A stretch of DNA of 64,000 nt from Gemmatimonadales bacterium. GTDB lineage: Bacteria; Gemmatimonadota; Gemmatimonadetes; Gemmatimonadales; GWC2-71-9. Below are positions 1-64,000 of this stretch, piece after piece. Under the pieces are notes generated by a model. That model was not told the origin of the DNA. It made no database searches and saw nothing but the letters and a program-made list of their open reading frames with translations. The stretch is from positions 63,091 through 127,090 of the forward strand of contig JBFJCP010000009.1 in assembly GCA_041615815.1 (NCBI GenBank), written 5' to 3'. Positions within the stretch are counted from its first letter, which is position 1. Each line of letters begins with the position of its first letter. The position numbers were made by a program, and so were the translations under genes.

Positions 1-656
1 CCTCGGGGGACCGCGGGCGCCGCAGGCGCGGTGTCGTCGACGTCGTATTCCGGGTCGATCGCGCGGATCTTCTCGAGCGTCACGCGCGAGCGCCGCGTGT
101 CTCCCGTCGCCTGGAGCTCAGCGTACAGCTTGTCCAGCTGCTCGCGAGCCTCATCCGTGCGAGCCGCCGTCTTGAGCTGCTCGGCCAGGAGCAGCCGAAT
201 CTCCTCGTTCGCGGGCGAAAGATCGGCAAACTCCTTCAACGCCTCGAACGCCTCTTCCAGGCGACCGGCGCGCTGCATCCGCTCGGCGTATTCCAGCAGG
301 TTCTGCTTGGCCTCGGCCACGAACCCGCGGAGCACCATCAGCTGCGCCAGCTTCAGGTAGACCTGCGTCCGACCAGGCGCATTCCGCAGGATCTTGTTGC
401 AGAGGGCGATCGCGTTATTGGGAAGTCCTGACTCGGCGTACAAATTGGCTGCGCGCTCGTACATCTCCACCGCCGGCTGGGGAGAGCCGGTCTTGAGGTA
501 CAGGTCGCCGACCTTGTTGAAGAGGGACAGCTCGTGATAGAGCTCCGGTGTGTTCTCGAGCTCACGGATGATCTTGGTGTAGAGATCGATGGCCTTGTCG
601 AACTGGCCTTTGAGCTCGAGTTTCCGGGCTTTGTCTTTTGCTTTCTCGACGTTCAG
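1..656 (-). CDS. TPR-repeat protein, partial (runs off the window start; not in ORF track)
   Basis: Manual translation: (L/M)NVEKAKDKARKLELKGQFDKAIDLYTKIIRELE...VGDLYLKTG...AVEMYERAANLYAESGLPNNAIALCNKILR..., with TPR-like helices. Start is either CTG at 656 (GAGG 6 nt upstream) or TTG at 704. Confidence 0.8.
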   Translation of the reverse strand, partial: MNVEKAKDKARKLELKGQFDKAIDLYTKIIRELENTPELYHELSLFNKVGDLYLKTGSPQPAVEMYERAANLYAESGLPNNAIALCNKILRNAPGRTQVYLKLAQLMVLRGFVAEAKQNLLEYAERMQRAGRLEEAFEALKEFADLSPANEEIRLLLAEQLKTAARTDEAREQLDKLYAELQATGDTRRSRVTLEKIRAIDPEYDVDDTAPAAPAVPR

Positions 657-696
657 AGCGGACCTCGGCGCGTTGGGGGCGGGCGCGTAAACCCTT

Positions 697-1956
697 TCAA
701 ACAACGTAAGGTAGAGAGGCCGTTCCGGGGTGACAACCCACACCACCCACCCATACCTGCTGGACCAAATTCGTTCCGTACCAATACGGTAGCTCCCGCC
801 AATCCCGCGCCGCCACCTGGACAAGATCAGCCCGGAATCCTGGTGCCACCTGACCCCGGTTCAGGGCCAGCCCCAGCGCCGCCGCACCATTGACGGTGAT
901 CGCCACCACGGCTTCGGCGGACAGCATCCCCAGCTGCGACACACCCAGCATCGCCATGAGGGGCAAGCTCATGCCCGGCGAGCTGCCGGGATTGAAGTCC
1001 GTGGCAAGCGCCACCGCGGCACCCGCGTCGATCAGCCGTCGCGCCGGCGCCTGCTGGTTCCGCCCCAGAAACAACATCGTCCCCGGCAGCAAGACCGCCA
1101 CCGTGGGGGCGCCCCCAAGTGCCCGGATCCCCTCCTCGGACACTGCCGCCAGATGATCCGCGCTGACCGCCCCGAGACTCACCGCGAGCTCTGCCCCACC
1201 CGATCCATCCAATTCGTCCGCGTGGATCTTGAGCCCCAAGCCGTGCTGCCCAGCCGCATCGAGCACCCGCCGCGACTGCCCAGTGGTAAACACCCCCGGC
1301 TCGCAGAACACGTCGCAGAACCGGGCCACGCCGTGCCGCACGACGGCCGGCAGCATCTCGTTGATCACGAGATCGACGTAGGCGTCCCGACGGTCACGGA
1401 ACTCCATTGGGAACTCGTGCGCGCCCAAGAAGGTCGCGACGACCTGCGGGCCGCCGTCGGCCAGCGAGGCAATGACATCCAGCTGTTTCAGCTCTTCCGC
1501 CGTGGTAAGCCCGTAGCCCGACTTGACTTCCACGGTGGTGGTACCGTGAGCCAAGAGGTGGGTGAGTCGGCGACGCGTGAGGTCGCCCAGCTCGTCGCGC
1601 GACCGGGTATGCACGTCCCGCACCGTCGAGAGAATCCCACCACCCGCCGCCGCGATCGCCTTGTACGATTCGCCGCGCGCCCGTCGCTCATGGTCCGCCG
1701 TCCGGGCCATGCCGAACACACCGTGGGTGTGCGCGTCCACGAACCCCGGGAACAGTACCCCTTCGATCTCTTGCACGGACGTCGCGCGGTCCTGCAATGC
1801 CTGCGGGGCTCCGACCGCCGCGATCCGCCCGTCCGTCCCCACCAACACGGCCGCCCCCTCCAAGACCTCGAGCTCACGCATCTCGCGTCCACGGCGGGCC
1901 CTGGCCGGTCCCCGGCACGTCACGACTTGCGTCGCGCCGACGAGCAGGGTGCTCAG
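697..1956 (-). CDS. hutI: imidazolonepropionase
   Basis: [17 protein letters not shown] and [12 protein letters not shown] motifs; follows hutU. Probable CTG start overlapping the hutU stop; the ORF track starts at GTG 1923. Confidence 0.95.
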
Positions 1957-3623
1957 TCTTTCACCTCGACCATCGGGAGCGTCAGCCCCTGCGCCTTGGC
2001 GGTGGCGAGCGCTTCGGGATATCCCGCATCGGCGTGTCGCGCAACGCCGATGCCGGGATCGTTGGTGAGCACCCGCTCCAGTCGACGGGCAGCCGCGTCC
2101 GTGCCATCCGCCACGATCACCTGCCCGGCGTGCAGGCTATTCCCGATGCCCACCCCACCGCCGTGGTGAAAGCTCACCCACGAGGCGCCTGACGCGGTGT
2201 TGAGGAGCGCGTTCAAGATAGGCCAGTCCGCAATGGCATCGGAGCCATCGCGCATCGCTTCGGTTTCCCGAAACGGCGATGCGACGGAGCCGGTATCCAA
2301 ATGGTCCCGCCCAATCACGATGGGTGCCGAGAGCTGGCCGCGCTTCACCAGCGCGTTCAGCGCCGCACCGAACTTCGCGCGCTCACCCAGTCCCAACCAA
2401 CAGATGCGCGCCGGCAGTCCCTGAAACGCCACCCGTTCCCGGGCAAGACGAATCCACCGCGTGAGGTGTTCGTTCTCTGGAAAGAGCTCGAGCACGAGAT
2501 CATCCGTGCGATATAAGTCCTCGGGATCACCCGACAGCGCGACCCAACGAAACGGTCCCCGGCCTTCGCAGAAAAGCGGACGCACGTACTCGGGCACAAA
2601 CCCCGGGATATCGAATGCGTTCTCCACACCAGCGTCGTGCGCTTCGGTCCGAATGTTGTTGCCGTAATCGAACGTGATCGCACCGCGCGATTGAAGCTCG
2701 AGCATGGCGCGCACGTGATCGGCAATCGACGCGCGGGCTCGGCGGACGTACTCTCGAGGCTGGGTTTCCCGGAGGCGCAACGCCTCCTCGAGCGGAAATC
2801 CCGCCGGCACGTACCCCCCCAAGGGATCGTGGGCCGACGTTTGGTCCGTCAACACGTCGGGGATCAAGCCACGGCGCACCATCTCGGGCAGGACGTCCGC
2901 GCAATTCCCTACCAACCCGACCGACAGGGCGACCCGCCGTTCCTTCGCGCCCGAGACTTGACGCCACGCATCGTCCAACGACGCCGTCATCACGTCGAGA
3001 TAGCGGGTCTCCAACCGCCGCCGAATGCGTGCCGGATCCACCTCCACCGCGAGGATGGCGGCACCGTTCATGGTGGCAGCGAGTGGTTGCGCCCCCCCCA
3101 TGCCGCCCAGTCCCCCGGTCACGACGATCGTGCCTGCCAGGGAACCGTCGAAATGGCGCGCACCGACGGCCCCGAACGTCTCGTAGGTGCCCTGCAGGAT
3201 TCCCTGCGTTCCGATGTAGATCCAGCTCCCCGCCGTCATCTGGCCATACATGGTCAAACCGGCACGCTCCAGCTCACGAAACTGGTCCCACGTCGCCCAA
3301 CGACCTACCAGATTGGCGTTGGCGATCAGCACGCGGGGCGCATCGGGATGCGTGCGAAACACCCCCACGGGTTTTCCGGACTGGACGAGCAAGGTCTCGT
3401 CGTTCGCGAGACGTCTCAGTGTGGCACAGATGGCGTCGTACGCTTCCCAGCTCCGCGCGGCCCGACCCGTGCCCCCGTACACCACCAGGTCCTCGGGCCG
3501 CTCCGCCACCTCGGGATCCAGATTGTTCATCAACATCCTGAGCGCGGCTTCTTGCACCCAGCCACGACAGGAGCGGGTAGAGCCCCGAGGAGCACGAATG
3601 ACACGGCCGGCGGCGGTGGTCAT
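1953..3623 (-). CDS. hutU: urocanate hydratase
   Basis: [29 protein letters not shown] and HHGGGVG motifs; ATGA overlap with hutH. Confidence 0.97.
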
Positions 3624-5134
3624 ACCAGGGCCCCGCGAGCCAGGAGAGCGGTGATACGCTCGAGATCGGGCGTGAGCGGTCGATCGTCCGTCAGCGGCGA
3701 TACGTGCTCGCGAACGATCTGAACGACCGCGCGGAGCGCCGGGCCGACCTCCAGCGGCTTGCGGAATTCGAGCCCCTGCGCCCCGGCAATCAACTCGGCC
3801 GCCACGACTCGCTGGGCATTGGCCAGGATGCGCCGCGTCTTGTACGCCGCCGCCATGCTCATTGGAACGACATCCTCTTGATTGGCATCGGTCGGGATCG
3901 ACTGCACGCTTGCTGGCGTGCACAAGGCCCGGCATTCGGCCACGAGCGAGGCCGCTCCGATCTGAATCATCATGAGACCGGATTGCAGACCGGCATGCGG
4001 CGTGAGGAACGCCGGGAGCCCCTGCGAATAGTCGGGGTTCACGAGTCGTTCGATCCGCCGCTCCGCCACGCCCGCTAACGTCGTCAAACCGATCCCGAGG
4101 ATGTCGAGCGCCAACGCCACCGGCTGGCCATGGAAGTTGCCGCCCGAGATGACTTCTTCCCCGAAAACGAGTGGGTTGTCCGTGACGGCGTTCAGCTCCA
4201 CGTCCACGATGCGACGCGCGAACTCCAGGGCGTCACCCGCCGCGCCCAAGATCTGCGGCGCGCATCGCAAGCTGTACGCATCCTGGACGCGTGGATCGTT
4301 GTCGCGGTGAGACTCCCGAATCTCGCTACCCTCGAAGAGGGCTCGGAGCAAGGCGGCCGATCGCCGCTGGCCGTCGTGCGGTCGGAGATCGTGCAAGCGC
4401 TGCTCGAACGGCGCGGGCGTCCCCAACAACGCCTCGATGCTCATGGCGGCCGCACCATGCGCCGTGCGCCACAGATTCCCCGCGTCGTGCACGAGCAGGG
4501 CCAGCACTGACGTCTGGGCCTGCGTCCCGTTGATGAAGGCGAGCCCCTCCTTGGCCTCGAGCGCGATCGGTTCGATCCCCGCCTCGGCCAATGCCTTCGC
4601 CGCGCCGGTGCGTCTCGGCGGTCGGCCCGGCATGCCCACATCGACTTCCCCCTCGCCGATGAGGGAGAGCGCCATATGCGCCAGTGGCGCCAAGTCACCG
4701 CTCGCGCCCACGCTCCCCTGCTCCGGGACCACCGGATGCACACCTGCGTTGAGCATCGCCACGAGCTGACCCGCCAGAGCCGCACGCACGCCCGCCGTGG
4801 GTCGCAGCAACACATTGGCGCGGAGCAACATCATGCCCCGCACCACGTCGAGTGGCAGGGGGTCCCCCACACCCGCGGCGTGGCTGAGGATGAGGTTGCG
4901 CTGAAGCTCGCAAATCTTCGCGGGTGCAATCCGTTCGCTGGCCAGACGGCCGAATCCGGTATTCACCCCGTAGACCACTGCGCCACCCTCCAAGAGACGC
5001 AGGATCGTGGCTCGTGACGCATCGGCCCGAGCGGCAGCATCGGGAGATACTTGAACCCGCGCGCCGTTGCGCGCCACCATCACGAGGTCATCCAGCGTGA
5101 GGGATTCGCCGGTCAGCGCAATCGTGAAAGGCAT
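3620..5134 (-). CDS. hutH: histidine ammonia-lyase
   Basis: [12 protein letters not shown]-forming [20 protein letters not shown] and GGNFHG motifs. Confidence 0.97.
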
Positions 5135-5275
5135 GGTGGGGAGAATATAGACACAGGATTGGGAGGAAGTGAGGAGGGCGAGGATCCACCGATCCCCGCC
5201 CTCGCGAATGCGACTTTGCCCGTTATTCCGGCTCGTCGAACGACGTCGCCTCGGCCCACGCTGCCACCGCGTCAC

Positions 5276-6439
5276 CTACCGCGGAACTACGGTCACTCCA
5301 CCGTCATATTGCTTGACGCCGGCTCCCACCGACAATTCGGGGTTACCCGGATCCGTCTGGTAGCTCCAATCGAAGATCACGAAATCCGCCCCCACGTGCG
5401 TGACTCGAACGGCACCGAATCTCGCGAATCCATCGCCCCCGTCCATCTCGAAGACATAGCCAAACCCGGGGACGGCCTGTAACGGGTCGCGACTGTACCC
5501 CGTTTCCGGCGCGATGTCGATGGACGTGAGATCCTCGATGGGTGCTGCACTGGCCAAGGCCACCGACGTCCCGGCTCGTTCGGGCACGAAGAAGAAGTCC
5601 CCGGCAGCATCGCGATCGATCCAGAAATCGATATCGGTGCGACCACCATCGGTCACGATACCGAGCTCGAGCGCCCCGACCTGCCCATCCCCATTCGCGT
5701 CCTGGAAGAAGCGGAAACCGCTCAGCGTCTGATCCGCCTGGAAGGCGTACACCAGCACGTTGCGGGCATCCGGCCGTGGCGTGTCCGCGAGAATGGGCGA
5801 CCACAGACTCTCCCACCCTTCGATGCTCTCGGCCGAGATCCCGTAACAGCGGGACACGCCATTGGTGAGAGCCCCAACCAGAAACGCCGGCGCCACCGTC
5901 GTCCCTTCGAGAACCCAGGTGGCCCCGCACAGTCCGTCGTCCAGCGAGAACGAGGCACTGTACACGCGATATTGCCGGAATCCGTCTGGTGCGCTCAGGA
6001 AGGCATTGTCCGACCACGTCAAGTGCACGGCGCCATCGAGGGTAGTGCTGCTCGCGGTGGACGGCGCCTCGAGGCGTAAGCGCTCATCGACTTGTATGAC
6101 GTTGCTGGGCACGCTTTCGAACCCATCGAGGTCGACCGACACGACATAGTACTCGAGGTCGGGAATGCCCACGTCGTGGAAGGTCGTGGACGTCGTTGCA
6201 CCCCGAAGATCGAAATCGTCTCCGCTGTCCAGTCGCGAGTAGATGCGGTAGACCTGCAGAAACTCGCTGATCACTGGCTCCCACGAGAGCAGGATGCCGG
6301 CCGGTGCGGCCGGATCGCCGCTGGGATCCAGCTGGTATGCCAAGCCGAGCGGCGGATCGAGTTGCCCGGGCCCAACCACGGTCTGGGTGCACCCGACGGC
6401 GCTCAGGGCACACATCGTCATCACCATGGCTCGTCGCAT
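5276..6439 (-). CDS. lipoprotein with fibronectin-III-like domains, function unknown
   Basis: Lipobox ALSAVG-C; two FN3-like patterns (LSW...YRIY...YYV and LTW...YRVY...YGI); strong AAGGAGG RBS. Confidence 0.7.
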   Translation of the reverse strand: MRRAMVMTMCALSAVGCTQTVVGPGQLDPPLGLAYQLDPSGDPAAPAGILLSWEPVISEFLQVYRIYSRLDSGDDFDLRGATTSTTFHDVGIPDLEYYVVSVDLDGFESVPSNVIQVDERLRLEAPSTASSTTLDGAVHLTWSDNAFLSAPDGFRQYRVYSASFSLDDGLCGATWVLEGTTVAPAFLVGALTNGVSRCYGISAESIEGWESLWSPILADTPRPDARNVLVYAFQADQTLSGFRFFQDANGDGQVGALELGIVTDGGRTDIDFWIDRDAAGDFFFVPERAGTSVALASAAPIEDLTSIDIAPETGYSRDPLQAVPGFGYVFEMDGGDGFARFGAVRVTHVGADFVIFDWSYQTDPGNPELSVGAGVKQYDGGVTVVPR

Positions 6440-6475
6440 TCGTGTCCTCCTTGAAGTCCCACGCCCTCACAAGAG

Positions 6476-6490
6476 GCAGGCCTTGTGCCA
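6476..6490 (-). promoter_or_regulatory. sigma54 (-24/-12) promoter
   Basis: TGGCAC-AAGGC-CTGC: GG-N10-GC spacing, 36 nt upstream of the lipoprotein ATG. Confidence 0.65.
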
Positions 6491-6587
6491 CACCTTTGAA
6501 TGCGTATAAGCCATTTATCTACATAAAGTTACCACATTGAGCATTCGGAGAAAGCTGTCCTCTGTCGAGGACACAACAGCGGAACTG

Positions 6588-9500
6588 TCAGCGCGTCACC
6601 GATCGCTGATCGTACTGGAACTTCACTTCCGGCTGATCGAGCAGCGTGATGAAGAAGTTGAACGCCACATTCCCGTTGGGCGCTTTGACGAATGAAAAGG
6701 TCGCGCGCCACCGATGAAGGTCGCGGTCCAAGCGGAGCACGTGCTGTCCGAACTCTTTCGTGGTCAGATTGTACTGGGTGTTCCACGACACGGACCAATT
6801 GTGTGTAGGCGCGAAGCTCACGTTGAATCCGAGCGTGCGGGAGTCTTGGCTCGTCCCTACGATCGCACCGTCCGCCGGCGGGCGCGAGCGTCGCTCGTCG
6901 TACGAGACGGCCGTGCGAAACCCCTGTCGAGCCGGCGGGCCGCCACCCAACCCATCCAGCGTGGGGTCGAGCGAGGGACGCGGGCCGAGCGTGCTGCCCA
7001 CCGGTTGCACGAAGTCTTCGGGGCTCGGGATCCCACCCTGCCGGGGCCCGTCGTCCGGGGGCGCGTCCTTTCCCGTGATCAGCGATAGGAGTCCGGCGAC
7101 CGTGCGGCCGGAGAGGCTGAACCGGGCGGAGACCGAGGTGAGAAAGGGATCGAAGCCCGTGGTATCGAACCCCACCGGTCCATCCCACAGGTCGTGGACC
7201 GTAGAGATGGTGAACCCCGGGAGGAGATCGCTGGTGAAGCGATTTGTGAGTGTCTGGGTCGTCCACCCGGTCCGGCCCTCCTGCTTCGCCTGCACGAAAT
7301 CGAAGGCGATGGCCGAGGTCTGGATCGTGAGCAGCTTGATCTTGCGCACTTGTTGCGTGCCGGTGGTGTCACCGGCCCTCGGCTTGAGCTTCGCCTCGAA
7401 TGTCTGGAACAACGAAGCACTCACCGTGTGGACGGCCGGACTCTCCCGGGTCGTCGCGCGCCCGGTGGGGTCGTTGGCGTTGGCGTAGGCTTCGGGGACG
7501 GTGGCGGACGGAGCCCACTGCCACGAGATCACGGGCGAGAATGCATGACGGATCCGATCGATCGGGCCGAAGCCGGGGAAGAACCCGAACACCGTTGGCG
7601 TGACACCGGCGCCGAACGACAGCCGCTTGCCTTGGCTGACGAACGCCCCGCTGCTGAATCGGTTGCGCAACAGAAACGGCCCCCCGGTGGTGTTTCGGAT
7701 CCCCACCGACGGCTGGATCTTCCAGGTCGACGAGAACAGGGTGGGCAGGTTGATTCCGGTATTCCAATCGATCTCGGTCCGAAAGTCCTCGGAAAAGAAG
7801 AACGTGGTGCTGTCGCCTGGACTGTCGGGATCGGGCAACGTCAGCTGTGAGGGCCGGGTCGTCTTGAAATCGCGGAGCGACAGGTCATTCTGCCAATTCC
7901 ACCGGCCCACCCGAATCGGCGTGCGAAAGCTGATAGCCGTGTTGCGGGTATCGGGAAAGAGGGTATCAGCCTGCTCGATCCCGCCGATGGGCGGGCGCAG
8001 AATCGGCACGCCGGGTGTCTGATCGAGCGTCTGCGAATTCGTCAACGAGAGCGAAGGTGACCACGTCACGGCCCGACTAATGGCGATGGGTCGTGGGGTG
8101 AGCGAGAGACTTGGAAGGGTCTGACTCACGCCCCCGTTACTCAAGTCTTGGGATCGGCTTCCGCCGAGCGCGAGCGTGCCCCATGCAAACTGTTTGTTGA
8201 AGTTCAGCCGGCTGTCCAAGTTGGCCGTCTGCACCAGTGGATCCACCGTATTGCGTTGGACCACCCGCGCGCTCGTGGCAAAATCGACGTTGGCCGTGAA
8301 GCGCGTTCGCGCATCGAAGCTCTGCTGGTGGCTCCATTGGAGACGCATCGAGTTGGAGGCTGGCGCTCCGTCCACACTGCTCTCGAAGATCCGCGAAACG
8401 GAAACGCCTCCTGTCATGAACCGGTCGAGCCAGCGATACCGGAATTGGCCGTTGACCGCCTTGTAGTTCCCCGAGAACCAGTCGAAGGAGGCCTGCACAT
8501 CGAAGTAGTCGCTGATGGCGAAGTAATACCCGATGTTGCTGATGGCCCGCTGGTAGCCTCGATTGGGGCGAATGAGATCGCTGATCCCGAAGCGCGGGAC
8601 CAGGAACCCGCTGCGCCGTCCCTGCCGCATGTCTTGAAAGATGAATGGCAGCCACATCACTGGTACGTCCTGCACGTACAGCACGGCGGGACGCGCCACC
8701 ATGATGGTATTCGATACCCATTTCACGCGGCCTGCGGCAAAGTGGTAATGCGGCGTGGGAAGGTCACAGCTCGTGACCGAGCTGCCGCCCGCATAGATCC
8801 GCGTGGACGCGGAGTCGACACCGATCCCCCCGCGAAGAAACCACGTCACGCCCGATTGCACGAAACTCGTGAGCGCGGAGGCCACGATGCCGCGGTATTC
8901 GCAGGTGTTGTACTGCATCCCGGCGCCGACCAGCACCGTTCCCTCGTCGAAGAGGGCCGGCTCCCCACGTGCCAGCAGCCGACACTCGGCCTGGAGAAAG
9001 CTGACCGAATCCGCCTCGAGGATACTCTGCTCGCGTTCCACCAAGGCGGAGCCACTCAGGACCACTTCCCGCGAGAGGCCGAAGAGCGTGATGCTGTCCG
9101 CCGCATAGCGGATCCCACTGTAGCCCGCGAGCTGCAAGAGCGCCTGGAGCACGGAGTCTGACGCCGGAAAGGTTCGCGAGGGCTCGGAAGGCAACCCCAG
9201 GCGTCGTGCCGCCGCGGTGTCGAGCGGTCGCGGCACGCTGTCGCCGGGCAGCTGGCCGCGAGTCACACTGTCTGGTGGCGGTGGCTGTGCCGGGTCTTGA
9301 CCGAGCACGGTGCTGGGCCAAAGACCGGTGAGGGCGAGCACGACGATCGCCGCGCCGATCTTCGGTTCCTTGCGCCGTCGCCGGACGATGCGGGCGATCA
9401 GGATGCCGACCTCGTACAGCACCACCAAGGGCAGCATCATCATGATCATCGAAATAACGTCCGGCGGGGTGATCAGTGCCGCCAACACGGACCCGATGAC

Positions 9501-10103
9501 GAGCGCAATGGGTCGCTGCCGGGCGAACGTGTCCGGTGAAATCAAGCCCATCGCCGAGAGCAGAACGATGAAGATCGGGAGCTGGAACACGAGCCCAAAC
9601 GCAATCATGAACTGGAGTGCGAACCCCAGATACTCGTTGGCCGTGATGATCGATTCGAGATCCGCCCGCTGGAAGCGCAGCAGGAAGCGCAGGGCGGCCG
9701 GCAGCACCCAGAGGTACGCCATCAGCACACCGGAGACGAAGAGCCCGACCCCCGCGATGAGCGTGGGCACGATGTACTTGCGTTCGTGCGCGTACAGCGC
9801 CGGCGCGAGGAAGGCCCAGACCTGCGCAAAGACCACCGGCGCCGCCAGCACGAACCCGATGATCACCGCCAACTTGAGGGTGAGCAGGAACGCTTCGGTG
9901 GGCCGGGTGATGTAGAGTTTGCCGTCCGGCAAGTACGGAAGGATGGGCTCTTTCAGCAACCCCAGCACGTCGAACTGCTGCACCACGACGAACCCGATGA
10001 TCGATCCGGCCACGAGGGCGCCGAGACTCCACAGAATCCGCCACCGCAGCTCTTCCAGGTGGTCGAGGAAGGGCATCTCGCCCTTCGATTTCGTGGCGCT
10101 CAT
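6588..10103 (-). CDS. tatC: TatC fused in frame to an LptD-like (LPS assembly) outer-membrane beta-barrel protein
   Basis: First ~240 aa are TatC (MPFLDHLEELR, WAFLAPALY, FGLVFQLP, ALITPPD, LYEVGI). A signal-like segment follows, then LptD-like motifs (TSCDLPTPHYHF, VPVMWLPF, RRSGFLVPRFG, RDLHRW). No stop codon between the parts. Confidence 0.85.
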   Translation of the reverse strand: MSATKSKGEMPFLDHLEELRWRILWSLGALVAGSIIGFVVVQQFDVLGLLKEPILPYLPDGKLYITRPTEAFLLTLKLAVIIGFVLAAPVVFAQVWAFLAPALYAHERKYIVPTLIAGVGLFVSGVLMAYLWVLPAALRFLLRFQRADLESIITANEYLGFALQFMIAFGLVFQLPIFIVLLSAMGLISPDTFARQRPIALVIGSVLAALITPPDVISMIMMMLPLVVLYEVGILIARIVRRRRKEPKIGAAIVVLALTGLWPSTVLGQDPAQPPPPDSVTRGQLPGDSVPRPLDTAAARRLGLPSEPSRTFPASDSVLQALLQLAGYSGIRYAADSITLFGLSREVVLSGSALVEREQSILEADSVSFLQAECRLLARGEPALFDEGTVLVGAGMQYNTCEYRGIVASALTSFVQSGVTWFLRGGIGVDSASTRIYAGGSSVTSCDLPTPHYHFAAGRVKWVSNTIMVARPAVLYVQDVPVMWLPFIFQDMRQGRRSGFLVPRFGISDLIRPNRGYQRAISNIGYYFAISDYFDVQASFDWFSGNYKAVNGQFRYRWLDRFMTGGVSVSRIFESSVDGAPASNSMRLQWSHQQSFDARTRFTANVDFATSARVVQRNTVDPLVQTANLDSRLNFNKQFAWGTLALGGSRSQDLSNGGVSQTLPSLSLTPRPIAISRAVTWSPSLSLTNSQTLDQTPGVPILRPPIGGIEQADTLFPDTRNTAISFRTPIRVGRWNWQNDLSLRDFKTTRPSQLTLPDPDSPGDSTTFFFSEDFRTEIDWNTGINLPTLFSSTWKIQPSVGIRNTTGGPFLLRNRFSSGAFVSQGKRLSFGAGVTPTVFGFFPGFGPIDRIRHAFSPVISWQWAPSATVPEAYANANDPTGRATTRESPAVHTVSASLFQTFEAKLKPRAGDTTGTQQVRKIKLLTIQTSAIAFDFVQAKQEGRTGWTTQTLTNRFTSDLLPGFTISTVHDLWDGPVGFDTTGFDPFLTSVSARFSLSGRTVAGLLSLITGKDAPPDDGPRQGGIPSPEDFVQPVGSTLGPRPSLDPTLDGLGGGPPARQGFRTAVSYDERRSRPPADGAIVGTSQDSRTLGFNVSFAPTHNWSVSWNTQYNLTTKEFGQHVLRLDRDLHRWRATFSFVKAPNGNVAFNFFITLLDQPEVKFQYDQRSVTR

Positions 10104-10121
10104 CGGGGTGAGCCCCCCGGG

Positions 10122-10919
10122 TCAGCGACCGGGACTGTTCAGCTTGCTACGAGCGAGCTGCGCCTCGTCGGAGCGGGGATAACCGGAGACGACGCGCAGA
10201 TAGTAGAGCCGCGCAGCCTCGAGGTCGCCCTTTCGCTCGGCGATCAGGCCGAGCTTGTAGAGCGCCGCCGGCGCCCGTCGGGAATCCGGGTACTTCTGCT
10301 CAACCACGTCGTACTCCGCCCGGGCCGAGTCGGGGTTACTCTGATCCCAGGATTCGCCCATGAGGTACTGCGCGTCTGCGGCCAGGGGGTGGGTAGGATG
10401 ATCCTCGAGGAGCTTCCGGAATCCGGCCCGCGCGGTCTCCGGACTGCCCCGCCGGAGTTGTTGCAGCGAGAGCTCGTACAGTTCCTGCGCCCCCAGGGTG
10501 GGACCCACGGGGGTCGGCTCCTGCCCCCGCCCTTCGGCCGCACCGGAGCGGTCAGCGGGCGCCACCGGTGACCCAACGGAGGCCTGCGCCTGTTGGCGCT
10601 CCTGCATCTGATTGCGAAGCTCCGAGAGTCGCTGCTGACTCTGTCCGGTGAGTTCCTGAATCTGGAGGAGCTGCCGCTGGACCTCCGTCATGTCCGTGCG
10701 CATGTCACCGTACACCGTCGCGACGCGGCGCTGCTCGATCGCCAAGGAATCCAGCAGCCGCAGGATCTGGTCCAGTTGCATGACCTGGAGCGAGTCGGTC
10801 CGGGCCGACTCCTCCCCCAGGCGCAGCACTTCCCGCTCTACACGACGAACGTCGCCCTTGAGGGCACAGCCACTCAGGGCGACGCTCGCCGCCAGCCAGA
10901 CGATGGTCCGGTGCGTCAC
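10122..10919 (-). CDS. cpoB: Tol-Pal system protein YbgF/CpoB (lipoprotein, coiled coil + TPR)
   Basis: Lipobox LSGC, coiled coil, DAQYLMGES / AALYKLG / YPRSDEA TPR motifs; follows pal with GTGA overlap. Confidence 0.88.
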   Translation of the reverse strand: MTHRTIVWLAASVALSGCALKGDVRRVEREVLRLGEESARTDSLQVMQLDQILRLLDSLAIEQRRVATVYGDMRTDMTEVQRQLLQIQELTGQSQQRLSELRNQMQERQQAQASVGSPVAPADRSGAAEGRGQEPTPVGPTLGAQELYELSLQQLRRGSPETARAGFRKLLEDHPTHPLAADAQYLMGESWDQSNPDSARAEYDVVEQKYPDSRRAPAALYKLGLIAERKGDLEAARLYYLRVVSGYPRSDEAQLARSKLNSPGR

Positions 10920-11542
10920 ATTCCGGGTGGCCGGGTCAGCTGGTCGCCGCCGGCAATGATCATGAACTCGTCGCGTCGGTTTCTGGCCCACGCATCTTCG
11001 TTACTCCCGGGATCCACCGGTTGTTCCTCCCCCATGGAACGAACGTTGATCCGACTCGGATTGATCCCCCGGTCCACGAGGAATTGGCGGGCCGAGACGG
11101 CCCGGCGTTGTCCCAGCGCGAGGTTGTACTCGTCCGAGCCGCGCTCGTCGCAATGCCCCACGATCTCGATGCGCAGATTGGGATTGGCCTGGAGAATCCG
11201 CAGCTTCTGCTCGAGGATCCGCGTGTCGTCACCCGGCCGAATATTGGAGCGGTCGAAATCGAAGTGGATCCGCTCGGCAACCATCGCCCGGACCGCCTCG
11301 GACGCAGCCCGCGCCGCCGCAATGGAATCCTCCCGAGCACGGCGACGAGCTTCCTCCGCTCGGGCAATGCTGTCGCGCCGCGCTCGCTCGGCGGCGGCGA
11401 TGGAGTCCCGGATGCGCTGCTCCCGGGCAATGGAGTCGGGGTCGGGCCCGACGGCCACTTCGGGCTGCCCACCACCGCATGCGGCGGCAATCAAGATCAC
11501 GGCAAGCCCCGCGGAGATTGAAAGGCTCAGTCGCATCGTCAC
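10916..11542 (-). CDS. pal: peptidoglycan-associated lipoprotein (OmpA-like domain)
   Basis: Lipobox AAAC; IHFDFD, GHCDERGSDEYNLALGQRRA and NRRDEF motifs. Confidence 0.93.
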   Translation of the reverse strand: MTMRLSLSISAGLAVILIAAACGGGQPEVAVGPDPDSIAREQRIRDSIAAAERARRDSIARAEEARRRAREDSIAAARAASEAVRAMVAERIHFDFDRSNIRPGDDTRILEQKLRILQANPNLRIEIVGHCDERGSDEYNLALGQRRAVSARQFLVDRGINPSRINVRSMGEEQPVDPGSNEDAWARNRRDEFMIIAGGDQLTRPPGM

Positions 11543-11549
11543 TCCTGCC

Positions 11550-12914
11550 TTAAGGGTTCCTTGAATCGGGAATTGGTGGCGACCAGGCCGGGAGGCGCGC
11601 CCCGCCGACCGAGGTCAGTTGTCGAATCCGTCCAGTGTCCGTATCGATGATCCACACCTGGCGCGAACCAGTACGATTGGAGATGAAGGCCAGGTGCCGA
11701 CCGTCGGGTGCCCACGTTGGATCTTCATTGCGCCCGGCACTGGTGAGCTGCCGCACGTCCCGAGACCGAGCATCCATGAGAAACACTTGCGGGCTGCCGG
11801 CGACATCCCGGTGGAAGGCCACCTGTGTCCCATCAGGCGACCACTCCGGTGCGTTCGAACTCCCCGTCACCCCATAGTCGAACGGGGCGTACAGCTCCTG
11901 CCCGGTTCCGTCCACGGACATCACGTAGATCTGGGGTAGACCCGCCCGGGTCGACACGAACGCGATTCGTCGGCCATCCGGACTGAACGTCGGGGAAAGG
12001 TTATCGGAAAACCGCCCCACCGTCAAGCGCTGTAAACAACAGTCCTGCGCGAGGTTATAGGTGTAGATGTCCGTTCCGTCCTCCCCGCTTCGGCTAAAGG
12101 CCAGCAACCGGCCATCGGGAGAGAAGCCGGCGGCGAAGTTTAGGTTACTCTGGCTCGGCGGAACGACCTGCCGTCGGCCGCTCTGCGCATCATACAGCAC
12201 GAGCTGCCCGAGACCGCTCTGCAGTTCCGTGAACACGAGCCGACGGCCCGATCGGTCCCACGCCGGCGAGAAGGCGTTAGCGTCGGACGCCGAAATAGGT
12301 GTTGCCGCCGCACCGTCCGCGTCGACCGTGAAGAGCCGCTTCCCCTGTATGAACGCGATCCGTGTCGCCGCAATCCCCGGAATCCCCGTGGCTCCCCGCA
12401 CCACCGCATCCGCCGCCCGGTGCACGGCCATCCGGAAACCAGGATCACCCACATCGACCACGGAGACGCGCGTCTCGAGGCGCAGCGTCTCGCCGCGCAC
12501 GTCGTACAGATTGACCCGCAACTCGCTCGAGTCCGGCGCCATGAGGACGCCCACGGAATAGTCCGCTCCCAGGGCGGCGTAGAGCGGGTAATTCACAAAA
12601 ACCTCGCCCGGCGACTCCGTGGCCGCGCGCTCCGACATGCTACTCAGCCCGATGATCAAGCCGTCCCCCTCCGGGAGCGTGATCACCTCGAACTGGTCGC
12701 TGAAATCCAAGTCGCGCGTGAGCATCGCGCGCACCGAATCCAGCAGCGCCGTGCGCGGTCCGCCCAGGACGAGCATCCCCGGGCGCATGCCGGGTGTATA
12801 GGTAATGCCGAGCCGGACGCCTCCCTCCACCGGCGGAATCGTGTCCTGGGCTCGCCCGCGCGAGACGGCTCCGACCAGGAGGAGGCCGACCGCCACCACC
12901 ATCGCGCGACTCAT
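11550..12914 (-). CDS. tolB: TolB beta-propeller protein
   Basis: DLDFSDQF N-domain and repeated PD40 motifs (SPDG, WSPDG); position in the tol-pal operon. Confidence 0.92.
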   Translation of the reverse strand: MSRAMVVAVGLLLVGAVSRGRAQDTIPPVEGGVRLGITYTPGMRPGMLVLGGPRTALLDSVRAMLTRDLDFSDQFEVITLPEGDGLIIGLSSMSERAATESPGEVFVNYPLYAALGADYSVGVLMAPDSSELRVNLYDVRGETLRLETRVSVVDVGDPGFRMAVHRAADAVVRGATGIPGIAATRIAFIQGKRLFTVDADGAAATPISASDANAFSPAWDRSGRRLVFTELQSGLGQLVLYDAQSGRRQVVPPSQSNLNFAAGFSPDGRLLAFSRSGEDGTDIYTYNLAQDCCLQRLTVGRFSDNLSPTFSPDGRRIAFVSTRAGLPQIYVMSVDGTGQELYAPFDYGVTGSSNAPEWSPDGTQVAFHRDVAGSPQVFLMDARSRDVRQLTSAGRNEDPTWAPDGRHLAFISNRTGSRQVWIIDTDTGRIRQLTSVGGARLPAWSPPIPDSRNP

Positions 12915-13615
12915 CACCGCACCTTGTCCGGATCGAAGAAGAAGCTCACGGGGAGTACGTCGGCGGGGTATCCGGTGGGGAGCGGTCCAAAGGCGCCCGC
13001 CGTCCCAGCGGCTTCGATAGCCCCCTGGGCCTCCAGGTCGAATCCGAAGTTCCCAGACCGACGAACGAAATGCAGGTTGGTGATCGAGCCGTCCCGGTGT
13101 ACGAAGAACATCACCTCCGCCCGAAAACTCTGGGTGCCCGTGGGACGCCGCCAGCGGCGGTAGATCTGCGCGACGATGTTGCGGAGATACTCGGGATAGG
13201 GGAACTCGACCCCCTCGGTCTTCACGGTCGCCACATCGGTCCCGGTGGACGGCTGCGCACCCGGAGCCAACTCCTCCGTGGGGGTCGTCCGCGGCGCGGG
13301 TTCCCGCCTCGTGTCGGTCTTGGCGGGCGGCGGCGGCGTCTGCGCCACCGACGTCCGTCGCGGCTGCTCCGTTTGGGTGGGTGCGGGCCGCTCGGCGGGA
13401 CGCTCCACGGCCTCTGGTGCCCGCCGCTGCTGTGGATCGGGACGCGGCGCGGCAACCAACTCCACGCGGTACACCGGAGGCACCGTTCGCCGCCCGGCCG
13501 AGGGAGACCACACCGCCACCGCCATGACGATCCCGTGCAGCGTGAGCGTGCCCGCCAGCGCCACCCCACGGCCTCGCGCTTCTCTCCGGCGCTTGACCAT
13601 CCACGCCACGCTCAT
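12914..13615 (-). CDS. TolA/TonB-family energy transducer
   Basis: N-terminal TM with TLTLH, Pro-rich linker, TonB-C-like domain (RDGSI, SGNFGFD). Confidence 0.85.
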   Translation of the reverse strand: MSVAWMVKRRREARGRGVALAGTLTLHGIVMAVAVWSPSAGRRTVPPVYRVELVAAPRPDPQQRRAPEAVERPAERPAPTQTEQPRRTSVAQTPPPPAKTDTRREPAPRTTPTEELAPGAQPSTGTDVATVKTEGVEFPYPEYLRNIVAQIYRRWRRPTGTQSFRAEVMFFVHRDGSITNLHFVRRSGNFGFDLEAQGAIEAAGTAGAFGPLPTGYPADVLPVSFFFDPDKVR

Positions 13616-14040
13616 CGTCCCACATTCTCCGCCTCGGCCACCAGCCCGACGTCGCCCACACCCGTCGTGCGCATCACCGCCAACACGCGCACCACTTGAC
13701 CGTAACTGACCCGCTGATCGGCCCGGAGGTAGATGCCGCTCGGTTGTCGCGCCGACACGATGGCCGGAAACGTGGCGCGGAAGTCCTCATACGAGAGTGC
13801 GGTCTCGTCCACGAAGATGCGTCCTTGCCGATCTACCGAGACAACGAGACCCTGCCGCGGCTGCAACGGCCTGGCCTCCGCCCTCGGAAGCTGCACGTCC
13901 ACACCACCCTGCATGATGGGTGCGGTGATCATGAAGATGATGAGCAGGACGAACGCCACATCCACGAGCGATGTGACGTTGATGTCCGACACCAATGGCA
14001 GCTCGCCATGACCCCGCAGACCACCCCGCGCCAAACTCAT
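13612..14040 (-). CDS. tolR: TolR/ExbD family protein
   Basis: INVTSLVDVAFVLLIIFMITAP motif. Confidence 0.9.
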   Translation of the reverse strand: MSLARGGLRGHGELPLVSDINVTSLVDVAFVLLIIFMITAPIMQGGVDVQLPRAEARPLQPRQGLVVSVDRQGRIFVDETALSYEDFRATFPAIVSARQPSGIYLRADQRVSYGQVVRVLAVMRTTGVGDVGLVAEAENVGR

Positions 14041-14747
14041 ATCCGCCCCTCTCTGGCCATCGTGCCTACGATCTCATGGGCGAACCCCTCCAGCTCACCG
14101 GCGAAAATCCCGAGGCGGTTGACGAAGAGATTGTACGCGATGATGGCTGGAATGGCGACGGCGAGACCGAGAACCGTCGTGATCAGCGCTTCCGCCACTC
14201 CCGGGGCCACAGCCGCGATGTTGCCCGATCCCCCGGCCGCGATCCCCAAGAACGCGTCCATGACACCCAGCACGGTTCCGAGTAGCCCGAGCAACGGACT
14301 CACCGACCCGATGGTAGCCAGCCACGGAATGAACTGCGCCATCAAGTCCCGCTCAGCGCCTATCTCCTTGGCGAGCACCATCTTCAGGGCTTCCAACTGC
14401 GTGGGCGAGAGCACGTTTTGGAGCTCCCGCTCCTCCTGGAGCGCACCGGGACGAAGCTCGGAGAAGAAGTTGACGCCCTCACGTAACAACCGGCTGTAGG
14501 GAGACGGCGCGAGTTTCATGACTACGTGATACGCCTCCTGGAGCCGACTTGTGCCCTTGAGCGACTCGAAAAAGCGGTCGCCTCGCTTGCGGACTCGCCG
14601 GAACTGGAGGGCCTTGAGCAAGATCAGGAACCAACAGATCAGGGAAAACGCGAGGAGCACCCCGATGACCGCCTTCGTCGCCGGGCTCGAGACCTCGATC
14701 AGCTCCCAGACACTGCTAGGGAGCGCTCCCCCGACCTGGAAGATCAC
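14037..14747 (-). CDS. tolQ: TolQ/ExbB/MotA proton channel
   Basis: LATIGSVSPLLGLLGTV and GVAEALITTVLGLAVAIPA motifs. Confidence 0.92.
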   Translation of the reverse strand: MIFQVGGALPSSVWELIEVSSPATKAVIGVLLAFSLICWFLILLKALQFRRVRKRGDRFFESLKGTSRLQEAYHVVMKLAPSPYSRLLREGVNFFSELRPGALQEERELQNVLSPTQLEALKMVLAKEIGAERDLMAQFIPWLATIGSVSPLLGLLGTVLGVMDAFLGIAAGGSGNIAAVAPGVAEALITTVLGLAVAIPAIIAYNLFVNRLGIFAGELEGFAHEIVGTMAREGRI

Positions 14748-15694
14748 GCCGCCACCTCGATGATCCACTCGTACGTCTGACGCAGGCCGTCGGCGAGGTC
14801 GACGTCCGGGCGCCACTTGAGCAACCGTGCGGCCTTCTCGACGCTGACGGAGCTACGGAGTAGCTCACCCGGCCGGGCCGCTGCATGCTCGATGGGGACC
14901 GTGGCCCCGCTGGCGCTCCGCAGCGTTTCGGCGAGCGTCAGCACGCTCGTCTCGACGCCGGTGCCGACGTTGAAGGCAACGTCATCGATGGTCTCGATCG
15001 TCGGGACGGGCCAATGCGTGGCAGCTACGTTGGCTCGCGCCACGTCCTCGACGAAGACGTAATCCCTGGTCTGGGTCCCATCGCCATAGACGGTGAGGGG
15101 ACGTCCTTCGCGAAGCCGGCTCGCAAAGATGGCAACGACGCCCGCTTCCCCATGAGGACTCTGTCGGGGCCCGTACACGTTCGCATATCGCAACGACACG
15201 ACTTCCATGCCGTGGAGCTGGGCATAGGCTCCGAGATAGAACTCCGATGTCAACTTGCTGACCCCGTACGGCGAGACGGGGAGCTTGCGCGCCGACTCGC
15301 GATGGGGCAGCTGATCGCTCTCGCCATAGACGACCCCTCCTGAGGACGCAAACACCACGCGTCGAACGCCACCCGCGCGTGCGCCTTCCAGCAGGTTCAA
15401 CAACCCCATGATATTGACGCGCGCATCGAGCTCCGGGTCGCTCACGGAGATCCGCACATCCATCTGGGCCGCATGATGGTTGAGCACCGAGAACCCGCCC
15501 GTTTGCAAGAGCTGCCTCGCGGTGGGCGACCCAATGTCGGCGTGCACGAACGTCGCGCCCGCGGGGACGTTCTCCGATCGCCCCCCGGTCAAATCGTCAA
15601 TCACTGTCACCTCGTATCCGGCGGCCAGGTAGGCGTCCGCAACGTGCGAGCCGATGAAGCCCCCACCACCGGTGACCAATGCTCGCTTGGTCAT
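14744..15694 (-). CDS. NAD-dependent epimerase (UDP-glucose 4-epimerase-like)
   Basis: TGGGGFIGSH, YGVSK and YANVYGPRQ motifs. Confidence 0.9.
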   Translation of the reverse strand: MTKRALVTGGGGFIGSHVADAYLAAGYEVTVIDDLTGGRSENVPAGATFVHADIGSPTARQLLQTGGFSVLNHHAAQMDVRISVSDPELDARVNIMGLLNLLEGARAGGVRRVVFASSGGVVYGESDQLPHRESARKLPVSPYGVSKLTSEFYLGAYAQLHGMEVVSLRYANVYGPRQSPHGEAGVVAIFASRLREGRPLTVYGDGTQTRDYVFVEDVARANVAATHWPVPTIETIDDVAFNVGTGVETSVLTLAETLRSASGATVPIEHAAARPGELLRSSVSVEKAARLLKWRPDVDLADGLRQTYEWIIEVAA

Positions 15695-16965
15695 TCGTTT
15701 TCCTTTCCTTTTTCCAGGCCAGGCGGATCTAGATGAAACAGATATTCCAAGGCTTCCACGAGCTCGCGCGCGCTCCCGTTTCCGGCGGCGGTCCGCAGCC
15801 GTCGCGTGGGCTCGTGCAAGAACTTGTTCAGGAGGGCGCGGGTGAGGTGCTCCACTTGTTGCGCGTCCTCGGGCGCCAGGTGATCGAGCCGCCGCAGAGC
15901 ATCGCGCACCTCGGCTGCCCGCACGGCGTCGAGCCGACGACGCAACGACTTGATGGTCTCCACGACCGCCCGTCCTCGATACCACTCCCAGAACACGTCC
16001 AGCTCGTGCTGCACAATTCGCTCGGCCGCCGGCACCTCCAGCTGGCGGGCGTCGACGTTCTGGGCGGCCACCGCCTCGAGATCGTCGATGTCGTACAAAT
16101 GAACATTGGCCAGCCGTCCCACTTCCGGCGCGACGTCCCGAGGGACGGCAATGTCCAGGATGCAGAGCGGTCGGTCGCCACGCCTGCTGATTGAGGCCTC
16201 GATACGCTCCGCCGTCACGACGGGTTCGGGCGCCGCACTCGAGCACAGCAATAAATCCACGCCAGCGACGAGGGGCCACGCATCGTCATATCCCACTGCC
16301 CGACCGCCGAACCGACCGGCGAGCGCCCGTGCCCGCTCCAGATTGCGGTGTGCCACCACGAGCGTTCGCACGCCTTCGCCGGCCAGACAGCCAAGGGCCA
16401 ATTGCGCCATCTCCCCCGCGCCCATCACGAGGGCGGTCCGACCTGCGAGATCCCCGAGGATACGGCGGGCCATTCCCACGCTCGCCGACGGCACCGAGGC
16501 GGCGCCGGTGCTCAGCGCGGTTTCGGACCGCACCCGGCCACCCACCTGCAACGCAAACTGAAACAGCCTCGTGAGCGTCACACCTGCGTGGTGGCGGCTC
16601 ATCTCCCACGCAGCGCGCACCTGGCTCTGGATCTCGCATTCGCCGAGGACCATGGAGTCGAGCCCCGAGGTCACGCGGAAGAGATGCGATACGGCTGCGT
16701 CGTCGCGGTGCGTATAGGCGTGGGCATCGAGCGGCTCGCCCAACCGCGCCTCGGCTACCCCCCGCATGATTTCGAGGGCTCGAGCTGAGGCATCGGCGAG
16801 ATAGAATTCGACGCGATTGCAGGTGGACAACAGCACGACACCCGACGCACCGCCGTCGCAAATACGTTTCAGCACAGCCGATTGCTCGCGCTGCGGCCAC
16901 GTCAGCCGTTCGCGGACTTCCACGGGCGCGGTGCGGTGATTCACCCCGACGAGCGTGATACTCAT
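15691..16965 (-). CDS. hemA: glutamyl-tRNA reductase
   Basis: HRTAPVEVRE, LSTCNRVE, SGLDSMVLGE, GAGEM and DIAVPRD motifs. Confidence 0.96.
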   Translation of the reverse strand: MSITLVGVNHRTAPVEVRERLTWPQREQSAVLKRICDGGASGVVLLSTCNRVEFYLADASARALEIMRGVAEARLGEPLDAHAYTHRDDAAVSHLFRVTSGLDSMVLGECEIQSQVRAAWEMSRHHAGVTLTRLFQFALQVGGRVRSETALSTGAASVPSASVGMARRILGDLAGRTALVMGAGEMAQLALGCLAGEGVRTLVVAHRNLERARALAGRFGGRAVGYDDAWPLVAGVDLLLCSSAAPEPVVTAERIEASISRRGDRPLCILDIAVPRDVAPEVGRLANVHLYDIDDLEAVAAQNVDARQLEVPAAERIVQHELDVFWEWYRGRAVVETIKSLRRRLDAVRAAEVRDALRRLDHLAPEDAQQVEHLTRALLNKFLHEPTRRLRTAAGNGSARELVEALEYLFHLDPPGLEKGKENE

Positions 16966-17112
16966 GTTGACGAGTTTACCGATGTGCGACCGCACGTACC
17001 TAGAGCAGGCCTCTGGGGCTCCGCTGAGGAGCGCCAGAGGCCGAGTTCGTCCCGCCACGTGGGCGGGACCTGAGCCTGACGCGCGTCTGGCAGTGCCGAC
17101 TGGTCGCCGTCC

Positions 17113-18264
17113 CTAGGACGGCATCTTCATGATGAGCCGGACGGGCGCGCCGCGATCGATCCCGATCGCGTTGATGTGCGTGAGGATCGCGGACGAGGAA
17201 CGTTCCCGGACGTGTACCACGTGCATCATGCCCAGCTGCTCCCACGGGGTATCGACGAACGGATCCTGGGCGCTCCGCTCCTTCAGCACTTCGAAGACGT
17301 CGCCCGGGACCACACCATCCGCTCGCCCGAGATCGATGAACACGATGTCTTGCTGGCCGGGTAGCGGGCCCCGGTCTCGACGGGCGATGACGCGCCCCAT
17401 GGCCCCATTCTCGATGGGAACCGGAACGACCATGCCCGGATCCCGGAACGGATCCACCGGCAAAGCGACTTGACCATCATTGATGCGGAAGAACTGCCGC
17501 ACGACTTCTGCTCGGACCTCCCGTCCGCCGACGCTCGTGACCCGGACGATGCCCGTGGGTGTCACGACCCGTCCCCAATCGTCGATCTCGCGCCCAAGAC
17601 GCGCCACCAGCAAGGAGTCGCCGACCCGGTAGGTGGCTTCCCGCGGGGCGCTCAGCTCGATCTCCTGATTCAACTGTGCCGATGACGTCGCGCGTAGGTT
17701 GCGCAGCGGCGGCATCCCCACCGCCCCTTTCACCCGGGCCCACGGCAGCCGTTCCTGCTCGGTCAGGAATCCCGCGGCGTAAAACTCGCCCTCGCGGAGT
17801 GGTTTGTACCGATAGGCGTCGCCTCGGAACGTCGTAATGAAGGACTCGCCGCCGTCACGGCGCGCGAAGATGCTCGGGGCACCTCCGGTGGACGGCGGAG
17901 GCGGGGCGGGTGTGGGCGGCGCCGGCCGCACCGCGCGCTGGCCCTCGACCGGGATGCCCGTGGTGTCCATCGCGACGGGGGACAGGGCCTGCAGCCGCAG
18001 CTCCTCACCTGGGAAGATCCAATGCGGATCTTCCACGACCAGCGTGTTGATCCGGTAGATCTCGGGCCAGAGAAGGGGATCGCCAAAGTACCGCTGGGCG
18101 AGCGTCCAGAGGGTCTCGCCCGGGGCCACGACGTGCACCGGCGGCTGCGCAGGTTGCGGTTCTTGGGCCATCAGGATCCCGCTACCCACCGCCTGGGCGC
18201 CGGCGAGCAGGGCAGCGACGAGGATGGCCGTGCGACTAGAACGGGAGATCGTCGTCTTCCTCAT
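17113..18264 (-). CDS. exported LysM peptidoglycan-binding protein
   Basis: Signal peptide, then HVVAPGETLWTLAQRYFGDPLLWPEIY...IFPGEEL (LysM). Confidence 0.88.
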   Translation of the reverse strand: MRKTTISRSSRTAILVAALLAGAQAVGSGILMAQEPQPAQPPVHVVAPGETLWTLAQRYFGDPLLWPEIYRINTLVVEDPHWIFPGEELRLQALSPVAMDTTGIPVEGQRAVRPAPPTPAPPPPSTGGAPSIFARRDGGESFITTFRGDAYRYKPLREGEFYAAGFLTEQERLPWARVKGAVGMPPLRNLRATSSAQLNQEIELSAPREATYRVGDSLLVARLGREIDDWGRVVTPTGIVRVTSVGGREVRAEVVRQFFRINDGQVALPVDPFRDPGMVVPVPIENGAMGRVIARRDRGPLPGQQDIVFIDLGRADGVVPGDVFEVLKERSAQDPFVDTPWEQLGMMHVVHVRERSSSAILTHINAIGIDRGAPVRLIMKMPS

Positions 18265-18709
18265 CGAGTGCCTCGGGAAAGTCATCGAATGACTCGGCTT
18301 TGCCTTCCGCCGCCGGTCGCGCGCTCCTCGCTGCTACCGGCGTACCACCCACATCGCCGCCGCCGCGCGACGACAACATGATGATCTCGCGGGCGTTTAC
18401 TTCCGTTGTATATCGCGTGTTGCCCTCGCGATCTTCCCACGTGCGGTACTCGATTCGCCCTTCCACGTAGAGACGATCGCCTTTCTTGAGATACTTCTCG
18501 GCGAGATCGGCCAGGCCGGAATTCCGGTTATTCCACAGTACGACACGATGCCACTCGGTCTTCTCCTGCCGCTCGCCTGCCTGGTTCGTCCACTGACGAC
18601 TGGTGGCCAACGACAGCGTCGCGACCCGCGTACCGTTTGCCGTGCTCCGGATCTCGGGGTCCGACCCCAGATTCCCGATCAACATGATCTTGTTCAGACT
18701 ACGGCTCAC
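18236..18709 (-). CDS. ssb: single-stranded DNA-binding protein
   Basis: NKIMLIGNLGSDPE, TEWHRVV and C-terminal DDDLPF. Confidence 0.97.
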   Translation of the reverse strand: MSRSLNKIMLIGNLGSDPEIRSTANGTRVATLSLATSRQWTNQAGERQEKTEWHRVVLWNNRNSGLADLAEKYLKKGDRLYVEGRIEYRTWEDREGNTRYTTEVNAREIIMLSSRGGGDVGGTPVAARSARPAAEGKAESFDDFPEALDEEDDDLPF

Positions 18710-18751
18710 ACTGCCTCCAACGTTGGGGAATAGAGCCCCGGACGGCGTGAA

Positions 18752-18780
18752 ACTATAGGGGCTTTAAGTCCTTTTGTCAA
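18752..18780 (-). promoter_or_regulatory. sigma70-type promoter for ssb
   Basis: TTGACA-17 nt-TATAGT. Confidence 0.8.
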
Positions 18781-19264
18781 CCAAAGATACGCCATTTTCA
18801 CCCGTTCTACGCACGTCGTCCCCCGCCACATTTCGTGCCAAGACCAGGGCATCCTCTTGCGGTCGGCGATAGTATCGGCGACGACGACCCACCTCCTGAA
18901 AACCGAGGCGCTGGTAGAACCGCCGGGCGACGACGTTCGAGGCCCGGACCTCGAGAAACACCGTCCGCACCCCCGCCGCGCGCAAACTGACCAGTATGGC
19001 CCCGGTCAACCGATGCCCCACTCCACGCCGTTGGTGACTCGGCGCCACGGCCAAATTGAGTATCTCGCCACTGTCCACCGCGGCGAGCCCGAAAACGTAT
19101 CCCACCAGCTGACCGTCCGCGGTTTCCGCCACGAACGCGAGACCCGCGATGGACGTGCGCAGGGCGTCCATCGACCAGGCGTCGGGGAAGACGATCGCCT
19201 CGATCTCCGCAACGGCCGCCAGATCAGCGGGCCGAGCGATCCGGATCCGGTAGTCGGCGTCCAT
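18764..19264 (-). CDS. rimI: ribosomal-protein alanine N-acetyltransferase
   Basis: GNAT fold: ILNLAV, LEVRASN, FYQRLGF, RRRYY, EDALV; follows tsaB. Confidence 0.9.
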   Translation of the reverse strand: MDADYRIRIARPADLAAVAEIEAIVFPDAWSMDALRTSIAGLAFVAETADGQLVGYVFGLAAVDSGEILNLAVAPSHQRRGVGHRLTGAILVSLRAAGVRTVFLEVRASNVVARRFYQRLGFQEVGRRRRYYRRPQEDALVLARNVAGDDVRRTGENGVSLVDKRT

Positions 19265-19952
19265 GCGCCCGTTCCCAGCGGGCTTGTGCCTCCGCGAGCC
19301 GGCCGTACACCGGTTCCAGCTCGGACGGGTCTGCAGCCACCGCCGTGGCGCCCGTGACGGCGAGGAGTTCGAGGAGCGCGCTCGCCCGTGGAGCGCCCAC
19401 TGGCGGCCCAACCGCCGGCCGACCCGTCCACTGCTCGATGAGCGCCGCGTGGGCCACGGCCCCATCTCCTACGGCGAGACCCGGCGGTGTGGGACAGCGT
19501 TGCATGACCTCGGCCACTGTGGTTCGCAGCGGCTCCTGAACCACCCTCACGGCGGCCCCTGAGAAATCGTACACCGCGGCAAACACCTCGCCCCTCAGAG
19601 CATCGTACATGGCCGCGACCGCGCCGGGTGTGAACGGGTGGGCCTGCCAGGCCGTCGCCATGAGGGAAGGAACCGTGCGGAGCTCCAGCTCGTCGAATTG
19701 TCGGACTAGTCCCTTGGCCGTGGCGAACCCGATTCGAAGACCCGTGAAGCTTCCCGGGCCGTCCGCCACAACGATCCCTGCCAGATCGCCGAATCCCACA
19801 CCGCCCAAGCGGAGCACCTCCCGCACGGCCGGCACGAGCGTGGCCGCGTGCCGACGGTCGGACACCACAGCCTCGGCCAACGCATGCCCCGGCTCCCCCA
19901 CGGCCACACTCCCCATGTCAGTGGCTGTTTCGATGGCAAGGACGAGGCTCAC
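19224..19952 (-). CDS. tsaB: t6A biosynthesis protein TsaB
   Basis: LAIETAT, GPGSFTGLRIG and DALRGEVF motifs. Confidence 0.93.
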   Translation of the reverse strand: MSLVLAIETATDMGSVAVGEPGHALAEAVVSDRRHAATLVPAVREVLRLGGVGFGDLAGIVVADGPGSFTGLRIGFATAKGLVRQFDELELRTVPSLMATAWQAHPFTPGAVAAMYDALRGEVFAAVYDFSGAAVRVVQEPLRTTVAEVMQRCPTPPGLAVGDGAVAHAALIEQWTGRPAVGPPVGAPRASALLELLAVTGATAVAADPSELEPVYGRLAEAQARWERAHGRRLPDPDRSAR

Positions 19953-20380
19953 CGTATCCGCTCCACGATCCGTCGATCCGGATCCTCGTGATGGTCGAAC
20001 CGTAGCTCGCACGTCGGGGACGGTGCGTATGCGCCCGCGCGCTCCGGCCATTCGACGGCGAGCAGCCGAGCCCGCCGCTCGAGCCCGGGAAAATCGAGAT
20101 CGAGCGCCTCTTGCGGATCACGGAGACGATAGCAGTCAGCGTGGATAATACTCCCAGCGGGTGACTGGTATTCGTGCACGAGGGCGAACGTGGGACTCCG
20201 GGCCGGCTCCGCGTGCGCTGCGCGCGCCAGCGCCTGCACGAAGGTGGTCTTGCCAGTCCCCAGATCGCCGCGAAGCCACACGACGGCCCCGGGTGGAAGC
20301 TCGTGCCAGAGGACCGCAGCCGCTTCCTCCAGCGCTTCGAGCGAGAGGGTGCGGCGTTCCCGCACTTCGAGGCTAGCCAC
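19949..20380 (-). CDS. tsaE: t6A biosynthesis ATPase TsaE
   Basis: [23 protein letters not shown] and VEWPER motifs; start uncertain. Confidence 0.92.
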
Positions 20381-22415
20381 GTCGCGAGCCGGCCCGCCGG
20401 CGTCCATCCTGGGCACCGCGTGGCTTGCGACGCACGGGATCCCCCTCGGCCCTCAGCTCGAGGAGCTGATCCCGCAGTCGAGCCGCCGATTCGAAGTCCA
20501 GCTCGGCCGCGGCCTCGTGCATCTGCCGCTCCAGCAGTTGGATCATGCCGTCGCGATCGAGACCATCGTCCACCGCGGTCGGCTGCGCCGCCACCTCGCG
20601 GGCCCGCGCGTCCGCCACACGAGTCACCAGACGCACCTGGTCGACGGATTTACGAATCGACGTTGGCGTGATGTCGTGTTCGCGGTTGTGCTCCTCCTGC
20701 ATGCCACGGCGCCGGTCCATCTCAGCGAGCGCCCGCTCCATCGAGCCGGTGACGCGATCGGCGTACAGCACCGCACGCCCGCGCTCGTTGCGCGCCGCCC
20801 GACCCACCGTCTGGATCAGCGAGCGGTCGGAACGAAGAAAGCCCTCCTGATCGGCATCCAGAATCGCCACGAGTGCCACCTCAGGGAGATCGAGTCCCTC
20901 ACGCAGCAGGTTGATACCCACCAAAACATCGAACTCACCGAGCCGCAGCCCTCGAACGATTTCCATTCGCTCGATGGCATCGATGTCCGAGTGCATGTAG
21001 CGCACGCGCACACCCATTTGCTGGAGATAGTCCGTCAGATCCTCGGCCATGCGCTTTGTCAGGGTCGTGACGAGTACTCGTTCCCCGTCGGCTTCGCACC
21101 GGCGGATCTCCGCGAGCAGGTCGTCCACCTGTCCCCGGATCGGCCGTACCTGTACGAGGGGATCGATCAGCCCCGTGGGACGAATGATCTGCTCGACCAC
21201 CACACCACCCGAGAGCTCGAGCTCTGGATCTCCCGGTGTCGCCGACACGAAAAGCATTCGGGGCGTGAGCGCCATGAACTCTTGAAAATTGAGCGGCCGA
21301 TTGTCGAGGGCCGACGGAAGACGAAAGCCGTGCTCTACGAGCGTGAGCTTGCGTGACCGATCGCCGGCGTACATCCCACCGACCTGCGGGAGCGTGACGT
21401 GGGATTCATCGATGATCGTGAGGTACTCGTCCGGGAAATAGTCCAACAGACATGCCGGTCGTTCCCCTGGCTGTCGCCCGTCGACGTGCCGACTGTAATT
21501 CTCGACCCCGGCGCACGTGCCCACTTCGAGCAACATGTCGATGTCGAACAGGGTGCGGGATTCGAGCCGTTGCGCTTCCAGCAGACGCCCCTGACTGCGG
21601 AGCTCACCGAGCCGTTCGGCGAGCTCGATCCGGATGGCTTTGACGGCGCGCTCGACCGTGGGACGCGTGGTCACGTAATGCGTCGCCGGATAGACGGCCG
21701 CGCGCGCCAGCCGCGAAAAGACGTGGCCGCGCAGGGGATCGATCTTCGAAATCCGTTCCACCGTGTCGCCCCAGAACTCGATCCGTACGGCTTGCTCTTC
21801 GTAAACGGGAAAGACTTCGACGGTGTCGCCTCGCACGCGAAACGTGCCAGGCTCGAAGGAGACATCATTGCGATGATACTGGATGCCAACCAGATCCTCG
21901 AGGACTGCATCCCGGGCGCGCTCCTCTCCCTCGTGCACCAGCAACATCCGGGCGCGGTACTCCGCTGGACTCCCCAACCCGTAGATCGCACTGACGGACG
22001 CCACGATGATCACATCGTCCCGCTCCATCAGGCTCGACGTCGCGCGCAGCCGCAGCCGGTCGATATCATCGTTGATCGAGGCGTCTTTTTCGATGTACGT
22101 GTCGGTGGCGGGGACGTATGCCTCGGGCTGGTAATAATCGTAGTACGAGATGAAGTATTCCACCGCGTTGCGCGGGAAGAACGACTTGAGCTCGCCGTAG
22201 AGTTGCGCCGCCAACGTCTTGTTGTGGGAAAGCACGAGCGTGGGTCGGCCCCACTGCGCGATCACGTGCGCCATGGTGACGGTCTTCCCCGACCCGGTCA
22301 CGCCGAGCAGCGTTTGATACCGGTCGTCGCGGCGGAGACCGTGGACCAGCTCGGCGATGGCGCGGGGTTGGTCGCCAGCAGGCTGGAACGGGATGTCGAG
22401 GTCGAAGCTTGCCAT
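20373..22415 (-). CDS. uvrB: excinuclease ABC subunit B
   Basis: [22 protein letters not shown] and C-terminal UVR motif. Confidence 0.98.
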
Positions 22416-22496
22416 GGGTGAAGGATACTAACGGGAAGCGGGAAGCAGGGAGCAGGAGGGTGGTTGGCCTCGATCCTCCCGCGTCGCGCTCCCGGT

Positions 22497-24680
22497 CTAC
22501 TTGGGGTCGACGGTTGCCGCTCGGGCTGGGGGCTCTCGTCGCTCGACTTCCGAGACCCCTTTCACGCGGCGCATCGTCCGCATCACCTTCGCCAAGTGCG
22601 TGTGATTCTCCACCTCCACGAGCACCGAGCCAAACATCGCGCCGTCCTTGCTGGCCAGCTCCGCACTTCGAATGTTCGTACCCGTGTGGGAGATGGCCGT
22701 CATGAGATCGGCGTAGAGCCCCCGCCGATCCTCCCCCACGACTCCCAGACAGACCACGAACACCTCCCCCTCCATCTTCTGCCAATCGATCTCCACCCGC
22801 CGCTCGGGATCGTCCGACATTGTGAGCAAGTTGGGACAGTCGGCGCGGTGAATCGAGATACCCCGGCCTTTGGTGACGTAGCCAACGACGGCGTCGCCCG
22901 GCACGGGTTGGCAGCACTGCGCGTAGCGAACCATCAACCCATCGACCCCGTGAATCCGCACACCGCGACCGAGGCGGATTCGGTCGAGCACCCGGCCAAA
23001 CGCCGTGGGTTTGGGTGCATGGAGCTCGTCGGTGGGCCGCTCCGGGTACACCGCCTTGATCACCTGTCCGATGGGGGTATCGCCGCGCCCCAGAACCTGG
23101 TACAGCGAATCGACCGACCCCACCGACAGCCGATCGGCTGCGATGCCGAGCGTCCTCTCGTCCGGCATGTCGAGCCGCCGGCGCCGAAGCTCGCGCGCCA
23201 AAATCTCCTTGCCCAAGGCGATGCTGCGCTCCGCCTCCTCTTCCTTGATCCAGCGACGGATCTTGTGGCGTGCGCGTGCAGTGCGCACGTGGTTGAGCCA
23301 GTCTTTGCTCGGCCGGGCGTGCGGTGACGTCAGCACCTCGACGGTATCACCGTTCTTGAGCGCGCGGTGCAGCGGAGCGATTCGTCCGTTCACGCGGGCC
23401 CCCTGGCAGTGCAGTCCCACTTCGGTATGGACCTCGAAGGCGAAATCGATGGCGCTCGCGTCCTTCGGCAGCCGCTTGACGTCGCCCTTCGGCGTGAAGA
23501 CGAAAATCTCGTCCTGATAGAGGTCGACTTTGAGGAATTCCAGGAACTCCTCGGGACTGTGCGCATCCTGCTGCAGTTCCAAGAGCTGTCGGAACCACTC
23601 GAACTGACTGTCGATGTCGTCCCGGCCACGGCCTTCTTTGTAGACCCAGTGTGCCGCCAGGCCGTACTCCGCCGTCCGGTGCATCTCCCAGGTCCGAATC
23701 TGAATCTCGTAGAGCTGTCCCCCGGGCCCGAAGATCGTCGTGTGCAGAGACTGATATCCGTTGGACTTGGGGGAGGCGATGTAATCCTTGATGCGTTCTT
23801 GGAGTGGCGTCCAATTGTGATGGATCACGCCCAGGACGTGGTAGCAATCCCGCACACTCGAGACCAGCACACGCACCGCCATGAGATCGTAGATCTCCTC
23901 CAGCGGCATGCCTCGGTGTTTCATCTTCCGATAGATGGACCACAGGTGCTTGGGCCGGCCCGTGACCTCGAACTCCGCGATCCCCGCGCGCCGCAGACCG
24001 TCCTCCAGAGGACCCTGGAGCCGCTGAATCAACTCCGAGCGCTCGTCTCGTCTCGCGCGGAGGGTATCGGCGAGCGCGCGGTACTCATCGGCCTCCAAAA
24101 ACTTGAACGAGAGATCTTCCAGCTCGGCCTTAATGCCCCCCATCCCGAAGCGGTGCGCGAGCGGCGCATAGATCTCCCGCGTCTCCCGGGCAATGCGTGC
24201 GCGCCGATCGGGAGGGAGATGCTCGAGCGTCCGCATATTGTGCAACCGGTCGGCGAGCTTCACGAAGATCACCCGCGCGTCTTTGGCGATCGAGAGCAGG
24301 AGCTTCCGGTAATTCTCGACCTGCTCCTCCGCCGCCGAACGAAACCGGAGGTGTGAGATCTTGGTGAGTCCGTCTACGATGCCGCCGACTTCGATTCCAA
24401 AACGCTCTTTGATTTCGTCGAGCGTGACGTCGGAGTCTTCGGCCACATCGTGGAGCAGCGCGGCCGCGATGGTGACCGTATCCAACTGTTGATCCACCAG
24501 CACCTTGGCCACGCCGATGGCATGCGAGATGAAGTCATCCCCCGACAGCCGCTTTTGGCCGCGATGGGCCGCCGTGCTGAATTCCAGCGCGCGCTCGATC
24601 AAGTCCAGGTCCAACCGGTCTTTCCGGTGGGCCAGGGCTTCGGCAAACGAGGCGTCAATACTCGTCAGCGCGCCGGTCAC
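22497..24680 (-). CDS. relA: bifunctional (p)ppGpp synthetase/hydrolase
   Basis: LLHDVAED, KLADRLHNMRT, NGYQSLHT, EIQIRT, plus TGS and ACT domains. Confidence 0.96.
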   Translation of the reverse strand: MTGALTSIDASFAEALAHRKDRLDLDLIERALEFSTAAHRGQKRLSGDDFISHAIGVAKVLVDQQLDTVTIAAALLHDVAEDSDVTLDEIKERFGIEVGGIVDGLTKISHLRFRSAAEEQVENYRKLLLSIAKDARVIFVKLADRLHNMRTLEHLPPDRRARIARETREIYAPLAHRFGMGGIKAELEDLSFKFLEADEYRALADTLRARRDERSELIQRLQGPLEDGLRRAGIAEFEVTGRPKHLWSIYRKMKHRGMPLEEIYDLMAVRVLVSSVRDCYHVLGVIHHNWTPLQERIKDYIASPKSNGYQSLHTTIFGPGGQLYEIQIRTWEMHRTAEYGLAAHWVYKEGRGRDDIDSQFEWFRQLLELQQDAHSPEEFLEFLKVDLYQDEIFVFTPKGDVKRLPKDASAIDFAFEVHTEVGLHCQGARVNGRIAPLHRALKNGDTVEVLTSPHARPSKDWLNHVRTARARHKIRRWIKEEEAERSIALGKEILARELRRRRLDMPDERTLGIAADRLSVGSVDSLYQVLGRGDTPIGQVIKAVYPERPTDELHAPKPTAFGRVLDRIRLGRGVRIHGVDGLMVRYAQCCQPVPGDAVVGYVTKGRGISIHRADCPNLLTMSDDPERRVEIDWQKMEGEVFVVCLGVVGEDRRGLYADLMTAISHTGTNIRSAELASKDGAMFGSVLVEVENHTHLAKVMRTMRRVKGVSEVERREPPARAATVDPK

Positions 24681-25363
24681 AGCAGTCCAGCCTCCGCAAA
24701 ACTGAAGTAATGGTCTCCCGCCACGATCACGTGATCGTACACCGGGATGTCCAGAAGGCGCCCAGCATCCGCCAGCTGGGTCGTAACCCCACGATCCTCC
24801 GCGGACGGGGTCGGATTCCCGGACGGATGGTTGTGGACCACGATCACGCCCGCCGCGGCCTCCGCGATGGCCGCCCGGAACACTTCGCGAGGATGCACCA
24901 ACGAACTGTTCAGGATGCCGCGCGTGATCAGCAGATCGCGGGTCACGCGATTCTGCGTGTCGAGGGTGAGTAGGTGAAACTCTTCGACGACCAAATCGCG
25001 TAACGCCGGTCCACAGCGCTTCCCGATGTCGGCTGGCGAGCGCACCTGAAACGGCGTGTCGGCAGCCGAGTCCATCAGGCGGCGCCCGAGCTCCAGTGCC
25101 GCCGCCACCCGGGCAGCCTTGGCCGGTCCGACCCCTGGCAACCGGATCAACTCCCCCGGAAGCCGCCGGGCAAGCCCACGGAGGGAGCCGCCCCCCAAGG
25201 CCAGCACGCTTCGGGCCAGCGCGAGCGCGTCATTCCTCGCGGTACCCGTCCCCATCAGAATGGCCAGGAGCTCCACCACCGTCAACGCGCTGGGGCCATG
25301 CGTGGCCAACCGTTCGCGGGGGCGCTCGGGCCCCAGGGACTCAGCGATCCGCAAGTCCTGCAT
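24677..25363 (-). CDS. radC: RadC/UPF0758 JAB-domain protein
   Basis: ERPRERL, VHPREVF, HNHPSGNPTPS and DHVI motifs; start could be 25378. Confidence 0.93.
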   Translation of the reverse strand: MQDLRIAESLGPERPRERLATHGPSALTVVELLAILMGTGTARNDALALARSVLALGGGSLRGLARRLPGELIRLPGVGPAKAARVAAALELGRRLMDSAADTPFQVRSPADIGKRCGPALRDLVVEEFHLLTLDTQNRVTRDLLITRGILNSSLVHPREVFRAAIAEAAAGVIVVHNHPSGNPTPSAEDRGVTTQLADAGRLLDIPVYDHVIVAGDHYFSFAEAGLL

Positions 25364-25551
25364 GGAGTTAAGGATCATGGCGCGGGGCCGGCAGAGCTAA
25401 CGGGATTCGCGCGTCCCGGAGCCGAAATGGCAGGCAGCGACGGCAGACGGGCAGAGCCGGCTGGAGGGGCTACGGCGGGACGGCCAGGCCGCTCATTGCG
25501 GCAGGGCGTCGCCGCTGCCCTGGGATCAACGCGGTGGCGAGCCGCCGGAGC

Positions 25552-28500
25552 CTATGCTCCGTGACACTTTTTGTACTTCTTGCCGCTGCCGCAGGGGCAC
25601 GGATCGTTCCGGCCCACCTTCGCACCGGTCCGTTGGACCGGGGCGCGGGCCGCGGCCTCGCCGCCGTCCGGTCCTCGATTGGTCACCATGGCGCGCGGGG
25701 CCATGGCCGCAGCGGGCACCGCCCCCGGCATCATCAGATCGGCGTCGGACGCCGGGTGCTCCGCCGTGACGGGTGGCGGCGGCGGCCGGCGCATCCGGTC
25801 CGGGGGCTCGCCGCCCACCTGAACCTGGAACTTGAAGAACCGCTCAGTGAAGGTGGACCGAATGTCGTTCATCAAGTCCACGAACATGTCGAAGGCTTCC
25901 TTCTTGTACTCGATGAGCGGGTCTTTCTGGCCCCAGGCGCGGTACTGGATACCGCTGCGGAGATGGTCCAGCTCAAAAAGATGATCCTTCCACTTCTCGT
26001 CAATGAGCGAGAGCATCACGTGGGAGAGCACCTTCTCGGCGAGATTCTCGGCGTTGTAGCGCCCACCGAGTTCATCCCAGGACGTGAGCTTCGCGCGGAA
26101 GGACTCCTGACCCGCTTGCTTGAGGCGCGTTTCGAGTGCGTGGTGGTCGGGGACCTTTTCGGGATCCTTGACGTCCGGAACCGAGATCAGATACCGCATG
26201 AGGAGATCCGTGGCCAAGAACTCGCGGTCCCACTCTTCCGGCCGCTCGTCCGGTTCGACTCGGGCGTACCCCTCGAGGGCGTGCTCGATCATTCGCACAG
26301 CCTCGGCTTTCAGCTCCTCCCCTCCCTCGAGCGCGAACAGGCGGAGCGAGTAGATAACCTCCCGCTGTTGGTTCATGACGTCGTCGTATTCCAGGAGCCG
26401 CTTGCGCGCCTGGAAGTTTTGCAGCTCGACGCGCTTTTGCGCGTTCTCAATGGCTTTGGTCACCCACGGGTGCGTAATCACCTCGCCATCTTCCACGCCC
26501 GCCTTCTCCATGATCCGGGCCACCCGCTCGGACATGAACAGACGCATGAGCCGGTCCTCCAGCGAGAGGAAGAACAAGCTCTGCCCGGGATCACCCTGAC
26601 GCCCGGAGCGTCCCCGTAACTGTCGATCGATCCGGCGCGCATCGTGGCGCTCGGTTCCGAGCACCACCAGACCACAGGGCGGATCGTTGTTGCACCCGAG
26701 CTGTTTGATTTCTTGGTCCGAAAGGTCGGGGACTTCCTGGGTCTGCCCGAAGGGGGCGAGTTTCGCCTTGATCCCGCAGACCTGGCACTTTTTGACTCCC
26801 ATCTGGAGTTTGATGTCGGTGCCCCGCCCTGCCATGTTGGTGGCGATGGTGATGGCCGCTGGGCGTCCGGCCTGCGCCACGATCTCCGCTTCCCGTTCGT
26901 GCTGCTTGGCGTTCAAGACCTCGTGCTTGAGCCCACGCCGCTTGAGCATCCGCGCCAGTGTTTCCGAGACCTCGACGCTCGTGGTCCCCACCAGCACCGG
27001 GAGGCCCCGTTCGTGCTGGCGGCTGATCTCCTCGATGATCGCGTTGTATTTCTCGCGGCGTGTCTGGTAGATCTGGTCGTCCACATCGATGCGGCGCACC
27101 GGCCGATTGGTGGGGATGACCATGACCTCCAGGCCATAGATCTGGAAGAACTCCGTCTCCTCGGTTTCGGCCGTTCCCGTCATCCCAGACAGCTTGTCGT
27201 ACATCCGGAAGTAGTTTTGAATCGTGATAGTCGCGAGCGTTTGCGTCTCACCGCGGACCGTCACCCCTTCCTTGGCCTCGATGGCCTGATGCAGCCCGTC
27301 GGACCAGCGCCGTCCCGGCAGAATGCGGCCGGTGAATTCGTCGACGATGAATACCTGCCCGTCCTGCACGACGTACTCCACATCCTTCTCGTACAGGGCG
27401 TGGGCCTGGAGCAGTTTGTGGATGATGGTGAGCTTCTCGCTCTTTTCGGCGTATTCCGCTTCCAGGCTTCGACGGCGCTCGACCTTCTCTTCTGCCGAGA
27501 GCGTCTCATCGTGGTCGATGGCGCCCATTTCCTCGGAGATGTCCGGGACGATGAAGAGATCCGGGTCGTCCGGACTCATCGTCTCTACCCCCCGATCCGT
27601 GAGGTGGACGGAGCGGCCTTTCTCGTCCATGACGAAGTAGAGGTCTTCCTCGAGATCCCGAAACCGCTGCTGGCCGGGCGGGAGCTTTCGATCGGCGATG
27701 CGATCCAACTCCACCCGTTGCACCACCTGCTGAATCTGCGGTTCCTGCATCAGCTTCATGAGCCGCTTGTTCCTGGGCGTCCCGAGTCGGGCGAGGTAGG
27801 TCTTGACCGCAGCATCGTAATCGGAGGGATCCCGTTCGAGCGTGGGCTCTACATCCGCGATGAGTTGGTTGACGACGGCCATCTGTTTCCGCGCCAGGGT
27901 CTGCACCTGCGTGTTGAAGGCGCGGTATTTCTGATCGGACTCATTGCCCACGGGACCGGAGATGATCAGGGGGGTTCGCGCCTCGTCCACCAGAATGCTG
28001 TCTACCTCGTCGATGATGGCGAACGTATGCTCTCGCTGCACGCGCTGGTCCAGCGAGAACACCATGTTGTCCCGGAGATAGTCGAAGCCGAACTCGTTGT
28101 TGGTCCCGTACGTAATGTCGCACTGATACGCGGCGCGCCGTTCCGGGCTCGACGGTTCGGTGTTGTCGATACATCCGACGGTGAGACCGAGATACTGGAA
28201 CAAATGTCCCATCCACTGCGAGTCGCGCCGTGCCAAATAGTCGTTGACGGTGACCAGATGGGCCCCTTTGCCGGGGAGCGCGTTGAGGTAGAGCGGGAGG
28301 GTGGCCACGAGTGTTTTCCCCTCGCCGGTGGCCATCTCCGCGATCTTCCCTTGGTGGAGCACGAGTCCACCGATCAACTGGACGTCGTAGGGGACCATGT
28401 CCCAGGTCATCTCGTGACCCGTGACCACGACGGAGGTGCCCTGGAGCCGGCGGCACGCTTCGCGTACGGTGGCGAACGCCTCGGGCAGCAGGTCATCCAG

Positions 28501-28806
28501 AACGCCAGCGGTCTCCTTCTTCAGCTCGTCTTCGAGCCGGTGAACCTCGCGATCCAACGCATCTCGCAGCTCGGGATCTGCGCACCCGTGCTTCTCCTGG
28601 CGCTTGGCGTCCAGCTGCGCCTCGAGCGCGCCGAGCTGCTCTTCGAGCTTGGCCCGGAGCACGGTCGTCTGTCCCCGGACCTGTTCGTCGCTGTACGATG
28701 CAAGCTCGCGCTCGAACTCATGTATGCGATCGATGATAGGCTGAATCCGCTTGAGCTCACGCTCGAAGCGCGTGCCGATCACCTTGTTGACCAACGTCTT
28801 TAGCAT
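25552..28806 (-). CDS. secA: preprotein translocase subunit SecA
   Basis: [49 protein letters not shown] and C-terminal SEC-C motif. Confidence 0.98.
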
Positions 28807-29396
28807 GCGTCCCGTTCGGTTGTGTGCGTCGGAGCGGCGCGATAGAGCTGGCGCCGCTGGATGTACTCCTCCACCGCGGGGGGGACCAGGCGGCGCAACG
28901 ACTGCCCACGTCGCGCCTGTTCGCGCACCATCGTCGCCGAAATGTCCACGGCGGGGACCGGCAACGTGCGCGCGCCGGCCAGCCGTGCGTCGAATCCGGG
29001 CCGGGTGAGGACCACGACCTGAGCGAGATCCGAAATCGTCGCGACCTCATGCCACTGGGGAAAGTCGCGGGCCGCGTCCGCCCCAATCAGTAAAAATAAC
29101 TCATCGTCCGGATACTCGGCCCGAAGCGCCCGGAGCGTCTCCACGGTGTACGACGGCCCCGGACGGGCCAGCTCGCGACCATCCAACCGAAATCGAGGGT
29201 CGACGGCGATGGCGAGGCGCACCATCGTGGCGCGGTCGTGAGCGTCGGCGTGGTGGCGCTCCCGCTTGAAGGGCTGGGTCCGGGCTGGGACGAACAACAC
29301 AGTGTCCAGTGGAAGCTGGTCGGCGGCCGCCGCGGCAACGGTCAGGTGCCCCCGATGGATGGGGTCGAAGGATCCTCCCAAAATGCCGATGCGCAC
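28800..29396 (-). CDS. nadD: nicotinate-nucleotide adenylyltransferase
   Basis: [23 protein letters not shown] and ISATMVR motifs. Confidence 0.94.
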
Positions 29397-29403
29397 GTCG
29401 TCG

Positions 29404-30162
29404 TCAGAGCAAAGATGATGACAGCGGGCAGGCGTCGTCCAATTTCGGGGCGTCCGGATAGAACTGCCGCAGGTGTTCGCACGTCTCCCGCCGCTCTTCG
29501 ATGTAGCCGATCTTGCGATAGGCCTCGACCAGTTTGATGAGCGCCTGCGCGGCGAACTCGGAGCGCGGGTAGTTGGCGACCACATCCCGAAAATACAGGA
29601 TGGCGGAGTCGAACGCATTCAGCCGGAAATAGAAGTTCCCGGCCTTGTAGGTCTTTTCGGCGAACTTCTCGTTCAGGGCGGTGATCCGCTGGCTCGCTTG
29701 GGTGGCCACCGGACTGTCGGCATACCGCGCCAGCACTTCACGGTAGATCGCCATCGCCGTCTCACCGTACGTGGGATCCAGCTCGGCCCGCTTCCAGAGC
29801 TCGGCGTTCATGTCACCGGATCGGAGGAGCGCTTGCGGGGCCCGTGGGTGCTGCGGAAACTCATCCGCCACGCGACGGAACTCTCGGGCAGCCTCGATGC
29901 GGTTGCCCCCATCGCTGAGACAATCCGCCAGATAGAACCGCACGTCGGCCAACCGCGCGTCCCGCGGTGGCAGGTCGAACACGAGCTGCGTCAGCGCCGG
30001 GCGGGCCTTCCCGCAGTCGCCGGCCTCGTACCACGCAACCGCGGCCGCCATGAGCGAGTCCGCGTCCGGATACAGGGAGGGTTTGAACCCCCCACCGCAC
30101 GCCACAGCACCCCAGAGGGTGGCGCACACACCGAGCGTCAACAATCCCCGTTGCACGTGCAA
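29404..30162 (-). CDS. bamD: outer membrane protein assembly lipoprotein BamD
   Basis: Lipobox AVAC; TPR repeats; AGNFYFR...SAILYF...YPRS C-terminal pattern. Confidence 0.82.
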   Translation of the reverse strand: MHVQRGLLTLGVCATLWGAVACGGGFKPSLYPDADSLMAAAVAWYEAGDCGKARPALTQLVFDLPPRDARLADVRFYLADCLSDGGNRIEAAREFRRVADEFPQHPRAPQALLRSGDMNAELWKRAELDPTYGETAMAIYREVLARYADSPVATQASQRITALNEKFAEKTYKAGNFYFRLNAFDSAILYFRDVVANYPRSEFAAQALIKLVEAYRKIGYIEERRETCEHLRQFYPDAPKLDDACPLSSSLL

Positions 30163-30171
30163 TTGTACCCG

Positions 30172-31107
30172 CTATTGGTTGTCGGTTCCGGGTGCGCGAC
30201 CGATCAAGTTCAGTCGCTCGGCGGCGACCCGGGCCGTGGCATCGCCCGGTGGCGCTCCCTCCAGCGCCCGCTGATAGGCGGCGGCCGCACCAGCAAAGTC
30301 GCCTTGGGCGAGCCGCACATCGCCCAATCCCACATAGGCAGCCCGTTCATCCGGTCCTGCACCGGCCCCTTGGGCTGCACGTTGGAACCAGGCGGCCGCC
30401 GACTGCGGTTGCCCCCGATCCAGTGCGCGCTGTCCGAGCGCCAGCGCACACCGGGCCAGCTCTCGGCGCGCCTCCGGCACGACGGCGGGGACCCGCTCGC
30501 GTCGAACAATACTCTCGAGTGTCGATACGGCCTGCTCGCACCGACCAAGCCTGCGCTGGACCATGGCGTACACGTAGATGAGGGAGTCTTGGATGCGGGC
30601 GTCCGGAGCGCCGGCGGCGGCGAGGGTCAAGACGGCCAACGCTTCGGGCGAGCGGGGAACCTCGCCAAGCGAACGCGCAAGCTCGCCCGCGAACGGCCCC
30701 AACCCCCGGCCTGGTGCAACCCGCTGCAGCGCCGCGAGGGCGGCGGCGAGCGACGCCCGGTCCTGCTCCCGGATCGCGGCAGTGGCGACCTGTTCGAGCC
30801 CGGTGGCGGCTTCCTCCACCCGCCCGGCCCCGCCCTCGTCCGCCATGGCCAGGTATTCCTCGACCGCGGCGGTGAGGTCCCCAGACCGTAGCGCGGCCGC
30901 AGCGGCCTTGGCGCGCAAATCGGCGTCGGGAGCGTGCTGCACCAAGGCCAAGCGATATTCCGCAAGCGCGTCGGTGAACCGGCGCGTCGCGTACGCGCGG
31001 TCCCCCAGAACTTCGTGGTCGACGGCGGAGCCAAAACACCCGCTCGTAACGAGCGTCACCGCGAGGGCCACCGACCTCGTCGGTGCCCAGCTACTGAACC
31101 GCGCCAC
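30172..31107 (-). CDS. TPR lipoprotein
   Basis: Lipobox VTSGC; TPR motif AYVGLGDVRLAQGD. Confidence 0.7.
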   Translation of the reverse strand: MARFSSWAPTRSVALAVTLVTSGCFGSAVDHEVLGDRAYATRRFTDALAEYRLALVQHAPDADLRAKAAAAALRSGDLTAAVEEYLAMADEGGAGRVEEAATGLEQVATAAIREQDRASLAAALAALQRVAPGRGLGPFAGELARSLGEVPRSPEALAVLTLAAAGAPDARIQDSLIYVYAMVQRRLGRCEQAVSTLESIVRRERVPAVVPEARRELARCALALGQRALDRGQPQSAAAWFQRAAQGAGAGPDERAAYVGLGDVRLAQGDFAGAAAAYQRALEGAPPGDATARVAAERLNLIGRAPGTDNQ

Positions 31108-31834
31108 GCTCCAGCATAGCGAGATACGCCTTGGCCCTCAAATCTTCCGGACGTTCCCGCTGGAGCTGCTCCCACACGTCCCGTGCAGCCGCTGCATCCC
31201 CCGACACGTAACAGGCGAGTCCCAGCGCCGCTTTGGGGTCGGCGGCCGTGGGACGAGCCCGGACCACCCGTTCGAACTCTTCTCGGGCCTCCAACGACCG
31301 CCCGGCTTCGAGCAGGAGTCGCCCCAAGCGGTACCGGAGATCGTGGAACTCCGGCCGCAGCCGCAACCCTGCCTGGTACTGTACGATCGCCTCGCCGAGA
31401 GCCCCTGCTTCGGCGTAGGCTTCACCCAACCCCGCGTGGAGATTGGCCAGCTTTCCCGAGTGATGGCGTGGCAATTCGCCCCGGGAGTCGCTGGCAATTT
31501 CCCGGGCGGTCGCGAACGCCTCCGTTGCCTCCTGCGAGTGTCCGAGCTCGCCGAGCACGATGCCGCGATGAATGTGTGCCTCGATATAACGCGGATTGAG
31601 TTCGAGGGCACGATCGAACGACTCGAGCGCCCGGTCGGGTTGGCCCACGAGGTGGTACGACAATCCCACCATGTGATGAGCGTCCGCGAAGGCCCGGCCT
31701 TCCTCGATCAGCTCTTCGAGCAGGTGAATACACCCGTAGTAGTCCTGGAGCTCGAAGCGTTCCTTGGCGAGCTCAATGGCTTGTGACGGGCGAGCGGTCA
31801 TGGAATCTCTCGTGGCGTTGGGCGCGGCGCTCAC
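31091..31834 (-). CDS. TPR-repeat protein
   Basis: Canonical TPRs ([21 protein letters not shown]). Confidence 0.8.
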
Positions 31835-32781
31835 ATCGACCCCCGGTCAGCTACTAGCTGCGTGCGAAAGTAGTCGATCGTGCGGCGAAGCCCTTCCTCC
31901 AGCGGCACTTGGGGTTCCCAGTCCAAGAGACGCCTCGCGGTCGCGATGTCGGGCCGACGTTGCTTCGGGTCGTCGGTCGGCAGGTCTTCGTGCACGACAG
32001 GTGACTGTGAACCCGTCAAATGGAGCACGATTTGGGCCAACTCCGCGACCGTAAACTCCGCGGGATTCCCCAAGTTGACCGGCTCCGGGCCGCCGCGCTC
32101 GAACAGACGCACGATCCCCTCGATCAGATCATCGACGTAGCAAAACGACCGCGTTTGGCGCCCGCTCCCGTACACGGTGAGCGGCTCACCCACCAAGGCC
32201 TGTACAATGAAGTTGGAAACGACCCGTCCATCACTCTTTCGCATCCGGGGTCCATACGTATTGAAAATGCGCACGATCCTCGTGTCGAGCCCGTGATACC
32301 GGTGGTACGCCATGGTCATGGCTTCGGCAAACCGCTTGGCCTCATCATACACCCCACGCGGGCCGACGGGGTTCACATGTCCCCAATAGCTCTCCGGTTG
32401 GGGGTGGACCTGAGGGTCACCATACACTTCCGATGTACTTGCCAAAAAGAACCGAGCGTCCTTGGCTTTGGCCAGCCCCAGGGAATTGTGGGTCCCGAGT
32501 GACCCGACTTTCAGGGTTTGGATGGGGAGCTTGAGATAGTCCACGGGACTGGCGGGTGACGCCAGGTGAAACACCGCATCCAACGGACCCTCTACCTCGA
32601 TGAACGTGCTCACGTCGTGCTGCAGGAACGTGAAGCCGGGCGTGTCCCACTGGTGTGCGAGGTTGGTTCTCGCACCCGTGATGTAATTGTCCATCGCGAT
32701 CACCTCGTGCCCGTCTCCCACGAGGCGATCCGTCAGATGGGACCCGAGAAACCCGGCGGCTCCCGTGACAAGCACCCGCAC
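31831..32781 (-). CDS. UDP-glucuronate decarboxylase family SDR
   Basis: [31 protein letters not shown] and [10 protein letters not shown] motifs. Confidence 0.92.
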
Positions 32782-34089
32782 CTACGCCGGCCTCCGGCCA
32801 ATGCTCACGTAGCGGAAGCCCATCGCGCGCATCTTGTCCGGATCGTACAGGTTGCGGCCGTCCACGATGAGGGGACGCTTCAGCAGCGACTTCATCCGCG
32901 GGAAGTCCGGGTTGCGGAACTCCAACCACTCCGTGATGATCACCAGAGCGTCGGCCCCTTCCAGTACGTCGTACGCCCGATCCACGTACGTGATACGGCT
33001 CCCAAAGATGCATCGGGCGGTCGCCATGGCTTCCGGGTCGTGGGCCCGGATGCGCGCGCCGGCCGCCAACGCCGCCTCGATGAAGTCAATGGCGGGACTC
33101 TCCCGCATGTCGTCCGTGCGAGCCTTGAACGCGAGTCCCCACACGGCGATCGTGCTGCCGCTCAACTGCCCGTCCAGCTCACCCGTGAGCATTCGCATCA
33201 ACTTGCCCTTTTGCTGCGCGTTGAACGCTTCCACCTCTTCGATGATCGTGAGCGGCACCCCGTATTCAGCCCCCGTGCGCACGAGCGCGCGCAGATCCTT
33301 GGGAAAGCAGGAACCGCCGTAGCCGGGCCCGGGGAAGAGAAACGCTGGCCCGATCCGGGAGTCACTGCCAATACCGCGCCGTACCATGGTGATGTCCGCC
33401 CCAACCTTCTCACAGAGCTCCGCCACCTGGTTCATGAACGTGATCCGCGTGGCGAGCATGGAATTGGCCGCATACTTCGTGAGCTCGGCCGAGGCGATGT
33501 CCATGAAGAGGATGGGGTTCCCGGTCCGAACGAACGGCGCGTAGAGCTCACGAAGGACCTCCGCCGCCTCTTCCGCATCGACGCCCAGCACCACACGGTC
33601 GGGCTTCATGAAATCCTCGACCGCGGTGCCCTCCTTCAAGAACTCGGGATTCGAACAAACGTAGAAACGTTGCTGCGTGTGCCGCGCGATGGTTTCTCGC
33701 ACCTTGGCCGCCGTACCCACGGGCACGGTGCTCTTCGTGATGATGACCGTGGGCCCTTTCATGCGCTCGCCGATGGTTCGGGCCACCGCCAGCACGTGCT
33801 GGAGGTCGGCAGACCCATCTTCGTCCGGTGGTGTCCCCACAGCGATGAACACCACGACCGAGGCCTCCACCGCACTCCCCACGTCGGTGGTGAACTTCAG
33901 TCGTCCCTCCGCCTGGTTGCTGACCACCAGCTGCTCCAGTCCAGGTTCGTAGATCGGGATCTTGTTCTGACGCAGCTGCTGGATCTTGGCTTCGTCGACG
34001 TCGGCGCAGACCACGTCGTTGCCGGCTTCCGCCAGACATGCACCGACGACGAGCCCAACGTAGCCCGTACCCACTACGGTCACTTTCAT
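32782..34089 (-). CDS. ugd: UDP-glucose 6-dehydrogenase
   Basis: [23 protein letters not shown] and [10 protein letters not shown] motifs. Confidence 0.93.
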
Positions 34090-35390
34090 GAGGTGGTTGC
34101 GTTCCTCAGGGTGCGAAGAGCGTTGCGAGTGTCCACGACCCGGCGGGCCTCCGCCTGAATCAGGTCGTAGTCCAAACTCGAGTGGTCCGTCGCGATGACC
34201 ACACAATGGGCGGCGCGAATCTCCTTGACATCGAGATCCACGGAACAGAGCTCGATGCCGTCGTCGGTCACCCGCGCAACATAGGGGTCGTGGTATCGGA
34301 CCAGCGCCCCCTGCTGATCGAGCAGGCGGATGATGTCCAGCGCCGGGCTCTCCCGCACGTCATCGATATCCCTCTTGTAGGCGACACCCACGACCAAGAC
34401 CTGCGAGCCGCGGACCGGACGCGCGTCGTCGTTCAACTGCTCGATGACCTTGCGAACCCAAAACGCGGGCATCTCGGCGTTGACGTCCTCGGCCACGTCG
34501 ATGAACCGCGTCTTGTAGTTCAACCCGCGCATCTTCCACGCGAGGTAATGCGGATCGATGGGAATGCAATGCCCGCCGAGTCCTGGACCCGGCGTGAACT
34601 TCATGAACCCGAACGGCTTGGTGGCTGCCGCCTCGATCACCTCCCACACATCCACCCCCAGCTTGTCGCACACGATGGCCATTTCGTTCACCAGGCCGAT
34701 ATTCACGCTCCGAAACGTGTTCTCCAGCAGCTTCACGAGCTCGGCCGCCTCCGGCGACGAGACGCGCACCAGCGTATCGAACACCGGCTCGTAGAGTGCC
34801 GCCACCACACGCTGGCAGCTGTCGGTCACCGCCCCCACCACCTTGGGTGTGTTCCGCGTCTGCCATGTGGGATTGCCGGGATCGACCCGCTCGGGGGAGA
34901 AGGCCAAAAACACATCCCGGCCGACCACGAGGCCGCTGGCCTCGATACTCGGGAGCAACAGCTCCCGTGTGGTCCCGGGATACGTCGTGCTCTCCAACAC
35001 CACCACCTGACCAGCGTGGATATGCTGAGCCACCTCCTGGGCAGCTGCGAGCACGAAGGAGACGTCGGGGTCCTTGGTCTTGGAAAGTGGCGTCGGCACG
35101 CAGATCGAGATGACGTCCACGTCCGAGAGGCGCCGCATCTCCGTCGTCGCGTCGATGCGACCCTCGCGCACCAGCGCCGCCAATCGGTCCTGCGCAACAT
35201 CCTTGACGTGCGAGCGACCCTCCCGCACAGCATTGGTCACCGCCGGATTCACGTCGAAGCCGATCACGTGGTACCCGGCGGCGGCGATCTCCACGGCCAA
35301 GGGCAGCCCGACGTATCCGAGCCCGACGACGCCGAACGCGGCGGATCGATCCTGTGCCTTGGCGATCAGGCGTTGTTCGGCGGTGGTCAC
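34086..35390 (-). CDS. UDP-N-acetylglucosamine 6-dehydrogenase (WbpA-like)
   Basis: GLGYVGLPL, ESTTYPGTT, SPERVDPG and GGHCIPIDP motifs. Confidence 0.88.
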   Translation of the reverse strand: MTTAEQRLIAKAQDRSAAFGVVGLGYVGLPLAVEIAAAGYHVIGFDVNPAVTNAVREGRSHVKDVAQDRLAALVREGRIDATTEMRRLSDVDVISICVPTPLSKTKDPDVSFVLAAAQEVAQHIHAGQVVVLESTTYPGTTRELLLPSIEASGLVVGRDVFLAFSPERVDPGNPTWQTRNTPKVVGAVTDSCQRVVAALYEPVFDTLVRVSSPEAAELVKLLENTFRSVNIGLVNEMAIVCDKLGVDVWEVIEAAATKPFGFMKFTPGPGLGGHCIPIDPHYLAWKMRGLNYKTRFIDVAEDVNAEMPAFWVRKVIEQLNDDARPVRGSQVLVVGVAYKRDIDDVRESPALDIIRLLDQQGALVRYHDPYVARVTDDGIELCSVDLDVKEIRAAHCVVIATDHSSLDYDLIQAEARRVVDTRNALRTLRNATTS

Positions 35391-36409
35391 GCCGCCTGCC
35401 CGCTCACACAAGCCACGGCGGACCCTCCGCCCGCCAGCGATCGGGATGCCGCGTCCAAGACCCGCACCACCCGCACCCCGTCCTCGGCACCCGAGCGCGG
35501 GCGCTCCTGGCCCCGCGCCACGGCCACGAAATGCCGGAGTTCCGCGCCCAACGGCTCGACCGACGGGACCGGCGGAATCGCGGTGTCTCCGTCCTGCATC
35601 GCGAGGCTTGCACCGCACGAGGTGTACTCGGCCGGAGAATCCACGCCCTTGGCGAAGATCTTCAGTTTTTCCCTTGCCTCCATGTCGTCAAACACAACCC
35701 GGCAGCGAGACCCCACGACCGTGAGGCGACGCTCCTTGTGCGGATCGAGCCACGACATCTGCACCTGGGCCATGGGACCCCAGGCAAAGTCCATGACCAT
35801 GAATACCACGTCTTCGATCCCCGGCTGGCGAAAACTGCGTCCCTGCGCCATCACCCGCGTGGGCACCTGGTTCAGCAGGTAGAGCGCCACCGAGACGTCA
35901 TGCGGACCAAAGCTCCACAGCACGCTCTCGTCCGGCTGGATCGGCCCGCGGTTGATTCGCCGGCTGGACAAGTAGTACACGTCGCCCAAATCCCCCCCGT
36001 CCATCATCGCCTTGAGCCGTTCGATCGCCGGATGAAACAGCAGCAGATGACCAACCACGACCGGCACCTGCTGCCGATCGGCAAGCTCTGCCAACGCCTC
36101 GGCGTCCCGCACGGACAGAGCAAAGGGTTTCTCCACGAGTACCGGTAGTCGGTGGTCGAGCGCCTCCTGCACGAGGTGCGCATGCGACCCCGACGGTGTC
36201 GCCACGACCACGGCATCGGCCAGCCCCAACGCATCGGCCGACCGGCCGGTGACCGTCACCCCGGGATACTGCCGGCGGATGGCCTCCCTTCGGTCGTCTC
36301 GCAAATCGCACACGGCCACCAACTCCACCTCCGGAAGGGCCGCCAGCGTGCGGACGTGGTTGCGGCCCCAGGATCCGGCGCCGATCACGGCGACCTTGAG
36401 GCTGGTCAT
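35387..36409 (-). CDS. Gfo/Idh/MocA oxidoreductase (WbpB-like)
   Basis: GAGSWG and VEKPF motifs; lies between the aminotransferase and dehydrogenase genes. Confidence 0.85.
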   Translation of the reverse strand: MTSLKVAVIGAGSWGRNHVRTLAALPEVELVAVCDLRDDRREAIRRQYPGVTVTGRSADALGLADAVVVATPSGSHAHLVQEALDHRLPVLVEKPFALSVRDAEALAELADRQQVPVVVGHLLLFHPAIERLKAMMDGGDLGDVYYLSSRRINRGPIQPDESVLWSFGPHDVSVALYLLNQVPTRVMAQGRSFRQPGIEDVVFMVMDFAWGPMAQVQMSWLDPHKERRLTVVGSRCRVVFDDMEAREKLKIFAKGVDSPAEYTSCGASLAMQDGDTAIPPVPSVEPLGAELRHFVAVARGQERPRSGAEDGVRVVRVLDAASRSLAGGGSAVACVSGQAA

Positions 36410-37521
36410 CCGTAGAACTCCTTGATCGCCGCAATCACCGTGTCTCGCTGCTCCGCGGTGAGCTCAGGGTACACGGGAACCGATAGGACCTCGGCGGCAG
36501 CACGCTCCGCCTCCGGGAACGTGCCCTCGCGGTACCCGAGGTCCGCAAAGCACGGCTGCAGATGCAGCGGGCGGGGATAGTAGACCGCGCACCCGACGCC
36601 CCGCGCGGTCAAGTGCTGCTTCAGCTCATCTCGGCGCTCTGCCCGTATGGTGTATTGATGAAAGATCGGTTCGTTCGCCTCGTCGATCACGGGCGTGCGG
36701 ATGCCGTCCACGCCGCGCAGCGCATCCGTGTAGGCAGCGGCGTGGCAGCGCCGCGCCTCAGACCACGCCGACAAGTGCGGGAGCTTGGCAAGAAGGACCG
36801 CCGCCTGCAGGGTGTCCAGCCGACTATTGGTCCCGATTTCCTCATGGTGATACTGTTTCGCACCGCCGTGTGTCCGAAGCTTGCGGAGACGCGTGGCCAG
36901 CGCTTCGTCTTGCGTGACGACCATCCCGCCATCCCCCCATCCTCCGAGATTCTTGCTGGGGAAGAACGAAAACGCCCCACTGTGCCCGAGCTCACCCGCT
37001 CGACGCCATGTCCCTTCGATCCGGCGTCGGGCACCAATGGCCTGCGCAGCGTCTTCCACCACGGCGAGCCCGTGGCGAGCGGCGAGCGGCATGAGCCGTT
37101 CCATGGGCACCATCTGCCCGAACAGATGGACCGGCACCACCGCACGCGTTCTGTTGGTGATCGCCTGCTCCACCCCCTCGATGCACAGGTTGAACGTGAC
37201 GGGATGGACGTCCACGAACACCGGCGTCCCGCCGGCATTGTGGATGGCACCCGCCGTCGCGAAGAAGGTGAAGGGAGAGGTAATGACCTCGTCACCGGCC
37301 CGCAGATTCAATGCCTTCAGGGGAAGAAGCAACGCGTCGGTTCCACTGGCGCACGCGATACCGTATTGCGCACCACTGAGCGCGGCCACCGCCTCCTCGA
37401 GGCGTCGAACGGGTTCGCCCAGGATGAAATGTTGGCTCTCGACCACCTCCATCAGGGCGTCGAGCAGCTCCTCTCGAATCGTCGTAAACTGCGCTCGCAA
37501 GTCGAGCAACGGCACGTTCAT
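36406..37521 (-). CDS. DegT/DnrJ sugar aminotransferase (WbpE-like)
   Basis: SGTDAL, EDAAQAIG, SFFPSKNLG and NSRLDTLQA motifs. Confidence 0.92.
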   Translation of the reverse strand: MNVPLLDLRAQFTTIREELLDALMEVVESQHFILGEPVRRLEEAVAALSGAQYGIACASGTDALLLPLKALNLRAGDEVITSPFTFFATAGAIHNAGGTPVFVDVHPVTFNLCIEGVEQAITNRTRAVVPVHLFGQMVPMERLMPLAARHGLAVVEDAAQAIGARRRIEGTWRRAGELGHSGAFSFFPSKNLGGWGDGGMVVTQDEALATRLRKLRTHGGAKQYHHEEIGTNSRLDTLQAAVLLAKLPHLSAWSEARRCHAAAYTDALRGVDGIRTPVIDEANEPIFHQYTIRAERRDELKQHLTARGVGCAVYYPRPLHLQPCFADLGYREGTFPEAERAAAEVLSVPVYPELTAEQRDTVIAAIKEFYG

Positions 37522-37552
37522 CGATTCTCCAAACTCAAAAAAACGTAACAGC

Positions 37553-38143
37553 TTAGTCGCGTTTCGAACCAACGTCAATCCGACTCAACTGTCCGCCCGA
37601 CTCCCGATACCCCACTCCACAGCGGCCGCACGCGGCACTCCCGCCGGACAGGTGCAGGCGTTCCCCGCACTGGCACATCCATCCCACCCGACGGGCCGGC
37701 ACGCCAAGCATCAGTGCATGCGGGACCACGTCGGAGGTTACCACCGCGCCGGCCCCGATGAAAGCGAATTCCCCGAGAGTCACCCCGGCGACGACCGTCG
37801 CGTTGGCACCGATCGACGCTCCCCGCCGCACCAGGGTGCGCTGATACATGTCCTTGCGCGAAACGTGGGAGCGGGGTGTCGTGACATTGGTGAACACACA
37901 GGAGGGACCACAGAACACGTCATCTTCCAGTATCACGCCCTCGTAGACCGACACGTTGTTCTGAATCTTGACGTTGTTCCCGATCCTGACGTTGGGCATC
38001 ACGACCACGTTTTGCCCAAGGCTGCACCCCTCCCCGATCACGGCGCCCGGCATGACGTGGCAAAAATGCCAGATCTTGGTGCCGGCGCCGATCACGGCGC
38101 CCTCGTCGACATACGCACTCTCGTGCGCGAAATAGTCGGTCAT
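37553..38143 (-). CDS. hexapeptide-repeat N-acetyltransferase (WbpD-like)
   Basis: [29 protein letters not shown]-terminal CQCG...CGRC. Confidence 0.9.
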
Positions 38144-38147
38144 GTGG

Positions 38148-39134
38148 TCACAGCTCCTGGCTTCCCATGCCCTGCTTCCCGATCACCTTCACCTCGAGCG
38201 CCAACTCGATCCCGAACTCCTGGAAGACGCGCTCCCGCACGTGATCGATGACGGCCAGCACCTCCGCCGCGGTCGCCCTTCCGACATTGACGATGTAGTT
38301 GGCGTGTTTGGGTGAGACCTGTGCATCGCCGATCCGAAAGCCCTTGAGCCCACAGGCGTCGATCAGCTGGCCGGCCGAGCGTGGGCGATCGCCCGCGGTG
38401 TCGTTCGCGCCCTGCGGTTCCCCCGGAGCGGAAGCCGGTGGCGTGGGATTGCGGAATACCGAACCGCAACAGGGTTCGTCGAAGGGCGTACCCGCCTTAC
38501 GCCACCGAAAATGTTGGCGAATTTCCCGCTCGAGCACCGTCGGATCCTGGGGTTGCAACTCCACCGTCGCCGCGACGACCACGGCGTCACGCAGCCCGCT
38601 CGCGCGATACCGCCAGGCAATCTCACCCCGTAACAGCTGCCGCACCTCGCCACCGGCGCTCACCACGTCGACCGCGCGTACGACCTGGGAGAAATCCTGC
38701 CCGTGGGCGCCCGCGTTCATGAACACTCCACCACCCACCGTTCCCGGAACACCCACCAGCCGGTGGACACCCCCCAGGCCGGCTCGGGCCGACCGGCGGG
38801 CCAGGCGGGGGGTGGGCAGCCCCGCGCCCACGTGCCAAACGGTCGCCTCATTCCCCACCGCCTGGGTTACCCGGTCGAGCCCCTTGCCGAGGCGCACGAC
38901 GATGCCGTCGAACCCCTCGTCGCCGATGAGCACGTTCGATCCGAGCCCCAGCGCCAAGCAGGGTGTGCCAGATGCGCGCGCGAATCTCACCACGCGGACC
39001 ACGTCCTCCACCGACGCGGGAAATACCAGCGCCGCTGCCGGCCCGCCAATCCGGTAGGTGGTAAAGCGGGCGAGGGCGGTGTCGAACTCGATCTCACCAT
39101 CGAGCTCCGCCGCCAGCGCCGCCAACGCGTTCAC
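38148..39134 (-). CDS. murB: UDP-N-acetylenolpyruvoylglucosamine reductase
   Basis: [22 protein letters not shown]...NAGA, GSVFRNP and HANYIVN motifs. Confidence 0.95.
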
Positions 39135-42100
39135 CGGCGTCGCTCCGACTCCGGCAGCGACGCGAACGGACCCAGCCCTCCTTGCGTGAGCCGCGGATCG
39201 GTCCCGGTCCGCTTGTACCATTCCTGGAGACAGCACACGCTCCGCTCCGGCTTGCGCAGGGCCGCAATGGCGTCACACACCGCTTTCGCCGCCGACATCG
39301 TCGTGGCGTACGGGAGGCGGTAGCGGAGCACCATGCGCCGGATCTCGTAATCGTCCTGCTGGGTCAACTTCCCCAACGGGGTGTTGATGAGGAGCTGGAC
39401 GCTGCCAGAGACGATCAGGTCCTTGGCGTTGGGCCTGCCCTCGTGGACCTTGAGCACCTCGTGCGCCGGAATACCTCGCGCGCCCAGGTACCCGGCGGTG
39501 CCTCGCGTGGCGAGAATACGAAAGCCGAGCTCGTAGAGACGTTGGACGATGGGTCGCACGGTGGGTTTGTCGTTATCGTTGACCGTGACGAGTACCGCAC
39601 CTTCGGTGGGAAGGGCCCCGTCGGCACCGATCTGCGCCTTGGCAAACGCCATCCCGAAGTTTTCCGCCACCCCCATGACTTCGCCGGTCGACCGCATTTC
39701 CGGTCCCAACAGGGAATCGACTCCCGGCAGCTTGGCGAACGGGAACACGGCCTCTTTCACGGCGACGTAGGGAATGACCACCTCGTCGGGAACACCGACC
39801 TCATCGAGCGTCCGTCCCACCATCACCGCCGCCGCCAGTTTGGCAAGCGGGACACCCGTGGCCTTACTGACGAATGGTACGGTCCGCGAGCCCCGAGGGT
39901 TCACTTCCAGGACGTACACGACTCCGTCTTTCACGGCGTATTGCACGTTGATGAGGCCCACCACCCCGAGGGCCTCGGCGAATGCCCGGGTGTGACGCCG
40001 CATGAGGTGCACGGCGTCGGGCTCGATGAGATACGATGGCAACACACACGCCGAATCTCCCGAGTGGATGCCGGCGTCTTCGATGTGCTGCATCACGCCG
40101 CCGATCACACACCGCGTGCCGTCCGCCACGGCGTCGACGTCGGCCTCGAACGCATCCTCCAAAAACCGATCGATCAGAATGGGATGCTCGGGGGAGGCCC
40201 GGACCGCGCTGTGGAAGTAGTCACGCAGCATGGGCTCGTCGTAGACGATCCGCATGGCCCGACCCCCCAACACATAGGACGGACGCACCAAGACCGGGTA
40301 TCCGACCTGCTTGGCGACGGCCACCGCTTCTTCCACGTCCACGGCGGTGCCGTTGGCCGGTTGGGTCACCCCGAGTTTCCGTGCGAGCGCCTCGAAACGG
40401 CGGCGGTCTTCCGCGGTGTCGATGGCGTCTGGACTCGTGCCCAGGATCGGCACCCCCGCCGCCTCCAACCCTTTGGCCAAGTTCAGGGGGGTCTGTCCAC
40501 CCAGCTGCACGACCACCCCTTTGGGTCGCTCGAGACGCACGATTTCGAGCACGTCCTCGAGCGTGAGGGGTTCAAAGTACAGTTTGTCCGAGATGTCGAA
40601 ATCGGTGGAGACGGTTTCCGGATTACAGTTGATCATGATGGTCCGGTACCCAAGCTCCCGAAGCCCCAGCCCCGCCCGCACGCAGCAGTAGTCGAACTCC
40701 ACGCCCTGACCGATCCGATTCGGGCCACTCCCCAAGATGACGATGCCGCCATCGCCTAGGGGCTCCGATTCGTTCTCGTCCTCGTAGCTCGAGTAGTAGT
40801 ACGGCGTGGCGGCCGGAAACTCGCCAGCGCACGTGTCCACCACCTTGTAGCTGGGGTGGATCCCCAGCTCCCAGCGCCGCGATCGGACCTCCGCCTCCGT
40901 CACGTTGTGCAAATCAGCGAGCTGACGATCCGAAAAGCCGAGCCGCTTCATCGCCCGCACATGGTCCGCGTCCAGGGGCGCGCTGCGGAACCGCTCTTCC
41001 GCACCGACGAGCTCGGCCAGTTGGGCAATGAACCACGGATCGATGTGGGACAGCTCGGCGATCTCGTCCACGGAGACTCCGAATTCCAGTGCCCGCTTGA
41101 TCTGGAAGACGCGCTCAGCGGTGGGAGTCCGCAGGGCGAGTCGCAGCGTCTCTGGGTCCTCGGCTGAGAGGCCGTCATCGTCGGCCCTCCGGCCCACGGT
41201 CCATCCCGGCCGGGAGATCTCGAGCGCGCGGAGGCCTTTCTGAAACGCCTCCTTGAACGTCCGGCCGATGGCCATGGACTCTCCCACCGATTTCATCTGC
41301 GTCGTGAGCGTCTTGTCCGCCGCTGGGAATTTCTCGAACGCGAACCGCGGAAACTTGACGACGACGTAATCCAACACGGGCTCGAACGAGGCGGGGGTCG
41401 TGCGGGTGATGTCGTTGGGTAGCTCATCCAGCGTGAACCCTACGGCCAGCTTGGCACCGATCCGGGCGATGGGAAATCCGGTAGCCTTCGACGCCAGTGC
41501 CGAGGAGCGGGACACGCGGGGGTTCATCTCGATGACCAGCATCTCGCCGTTGCGCGGGTGTACGGCGAACTGGATGTTGCACCCGCCGGCCGCCACCCCA
41601 ATCTCCCGAATGATGGCGATGGCGGCGTCTCGCATGTCCTGATACTCGCGGTCCGTGAGCGTCATGGCTGGCGCGACCGTGATCGAGTCACCCGTATGCA
41701 CGCCCATGGCGTCGAAGTTCTCGATGGAGCAAATCACCACCACGTTATCGCGGCAGTCCCGCATGACTTCGAGTTCGAACTCCTTCCACCCGAGCACCGA
41801 TTGCTCGATGAGCGCCGCCCCCACCGGTGAAAGCCCCAGCGCCCGGTCGACCAGCGCCTCGTATTCGTCGCGGTTGTACGCCACCCCGCCACCGCTCCCT
41901 CCCAGGGTGAAGGAGGGCCGGATGATGGCCGGATACCCCACTTCCTCGACGATCGCCATGGCCTCGTCGAAGGACCGCGCCACGGTTCCTCGCGGCACCG
42001 CCAAGCCGATCCGTTGCATCGCCGCCGCGAATTCCCTGCGGTCCTCCGCCATCTGGATCGCTCGCTGGTCGGCGCCGATCAGCTCGACGCCAAACCGCTC

Positions 42101-42407
42101 GAGCGTCCCATCGTCCGCCAGGGCCATGGCCACGTTCAGCGCCGTCTGGCCCCCCATCGTGGGCAGGAGCGCATCGGGACGCTCCTGCTCGATGACCCGG
42201 GCCACCCACTCCGCCGTGACTGGTTCGACATACGTCCGGTCAGCGAGCTCGGGATCGGTCATGATCGTCGCGGGATTCGAGTTGACGAGCACGACATGAT
42301 ATCCTTCTTCGCGCAGCGCCTTGATGGCTTGGGTCCCGGAATAATCGAACTCCGCGGCCTGCCCGATCACGATGGGCCCGGAGCCGATCAGCAGGATCGT
42401 CTCGATA

Positions 42408-42424
<17 letters not shown>
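39131..42424 (-). CDS. carB: carbamoyl-phosphate synthase large subunit
   Basis: MPKRTDI...[17 protein letters not shown]; duplicated ATP-grasp domains; MGS-like C-terminus. Confidence 0.98.
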
Positions 42425-44308
<1,884 letters not shown>

Positions 44309-44405
44309 TTAGCTCAACACCTTGTAAGATACGGAGTTACTGAGTAGCTTTCGCGACTGCTGACCAAGCAGATCGACGCTGACCATTCCGACGTGAGTGC
44401 TCCTC

Positions 44406-44618
44406 ATGGCTCGTACATGCGAAATCTGTGGCAAGGGACCGACCTTCGGTCACAACGTGAGCCACGCCAACAATAAGACCAACCGGCGCTGGAATCCCAA
44501 CCTGCAGCGGGTGCGGGCGCTCGTCGACGGTCAGCCGAAGCGGATCCGCGTCTGTACGCAGTGCATCCGTGCAAACCGCGTCACGAAAGCTCCACGCGGC
44601 GCAGCCGCACCTGCGTAA
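44406..44618 (+). CDS. rpmB: 50S ribosomal protein L28 (Cys-containing form)
   Basis: [10 protein letters not shown]...[17 protein letters not shown]...CTQC. Confidence 0.96.
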
Positions 44619-44646
44619 AAAAATGGGGACCGCTTGAGGTCCCCAT
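44617..44646 (-). terminator. intrinsic terminator after rplQ
   Basis: Minus strand ATGGGGACC-TCAAGC-GGTCCCCAT followed by a T run. Confidence 0.85.
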
Positions 44647-44670
44647 CCCATTCGAACGCCGTTGCTCGCC

Positions 44671-45027
44671 TCACTCGGATAGCAGCTCAATGCGGGCCAA
44701 CTCGGCGCCGTCTCCGTGGCGATGCCCGAGCTTGACGATCCGCGTGTATCCGCCCGGCCGGCTCGCGAAGCGGGGGCCAATGTCCCCGAACAAGCGCCCC
44801 GACACCCCCCGATCCTTGATGTGGCGCTCCACCTGCCGCCGCGCATGTAGATCCCCGCGCCGCGCCAGCGTGATCAGCCGTTCCGCGAACGGACGCAGTT
44901 CCTTCGCCTTGGCCACCGTCGTGACCATGCCCCCATGCTCGAACAGGGACGCGGCCATGTTGCGCAACAAGGCGCGGCGATGGGAGGCCGTGCGGCTCAG
45001 CTGCCGTCCTTTTCGCCGGTGGCGCAT
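44671..45027 (-). CDS. rplQ: 50S ribosomal protein L17
   Basis: MRHRRKGRQLSR...RPGGYTRIVK. Confidence 0.98.
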   Translation of the reverse strand: MRHRRKGRQLSRTASHRRALLRNMAASLFEHGGMVTTVAKAKELRPFAERLITLARRGDLHARRQVERHIKDRGVSGRLFGDIGPRFASRPGGYTRIVKLGHRHGDGAELARIELLSE

Positions 45028-46082
45028 CAGTCCGTCCCGGCGGGCGCGGCACCCACGGACGGGACCGTGCCCTGATTCAGCACGATCAGCTCGCCGTCCT
45101 GCTCCTGGATCTCCATCCCGAAGTTGAGACCCTCGCGGCGGAGCATGTCGGCGATCTCACTCAGCGCTTTCTCACCGACGTTCTTCACCTTCAACATCTC
45201 GTCTTCCGTGTAACGGACGAGATCCCCCAACGTGCTGATGTTGGAGTTCTTCAGTGAGTTGATCGACCGAACGGAGAGCCCACAGTCGTCGATGGGCTTG
45301 GTGAGCAGATCTCGCAGCTCGGCGCTATCGCCTCCTCCCTCGCTCTCCACCGCGTCCGGCGCCATCGGGACGCGCCCGAAATCCATGAAGTAGCGAAAGT
45401 GCTCCTGGAGGAGCGCCGCCGCATAGGCCACCGCGTCCTCGGGGGAGATTGCGCCGTTGGTCTCCACCGACAGGTTCAAGCTGTCGAAGTCGGTCCGCTG
45501 CCCCACCCGCGTCTCGGCAACCGTGAAATTCGCTCGCCGAACGGGATTGTACACCGCATCGATGCGCACAACGTCCACGGGAAGCGAGCGGTCCACGTCG
45601 TGCTGTGACGCCTCGACGTACCCGCGTCCTTTGTTGACGTAGAACTCGCCCGTGATCTCCCGATCTTCCTGCAAAGTGAAGAGCACGTGATCGGGGAAGA
45701 CGACCCGCACGGATCCATGTGGCTCGAGATCCCCGGCGCGCACGGGGCCCGCTTTGTCCACCTTGAGGTGAACCACGGCCTCCTCCACGTCTTCCGCGAG
45801 AACGAGCGTACTGGACTTCAGCCGTTGGATGATCTGGTGAATATCCTCGACCACGCTCGGGACCGTCTGATGCTCGTGCACCACGCCCTCCAGGCGAAAG
45901 GCCCAGATGGCCGACCCAGGCAACGAGGAGAGCAACATGCGTCGCAGCGCGTTGCCGAGCGTGTAGCCGTATCCCCGCTCCAGCGGCTGGAGGCGAAACT
46001 CCGCCGCCGAGGGGATGTCTTCCCGCTTCGTCATTTCCACGACGTGCGGGCGAACCAATCCGGTCATGTCGATGCTAGGCAT
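45027..46082 (-). CDS. rpoA: RNA polymerase alpha subunit
   Basis: PLERGYGYTLGNALRR, RVGQRTDFD and LSVRSINSL motifs. Confidence 0.98.
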   Translation of the reverse strand: MPSIDMTGLVRPHVVEMTKREDIPSAAEFRLQPLERGYGYTLGNALRRMLLSSLPGSAIWAFRLEGVVHEHQTVPSVVEDIHQIIQRLKSSTLVLAEDVEEAVVHLKVDKAGPVRAGDLEPHGSVRVVFPDHVLFTLQEDREITGEFYVNKGRGYVEASQHDVDRSLPVDVVRIDAVYNPVRRANFTVAETRVGQRTDFDSLNLSVETNGAISPEDAVAYAAALLQEHFRYFMDFGRVPMAPDAVESEGGGDSAELRDLLTKPIDDCGLSVRSINSLKNSNISTLGDLVRYTEDEMLKVKNVGEKALSEIADMLRREGLNFGMEIQEQDGELIVLNQGTVPSVGAAPAGTD

Positions 46083-46083
46083 A

Positions 46084-46719
46084 TTACTTGGAATAGAGCT
46101 CCACGATGAGCTGCTCCTGGGCGGCAACGGGAATGGTGTCGCGTGTGGGCAGCTCCATGACTTTTCCAACGGCCTTATCAGGATCCACGTTGATCCAGGA
46201 GACGGGCACCGCCCGGGACAGGGCCTCCAGCGACGAGCGGATCATGGCGGCGTCGCGGCTCTTCTCGCGCACCCGCACCTCGTCCGTGGGTTTCACCGCG
46301 TAGGACGCGATGTTGACCGTCCGACCGTTCACTTCGATATGACGATGGCCGACCAGCTGGCGCGCCGCGTTGCGGCTGGGCGCAAATCCCATCCGGAACA
46401 CGATGTTGTCCAGGCGCGTCTCGAGCGCGATCAGTAGGTTGTCACCGGTCACACCAGGCAACACGCGTACGCGGTCGAACGTATTGCGGAACTGGCGCTC
46501 GGTCAGGCCGTAGATGCGCTTGACTTTCTGTTTTTCCCGCAACTGCTTGGAGTACTCCGAGGTCTTGCGGCGTCGGCTCATGGCCTGCCCGTGTTGACCC
46601 GGCGCATAGGCGCGACGCTCGATGGCGCACTTGTCCGTCAGGCACCGCGTGCCCTTCAGGAACAGCTTCGTGCCCTCACGGCGGCAGAGCTTACAGACGG
46701 GACCAGTGTGACGTGCCAT
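46084..46719 (-). CDS. rpsD: 30S ribosomal protein S4
   Basis: MARHTGPVCKLCRREG...QLREKQK...LETRLDN. Confidence 0.98.
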   Translation of the reverse strand: MARHTGPVCKLCRREGTKLFLKGTRCLTDKCAIERRAYAPGQHGQAMSRRRKTSEYSKQLREKQKVKRIYGLTERQFRNTFDRVRVLPGVTGDNLLIALETRLDNIVFRMGFAPSRNAARQLVGHRHIEVNGRTVNIASYAVKPTDEVRVREKSRDAAMIRSSLEALSRAVPVSWINVDPDKAVGKVMELPTRDTIPVAAQEQLIVELYSK

Positions 46720-46721
46720 CG

Positions 46722-47111
46722 TCAGACCCGCCGCTTCTTGGGCGGGCGGCATCCATTGTGCGGAATCGGCGTCACGTCACGAATCGACTTGACCTCCAAC
46801 CCCGCCGACACCAACGCTTGAATGGCAGACTCCCGCCCCGAGCCCGGACCCTGCACGCGAACGTGCACCCGTCGCACACCGAGATTCACCGCTTCCCGCG
46901 CACACTGCTCCGCGGCCACCGTAGCGGCAAACGAGGTGGACTTCTTGGATCCCTTGAAGCCCGACTTGCCCGCCGAGCCCCAAACGAGGGCGTTGCCCTG
47001 CAGGTCGGTGATGGTGACGAGCGTATTGTTGAATGTCGCCGTGATGTGGGCGATTCCCTCTGCCTCGACCACCTTCTTGCGGCGACTTCCCGAACTCTGT
47101 GCTTGCGCCAT
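46722..47111 (-). CDS. rpsK: 30S ribosomal protein S11
   Basis: TFNNT and [18 protein letters not shown] motifs. Confidence 0.98.
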
Positions 47112-47112
47112 G

Positions 47113-47493
47113 TTACTTCTTGACCGCCTTCTTCTTGCCGGCGATGGGCCGCCGGGGACCCTTCTTCGTCCGGGCGTTCGTGTGCGTTCGTTGACCGCGC
47201 ACCGGCAAGTTCCGTTTGTGCCGCGTCCCCCGGTAGCTGCCGATGTCCATCAACCGCTTGATGTTCATCGCCACCTCCGTCCGCAGGGCACCCTCCACCT
47301 TGACCTGCCGCTCGATGGCCTGTCGGAGGCGCGCAACCTCAGCGTCGGTGAGGTCCCGGACACGGGTGTCCGGATTGACGGCCGTGTCGTCCAACACACG
47401 CCCGGCCGTCGAATCACCCACACCATAGATGTACGTCAAGGCGATCTCCACACGCTTCTCCCGCGGGAGATCCACACCTGCTATGCGGGCCAT
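47113..47493 (-). CDS. rpsM: 30S ribosomal protein S13
   Basis: [10 protein letters not shown]...[17 protein letters not shown]. Confidence 0.98.
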
Positions 47494-47494
47494 A

Positions 47495-47611
47495 CTACCC
47501 CTGCCTCTGCTTGTGCTTGGGATTGCGCTTGCAGATGACTCGGGTGACACCACCCCGCCGAATCACCTTGCAGTGCTCGCAGATTGGCCGAACGCTGGAT
47601 CGTACCTTCAA
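47495..47611 (-). CDS. rpmJ: 50S ribosomal protein L36 (38 aa, TTG start; not in ORF track)
   Basis: Manual translation [38 protein letters not shown], ending 1 nt before rpsM. Confidence 0.96.
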
Positions 47612-47646
47612 AACGCCTCGCCTGGGATATTGCAATCGAGCCTAGC

Positions 47647-47675
47647 AATATAGAGGCGAGGTAAGCTCTCTGCAA
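47647..47675 (-). promoter_or_regulatory. sigma70-type promoter for the rpmJ-rplQ operon
   Basis: TTGCAG-17 nt-TATATT. Confidence 0.65.
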
Positions 47676-47751
47676 GCCTGGGGTTACGGCGGGTAGTGGG
47701 TCACCCACTACCGTTACGGCGGGTAATGGTCCAGGAAGTGGACCACGACCG

Positions 47752-48177
47752 TTACGGCGTGATCCGTACCTCCCGCAGCTGCCATTGGCCCTCCAACAGC
47801 CGGAACCCGAGGAACGCCGTCTCCTCCTGCAGGTCGTTCGTTCCCCGCACGACGTACCGTCTGAGCACCTCGGCGTACGCGTGGTCCGGGGCCAGTTGGC
47901 GCACCTCTCGCAGGGTGAACTCCCGCTCCTCCGACCGCTTGAGATACTGGCTCAGCAGTCGCGCCGCCTGACCCGGCCGCAACGACGCTGCCCGCGCCAC
48001 TCCCGGGATGTTCAGCCGCACAGTGTCACTGCGAGACACGAGCTGGTGGACGTCGTGAGCAAGCCACGCCAACCGAGCCCACTCCACGGCGTGATCGAGC
48101 GGGTCCTGCGCCAGAGCCGGACGCACCCCGACGGTCGACATTCCACTGATGAGTACCGCTACGAGAGCTCGTGACAT
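47752..48177 (-). CDS. exported hypothetical protein
   Basis: Signal peptide ending ALA|QD; overlaps the end of pyrF. Confidence 0.65.
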   Translation of the reverse strand: MSRALVAVLISGMSTVGVRPALAQDPLDHAVEWARLAWLAHDVHQLVSRSDTVRLNIPGVARAASLRPGQAARLLSQYLKRSEEREFTLREVRQLAPDHAYAEVLRRYVVRGTNDLQEETAFLGFRLLEGQWQLREVRITP

Positions 48178-48833
48178 AGTTCCTGATACACCGCTGCCGG
48201 GTTTTGTGCTCGGGTGATGGGCCGGCCCACCACCAAGTGGGTTGCCCCTGCCGCCGCGGCCTCCCGGGGCCCCGCTCGACGCCGTTGGTCGTCCGCCGGA
48301 ATGCGCGCCACGCGAATGCCCGGCGCCACAATCCAGCAATCCGGCCCAACCACCTCACGGACCCCGGCGACTTCAAGCGGCGACGCGACGATCGCGTGCA
48401 CGCCAGCCGCCGCAGCGTCCCGGGCCAACCGAACCACCTCTTGCGCCAGATCGATCTCGCGCCCCACCACCCGCTGATACCCTTCCGCCGTGTGGGAGGT
48501 CAAGACTGTCACGGCAGCGACCTTCGTCGAGGACGCCGCCCGCACCGCGGCCTCCACCATCTCATGTCCCCCGAGCGCATGGACCGTGACCAGCGCGATC
48601 CCGAGGGCCTCGGCACCTTCCACTGCCTGAGACACCGTGTGCGGAATATCGTGCCACTTGAGGTCCAAGAAGATGCGGATGCCCCGATCCTGGAGGTCCT
48701 TCACGACGTCGGGCCCACTCCGCACGAAGAGGACCGGGCCGATCTTCACCCAGCGCACGCCGTCGAGCCGATCCACCAACCGAAGCGCATCATCCCGGGT
48801 CGGAAGGTCCAACGCGACGATGATCTCAGCCAC
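48159..48833 (-). CDS. pyrF: orotidine-5'-phosphate decarboxylase
   Basis: IIVALD, FLDLKWHDIPHTV, PGIR, DDQRR and VVGRPI motifs. Confidence 0.96.
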   Translation of the reverse strand: MAEIIVALDLPTRDDALRLVDRLDGVRWVKIGPVLFVRSGPDVVKDLQDRGIRIFLDLKWHDIPHTVSQAVEGAEALGIALVTVHALGGHEMVEAAVRAASSTKVAAVTVLTSHTAEGYQRVVGREIDLAQEVVRLARDAAAAGVHAIVASPLEVAGVREVVGPDCWIVAPGIRVARIPADDQRRRAGPREAAAAGATHLVVGRPITRAQNPAAVYQELCHELS

Positions 48834-49689
48834 TTGCCCACGCCGCGGCGAGGCGTTCGGGAAGCCGTGGATCCGCGAGCGCCGCGGTCCCCACGGCCAC
48901 GAGCGTGGCACCGGCGTCGCGATACTGCGACACGTCTTCGGCTGTCCGGATGCCCCCGACCCCGATGATCGGAAGCTGCGTCGCGGACCGAACCGCTTGC
49001 GTGGCCAGTAACCCCACCGGCAGGAGCGCCGGTCCGCTCACCCCACCCTTGCCGAACCCCAGACGGGATCGGCGGACACCCGACGTCCCTTCGATTTCCC
49101 AGATGGTCCCCGGAATCGTATTCACCACCGTGAATCCGTCGGCGCCCGCCTCCGCCGCGACGGCCACGGTGCCCACCAGATCCGCTACCGTGGGCGGTAA
49201 CTTCACCACCAGTGGGAGCGACGTCGTCGCCCGACAACGGCGCACCAGATCTCCCAACACGCGGAGATCCTGGCAAAACTCCTCACCCCCACGCGCAGTG
49301 TTGGGACACGACACGTTGAGCTCCAGCGCGGCGAGCCAGTCTTCCCCACCCAACCGGCCCGCGACCTCCGCAAAATCGTCGGCGGTATTCCCGACGACGC
49401 TCACGAGCACCCGGGCCCGGCGCAGGGTGGCGCGTAACCAGGGAAGGTCGTGCGCCAACACGTGGTCGAGGCCCGGATTCGCGAGTCCGATGGCGTTGAG
49501 CATGCCCCCGCCGAACTCCGCGACGCGTGGCGCTGGATGCCCCGCTCGGAACTCGCGACTCACCGACTTGGTGACGATTCCACCCAAGGCCTCGAGGTCG
49601 ATGACCCCGGCCACCTCCCGACCAAAACCGGCCGTCCCCGCAGCCAGCAGGATGGGATTCTGGAACGTCGTGTTGAACGCGTGAATCAC
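48826..49689 (-). CDS. pyrD: dihydroorotate dehydrogenase (class 1)
   Basis: MLNAIGLANPG, ELNVSCPN, VVKL, GGVSGP and IGVGGI motifs. Confidence 0.94.
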   Translation of the reverse strand: MIHAFNTTFQNPILLAAGTAGFGREVAGVIDLEALGGIVTKSVSREFRAGHPAPRVAEFGGGMLNAIGLANPGLDHVLAHDLPWLRATLRRARVLVSVVGNTADDFAEVAGRLGGEDWLAALELNVSCPNTARGGEEFCQDLRVLGDLVRRCRATTSLPLVVKLPPTVADLVGTVAVAAEAGADGFTVVNTIPGTIWEIEGTSGVRRSRLGFGKGGVSGPALLPVGLLATQAVRSATQLPIIGVGGIRTAEDVSQYRDAGATLVAVGTAALADPRLPERLAAAWASG

Positions 49690-51092
49690 GGCTTCCCCGG
49701 TCGTCGGCCGTGTCGAATCACTTCATCCTCGGCACCCTCCTCCGGATACCGCGTCCGCCGAGCCCGCGCCGGCAGCTGGCCCACCTCCGGTTGGAGCGCC
49801 CGGCGAAGCGAATCCTCGACGACGACATACGCGGTCGTGGCCCGCCCCAGGATCGCGCGGCTGTAGGGGGAGTCGGGATACCGTTCCAGCACCCAGGCCA
49901 CCAGCTCCTGCGCCGCGGTCCGGTCCAGCCACGCAGCGGCCAGGAGCGCCTTGGGTGCAATGATGGATCCCGGATGATCGGCCGCCAGGCGTCGGAAGAG
50001 CGCCGCGGCGAGCCCCAGGGCGCCGAGCGAGTCGCGCAAACCCTCGGCGGCGACAAACATCTCGAGATCGTGTCCGTCCTTGGCCGCGGCGCCACTCAGG
50101 GCTGCAACGCGCTCGAGCACGCGCACGAATCGGGAGACATCAGCTCCGGCCCCTCGGGTCTCCGCCGCCCTGAGCGCCACCAACAGGATCGGCACGGTAT
50201 CGAGGGAGGCCGTGCGACGGGCCACCACCATGGCGGCCGTGCCGGCCGCCATCGTGCTCGCCACCGAGTCGGGTGCGGCCATCGCCGCGGCCCCAAATCG
50301 GGCCAGCGCCTGCGCCGAGTCCCCCACAGCGAGCCAGCGCCACCCATCTCCCGTGAGCAGGCGCGCCTCCGCGCCGCCCGTGAGTGGCGCCGCGTCGCGC
50401 AGCCTCTCGACGAGACCCGTCGCGAGCGTGGGGGAGCGCTTCCCCACGGAGTCCAGAATCGCCAACCATTGCGTTTCGTGGTACGTCCCGGCGCTTCGCT
50501 GTCCGAGAATCCGGGTCGCTTCGCCAACGTCACCCAGGCCCAGGTACGCCAAGGCAACCTCGAACGTCACGTCCACCGTCAGCGATTCCAGATCCCGCAG
50601 GGCGCTCCGATAATCCCTGCGCAGCAGATGGGCACGCCCGCGCCACTCACGCGCCTCGGCGCGGCGGGCTGGATCCGGGTGCGCCGCCTCGGCAGTGAGA
50701 ACGCCCACGGCGGAATCCCCCTCGCCCAGGGCCACCCAGCATTGGCCCAGCACCATGCGAGCGCGAGATCGCATGTCGGGTTCGGGACTGGAATCCGCAA
50801 CCGCGCTGAGAGGTGCCACCGCGGCCGCACAGTCCCCGGTCGCCGACAGGGCGCGGCCTTGAAGCAACAACGCGTCGTCCCGATGCCGACTCTCGGGATG
50901 CCGGACGGCCACCGATTCGGCCTTGACCGCCGCCTGTCCCCAGAGCGCTCGGGCCTCGTCCGGCCGACCCTCACGCTCCGCCCGGGACGCCTCGTCCGCG
51001 AGGCGGTTCGCGTTGTAGAGTGCGTTGTAGTACGCGCAGCCGGCGAGCACCGCGACCGCTCCGATCGTCCGGAGCGGTGTCGACAATGTCAC
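49686..51092 (-). CDS. TPR-like lipoprotein
   Basis: Lipobox LAGC followed by AYYNALYNA; Ala-rich helical repeats; YPDSPY near the C-terminus. Confidence 0.72.
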   Translation of the reverse strand: MTLSTPLRTIGAVAVLAGCAYYNALYNANRLADEASRAEREGRPDEARALWGQAAVKAESVAVRHPESRHRDDALLLQGRALSATGDCAAAVAPLSAVADSSPEPDMRSRARMVLGQCWVALGEGDSAVGVLTAEAAHPDPARRAEAREWRGRAHLLRRDYRSALRDLESLTVDVTFEVALAYLGLGDVGEATRILGQRSAGTYHETQWLAILDSVGKRSPTLATGLVERLRDAAPLTGGAEARLLTGDGWRWLAVGDSAQALARFGAAAMAAPDSVASTMAAGTAAMVVARRTASLDTVPILLVALRAAETRGAGADVSRFVRVLERVAALSGAAAKDGHDLEMFVAAEGLRDSLGALGLAAALFRRLAADHPGSIIAPKALLAAAWLDRTAAQELVAWVLERYPDSPYSRAILGRATTAYVVVEDSLRRALQPEVGQLPARARRTRYPEEGAEDEVIRHGRRPGKP

Positions 51093-52330
51093 GGTGTGGC
51101 TCCGGTGAGCACCTTCCGCTCGTATTGCTTGAGGTATTCCACGATCCCGTCCGCGATGGCCTCGGCGAGCCGACGCTGGCCATCCTGCGATGCCAGGAAC
51201 TGTGCATCGCGGCGATTCGTGGCGAAGCCGGCCTCCACGAGAATCGCTGGGCGGCGGGCTGTACTGAGAACTGCGAACTTCGCTTGCGACACGTGGCGGC
51301 CACCGCCGGGGTGGATACGGGCGGCCCGGAGTTGCACCAGCTGGGCGAGGGTGGCGGATTCCCGCAGGTACTCGTTCGCGTGGAGATCCTTGAGGATGAA
51401 CGCCACGGGATCCCCGTCTCCGGCTGGATCCTCGAGCTCGTAGCGCAGCGCTTCGTTCTCCATTCGAGCCACCCGTGCCGCGTCCGCCGTCCTGGCTTCA
51501 TCGAGGAAATAGGTCTCGAATCCTGCAACCTCGTCGAACCCGCGGCGGCGTGGCAGGCTGTTGAGGTGGATGCTGACGAAGAGATCACAGTCCTCGCGAC
51601 ACATTGGCCCACGCTCGAAGAGGTTGATGAGCGTGTCCGTGGTTCGCGTCATCACCACGGAGATCCCCCGTTCCCCGAGGGCAGTGCGCAGTCGCTTCGC
51701 GATCGCCAACGTGACGTGCTTCTCCTTCACTCCACGTGGGAGAAACAATCCGGGGTTCCCGGGATCGATGCCGCCATGTCCGGCATCCACAACCACCTTG
51801 TGTGCAGTCCGCAACCCAACGCGCCGGGCCGCCGGAGACGCCGGCTCCCCCACCGGTGCCGCCGGCCGTGCGACGCGCGCCGGCGCCGCGGACCGCCGTA
51901 CGACAGGCGTGAGTCGCGCGTCCTCGAACCGCGCCGCTACGGGATCATAGCGATACGCCTCCTCGAACACGCTGGGCACGTGAACGGTGAGCCATTGGAG
52001 CGGCACGAACATAGTGTCGCGAGCCACGTAGGCACCGCCGACCAGGGGTATCGATCGCCCGCTGAAGATGAGCACCGGCGCGTCGAGGAGAAAGCGAAAT
52101 GGCTGCTCGGCGAACCGCACCGTGACCCAGTCCCGATTGCCAGAGATCTCCGCGTCCACGGGGAGGAGACCTGCAAGAACCGGGAGTGCGAGCGCCGGAT
52201 GGCCGTGATGTTGAGCAACGGGCACAGGCGTCTCACCACGCACCGTGGCGACCACGATCGTACTCGGAGCGCTGGGATCCGCAGTGGGGCCGAGCCACAG
52301 GGTCGCGACGAGCACAACGCCACGCATCAT
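51089..52330 (-). CDS. N-acetylmuramoyl-L-alanine amidase (Amidase_3)
   Basis: VVDAGHGG, EKHVTL, FVSIHLNS and AILVEAGF motifs; signal peptide. Confidence 0.93.
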   Translation of the reverse strand: MMRGVVLVATLWLGPTADPSAPSTIVVATVRGETPVPVAQHHGHPALALPVLAGLLPVDAEISGNRDWVTVRFAEQPFRFLLDAPVLIFSGRSIPLVGGAYVARDTMFVPLQWLTVHVPSVFEEAYRYDPVAARFEDARLTPVVRRSAAPARVARPAAPVGEPASPAARRVGLRTAHKVVVDAGHGGIDPGNPGLFLPRGVKEKHVTLAIAKRLRTALGERGISVVMTRTTDTLINLFERGPMCREDCDLFVSIHLNSLPRRRGFDEVAGFETYFLDEARTADAARVARMENEALRYELEDPAGDGDPVAFILKDLHANEYLRESATLAQLVQLRAARIHPGGGRHVSQAKFAVLSTARRPAILVEAGFATNRRDAQFLASQDGQRRLAEAIADGIVEYLKQYERKVLTGATP

Positions 52331-52806
52331 GGGCGGCGCCCCATGGCCCGTGCGGCCTCGCGTTCGGCATCACGCCGCTTCAGGTCCTCTCGCTTGTCGT
52401 GGAGCTTCTTGCCCTGGGCCAGACCCAAGGTCACCTTGGCCCAGCCGTCGTTCAGATGCAGATCCAATGGCACCACCGTTAGCCCCTTGCGCTCGAGGCC
52501 CCCGATCAAGCGACGAATCTCGTGTCGGTGCATCAATAGCTTCCGCGGACGTGTCGGCTCATGATTGGCGTAGCCCCCTGACTCGTACGGCGTGATGTTC
52601 ATTCCTTCCAACCAGATCTCCCCTCGGCGGACCACGCCGTAGGCGCCCTTGAGACTGACTTTCCCGGCCCGGATCGACTTGATCTCGCTTCCGGTCAGGA
52701 CAAGACCGGCCTCCCACGTTTCCAGAATATGGTAGTCGTGGCGGGCCTTGGGGTTCCGGGCGACGATCCGCCCCGACGGCACTTGCTGCCTGGCTTTAGG
52801 TGACAC
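52327..52806 (-). CDS. smpB: SsrA-binding protein
   Basis: NPKARHDY, EAGLVLTGSEIKS, RKLLMH and GKKLHDKRE motifs. Confidence 0.97.
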   Translation of the reverse strand: MSPKARQQVPSGRIVARNPKARHDYHILETWEAGLVLTGSEIKSIRAGKVSLKGAYGVVRRGEIWLEGMNITPYESGGYANHEPTRPRKLLMHRHEIRRLIGGLERKGLTVVPLDLHLNDGWAKVTLGLAQGKKLHDKREDLKRRDAEREAARAMGRRP

Positions 52807-52817
52807 GAGCTAAGTCC

Positions 52818-52846
52818 AAGATAGAAAACCGCTTCGGGGCGGTCAA
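52818..52846 (-). promoter_or_regulatory. sigma70-type promoter for smpB
   Basis: TTGACC-17 nt-TATCTT, 11 nt upstream of the GTG start. Confidence 0.7.
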
Positions 52847-52996
52847 TGGCGAAAAGGCCCGGACGTGGAGCCCGTGGGCTGATCCGCCGCCGCACGCCGG
52901 GGGTCCGGCAGCCGCAGACTGCCCTTCACTCTCGACGCGGAATCGGACCCTATCGGGGAAGTCGGTTGGGAGAGGAGGGCTCGAGGTGCAGGCGGG

Positions 52997-54469
52997 TCAA
53001 CCGCCACACCGGCGTGGCTCGACCGCCGTCGAGGTTTCGGAAACGTGGGGGAGCTCGAAAAAGGACCCAAACCGCTCTTCATAGCCGGCCGGCCGATACT
53101 CCCCGGAGCCGGACTCCATCTCGTACGTGCCGCGATGCCCACCTCGGGCGATGTGGGCGAGCATCTCCGCGAGCCGATCGATATCCGCCGTCGTGTTGTA
53201 ACAGCCAAAGCTCGCCCGGACCATACCTGGCATGCTCGACTTGTCCCCCCTGGCCACTTGATCGCGCCACCGCGCCGCCTCGGCTTCGCTCAGATGCAGG
53301 AGATGCACCACGTACGGGTGCGCGCAGAAGCATCCGTGACGCACCCCGATCCCGCCTTCGTAGCCCAGGATGGCGGCAACCAGCGCATGCGGAACTTGGT
53401 CGACGTTGAAGGGGATGACTCCGACTTTGTCCTTGGACCGACGCGGGTCGGTCTCCCCGTAGATCGTGACGCCGGGGACGGCGCCGAGTCGCTCGAGGGC
53501 ATACGCGATGAGCTCATCCTCGTGAGCGGCGATCCGCTCCATGCCCACTTGCATCAGCACGCTGGCAGCCACGGCCATGGCGACGGCGCCAACGACGTTG
53601 GGACTGCCCGCTTCGTCCCGATCGGGAAGCCCGGCCCAGTACACGTCATCCACCGTCACCGCATCCACCGTTCCCCCCCCGCGGTATTCCGGTGGGGTTT
53701 CCAGGAAGACGCTCTTGGGCCCAATCAACGCCCCAGTCCCGAAGGGTGCGTACATCTTGTGGGCCGAGAGGGCGACGAAATCGAGATGCTCGGGATCCTC
53801 GTCCGGTTTCATCTCCACGCGGCGATGGGGCGCGAGTTGGGCGGCGTCCACCAGAATCCTCGCACCCACCGCGTGTGCCTTCCGCGCCAGGCGATGGATG
53901 GGCTGCACGAATCCGCTCACGTTGGAGGCGCCGCTCACGGCGACGAGCGCCACGCGGTCACCGAAGCGCTCCAGCTGCCGATCAAAGTCCTCCTCGTCCA
54001 GGCGACCTTCGGGCGTGGCCCCAACGTGCACGATCTGCGCTCTCGGCCGCCACGGGAGATCGTTGGAGTGGTGCTCGAGGAGGGAACAGATGACCACCGC
54101 GTCCTTGGGCAGTGCCAACCGGAAGCTCAGTTTGTTGATCGCTTCGGTCGTGTTCTTTCCAAAGATGACGGTGTTCGTACCGAGGTCCGCCCCAACGAAA
54201 GACCCGATGATGCGATGAGCCTGGTCGTACACCAGTGTGCTCAGCCGCGATTTGAACCCGGTCCCCCGGTGGACGCTGGAGTACAGCGGGAGAAACTGCT
54301 CTACGGCTCGAGCCACGTCCGCCAGCGGCGGCGTGCTCGCAGCGTTGTCGAGATTGAGATACGGAAGTCGGCGGCCGTCCAGTACCGGCACCTCGGTATC
54401 GACGCCGAGAATGCGATGGCGGAACTGCCCGCCAACACCGAGGCTCGTGGAAGTCGTCGCGTTCGCCAT
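52997..54469 (-). CDS. class V PLP aminotransferase, cysteine desulfurase-like
   Basis: LDNAAST, EHHSNDLPW, DAAQL, SAHKMYAPFGTG and RHGCFCAHP motifs. Confidence 0.9.
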   Translation of the reverse strand: MANATTSTSLGVGGQFRHRILGVDTEVPVLDGRRLPYLNLDNAASTPPLADVARAVEQFLPLYSSVHRGTGFKSRLSTLVYDQAHRIIGSFVGADLGTNTVIFGKNTTEAINKLSFRLALPKDAVVICSLLEHHSNDLPWRPRAQIVHVGATPEGRLDEEDFDRQLERFGDRVALVAVSGASNVSGFVQPIHRLARKAHAVGARILVDAAQLAPHRRVEMKPDEDPEHLDFVALSAHKMYAPFGTGALIGPKSVFLETPPEYRGGGTVDAVTVDDVYWAGLPDRDEAGSPNVVGAVAMAVAASVLMQVGMERIAAHEDELIAYALERLGAVPGVTIYGETDPRRSKDKVGVIPFNVDQVPHALVAAILGYEGGIGVRHGCFCAHPYVVHLLHLSEAEAARWRDQVARGDKSSMPGMVRASFGCYNTTADIDRLAEMLAHIARGGHRGTYEMESGSGEYRPAGYEERFGSFFELPHVSETSTAVEPRRCGG

Positions 54470-54523
54470 AGGGCTGTCAGTGGGTGCGAAGTCGTCCGAT
54501 CATGCCGCAGGTGTCATGCCACA

Positions 54524-56149
54524 TCACCGCTCCGCCAGATGTTGGGCAAACCGCTCCCGGAGTAGAGTCTTCTGCACCTTGCCGGTACCGCCAAGCGGGA
54601 GCTCGGTCTCGAACACGACGTCGTCAGGGATCCACCAGTCAGCCACCTTCCCCTTGAAAAACCCGAGAATGTCCTCCTTGGTCGGAGACCGGTTCTTCTT
54701 GGCAACGATCACGAGGAGAGGCCGCTCGGTCCATTTCTCGTCGGGGATCCCGATCACCGCCGCTTGGGCCACGTCGGGATGACTGGTGGCGACGTCCTCC
54801 AGCTCGATGGAGCTGATCCATTCACCACCAGACTTGACGAGGTCCTTTTTCCGATCGGTGATCTGCATGAACCCGCGTTCATCGATCGTCGCATAGTCGC
54901 CCGTCGCGAGCCATCCGTCCTCGTCATGCATCGTGGAGCGTCGTAACCGATAATAACCATTGCAGACCCAGGGTCCTCGGACTTTGAGCTCCCCAAAACT
55001 CTTCCCGTCTCGGGGGAGCGGCTTTCCCTGCTCGTCCACGACTTTCATCTCGACGCCAAACGGCGGCCGGCCCTGTTTGCACTGCAGATCGAGACGCGCG
55101 TCGACCGGCAGCGCTCGCTCCTTGAATGAAAGCACGTTGACGGAGCCGACGGGGCTCATCTCCGTCATCCCCCAGCCGTGGATGACCGCCACGCCGAACT
55201 CACGTTCAAACGCATCGATCATCGCCCGCGGCGGTGCCGACCCCCCCACGACGACACGCTGAAGGGAGGGCACACCGGACCCGCTTTCCCGCCAGTGGCT
55301 CAGCAGCCCAACCCATACCGTCGGCACTCCGGCTGTCAGCGTGACCTCTTCGTCCCTCAGCAGCTCCGTGAGACTGGGACCATCGAGGGCCGGCCCCGGA
55401 AACACGAGCTTGGCACCGGTCATGGGAGTGGCGTACGGAATCCCCCATGCGTTGGCGTGAAACATGGGCACCACCGGCAACACGGATTGGGACTCGTCGA
55501 GGTGCAACACGCCCGGCAGCGCGATCGCGAACGAGTGCAGGACGGTGGATCGGTGGCTGTACAGCACACCCTTCGGATTACCGGTCGTGCCCGACGTATA
55601 GCAGAGGGACGACGCCGTCTGCTCGGAGAATTCGGGCCATGAGAAATCATCAGAATGCGCGTGCACCACATCCTCGTAGCACTGAACGCCATCCCGGACC
55701 GATGATGGCATGTGCTCCCGATCGGTCATGATCACGATGCCCTCGACGGACTTGAGCTTATCCGCGATGGCCTCGATCAGGGGAACGAAGGTGAGATCGA
55801 CGAACAGATACTTGTCTTTCGCGTGGTTGATGATGTAGGCCAGTTGGGACGGGTGCAGCCGAGGGTTCATGGTGTGACAAATGGCGCCAAGGCCCGAGAC
55901 GGCATAATAGATCTCGAAGTGGCGATACCCATTCCACGCAATGGTGCCGATCCGATCGCCCTCCTCGACGCCCAGCGCCACGAGTGCGTTGGCCAATTGC
56001 TTGGACCGCCGGTGCGCGTCCGCGTAGGTGTAGCGGTGGATCGGGCCCTCCACGGTCCGGGACACGATCTCTCCGTCCGCGTAGACGCGGGCGCCGTGTT
56101 CGAGGAGGGACGAGATGAGAAGCGGCCGATTCATCATCAAGCCACGCAT
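54524..56149 (-). CDS. acyl-CoA synthetase (medium/long-chain; DmdB/AlkK-like)
   Basis: [20 protein letters not shown] and KSGGEWISS motifs. Confidence 0.92.
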
Positions 56150-56203
56150 GCCGCAGGCTCCTTTGCCTCGTCTCGAGAGGGTGGCGTCGACCTCTGCTCC
56201 GCT

Positions 56204-56572
56204 TTATCGAGCCGGGCGAGAAAGAAACAGCATCTCGGTGTCGCGGTTCAAGAGCACCCAGAGCGTATACACGCCGAGCGCGGTTCCGATGGGCACGTTG
56301 AACAGGTTGAGCGCGCCCACGACCAGGACCAACACCCTTGCCCACCGCTGGCGATTGAGTAGGCCGATCCCCCCAATGATCCCGGGGACGGACACGACAA
56401 GGAGGAAGAGACCGACCACGGTTCCGAGGGCCGCCAAGAGACCCATGGCGGCGAGATCACCCGACAGCAGCCCAATACCGGACAGCGTGCCGAACACGAC
56501 GAAGCCCGCCAGCAGGCCGAGTGCATGGTACAGGATGTACAGCACGCCGAGGAGCGTGACGTGTCGATCCAC
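56204..56572 (-). CDS. small integral membrane protein, function unknown
   Basis: AAGGAGG RBS before GTG; 3-4 hydrophobic segments; PIGTALGVYTLWVL. Confidence 0.7.
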   Translation of the reverse strand: MDRHVTLLGVLYILYHALGLLAGFVVFGTLSGIGLLSGDLAAMGLLAALGTVVGLFLLVVSVPGIIGGIGLLNRQRWARVLVLVVGALNLFNVPIGTALGVYTLWVLLNRDTEMLFLSRPAR

Positions 56573-56827
56573 GAGGCCGCCCTCCTTCGCACGACGCGAT
56601 CGTTCCTGCGAATTAGTCACCCCGGCCGCAGATCTGTCAAACACAGGTGGCAGTGGCACGTGCCCGTAGTGGAGGATTGGGCAGACCGTCCCGCCGGCGC
56701 CCTGGGCCGCTGCTCACGAGAACTGGCCTAATTGTCGGATGGTGAGGGGTCGCCAGGATCTCTAGACACCGGACCGGCCTGGCCACCGCGGCCGCGCGGG
56801 GAAACCGCCGGTGCCGGGCGTCAACCG

Positions 56828-57010
56828 CTACGCGGCTTCCGCCAACCCAATGAGTAGGGCGTCGAGATAGGCGAAGTACGAGCCACAGTCCTCTTGCTCC
56901 CACGCGCGATGGAGCACGTGGAGCGCGACGCGAAACCGCCGCTCGGGCAATTGGATGTGCACCACGTGAGCTGTAGAGCCCACGGGTCTGCGTTGCGAGG
57001 TATCGGACAC
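56828..57010 (-). CDS. possible small hypothetical protein (60 aa)
   Basis: GGGGAG RBS-like sequence before GTG; fills the intergenic space; no recognisable motif. Confidence 0.35.
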   Translation of the reverse strand: MSDTSQRRPVGSTAHVVHIQLPERRFRVALHVLHRAWEQEDCGSYFAYLDALLIGLAEAA

Positions 57011-57126
57011 GCTCCCCTCCCCAGGTGAGACCGTTACCTCATCGACCTGCTTCCTCCTACCAGTACGACCCACACACTCATTTAGTTCCCAATCTGCGCT
57101 GGGGGACGGGTGGCGACGCCACGAGG

Positions 57127-57155
57127 TTGCCGCCCGGATTGGGCCCACCTATGTT
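57127..57155 (+). promoter_or_regulatory. sigma70-type promoter for tRNA-Leu
   Basis: TTGCCG-17 nt-TATGTT. Confidence 0.6.
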
Positions 57156-57172
57156 TCTCAACCCGTCAACAC

Positions 57173-57256
57173 GCCGAAGTGGTGGAACTGGTAGACGCGC
57201 TGCGTTCAGGGCGCAGTGGGCGCAAGCCCGTGTGGGTTCGAATCCCACCTTCGGCA
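57173..57256 (+). tRNA. tRNA-Leu (anticodon CAG); CCA not encoded
   Basis: Acceptor stem GCCGAAG/CTTCGGC, D-loop GG, anticodon arm CTGCG-TTCAGGG-CGCAG, long variable arm, GGTTCGAATCC T-arm. Confidence 0.97.
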
Positions 57257-57337
57257 TGGAAGAAAGTCGGAACGCGAGAAGGCCAGAGGCCGGAAGGTCG
57301 GAAGGTTCCGTGGTCTGATCGTGAATGCACGGAACGG

Positions 57338-57370
57338 AAAAGGGGCGGCATCCTGCCGCCCCTCTCTTCT
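57338..57370. terminator. probable bidirectional terminator between tRNA-Leu and the M15 peptidase gene
   Basis: AGGGGCGGCA-TCC-TGCCGCCCCT with an A run on the left and a T/C-rich tract on the right. Confidence 0.7.
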
Positions 57371-57412
57371 TCCCGTCCGTCCTTCCAACCTTCTAGCCTT
57401 CCATCTTCTTCC

Positions 57413-58456
57413 CTACCATCTGGCTCGCTGCCCCCGGGCATCGACATGGACAAACGGCCCATGGGCCGCGTTTGCTCGATACACGCCGACGCCACCGTGG
57501 AGACCATGATCGCCTTCCACCTCATCCACGATCTTGGACAGCAGACGGGCATCGCCGAGCCCGGTGCGTCCGTCGCCGTCCAGGTCGTCCATGACGCCGT
57601 CTCCATCGACGTCCACGAAGATATCCGCGGCATCGCCCCAGAGATGGCGGCTGTACACGGTCCTGTTCCCGATGGAGGCGTTGTACGCCGGCGTACGGAA
57701 ACCGGACATCACATGGAGCGTCGGTACACGGTATCCGGCGTCATTCACCGCTTGCACGACCGCCTCGAGCTTGACCACCAGTGGCATGCTGAGCGCGAGA
57801 TAGCTGGGCGAGCCCGGCTGCTTGCACAAAAACTGCCCCAACACGAAATGGGGAGAGACGAGCACGTCGTGCTCGGCGGCTCCTACTTCCACGAATCCTG
57901 ACGGTGGAACGTAGATCGGATTGCCCCGCAGCGGACGGTCGCGGTACTCACCGATGCGATACCCGTGCAGCTGTCCATCGTGCACGTGCGCCCGCGGATG
58001 CATGACCAAAACGTTGACGTGGTATGGTGAGAGGCTCGGGCCCGAGAGGCGGAGGGCATAGACACCCGGCTCCGCCGGCGCCACCCATTGCCAGCCCATT
58101 GGCGGCCGCACGCGCGCACTCCCCTGAGCATAGCGGAGCTCCATGGACCGAGCGGCGGCCGCGTCCACCTGCACGAGCAGCGTCTCACCAGGCAGCGCGG
58201 TCACGGCCATGACCCGATGGGCGAGGCGTTGTCCCGCAATCGTCACGGCGTTCCCGGCCGGCAGGGGCCCCGTGGACACCGCCATGTGGTCGTCCCGGCG
58301 CAGTGGACGGAGCGTAGTATCGCGCACGACCGTCAGGTCGTCCCAGTCCTCTGCGTGCGCGGGCTGGGGCACCGCCGGCCGTCCACCGGCATACCCGGCC
58401 CCCGCGACCGCGGCCGCGATGCCGACGAGGACACTGGTTCGGTATGCTCGCGTCAT
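57413..58456 (-). CDS. exported peptidase M15 (YcbK/MepK-like) with N-terminal extension
   Basis: SGFRTPAYN, SRHLWGDAADI and FVHVDARG zinc-peptidase motifs. Confidence 0.85.
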   Translation of the reverse strand: MTRAYRTSVLVGIAAAVAGAGYAGGRPAVPQPAHAEDWDDLTVVRDTTLRPLRRDDHMAVSTGPLPAGNAVTIAGQRLAHRVMAVTALPGETLLVQVDAAAARSMELRYAQGSARVRPPMGWQWVAPAEPGVYALRLSGPSLSPYHVNVLVMHPRAHVHDGQLHGYRIGEYRDRPLRGNPIYVPPSGFVEVGAAEHDVLVSPHFVLGQFLCKQPGSPSYLALSMPLVVKLEAVVQAVNDAGYRVPTLHVMSGFRTPAYNASIGNRTVYSRHLWGDAADIFVDVDGDGVMDDLDGDGRTGLGDARLLSKIVDEVEGDHGLHGGVGVYRANAAHGPFVHVDARGQRARW

Positions 58457-58559
58457 TCGTTCAAGTGCAAGCGGTGAGTCATTCGTACGTTGTCCCGAAA
58501 CGTAGCAATTTAATGGATGGGACCCCTGGGCGGCGTGACGCGCCGCACACCGCCGCGGT

Positions 58560-60320
58560 CTACGGTGACGCCGTGATCCCGAGGATCGGCCGTTCGCGAA
58601 ACCGAAACTCGCCTTGCAGTCCTGCGAGAATGGCCGCATCACGCGCGTAGATATCGGGCCAGAAGTGGACGTCACCGTCGAAGCCGGGGGACGCCGTCCA
58701 ATACACCAACAGGACGGGGATGGGCTGCCGCAGAAACACCGTTTTCGTCTCCCCGTCGGCGATCAGCCGCTCGATGGCCTCGCGCGTCCACTTGGGTTCA
58801 TCGAGGACCAGCTCGGCCAGCCGTAACGGATCTTCCACTCGGACGCATCCGGAGCTGAACGTTCGCGTCGCTCGATCGAAAAGGGAGCGCGACGGCGTGT
58901 CGTGCAGAAAGACCGCGTGGGGATTGGGAAAAATGAACTTGACCCGCCCAAGCGCGTTCCGCGGTCCAGCGTCCTGCCGTAGCGTGTACGGCAAGGTGCG
59001 GGCCGTGTACGCGGACCAATGGACATTGGACGGATCCACCGCACTCCCGCTCCGGTCCAGGACCTTGAGCCCCTTCGCCGCCACGGAGCCGGGATCGCGC
59101 CGTGCCGCAGGAAGGATGTCCTTGTCGAGGATCCCCGGTGGCACCGTCCAGGTGGGATTGAACACGAGGTACTTGAGATCGGCTTTGAACACCGGCGTCT
59201 CTCGATACGCCTGCCCCACCTGCGCTCGGGTCTCCCACACGAGCTCACCGTCTTTCACGAAATAGACGCGAAAACCGGCAATGTTCACCGCCACGAACGT
59301 GACCGGAATCTCGTGCAGGATCCATCGTCCTCGTTCCAGGCTGGCGAGGATCTGATCCACGCGCGTTTCGACGGGCGTGTTCAGCGCGGCGAGCGTCCCG
59401 CGGCCCACCTCGCCATCTCCCAGGAGCGCGTGCCGGTGCTGAAAATGCTCGACGGCCTTGACCAACGTGCTGTCGAACACCGACGCCATGTCGGACACGG
59501 CGGTGGCGAGATCACCCGTCAAGGCGAGCCGCTGTCTGAGCAGCGGCACCCGCGGATCGACGACGCCGAACTTGAGGGCGGGGCCATCCGGAATGGACGG
59601 CCATCCCCCGGCAGCCGCGATCGCCCGGTAGCGATCGAGGGCATCCTTCAGTCCCACGTAGAGCGGGTGTTGCGGCTTGTAGGCCTCGATGATCTCGAAC
59701 AGCTCCCCGGAGGCAATCGCCTCTTCCATGAGCTGCGCGGGATCCAGGTGATCGATCTCTCGCGACATGTTCCAGTTGGCGTCCAGCCGCTCCGGATCGA
59801 CCTTGCCGAACAGAATGTGGTAGCCCAACCGTACGAGGGCATCCGTCAGGAGCAAGTCGAAATCCGACCGCAACTCGAGATCGGTGGGATTCCGGGCGAC
59901 GGCTTCCTGGAGGAGGCTGAGTGAGGTGTAGTGATAATCGGTTGGCTCGAGACCGTCACGCCGACTCTCGTTGATCGCCCGAAAGAGCGCCTCGACCGCC
60001 ATCGAGTCGGTCCACGCCCGCCGGAACGTACGATTCTCGTAGAAGTCCGACACCACGCGAGCCGACGCGATAGCGGCGTCGCCAATCTCGAGTGTCCCGA
60101 TGTCTCGGAGGCGCTCGATCCGTTCCTGCAGAATCGGCTGGGCGGGATCGGGGGGGAGCGCCGCCGGCTCGACACGGCGGGCCGTGCGTCGATCGGCCTG
60201 CTGTCGGCCGCCGCACGATGCCGCGAGCATGACGATCGCCAATGAACCGACGACCCCCGACAGCACCCACCGCCGGGTCATTCGCCGCGCCAATCGGGAG
60301 GAAAACGTCCGCACCACCAC
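58560..60320 (-). CDS. L,D-transpeptidase (YcbB/LdtD-like) with PG-binding domain
   Basis: FNPTWTVP, GPRNALGRVKFIFPN, FLHDTP and FSSGCVRV motifs; TRRWVL...LAASC leader. Confidence 0.92.
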   Translation of the reverse strand: MVVRTFSSRLARRMTRRWVLSGVVGSLAIVMLAASCGGRQQADRRTARRVEPAALPPDPAQPILQERIERLRDIGTLEIGDAAIASARVVSDFYENRTFRRAWTDSMAVEALFRAINESRRDGLEPTDYHYTSLSLLQEAVARNPTDLELRSDFDLLLTDALVRLGYHILFGKVDPERLDANWNMSREIDHLDPAQLMEEAIASGELFEIIEAYKPQHPLYVGLKDALDRYRAIAAAGGWPSIPDGPALKFGVVDPRVPLLRQRLALTGDLATAVSDMASVFDSTLVKAVEHFQHRHALLGDGEVGRGTLAALNTPVETRVDQILASLERGRWILHEIPVTFVAVNIAGFRVYFVKDGELVWETRAQVGQAYRETPVFKADLKYLVFNPTWTVPPGILDKDILPAARRDPGSVAAKGLKVLDRSGSAVDPSNVHWSAYTARTLPYTLRQDAGPRNALGRVKFIFPNPHAVFLHDTPSRSLFDRATRTFSSGCVRVEDPLRLAELVLDEPKWTREAIERLIADGETKTVFLRQPIPVLLVYWTASPGFDGDVHFWPDIYARDAAILAGLQGEFRFRERPILGITASP

Positions 60321-60374
60321 ACGACCAAATCTACGACAAGGCGCGCGCCGACGGAAATCGTAGAGCCGTGATGC

Positions 60375-61808
60375 TCAATAGCGCGCCAGCCGCGGGTCCA
60401 CTTCCTCCGCCCAAGCGTGGATGCCCCCCTGGAGACTTCGTACTCTGGGATGTCCGGCGGCACGAAGAACCTCGAGGGCCCGAAGAGACCGAACCCCGGT
60501 ATGGCAGAACGTGACCAGATCCTTGTGCCCGTCCAACTCACCGAGCCGGTCCGGCAGATCACCGAGAGGGATGAGCAGCGCGTCGTCGATGTGGCAGATC
60601 TCCCACTCGTACGGCTCACGGACGTCGATCAAAACGAGATCGTTCCGCTGGCCCAGCTCCCGAGCCAGATCCGTCGCGGACACCTCGAAGTGTTCGTACG
60701 AGGGCTCCGCCCCGATCCCGCAAAACGCCTCGTAATCGATGAGCTTGTGCACCGTGGGACGATGACCGCACACCGGACAATCCGGATCCTTCCGCAGTTT
60801 CAATTCCCGGAATTTGAGGTTCAAGGCATCGAACAGGAGCAGACGCCCCACCAAGGTGTCGCCCCGATTGAGGAGGAGCTTGATGGCTTCCAACGCTTGG
60901 ATGCTGCCGACGATGCCTGGCAGCACACCCAACACACCGCCCTCGGCGCACGACGGCACGAGGCCCGGCGGCGGGGGCTCGCGAAAGAGGCAGCGATAAC
61001 ACGGGCCCTCGGGATGCCCAAAGATCGACGCCTGTCCCTCGAATCGGAAAATCGACCCGTACACATAAGGTTTACCGAGGAGCACCGATGCGTCGTTCAC
61101 CAGATAACGGGTGGGGAAATTGTCCGTGCCGTCGACGATCACGTCGAACCCCTCCAAGACATCCAGCGCATTCTCCGACGTGAGCCGGGTCTCGAACCCC
61201 TCGATGCGGATGTAGGGATTCAGGTCCTTCAGACGCGCCTCGGCTGACTCGAGCTTGGAGCTGCCGACGGCACCTGTCCCGTGAACGATCTGACGCTGGA
61301 GGTTCGTCTCGTCCACTCGATCGAAGTCGACGAGTCCAATTCTCCCTACGCCCGCAGCCGCCAGATACAGTGCGGCCGGTGAGCCCAACCCGCCGGCCCC
61401 AATGAGGAGCACGCTGGACGCTTTGAGACGTCGTTGCCCCGTGGGACCGACCTCCGGGAGGATCAGGTGCCTGGAGTACCGAAGCACCTCTTCATGGGAG
61501 AGCTCGGGGAGATCGGACGGCTTCACGGCTGTCGCTCCTCCAGCAATGCTGGGAACGATGGTCACCTCGTCCCCGGCGGCCACCTGCGTCGCTTCATTGG
61601 CCAGGGACCGAATATCGCGGTCGTTGACGAAGACATTCACAAAGCTGCGCAGCCGGCCGTCCTCGCCAAACAGGTGCGGCTCGAGCTTCCCATGTGCCGA
61701 CCGAATCTGGTCCAAGATCTCCTGCACCGACCCTGCCGACACGTGCAGCGTGGCCTGCCCACCCGCGTACGGGCGCAGAGGGGTCGGAATGTGAACCGTC
61801 ACTGCCAT
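60375..61808 (-). CDS. moeB: fusion of a MoaD/CysO-like ubiquitin-like sulfur carrier, a MoeB/E1 adenylyltransferase and a rhodanese
   Basis: Ubl IPTPLR...VPSIAGG (aa 1-91); RYSRH, GAGGLG, NLQRQ, CYRC, PSCAEGG and CPVC; rhodanese DVRE and CHTGVRS. Confidence 0.93.
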   Translation of the reverse strand: MAVTVHIPTPLRPYAGGQATLHVSAGSVQEILDQIRSAHGKLEPHLFGEDGRLRSFVNVFVNDRDIRSLANEATQVAAGDEVTIVPSIAGGATAVKPSDLPELSHEEVLRYSRHLILPEVGPTGQRRLKASSVLLIGAGGLGSPAALYLAAAGVGRIGLVDFDRVDETNLQRQIVHGTGAVGSSKLESAEARLKDLNPYIRIEGFETRLTSENALDVLEGFDVIVDGTDNFPTRYLVNDASVLLGKPYVYGSIFRFEGQASIFGHPEGPCYRCLFREPPPPGLVPSCAEGGVLGVLPGIVGSIQALEAIKLLLNRGDTLVGRLLLFDALNLKFRELKLRKDPDCPVCGHRPTVHKLIDYEAFCGIGAEPSYEHFEVSATDLARELGQRNDLVLIDVREPYEWEICHIDDALLIPLGDLPDRLGELDGHKDLVTFCHTGVRSLRALEVLRAAGHPRVRSLQGGIHAWAEEVDPRLARY

Positions 61809-61827
61809 CTGTCCGTCTCCTTCCCTC

Positions 61828-62247
61828 TCAATCTACGACGTGAACGATGCGTTCGACGAACCCGCTGCGATCGTCCGTGAGCTGCCAGGCACGCGCGTGG
61901 CCGGCGGACCCCCCAACGACCGACACGATTAAGTAGTGATACCACGGCCAGGCGTACTCACGATCGAACACCGAGGGCTCCGGCGCCACGTCCGGATGCG
62001 AGTGATAGACGCCCAGGATATCCATTCCCGCGGATTCCGCCTCTCGACCGGCCGCCTGCACGTCCTGTGGCGTGATGAGGTATCGCCGTGCTGCTGCCGA
62101 CCGCTCCCGCCGATTCGCGGTGGGACGCTGGTAGCGCACCTGCACCTCCTGAGCCGACTCGCCGATCAACAAGCCGCACCCTTCATGGGGATACGCCGCT
62201 TCGAGCAGGCCGTGAATCTCCGCCAGCACGGTTCCCGGAATGATCAT
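61828..62247 (-). CDS. JAB/M67 metallopeptidase (Mec-like)
   Basis: YPHEGCG...YHSHPD...PSVFD JAMM motif. Confidence 0.92.
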   Translation of the reverse strand: MIIPGTVLAEIHGLLEAAYPHEGCGLLIGESAQEVQVRYQRPTANRRERSAAARRYLITPQDVQAAGREAESAGMDILGVYHSHPDVAPEPSVFDREYAWPWYHYLIVSVVGGSAGHARAWQLTDDRSGFVERIVHVVD

Positions 62248-63248
62248 GGATGCCCGCCAGTCACGCGATGGCGCTCCGAGAGATATCGCTGACCACTGTC
62301 GGGCGCGACGGCGACGACGACCGGCTCCACATCCCCCGCCTCCCGTGCTCGGATGACCAGTGCCTCCGCCGCCAGGACCGCCGCGCCGGCCGACCAACCC
62401 ACGAACAACCCGTAATCGGCGGCCAGACGACGCACGCAGGCATCCGCGCGTTCGGTCTGCACGAACACGGTTTCATCCACGTGTTCGGCCCGATAGATCC
62501 CCGGCACGATCGCCGTTGCCATGTGCTTTAGGCCCTCGAGCCCGTGCAACGGTCCTTCCGGCTCGACGGCGATCACCCGGATGTCCCCTCGCTGCTCCGT
62601 GAGGTAACGACCGGCCCCCATCAACGTCCCGCTGGTTCCCACCCCCGCTACGAGATGCGTGATCTGGCCGCGGGTGTCCCGCCAAATCTCCGGCCCCGTC
62701 GTGCGATAGTGCGCCTCGGGGTTCGCCGGATGACTGTATTGATCCGCGTACCAGTAGCGGGCCGGCTCCTCGGCAGCGATCTCGCGGGCGCGCCGAATGG
62801 CGCCGTCGCTCCCCTCGAGGGGATCCGTCTCGATCACCTCCGCGCCGTACGCCGCGAGCAACGCCATCCGCTCGGCAGACGCGTTCGCCGGTACGCACAC
62901 GGTGATTTGCACCCCCGCCGCAGCGCCCAGCATCGCGTATGCAATGGCCGTGTTCCCACTGGATGCGTCGAGCAAGCGTTTGCGTGGCAGCTCCCCTGCC
63001 CGCAGGCCGTGGCGCAGGATCCCTCGGGCGGGCCGGTCTTTGACCGAACCGCCCGGATTGAACCACTCCGCTTTGAGCCAGATCCTTTGCACGTCCGATT
63101 CGACCTGTACACTCAGCGGCAACAGCGGGGTGTTCCCGACCAGACTCCACAGGGCGGGTTCTGAATGAGGTGCCCGAAGAGGAACAGCGCCCCGGTGGGG
63201 CGCGACGCGAGCGTTGAGCACGGTCAGTCTGCCTAAGCGATCGATCAT
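62244..63248 (-). CDS. PLP-dependent cysteine synthase (CysM-like)
   Basis: VGNTPL, NPGGSVKDR, SSGNT, GVGTSGT and PDSGQRYLS motifs; start uncertain (63221, 63248 or 63263). Confidence 0.92.
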   Translation of the reverse strand: MIDRLGRLTVLNARVAPHRGAVPLRAPHSEPALWSLVGNTPLLPLSVQVESDVQRIWLKAEWFNPGGSVKDRPARGILRHGLRAGELPRKRLLDASSGNTAIAYAMLGAAAGVQITVCVPANASAERMALLAAYGAEVIETDPLEGSDGAIRRAREIAAEEPARYWYADQYSHPANPEAHYRTTGPEIWRDTRGQITHLVAGVGTSGTLMGAGRYLTEQRGDIRVIAVEPEGPLHGLEGLKHMATAIVPGIYRAEHVDETVFVQTERADACVRRLAADYGLFVGWSAGAAVLAAEALVIRAREAGDVEPVVVAVAPDSGQRYLSERHRVTGGHP

Positions 63249-63252
63249 CGCA

Positions 63253-63277
63253 ATACCCGACAAATGAACTCGGGTTT
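63253..63277. promoter_or_regulatory. IscR/Rrf2-type operator palindrome
   Basis: ATACCCGAC-AAATGAA-CTCGGGTTT, a 9-7-9 inverted repeat resembling the IscR type-1 consensus ATASYYGAC-N7-GTCRRSTAT. Confidence 0.65.
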
Positions 63278-63319
63278 CAACTCAAATAAAAACCGCACCC
63301 TGCATTTGGGGTTCCCGTC

Positions 63320-63772
63320 TCACTCCCGCCCGGCGATCGTGACCAGCTCTTGGACTGTGGGTTCGGCGCTCATCAGGTCCGCCAGCGAAATGCTCTCGAG
63401 GAGGTCGTCGATCCGTTGCTGCAACGCCCGCCACACCGGGCGAATGCTACAGGCGGTCTCGGATTGGCATCGTTCCGGGTTGACCATATGGGAGTCGCAA
63501 TTGACCTCGAACGTGTGGTCCTCGGCAGCCTCGATGACGTCTTTGACCGTGATGTGACCCGGCCCACGCGCGAGATAATACCCACCCTTGGCGCCCCGGA
63601 CGCTGGCAACGAGACCGGCCCGCCGGAGCTTCAGCAGGATCTGCTCGACATAGTCCGGGGGAAGGCCCTCACGCATTGCCATGTCGCGGGCGGGGGTTGG
63701 CTGCCCTCCCCCGTGCCTGGCGAGGTGCAGAGAAACGATGAGACCGTACTCGGCCCAGGTAGTGACGCGCAA
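63320..63772 (-). CDS. Rrf2-family transcriptional regulator (three Cys, IscR/CymR-like)
   Basis: YVEQILLKLRRAGLVASVRGAKGGY motif; C-x9-C-x5-C; GAGGAGG RBS before TTG. Confidence 0.93.
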   Translation of the reverse strand: MRVTTWAEYGLIVSLHLARHGGGQPTPARDMAMREGLPPDYVEQILLKLRRAGLVASVRGAKGGYYLARGPGHITVKDVIEAAEDHTFEVNCDSHMVNPERCQSETACSIRPVWRALQQRIDDLLESISLADLMSAEPTVQELVTIAGRE

Positions 63773-63788
63773 AAAACCTCCTCACGTC

Positions 63789-63817
63789 AATATTCCCAGA
63801 CCGTCCGCCTAAAGCAA
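63789..63817 (-). promoter_or_regulatory. possible sigma70-type promoter for the Rrf2 gene
   Basis: TTGCTT-17 nt-AATATT. Confidence 0.4.
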
Positions 63818-63832
63818 GCATCGAGCGGGGTT

Positions 63833-64000
63833 TTAGTCCGAGCAGTCTCCCAACGGATAGACGAATCCACAGTTGGGACACGGGTTCTTGCAGCCCCACG
63901 GCTTAGGAGCCACGTGGAAGCCGCAGCGGAGACAGACAGGAAGCGGGGAGCGGGGAGCGGGGGGCGGGTCGGTCCGAGCCGGCGCCGATGCCTTCGGTTC
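63833..64000 (-). CDS. Cys-rich zinc-finger-like ORF, partial (start beyond the window; not in ORF track)
   Basis: Manual translation [55 protein letters not shown]. Confidence 0.7.
   Translation of the reverse strand, partial: EPKASAPARTDPPPAPRSPLPVCLRCGFHVAPKPWGCKNPCPNCGFVYPLGDCSD

Follow-up and report, generated by a model that had tools for sequence, protein, structure and literature searches.

In a stretch of 64,000 nucleotides from a Gemmatimonadales genome (GenBank assembly GCA_041615815.1, contig JBFJCP010000009.1; hereafter, the window), a single open reading frame joins the inner-membrane protein TatC to a protein resembling the outer-membrane translocon LptD. This arrangement raises the question of how one reading frame could provide two proteins for two different membranes.

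Results

A complete TatC and an LptD-like protein are encoded in one frame

The frame of 1171 codons that had been described previously was found again on the reverse strand (Table 1); its product of 1171 amino acids is uninterrupted by any internal stop, and a Pfam search detected both TatC and LptD_2 domains in this one protein.

The N-terminal part is, as the preliminary description proposed, a complete TatC. PF00902 scored 214 bits (cutoff 25.1) with positions 1-208 of its 208 covered, and the equivalog TIGR00945 scored 201.2 bits (cutoff 132.7). The sequence also matched the solved TatC structures 4HTT/4B4A (E 7e-48), while the AF2 model contains six TM helices running to ~residue 245 and, in Foldseek searches, matched TatC of E. 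coli and Aquifex (E about 1e-10, 35-38% identity). Thus, this part is TatC both by family profile and by its six-helix fold. It lacks, however, the free cytoplasmic C-terminus shortly after TM6; instead, a seventh hydrophobic segment and ~900 further residues continue the chain. In alignments, the basic patch behind TM6 (residues 241-248) corresponds to the basic C-terminus of Aquifex TatC and to the TatC tails of relatives in which tatC and lptD are separate genes (hereafter, split relatives). The Arg run thus belongs to TatC itself, as the native tail that follows TM6, and for this reason nothing points to a Tat signal in contact with TatC; the idea that the run might contact TatC's own signal-binding site is unsupported.

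The C-terminal part proved to be LptD-like both by profile and by fold. Pfam LptD_2 (PF19838) matched in two stretches, the better of which covers residues 469-671 (E 2e-41, 142.6 bits, cutoff 22.5), and the AF2 model shows the beta-jellyroll and giant barrel of solved LptD proteins, with pLDDT mostly 75-95 in the barrel. The 19 best Foldseek matches were all LptD chains (E 3.5e-26 to 6e-11; TM-score normalized to the target, 0.45-0.57). By contrast, the canonical LptD family PF04453 had no match in the protein or in the genome (95.7% complete), LptD_N (PF03968) had none in the same genome, and the NCBIfam LptD equivalogs NF002997 and NF003358 scored only ~25 bits where 683 and 944 are required. 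We infer from the fold, the LptD_2 match and the lack of another candidate that the C-terminal part is a putative LPS translocon.

Within this genome, the fused gene is the only TatC gene and the only LptD-type gene, suggesting that both halves are needed. The profile search of the genome detected one TatC, one TatA and three TAT_signal ORFs above cutoff as well as LpxC (E 3.5e-83) and LptE (E 2.3e-10), in line with a Tat pathway, LPS synthesis and an LptE partner. Two SPase I homologs are present, and no glutaminyl cyclase of the PF05096 type was matched in the 95.7% complete genome.

Upstream of the fused gene and on the same strand lie TolB-like (PD40), Pal-like (OmpA) and CpoB-like (TPR) genes; the cpoB stop is 18 nt from the ATG of the fused frame, and in our locus comparison the CpoB-like gene is a conserved neighbour of tatC across the phylum. 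No tatA is adjacent, as noted earlier: the genome has a single tatA, which is on the same contig but beyond the window, at a distance of ~9.6 kb. It is less clear that the fused gene ends a tol-pal-cpoB operon, as had been stated. Next on this strand, 148 nt downstream, comes a conserved lipoprotein-like ORF without Pfam or NCBIfam matches. A scan of positions 5100-10400 for promoters and terminators gave signal counts that were not above those of shuffled sequences; the scan is therefore uninformative on operon ends and internal promoters.

Table 1. Positions in the window of the fused gene, the segments of its product and the neighbouring genes
Feature	Residues	Position	Strand	Basis or remark
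Fused tatC-lptD ORF		6588..10103	(-)	ATG start, 1171 codons plus stop (stop = 6588-6590)
TatC domain	14-225	9429..10064	(-)	Pfam PF00902, E 2.5e-63; TIGR00945; PDB TatC, E 7e-48; Foldseek
Basic patch	241-248	9360..9383	(-)	Native cytoplasmic tail of TatC by alignment with Aquifex TatC and split-relative tails; would double as n-region
Hydrophobic h-region (seventh hydrophobic segment)	249-262	9318..9359	(-)	Column entropy; weak AF2 helix 251-260
c-region	263-268	9300..9317	(-)	P(-6), V(-3) and G(-1); SPase I is predicted to cut behind G268
Gln269 (predicted first residue of mature LptD)	269	9297..9299	(-)	Gln in 120/120 listed fused orthologs and 7/7 scored split f1 relatives
Pro/Arg-rich linker, mostly disordered	269-330	9114..9299	(-)	pLDDT <50 for residues 260-295 (AF2); length similar in fused and split forms
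Beta-sandwich (jellyroll-like) periplasmic domain	~331-491	8631..9113	(-)	AF2 secondary structure; ~900-column alignments to full-length LptD chains
Outer-membrane beta-barrel	~520-1171	6591..8546	(-)	AF2; top Foldseek matches are LptD of LptDE complexes, E 3.5e-26; Pfam LptD_2
CpoB/YbgF-like TPR gene, upstream		10122..10991	(-)	Pfam TPR families; same order in L018, L024, L025, L027 and others
Pal-like OmpA-family gene		10916..11542	(-)	Pfam OmpA, E 9e-20
Lipoprotein-like ORF, conserved, family unassigned		5276..6439	(-)	Similar ORF after lptD in L017, L022 and L025

The fusion is inherited and alternates with split forms

Each of the 120 listed homolog clusters (the window's own protein and 119 others, at 53-100% identity) has the TatC and LptD_2 Pfam domains in a single protein. 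We sampled 141 genomes of the family to which the window belongs (f1), 138 of which had a TatC entry, and counted as fused any TatC frame of at least 1000 amino acids. By this measure, relatives in the same family, rather than all having separate genes, are mostly fused (109 of 138 genomes), at least one such genome occurs in 70 of 78 f1 genera, and only 2 of 128 genomes of the sister family have a frame of this length. Among the remaining 29 f1 genomes, 11 have frames of 400-999 amino acids and 18 have frames below 400. Upon inspection of f1 genomes, the frame of G007 runs into the signal peptide until the contig ends, four genomes (G033, G235, G066 and G171) carry another TatC paralog, and G048, G001 and G112, as well as the genera g148, g160 and g162, are truly split. 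In total, we conclude that this is a real, inherited gene fusion that covers most of one uncultured Gemmatimonadales family, as sampled by these f1 genomes.

In split genomes, the gene order is cpoB-tatC-lptD, and the start of lptD overlaps or abuts the stop of tatC. Because the two genes are thus adjacent with touching stop and start codons elsewhere, the fusion can be understood as a merger that retained the LptD signal peptide inside the protein. The junction architectures suggest at least three fusions (the main one in f1, one in G177 of genus g2 and one in genus g54 of f2) and at least one fission (G112). Moreover, genera g2 and g28 each hold fused as well as split forms. Since the two forms alternate within single genera, the fixed stoichiometry of the two products that the preliminary description had mentioned is unlikely to be the point of the fusion; the fused and split states look near-equivalent, and the fusion looks close to neutral.

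The junction resembles an internal signal peptide

The junction (residues 238-273) reads RIVRRRRKEPKIGAAIVVLALTGLWPSTVLGQDPAQ. A basic n-region (residues 241-248) is followed by a hydrophobic core (residues 249-262), within the expected length of 7-15 residues, and Val at -3 and Gly at -1 complete the pattern of a Sec/SPase I signal peptide. The uncharged stretch is 20 residues long, and it has Pro at -6, which is typical of signal peptides. The position is unusual: a signal peptide is expected at the N-terminus of a precursor, and this one starts at residue 241 behind six TM helices. The predicted cut, G268|Q269, falls between nt 9300 and 9299, in agreement with the placement of the junction at ~9383-9297 in the preliminary description.

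Among the 120 listed fused orthologs, the -3/-1 rule is obeyed in 119. The residue at -1 is Ala in 97, Gly in 17, Ser in 5 and Thr in 1; that at -3 is Ala in 73, Leu in 23, Gly in 10, Val in 7, Ser in 5 and Thr in 2; and that at +1 is Gln in all 120, while positions -2 and -4 are nearly random (3.2-3.4 bits). Variability in the h-region is about double that of the TatC TM helices (mean column entropy 2.19 bits versus 0.96-1.23). The same A-x-A|Q closes the N-terminal signal peptides of all seven scored split f1 relatives, and the motif is also kept in the other junction architectures, i.e. in G177 (genus g2) and in G047 and G227 (genus g54), a set that leaves out G459 and G515 (L096, L098). 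Genome-wide, by a crude ORF caller and simple home-made rules for the -3/-1 pair and for Gln, Gln stood at +1 in 160 of 312 signal-peptide-like N-termini with a preceding -3/-1 pair and in 63 of 379 otherwise. This pattern of conservation points to a predicted cleavage site that is probably under selection and at which SPase I would cut. The retention of the motif could partly mirror recent ancestry, though identities drop to 53%.

Altogether, these comparisons support the earlier proposal of a polyprotein with an internal signal peptide, and we consider it likely that the fusion product is cut there into TatC and LptD. The main alternative is an uncleaved trans-envelope protein in which the seventh segment would be a permanent anchor tying TatC to the LptD barrel by a ~60-residue flexible linker. 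The single frame without a stop is compatible with such a tether, as is the disordered Pro-rich stretch after the hydrophobic segment, which might span the periplasm, and the locus adjoins genes of the envelope-spanning Tol-Pal system. However, an anchor has no need of the small -1/-3 pair and the invariant Gln at +1, which are kept while their neighbours drift, and the length and Pro of the uncharged stretch are typical of a signal peptide. Moreover, a linker of similar length is found in split relatives (median 25 residues versus 29 in fused forms), and a tether fits poorly with the alternation of the two states within genera. An uncleaved protein is therefore unlikely, as the preliminary description had also judged.

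LptD synthesis from a separate start codon is improbable

LptD could also be made separately from a start codon in the junction, in which case the read-through fusion would be a minor or non-functional by-product. Split relatives begin lptD exactly here, with GTG or ATG, and an in-frame ATG, GTG or TTG upstream of the last Lys/Arg of the n-region is present in 32 of 41 scored fused loci. (Start codons were scored in 41 of 49 loci; one of the others yielded no TM6 motif, and seven were missed by the site-finder but have small-x-small-Q at the junction by eye.) These codons, however, have no conserved position and are mostly ordinary Val codons inside TM6, they are paired with an SD-like motif in just 6 of the 41 loci, and nine of the 41 loci, including the window, have no such codon. 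The absence of an ATG between TM6 and the LptD part that could give a signal-bearing LptD had been noted for the window; we found that in-frame GTG and TTG are absent up to the basic patch as well. The window's sole in-frame start there, a GTG at -14 inside the hydrophobic core, would yield a peptide with half an h-region and no n-region. Finally, there is no stop codon, so translation of tatC would still have to read through. Separate initiation is accordingly quite improbable, though it may occur in the genomes of the 32 loci that do have such a codon.

An error of assembly or sequencing, or a pseudogene in which a frameshift had run two genes together, is effectively refuted, although the source is a 73-contig metagenome-assembled genome and a single indel can toggle between the fused and split states. 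Contigs of four runs cover positions 8900-9800 without indels; one of them, assembled independently in another study, extends over 8941-9800 with four substitutions and no gaps, so that no stop or frameshift appears at the junction. The architecture recurs in every listed homolog cluster and in most f1 genomes, and conservation extends over the full length of both domains.

Discussion

The fused gene most likely arose in an ancestor whose tatC and lptD genes, the latter of the LptD_2 type, were adjacent and translationally coupled and closed a tolB-pal-cpoB cluster. Either the tatC stop was lost or the frames merged, and the LptD signal peptide thereby came to lie directly behind TM6 of TatC. 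For the fused gene we propose a working of which every step is hypothetical. The six TatC helices would be inserted during translation, TM6 ending on the cytoplasmic side, and the next hydrophobic segment (residues 249-262) would engage SecYEG in the N-in/C-out orientation normal for signal peptides, threading the ~900-residue LptD part into the periplasm, where signal peptidase I would cut after G268. One product would be a TatC that ends in the periplasm and keeps the uncut signal peptide as a seventh, poorly conserved helix; the other would be mature LptD starting at Gln269, which would fold into the outer membrane and work with LptE.

It is conceivable but doubtful that the fusion is itself functional. 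An uncleaved fraction might covalently link the Tat translocon of the inner membrane to the LPS translocon of the outer membrane beside Tol-Pal; alternatively, the retained seventh helix might alter the assembly of TatC with its single TatA-family partner while the TatC helices would impose SRP-type, co-translational targeting on an outer-membrane protein of 900 residues.

If cleavage is confirmed, the fusion would stand as a natural bacterial polyprotein, and a widespread one, with products destined for two different membranes. It would follow that SPase I accepts a signal peptide located after six helices of a membrane protein, that TatC can bear an additional permanent helix and end in the periplasm, and that export of a very large beta-barrel is possible when it rides as a passenger on the C-terminal side of an inner-membrane protein. 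Moreover, the repeated fusion and fission in close relatives is a natural experiment on how adjacent genes can join and part by way of overlapping stop and start codons. Public annotation labels these 1170-residue proteins simply 'TatC'; under this label the only LptD is hidden, and the genomes would appear to be without LptD in pathway surveys. Our literature searches, at the level of their result listings, returned no paper describing a TatC-LptD fusion, and a term search of a paper on TatC diversity (PMC3827258) gave no occurrence of 'fusion' or 'fused'. A preprint on Lpt in Bacteroides, to judge from its stated subject, concerns a Bacteroidota-specific accessory protein and leaves our reading unchanged.

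Gln directly after the SPase I site in a large share of exported proteins, the 'Q-rule', is described as characteristic of Bacteroidetes, with a continuum outside this group (PMC5837995); the name 'Gemmatimonadetes' is absent from the main text of that paper. Likewise, Gln occupies +1 in about half of the crude set of signal-peptide-like N-termini analyzed here, the junction included. Compared with canonical proteobacterial LptD (8H1S, 4Q35 and 5IV9), the C-terminal part shares the N-terminal beta-sandwich and the very large barrel (Foldseek E 3.5e-26 over ~900 columns), and an LptE homolog is encoded in the genome. It differs in that identity is only 10-13%, PF04453 is unmatched, the NCBIfam cutoffs are missed and TatC is joined to its N-terminus.

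The cytochrome b/c1 precursor FbcH of Bradyrhizobium japonicum, reportedly described by Thony-Meyer and colleagues in ~1989-1991, begins with a polytopic inner-membrane protein, to which an exported domain is joined in the same frame through an internal signal peptide; the precursor is reported to be split post-translationally at this signal peptide. The same order is found here: in one frame, a polytopic TatC whose C-terminus is cytoplasmic precedes a predicted internal signal peptide, and the exported protein comes last. The proteins are unrelated, however, and whereas cleavage of FbcH is said to have been shown experimentally, with both products in one inner-membrane complex, the cleavage proposed here is a prediction, and its products would belong to unrelated pathways in different membranes.

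Another close comparison is with the split tatC and lptD genes of other Gemmatimonadota (e.g. L018, L019, L022, L024, L025 and L026), which have the same order after cpoB and the same TatC and LptD_2 domains. Their signal peptides end in small-x-small in the scored loci, with Gln next in the split f1 and f2 loci that were read. In these relatives, a stop codon closes TatC behind a short basic tail, and lptD begins at a separate GTG or ATG that overlaps or abuts this stop; in the window, by contrast, the stop is gone and the predicted signal peptide has become internal.

The fused gene encodes a complete TatC and an LptD-like part

ORF reading together with the recovery of both Pfam domains confirmed the single uninterrupted TatC-LptD frame of the preliminary description (see table). 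TatC (PF00902) is complete in its protein, P0001 (residues 14-225, profile positions 1-208 of 208, E 2.5e-63), and LptD_2 (PF19838) matches in two stretches (E 2e-41, best at residues 469-671). Among NCBIfam models, the tatC equivalog scores 201 bits (cutoff 132.7) and the proteobacterial LptD equivalogs match weakly (~25 bits vs cutoffs of 683 and 944). The inter-domain junction, residues 238-273, reads RIVRRRRKEPKIGAAIVVLALTGLWPSTVLGQDPAQ, and the cleavage proposed earlier maps to G268/Q269 (nt 9300/9299). TolB-like, Pal-like and CpoB-like genes, identified by Pfam search, lie 5' of the fusion on the same strand. The downstream 387-aa ORF, which has no Pfam or NCBIfam family match, may be an unrecognised envelope partner; at three loci of other Gemmatimonadota (L017, L022, L025), the ORF following lptD has a C-terminal end resembling it.

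Coordinates of the fused gene and genes near it (window positions, except for the TatA/B-family gene, given on its contig in the window's own genome, G000)
Feature	Position	Strand	Remarks
Fused tatC-lptD ORF	6588..10103	(-)	single unbroken frame, 1171 codons, ATG start
387-aa ORF	5276..6439	(-)	lipobox-like N-terminus; 148 nt downstream of fusion
TolB-like gene	~11550-12900	(-)	
Sole TatA/B-family gene of G000	G000:C9:59951-60097	(-)	~3 kb before window start

In a homolog search over 5.8 billion proteins, TatC and LptD_2 occurred together in single proteins in all 120 clusters listed, the window's own protein among them, with lengths of 1033-1202 aa and identities down to 53%; the named homologs in these clusters are annotated 'TatC' of Gemmatimonadota. 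Contigs from four runs (Logan assemblies) cover positions 8900-9800 without indels, and hence without a frameshift. Three of these runs may represent the source sample; the fourth, X6, comes from another study, and its contig across 8941-9800 has four substitutions and no gaps, the sole junction change, at 9336, being a synonymous Leu change when the frame was read by hand. We are virtually certain that the fusion is real and conserved.

Profile searches of G000 (95.7% complete) found one TatC and one LptD_2, both in the fused ORF, and no match to canonical LptD (PF04453). The genome also encodes one TatA, three Tat-signal ORFs, LpxC, LptE and two SPase I homologs. Its TatA/B-family gene and the fused tatC share a strand and are ~9.6 kb apart, and a TatB-like second copy was not found in G000. 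From this gene content, both halves of the fusion would be needed.

An AF2 model built from 73 fused orthologs (mean pLDDT 73.4) has TatC helices up to residue ~245, a weak helix at 251-260, disorder at 260-295, a beta-sandwich at ~332-491 and a very large barrel at ~520-1168. The LptD-like nature of the C-terminal part, suggested earlier, held in the LptD_2 match and in Foldseek against the PDB, where the 19 best matches were without exception LptD chains, the top ones from LptDE complexes (e.g. 8H1S, E 3.5e-26 over ~900 columns). The N-terminal part matched TatC structures (E ~1e-10, 35-38% identity), and by sequence search the N-terminal 269 residues matched Aquifex TatC (E 7e-48). Because the Arg/Lys run of the junction aligns with the C-terminal basic tail of Aquifex TatC, it is, as judged from this alignment, the native post-TM6 patch of TatC and not a new Tat-like motif. 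The LptD part contains three Cys (residues 374, 401 and 446), all in the beta-sandwich, and two of them are at least 90% conserved. E. coli LptD reportedly has interdomain disulfides; since no Cys was seen in the barrel of P0001, such bonds are probably absent here.

The fusion is widespread in one family and has probably arisen repeatedly

Sampling of f1, the family to which the window belongs, covered 141 genomes, 138 of them with a TatC row. The open frame that holds TatC is 1000 aa or longer in 109 of these 138 (107/135 without three unpublished genomes), and 70 of 78 genera have at least one fused genome; thus, close relatives do not all have separate tatC and lptD. The remaining TatC frames are of 400-999 aa (11) or <400 aa (18). 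Among those of these 29 genomes inspected by eye, G007 has a TatC frame running on into the signal peptide until the contig ends; tatC and lptD are truly split in G048, G001, G112 and genera g148, g160 and g162; and G033, G235, G066 and G171 yielded a different TatC paralog, apart from lptD. This paralog type occurs in some genomes of f1 and the sister family f2 (loci L034, L035, L043 and L044 of these four genomes, respectively, and L028 of G025), also as second copies in G045 and G047, and in a few genomes it is the only TatC found. In f2, 2 of 128 genomes with TatC (136 sampled) have a frame of at least 1000 aa (G047, G459), and a third, G227, came from the phylum sample (401 genomes, 393 with TatC). 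Among the 150 phylum rows listed (256 further rows exist), such frames are, as far as read, confined to f1 and genus g54 of f2.

Where TatC stands alone, the gene order is cpoB-tatC-lptD, and LptD has an ordinary N-terminal signal peptide; the lptD frame begins at or across the tatC stop in L018, L019, L020, L022, L024, L025 and L026. Both states occur within genera g2 (L029 vs L022 and L032) and g28 (L030 and L031 vs L017). In the split members of these genera, lptD has a proper start codon that overlaps or directly adjoins the tatC stop, and the gene pair therefore seems to alternate repeatedly between fusion and separation. In G112 (g28), lptD carries an ATG of its own and a new basic n-region, and G177 (g2) and G047 and G227 (g54) have longer fused junctions in which the TatC tail is kept; these sequences suggest that the genes merged several times independently and came apart again at least once.

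The fusion product is probably cleaved at an internal signal peptide

Relative to the predicted cut G268|Q269, position +1 is Gln in 120/120 fused orthologs, -1 is A97/G17/S5/T1, -3 is A73/L23/G10/V7/S5/T2, -2 and -4 are nearly random (3.2-3.4 bits), and Pro or Ala stands at -6 in 96; the -3/-1 rule is kept in 119. N-terminal signal peptides of split f1 relatives (7/7 scored) close with this motif too, as do independently fused junctions. In crudely detected signal peptide-like N-termini of G000, Gln is the first polar residue in 160/312 with a valid preceding -3/-1 pair vs 63/379 without. The genome thus appears to follow genome-wide, in about half of these crude candidates, a habit similar to the 'Q-rule' described for Bacteroidetes (PMC5837995). 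The TolB-like neighbour also has Gln after its predicted SPase I site. A profile search of G000 for glutaminyl cyclase PF05096, which leaves M28-type enzymes outside, gave no match.

If the product stayed one protein, it would form an uncleaved tether, which we consider unlikely. Counted from Gln(+1), the linker reaches the first conserved LptD motif after a similar number of residues in fused and split f1 forms (median 29, 101/120 scored, vs 25, 7 scored), suggesting no lengthened tether, and the mean column entropy of the hydrophobic segment is 2.19 bits vs 0.96-1.23 for the six TatC helices, a variability expected of a signal peptide and unlike an integrated helix. Internal initiation as the main route to LptD is very improbable: although 32 of 41 scored fused junctions (49 attempted) hold some in-frame start 5' of the last basic residue, start positions vary, an SD-like motif pairs with one in only 6/41, and 9/41 have no start, so that this route cannot, on these sequences, be general, though it may operate in individual genomes. 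In the window, reading the frame for ATG, GTG and TTG upheld the earlier claim that no ATG could give an independent signal-bearing LptD; no in-frame start of these three kinds lies between TM6 and the basic patch, and the sole one is inside the hydrophobic core.

Together, the conserved site, the relaxed core, the motif elsewhere, the Gln habit and the unlengthened linker suggest that the fusion product is probably cleaved into two proteins. Of the internal signal peptide with SPase I cleavage proposed at the outset, the site thus stands as conserved, and the cut itself is inferred from sequence. TatC would retain the signal peptide after cleavage, as a poorly conserved seventh helix with a periplasmic end, and mature LptD would begin at Gln269.

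No paper on a TatC-LptD fusion was found in the literature searched. Its nearest relatives are the pairs of separate tatC and lptD genes in other Gemmatimonadota, and the nearest known mechanistic precedent is the FbcH cytochrome b/c1 precursor.
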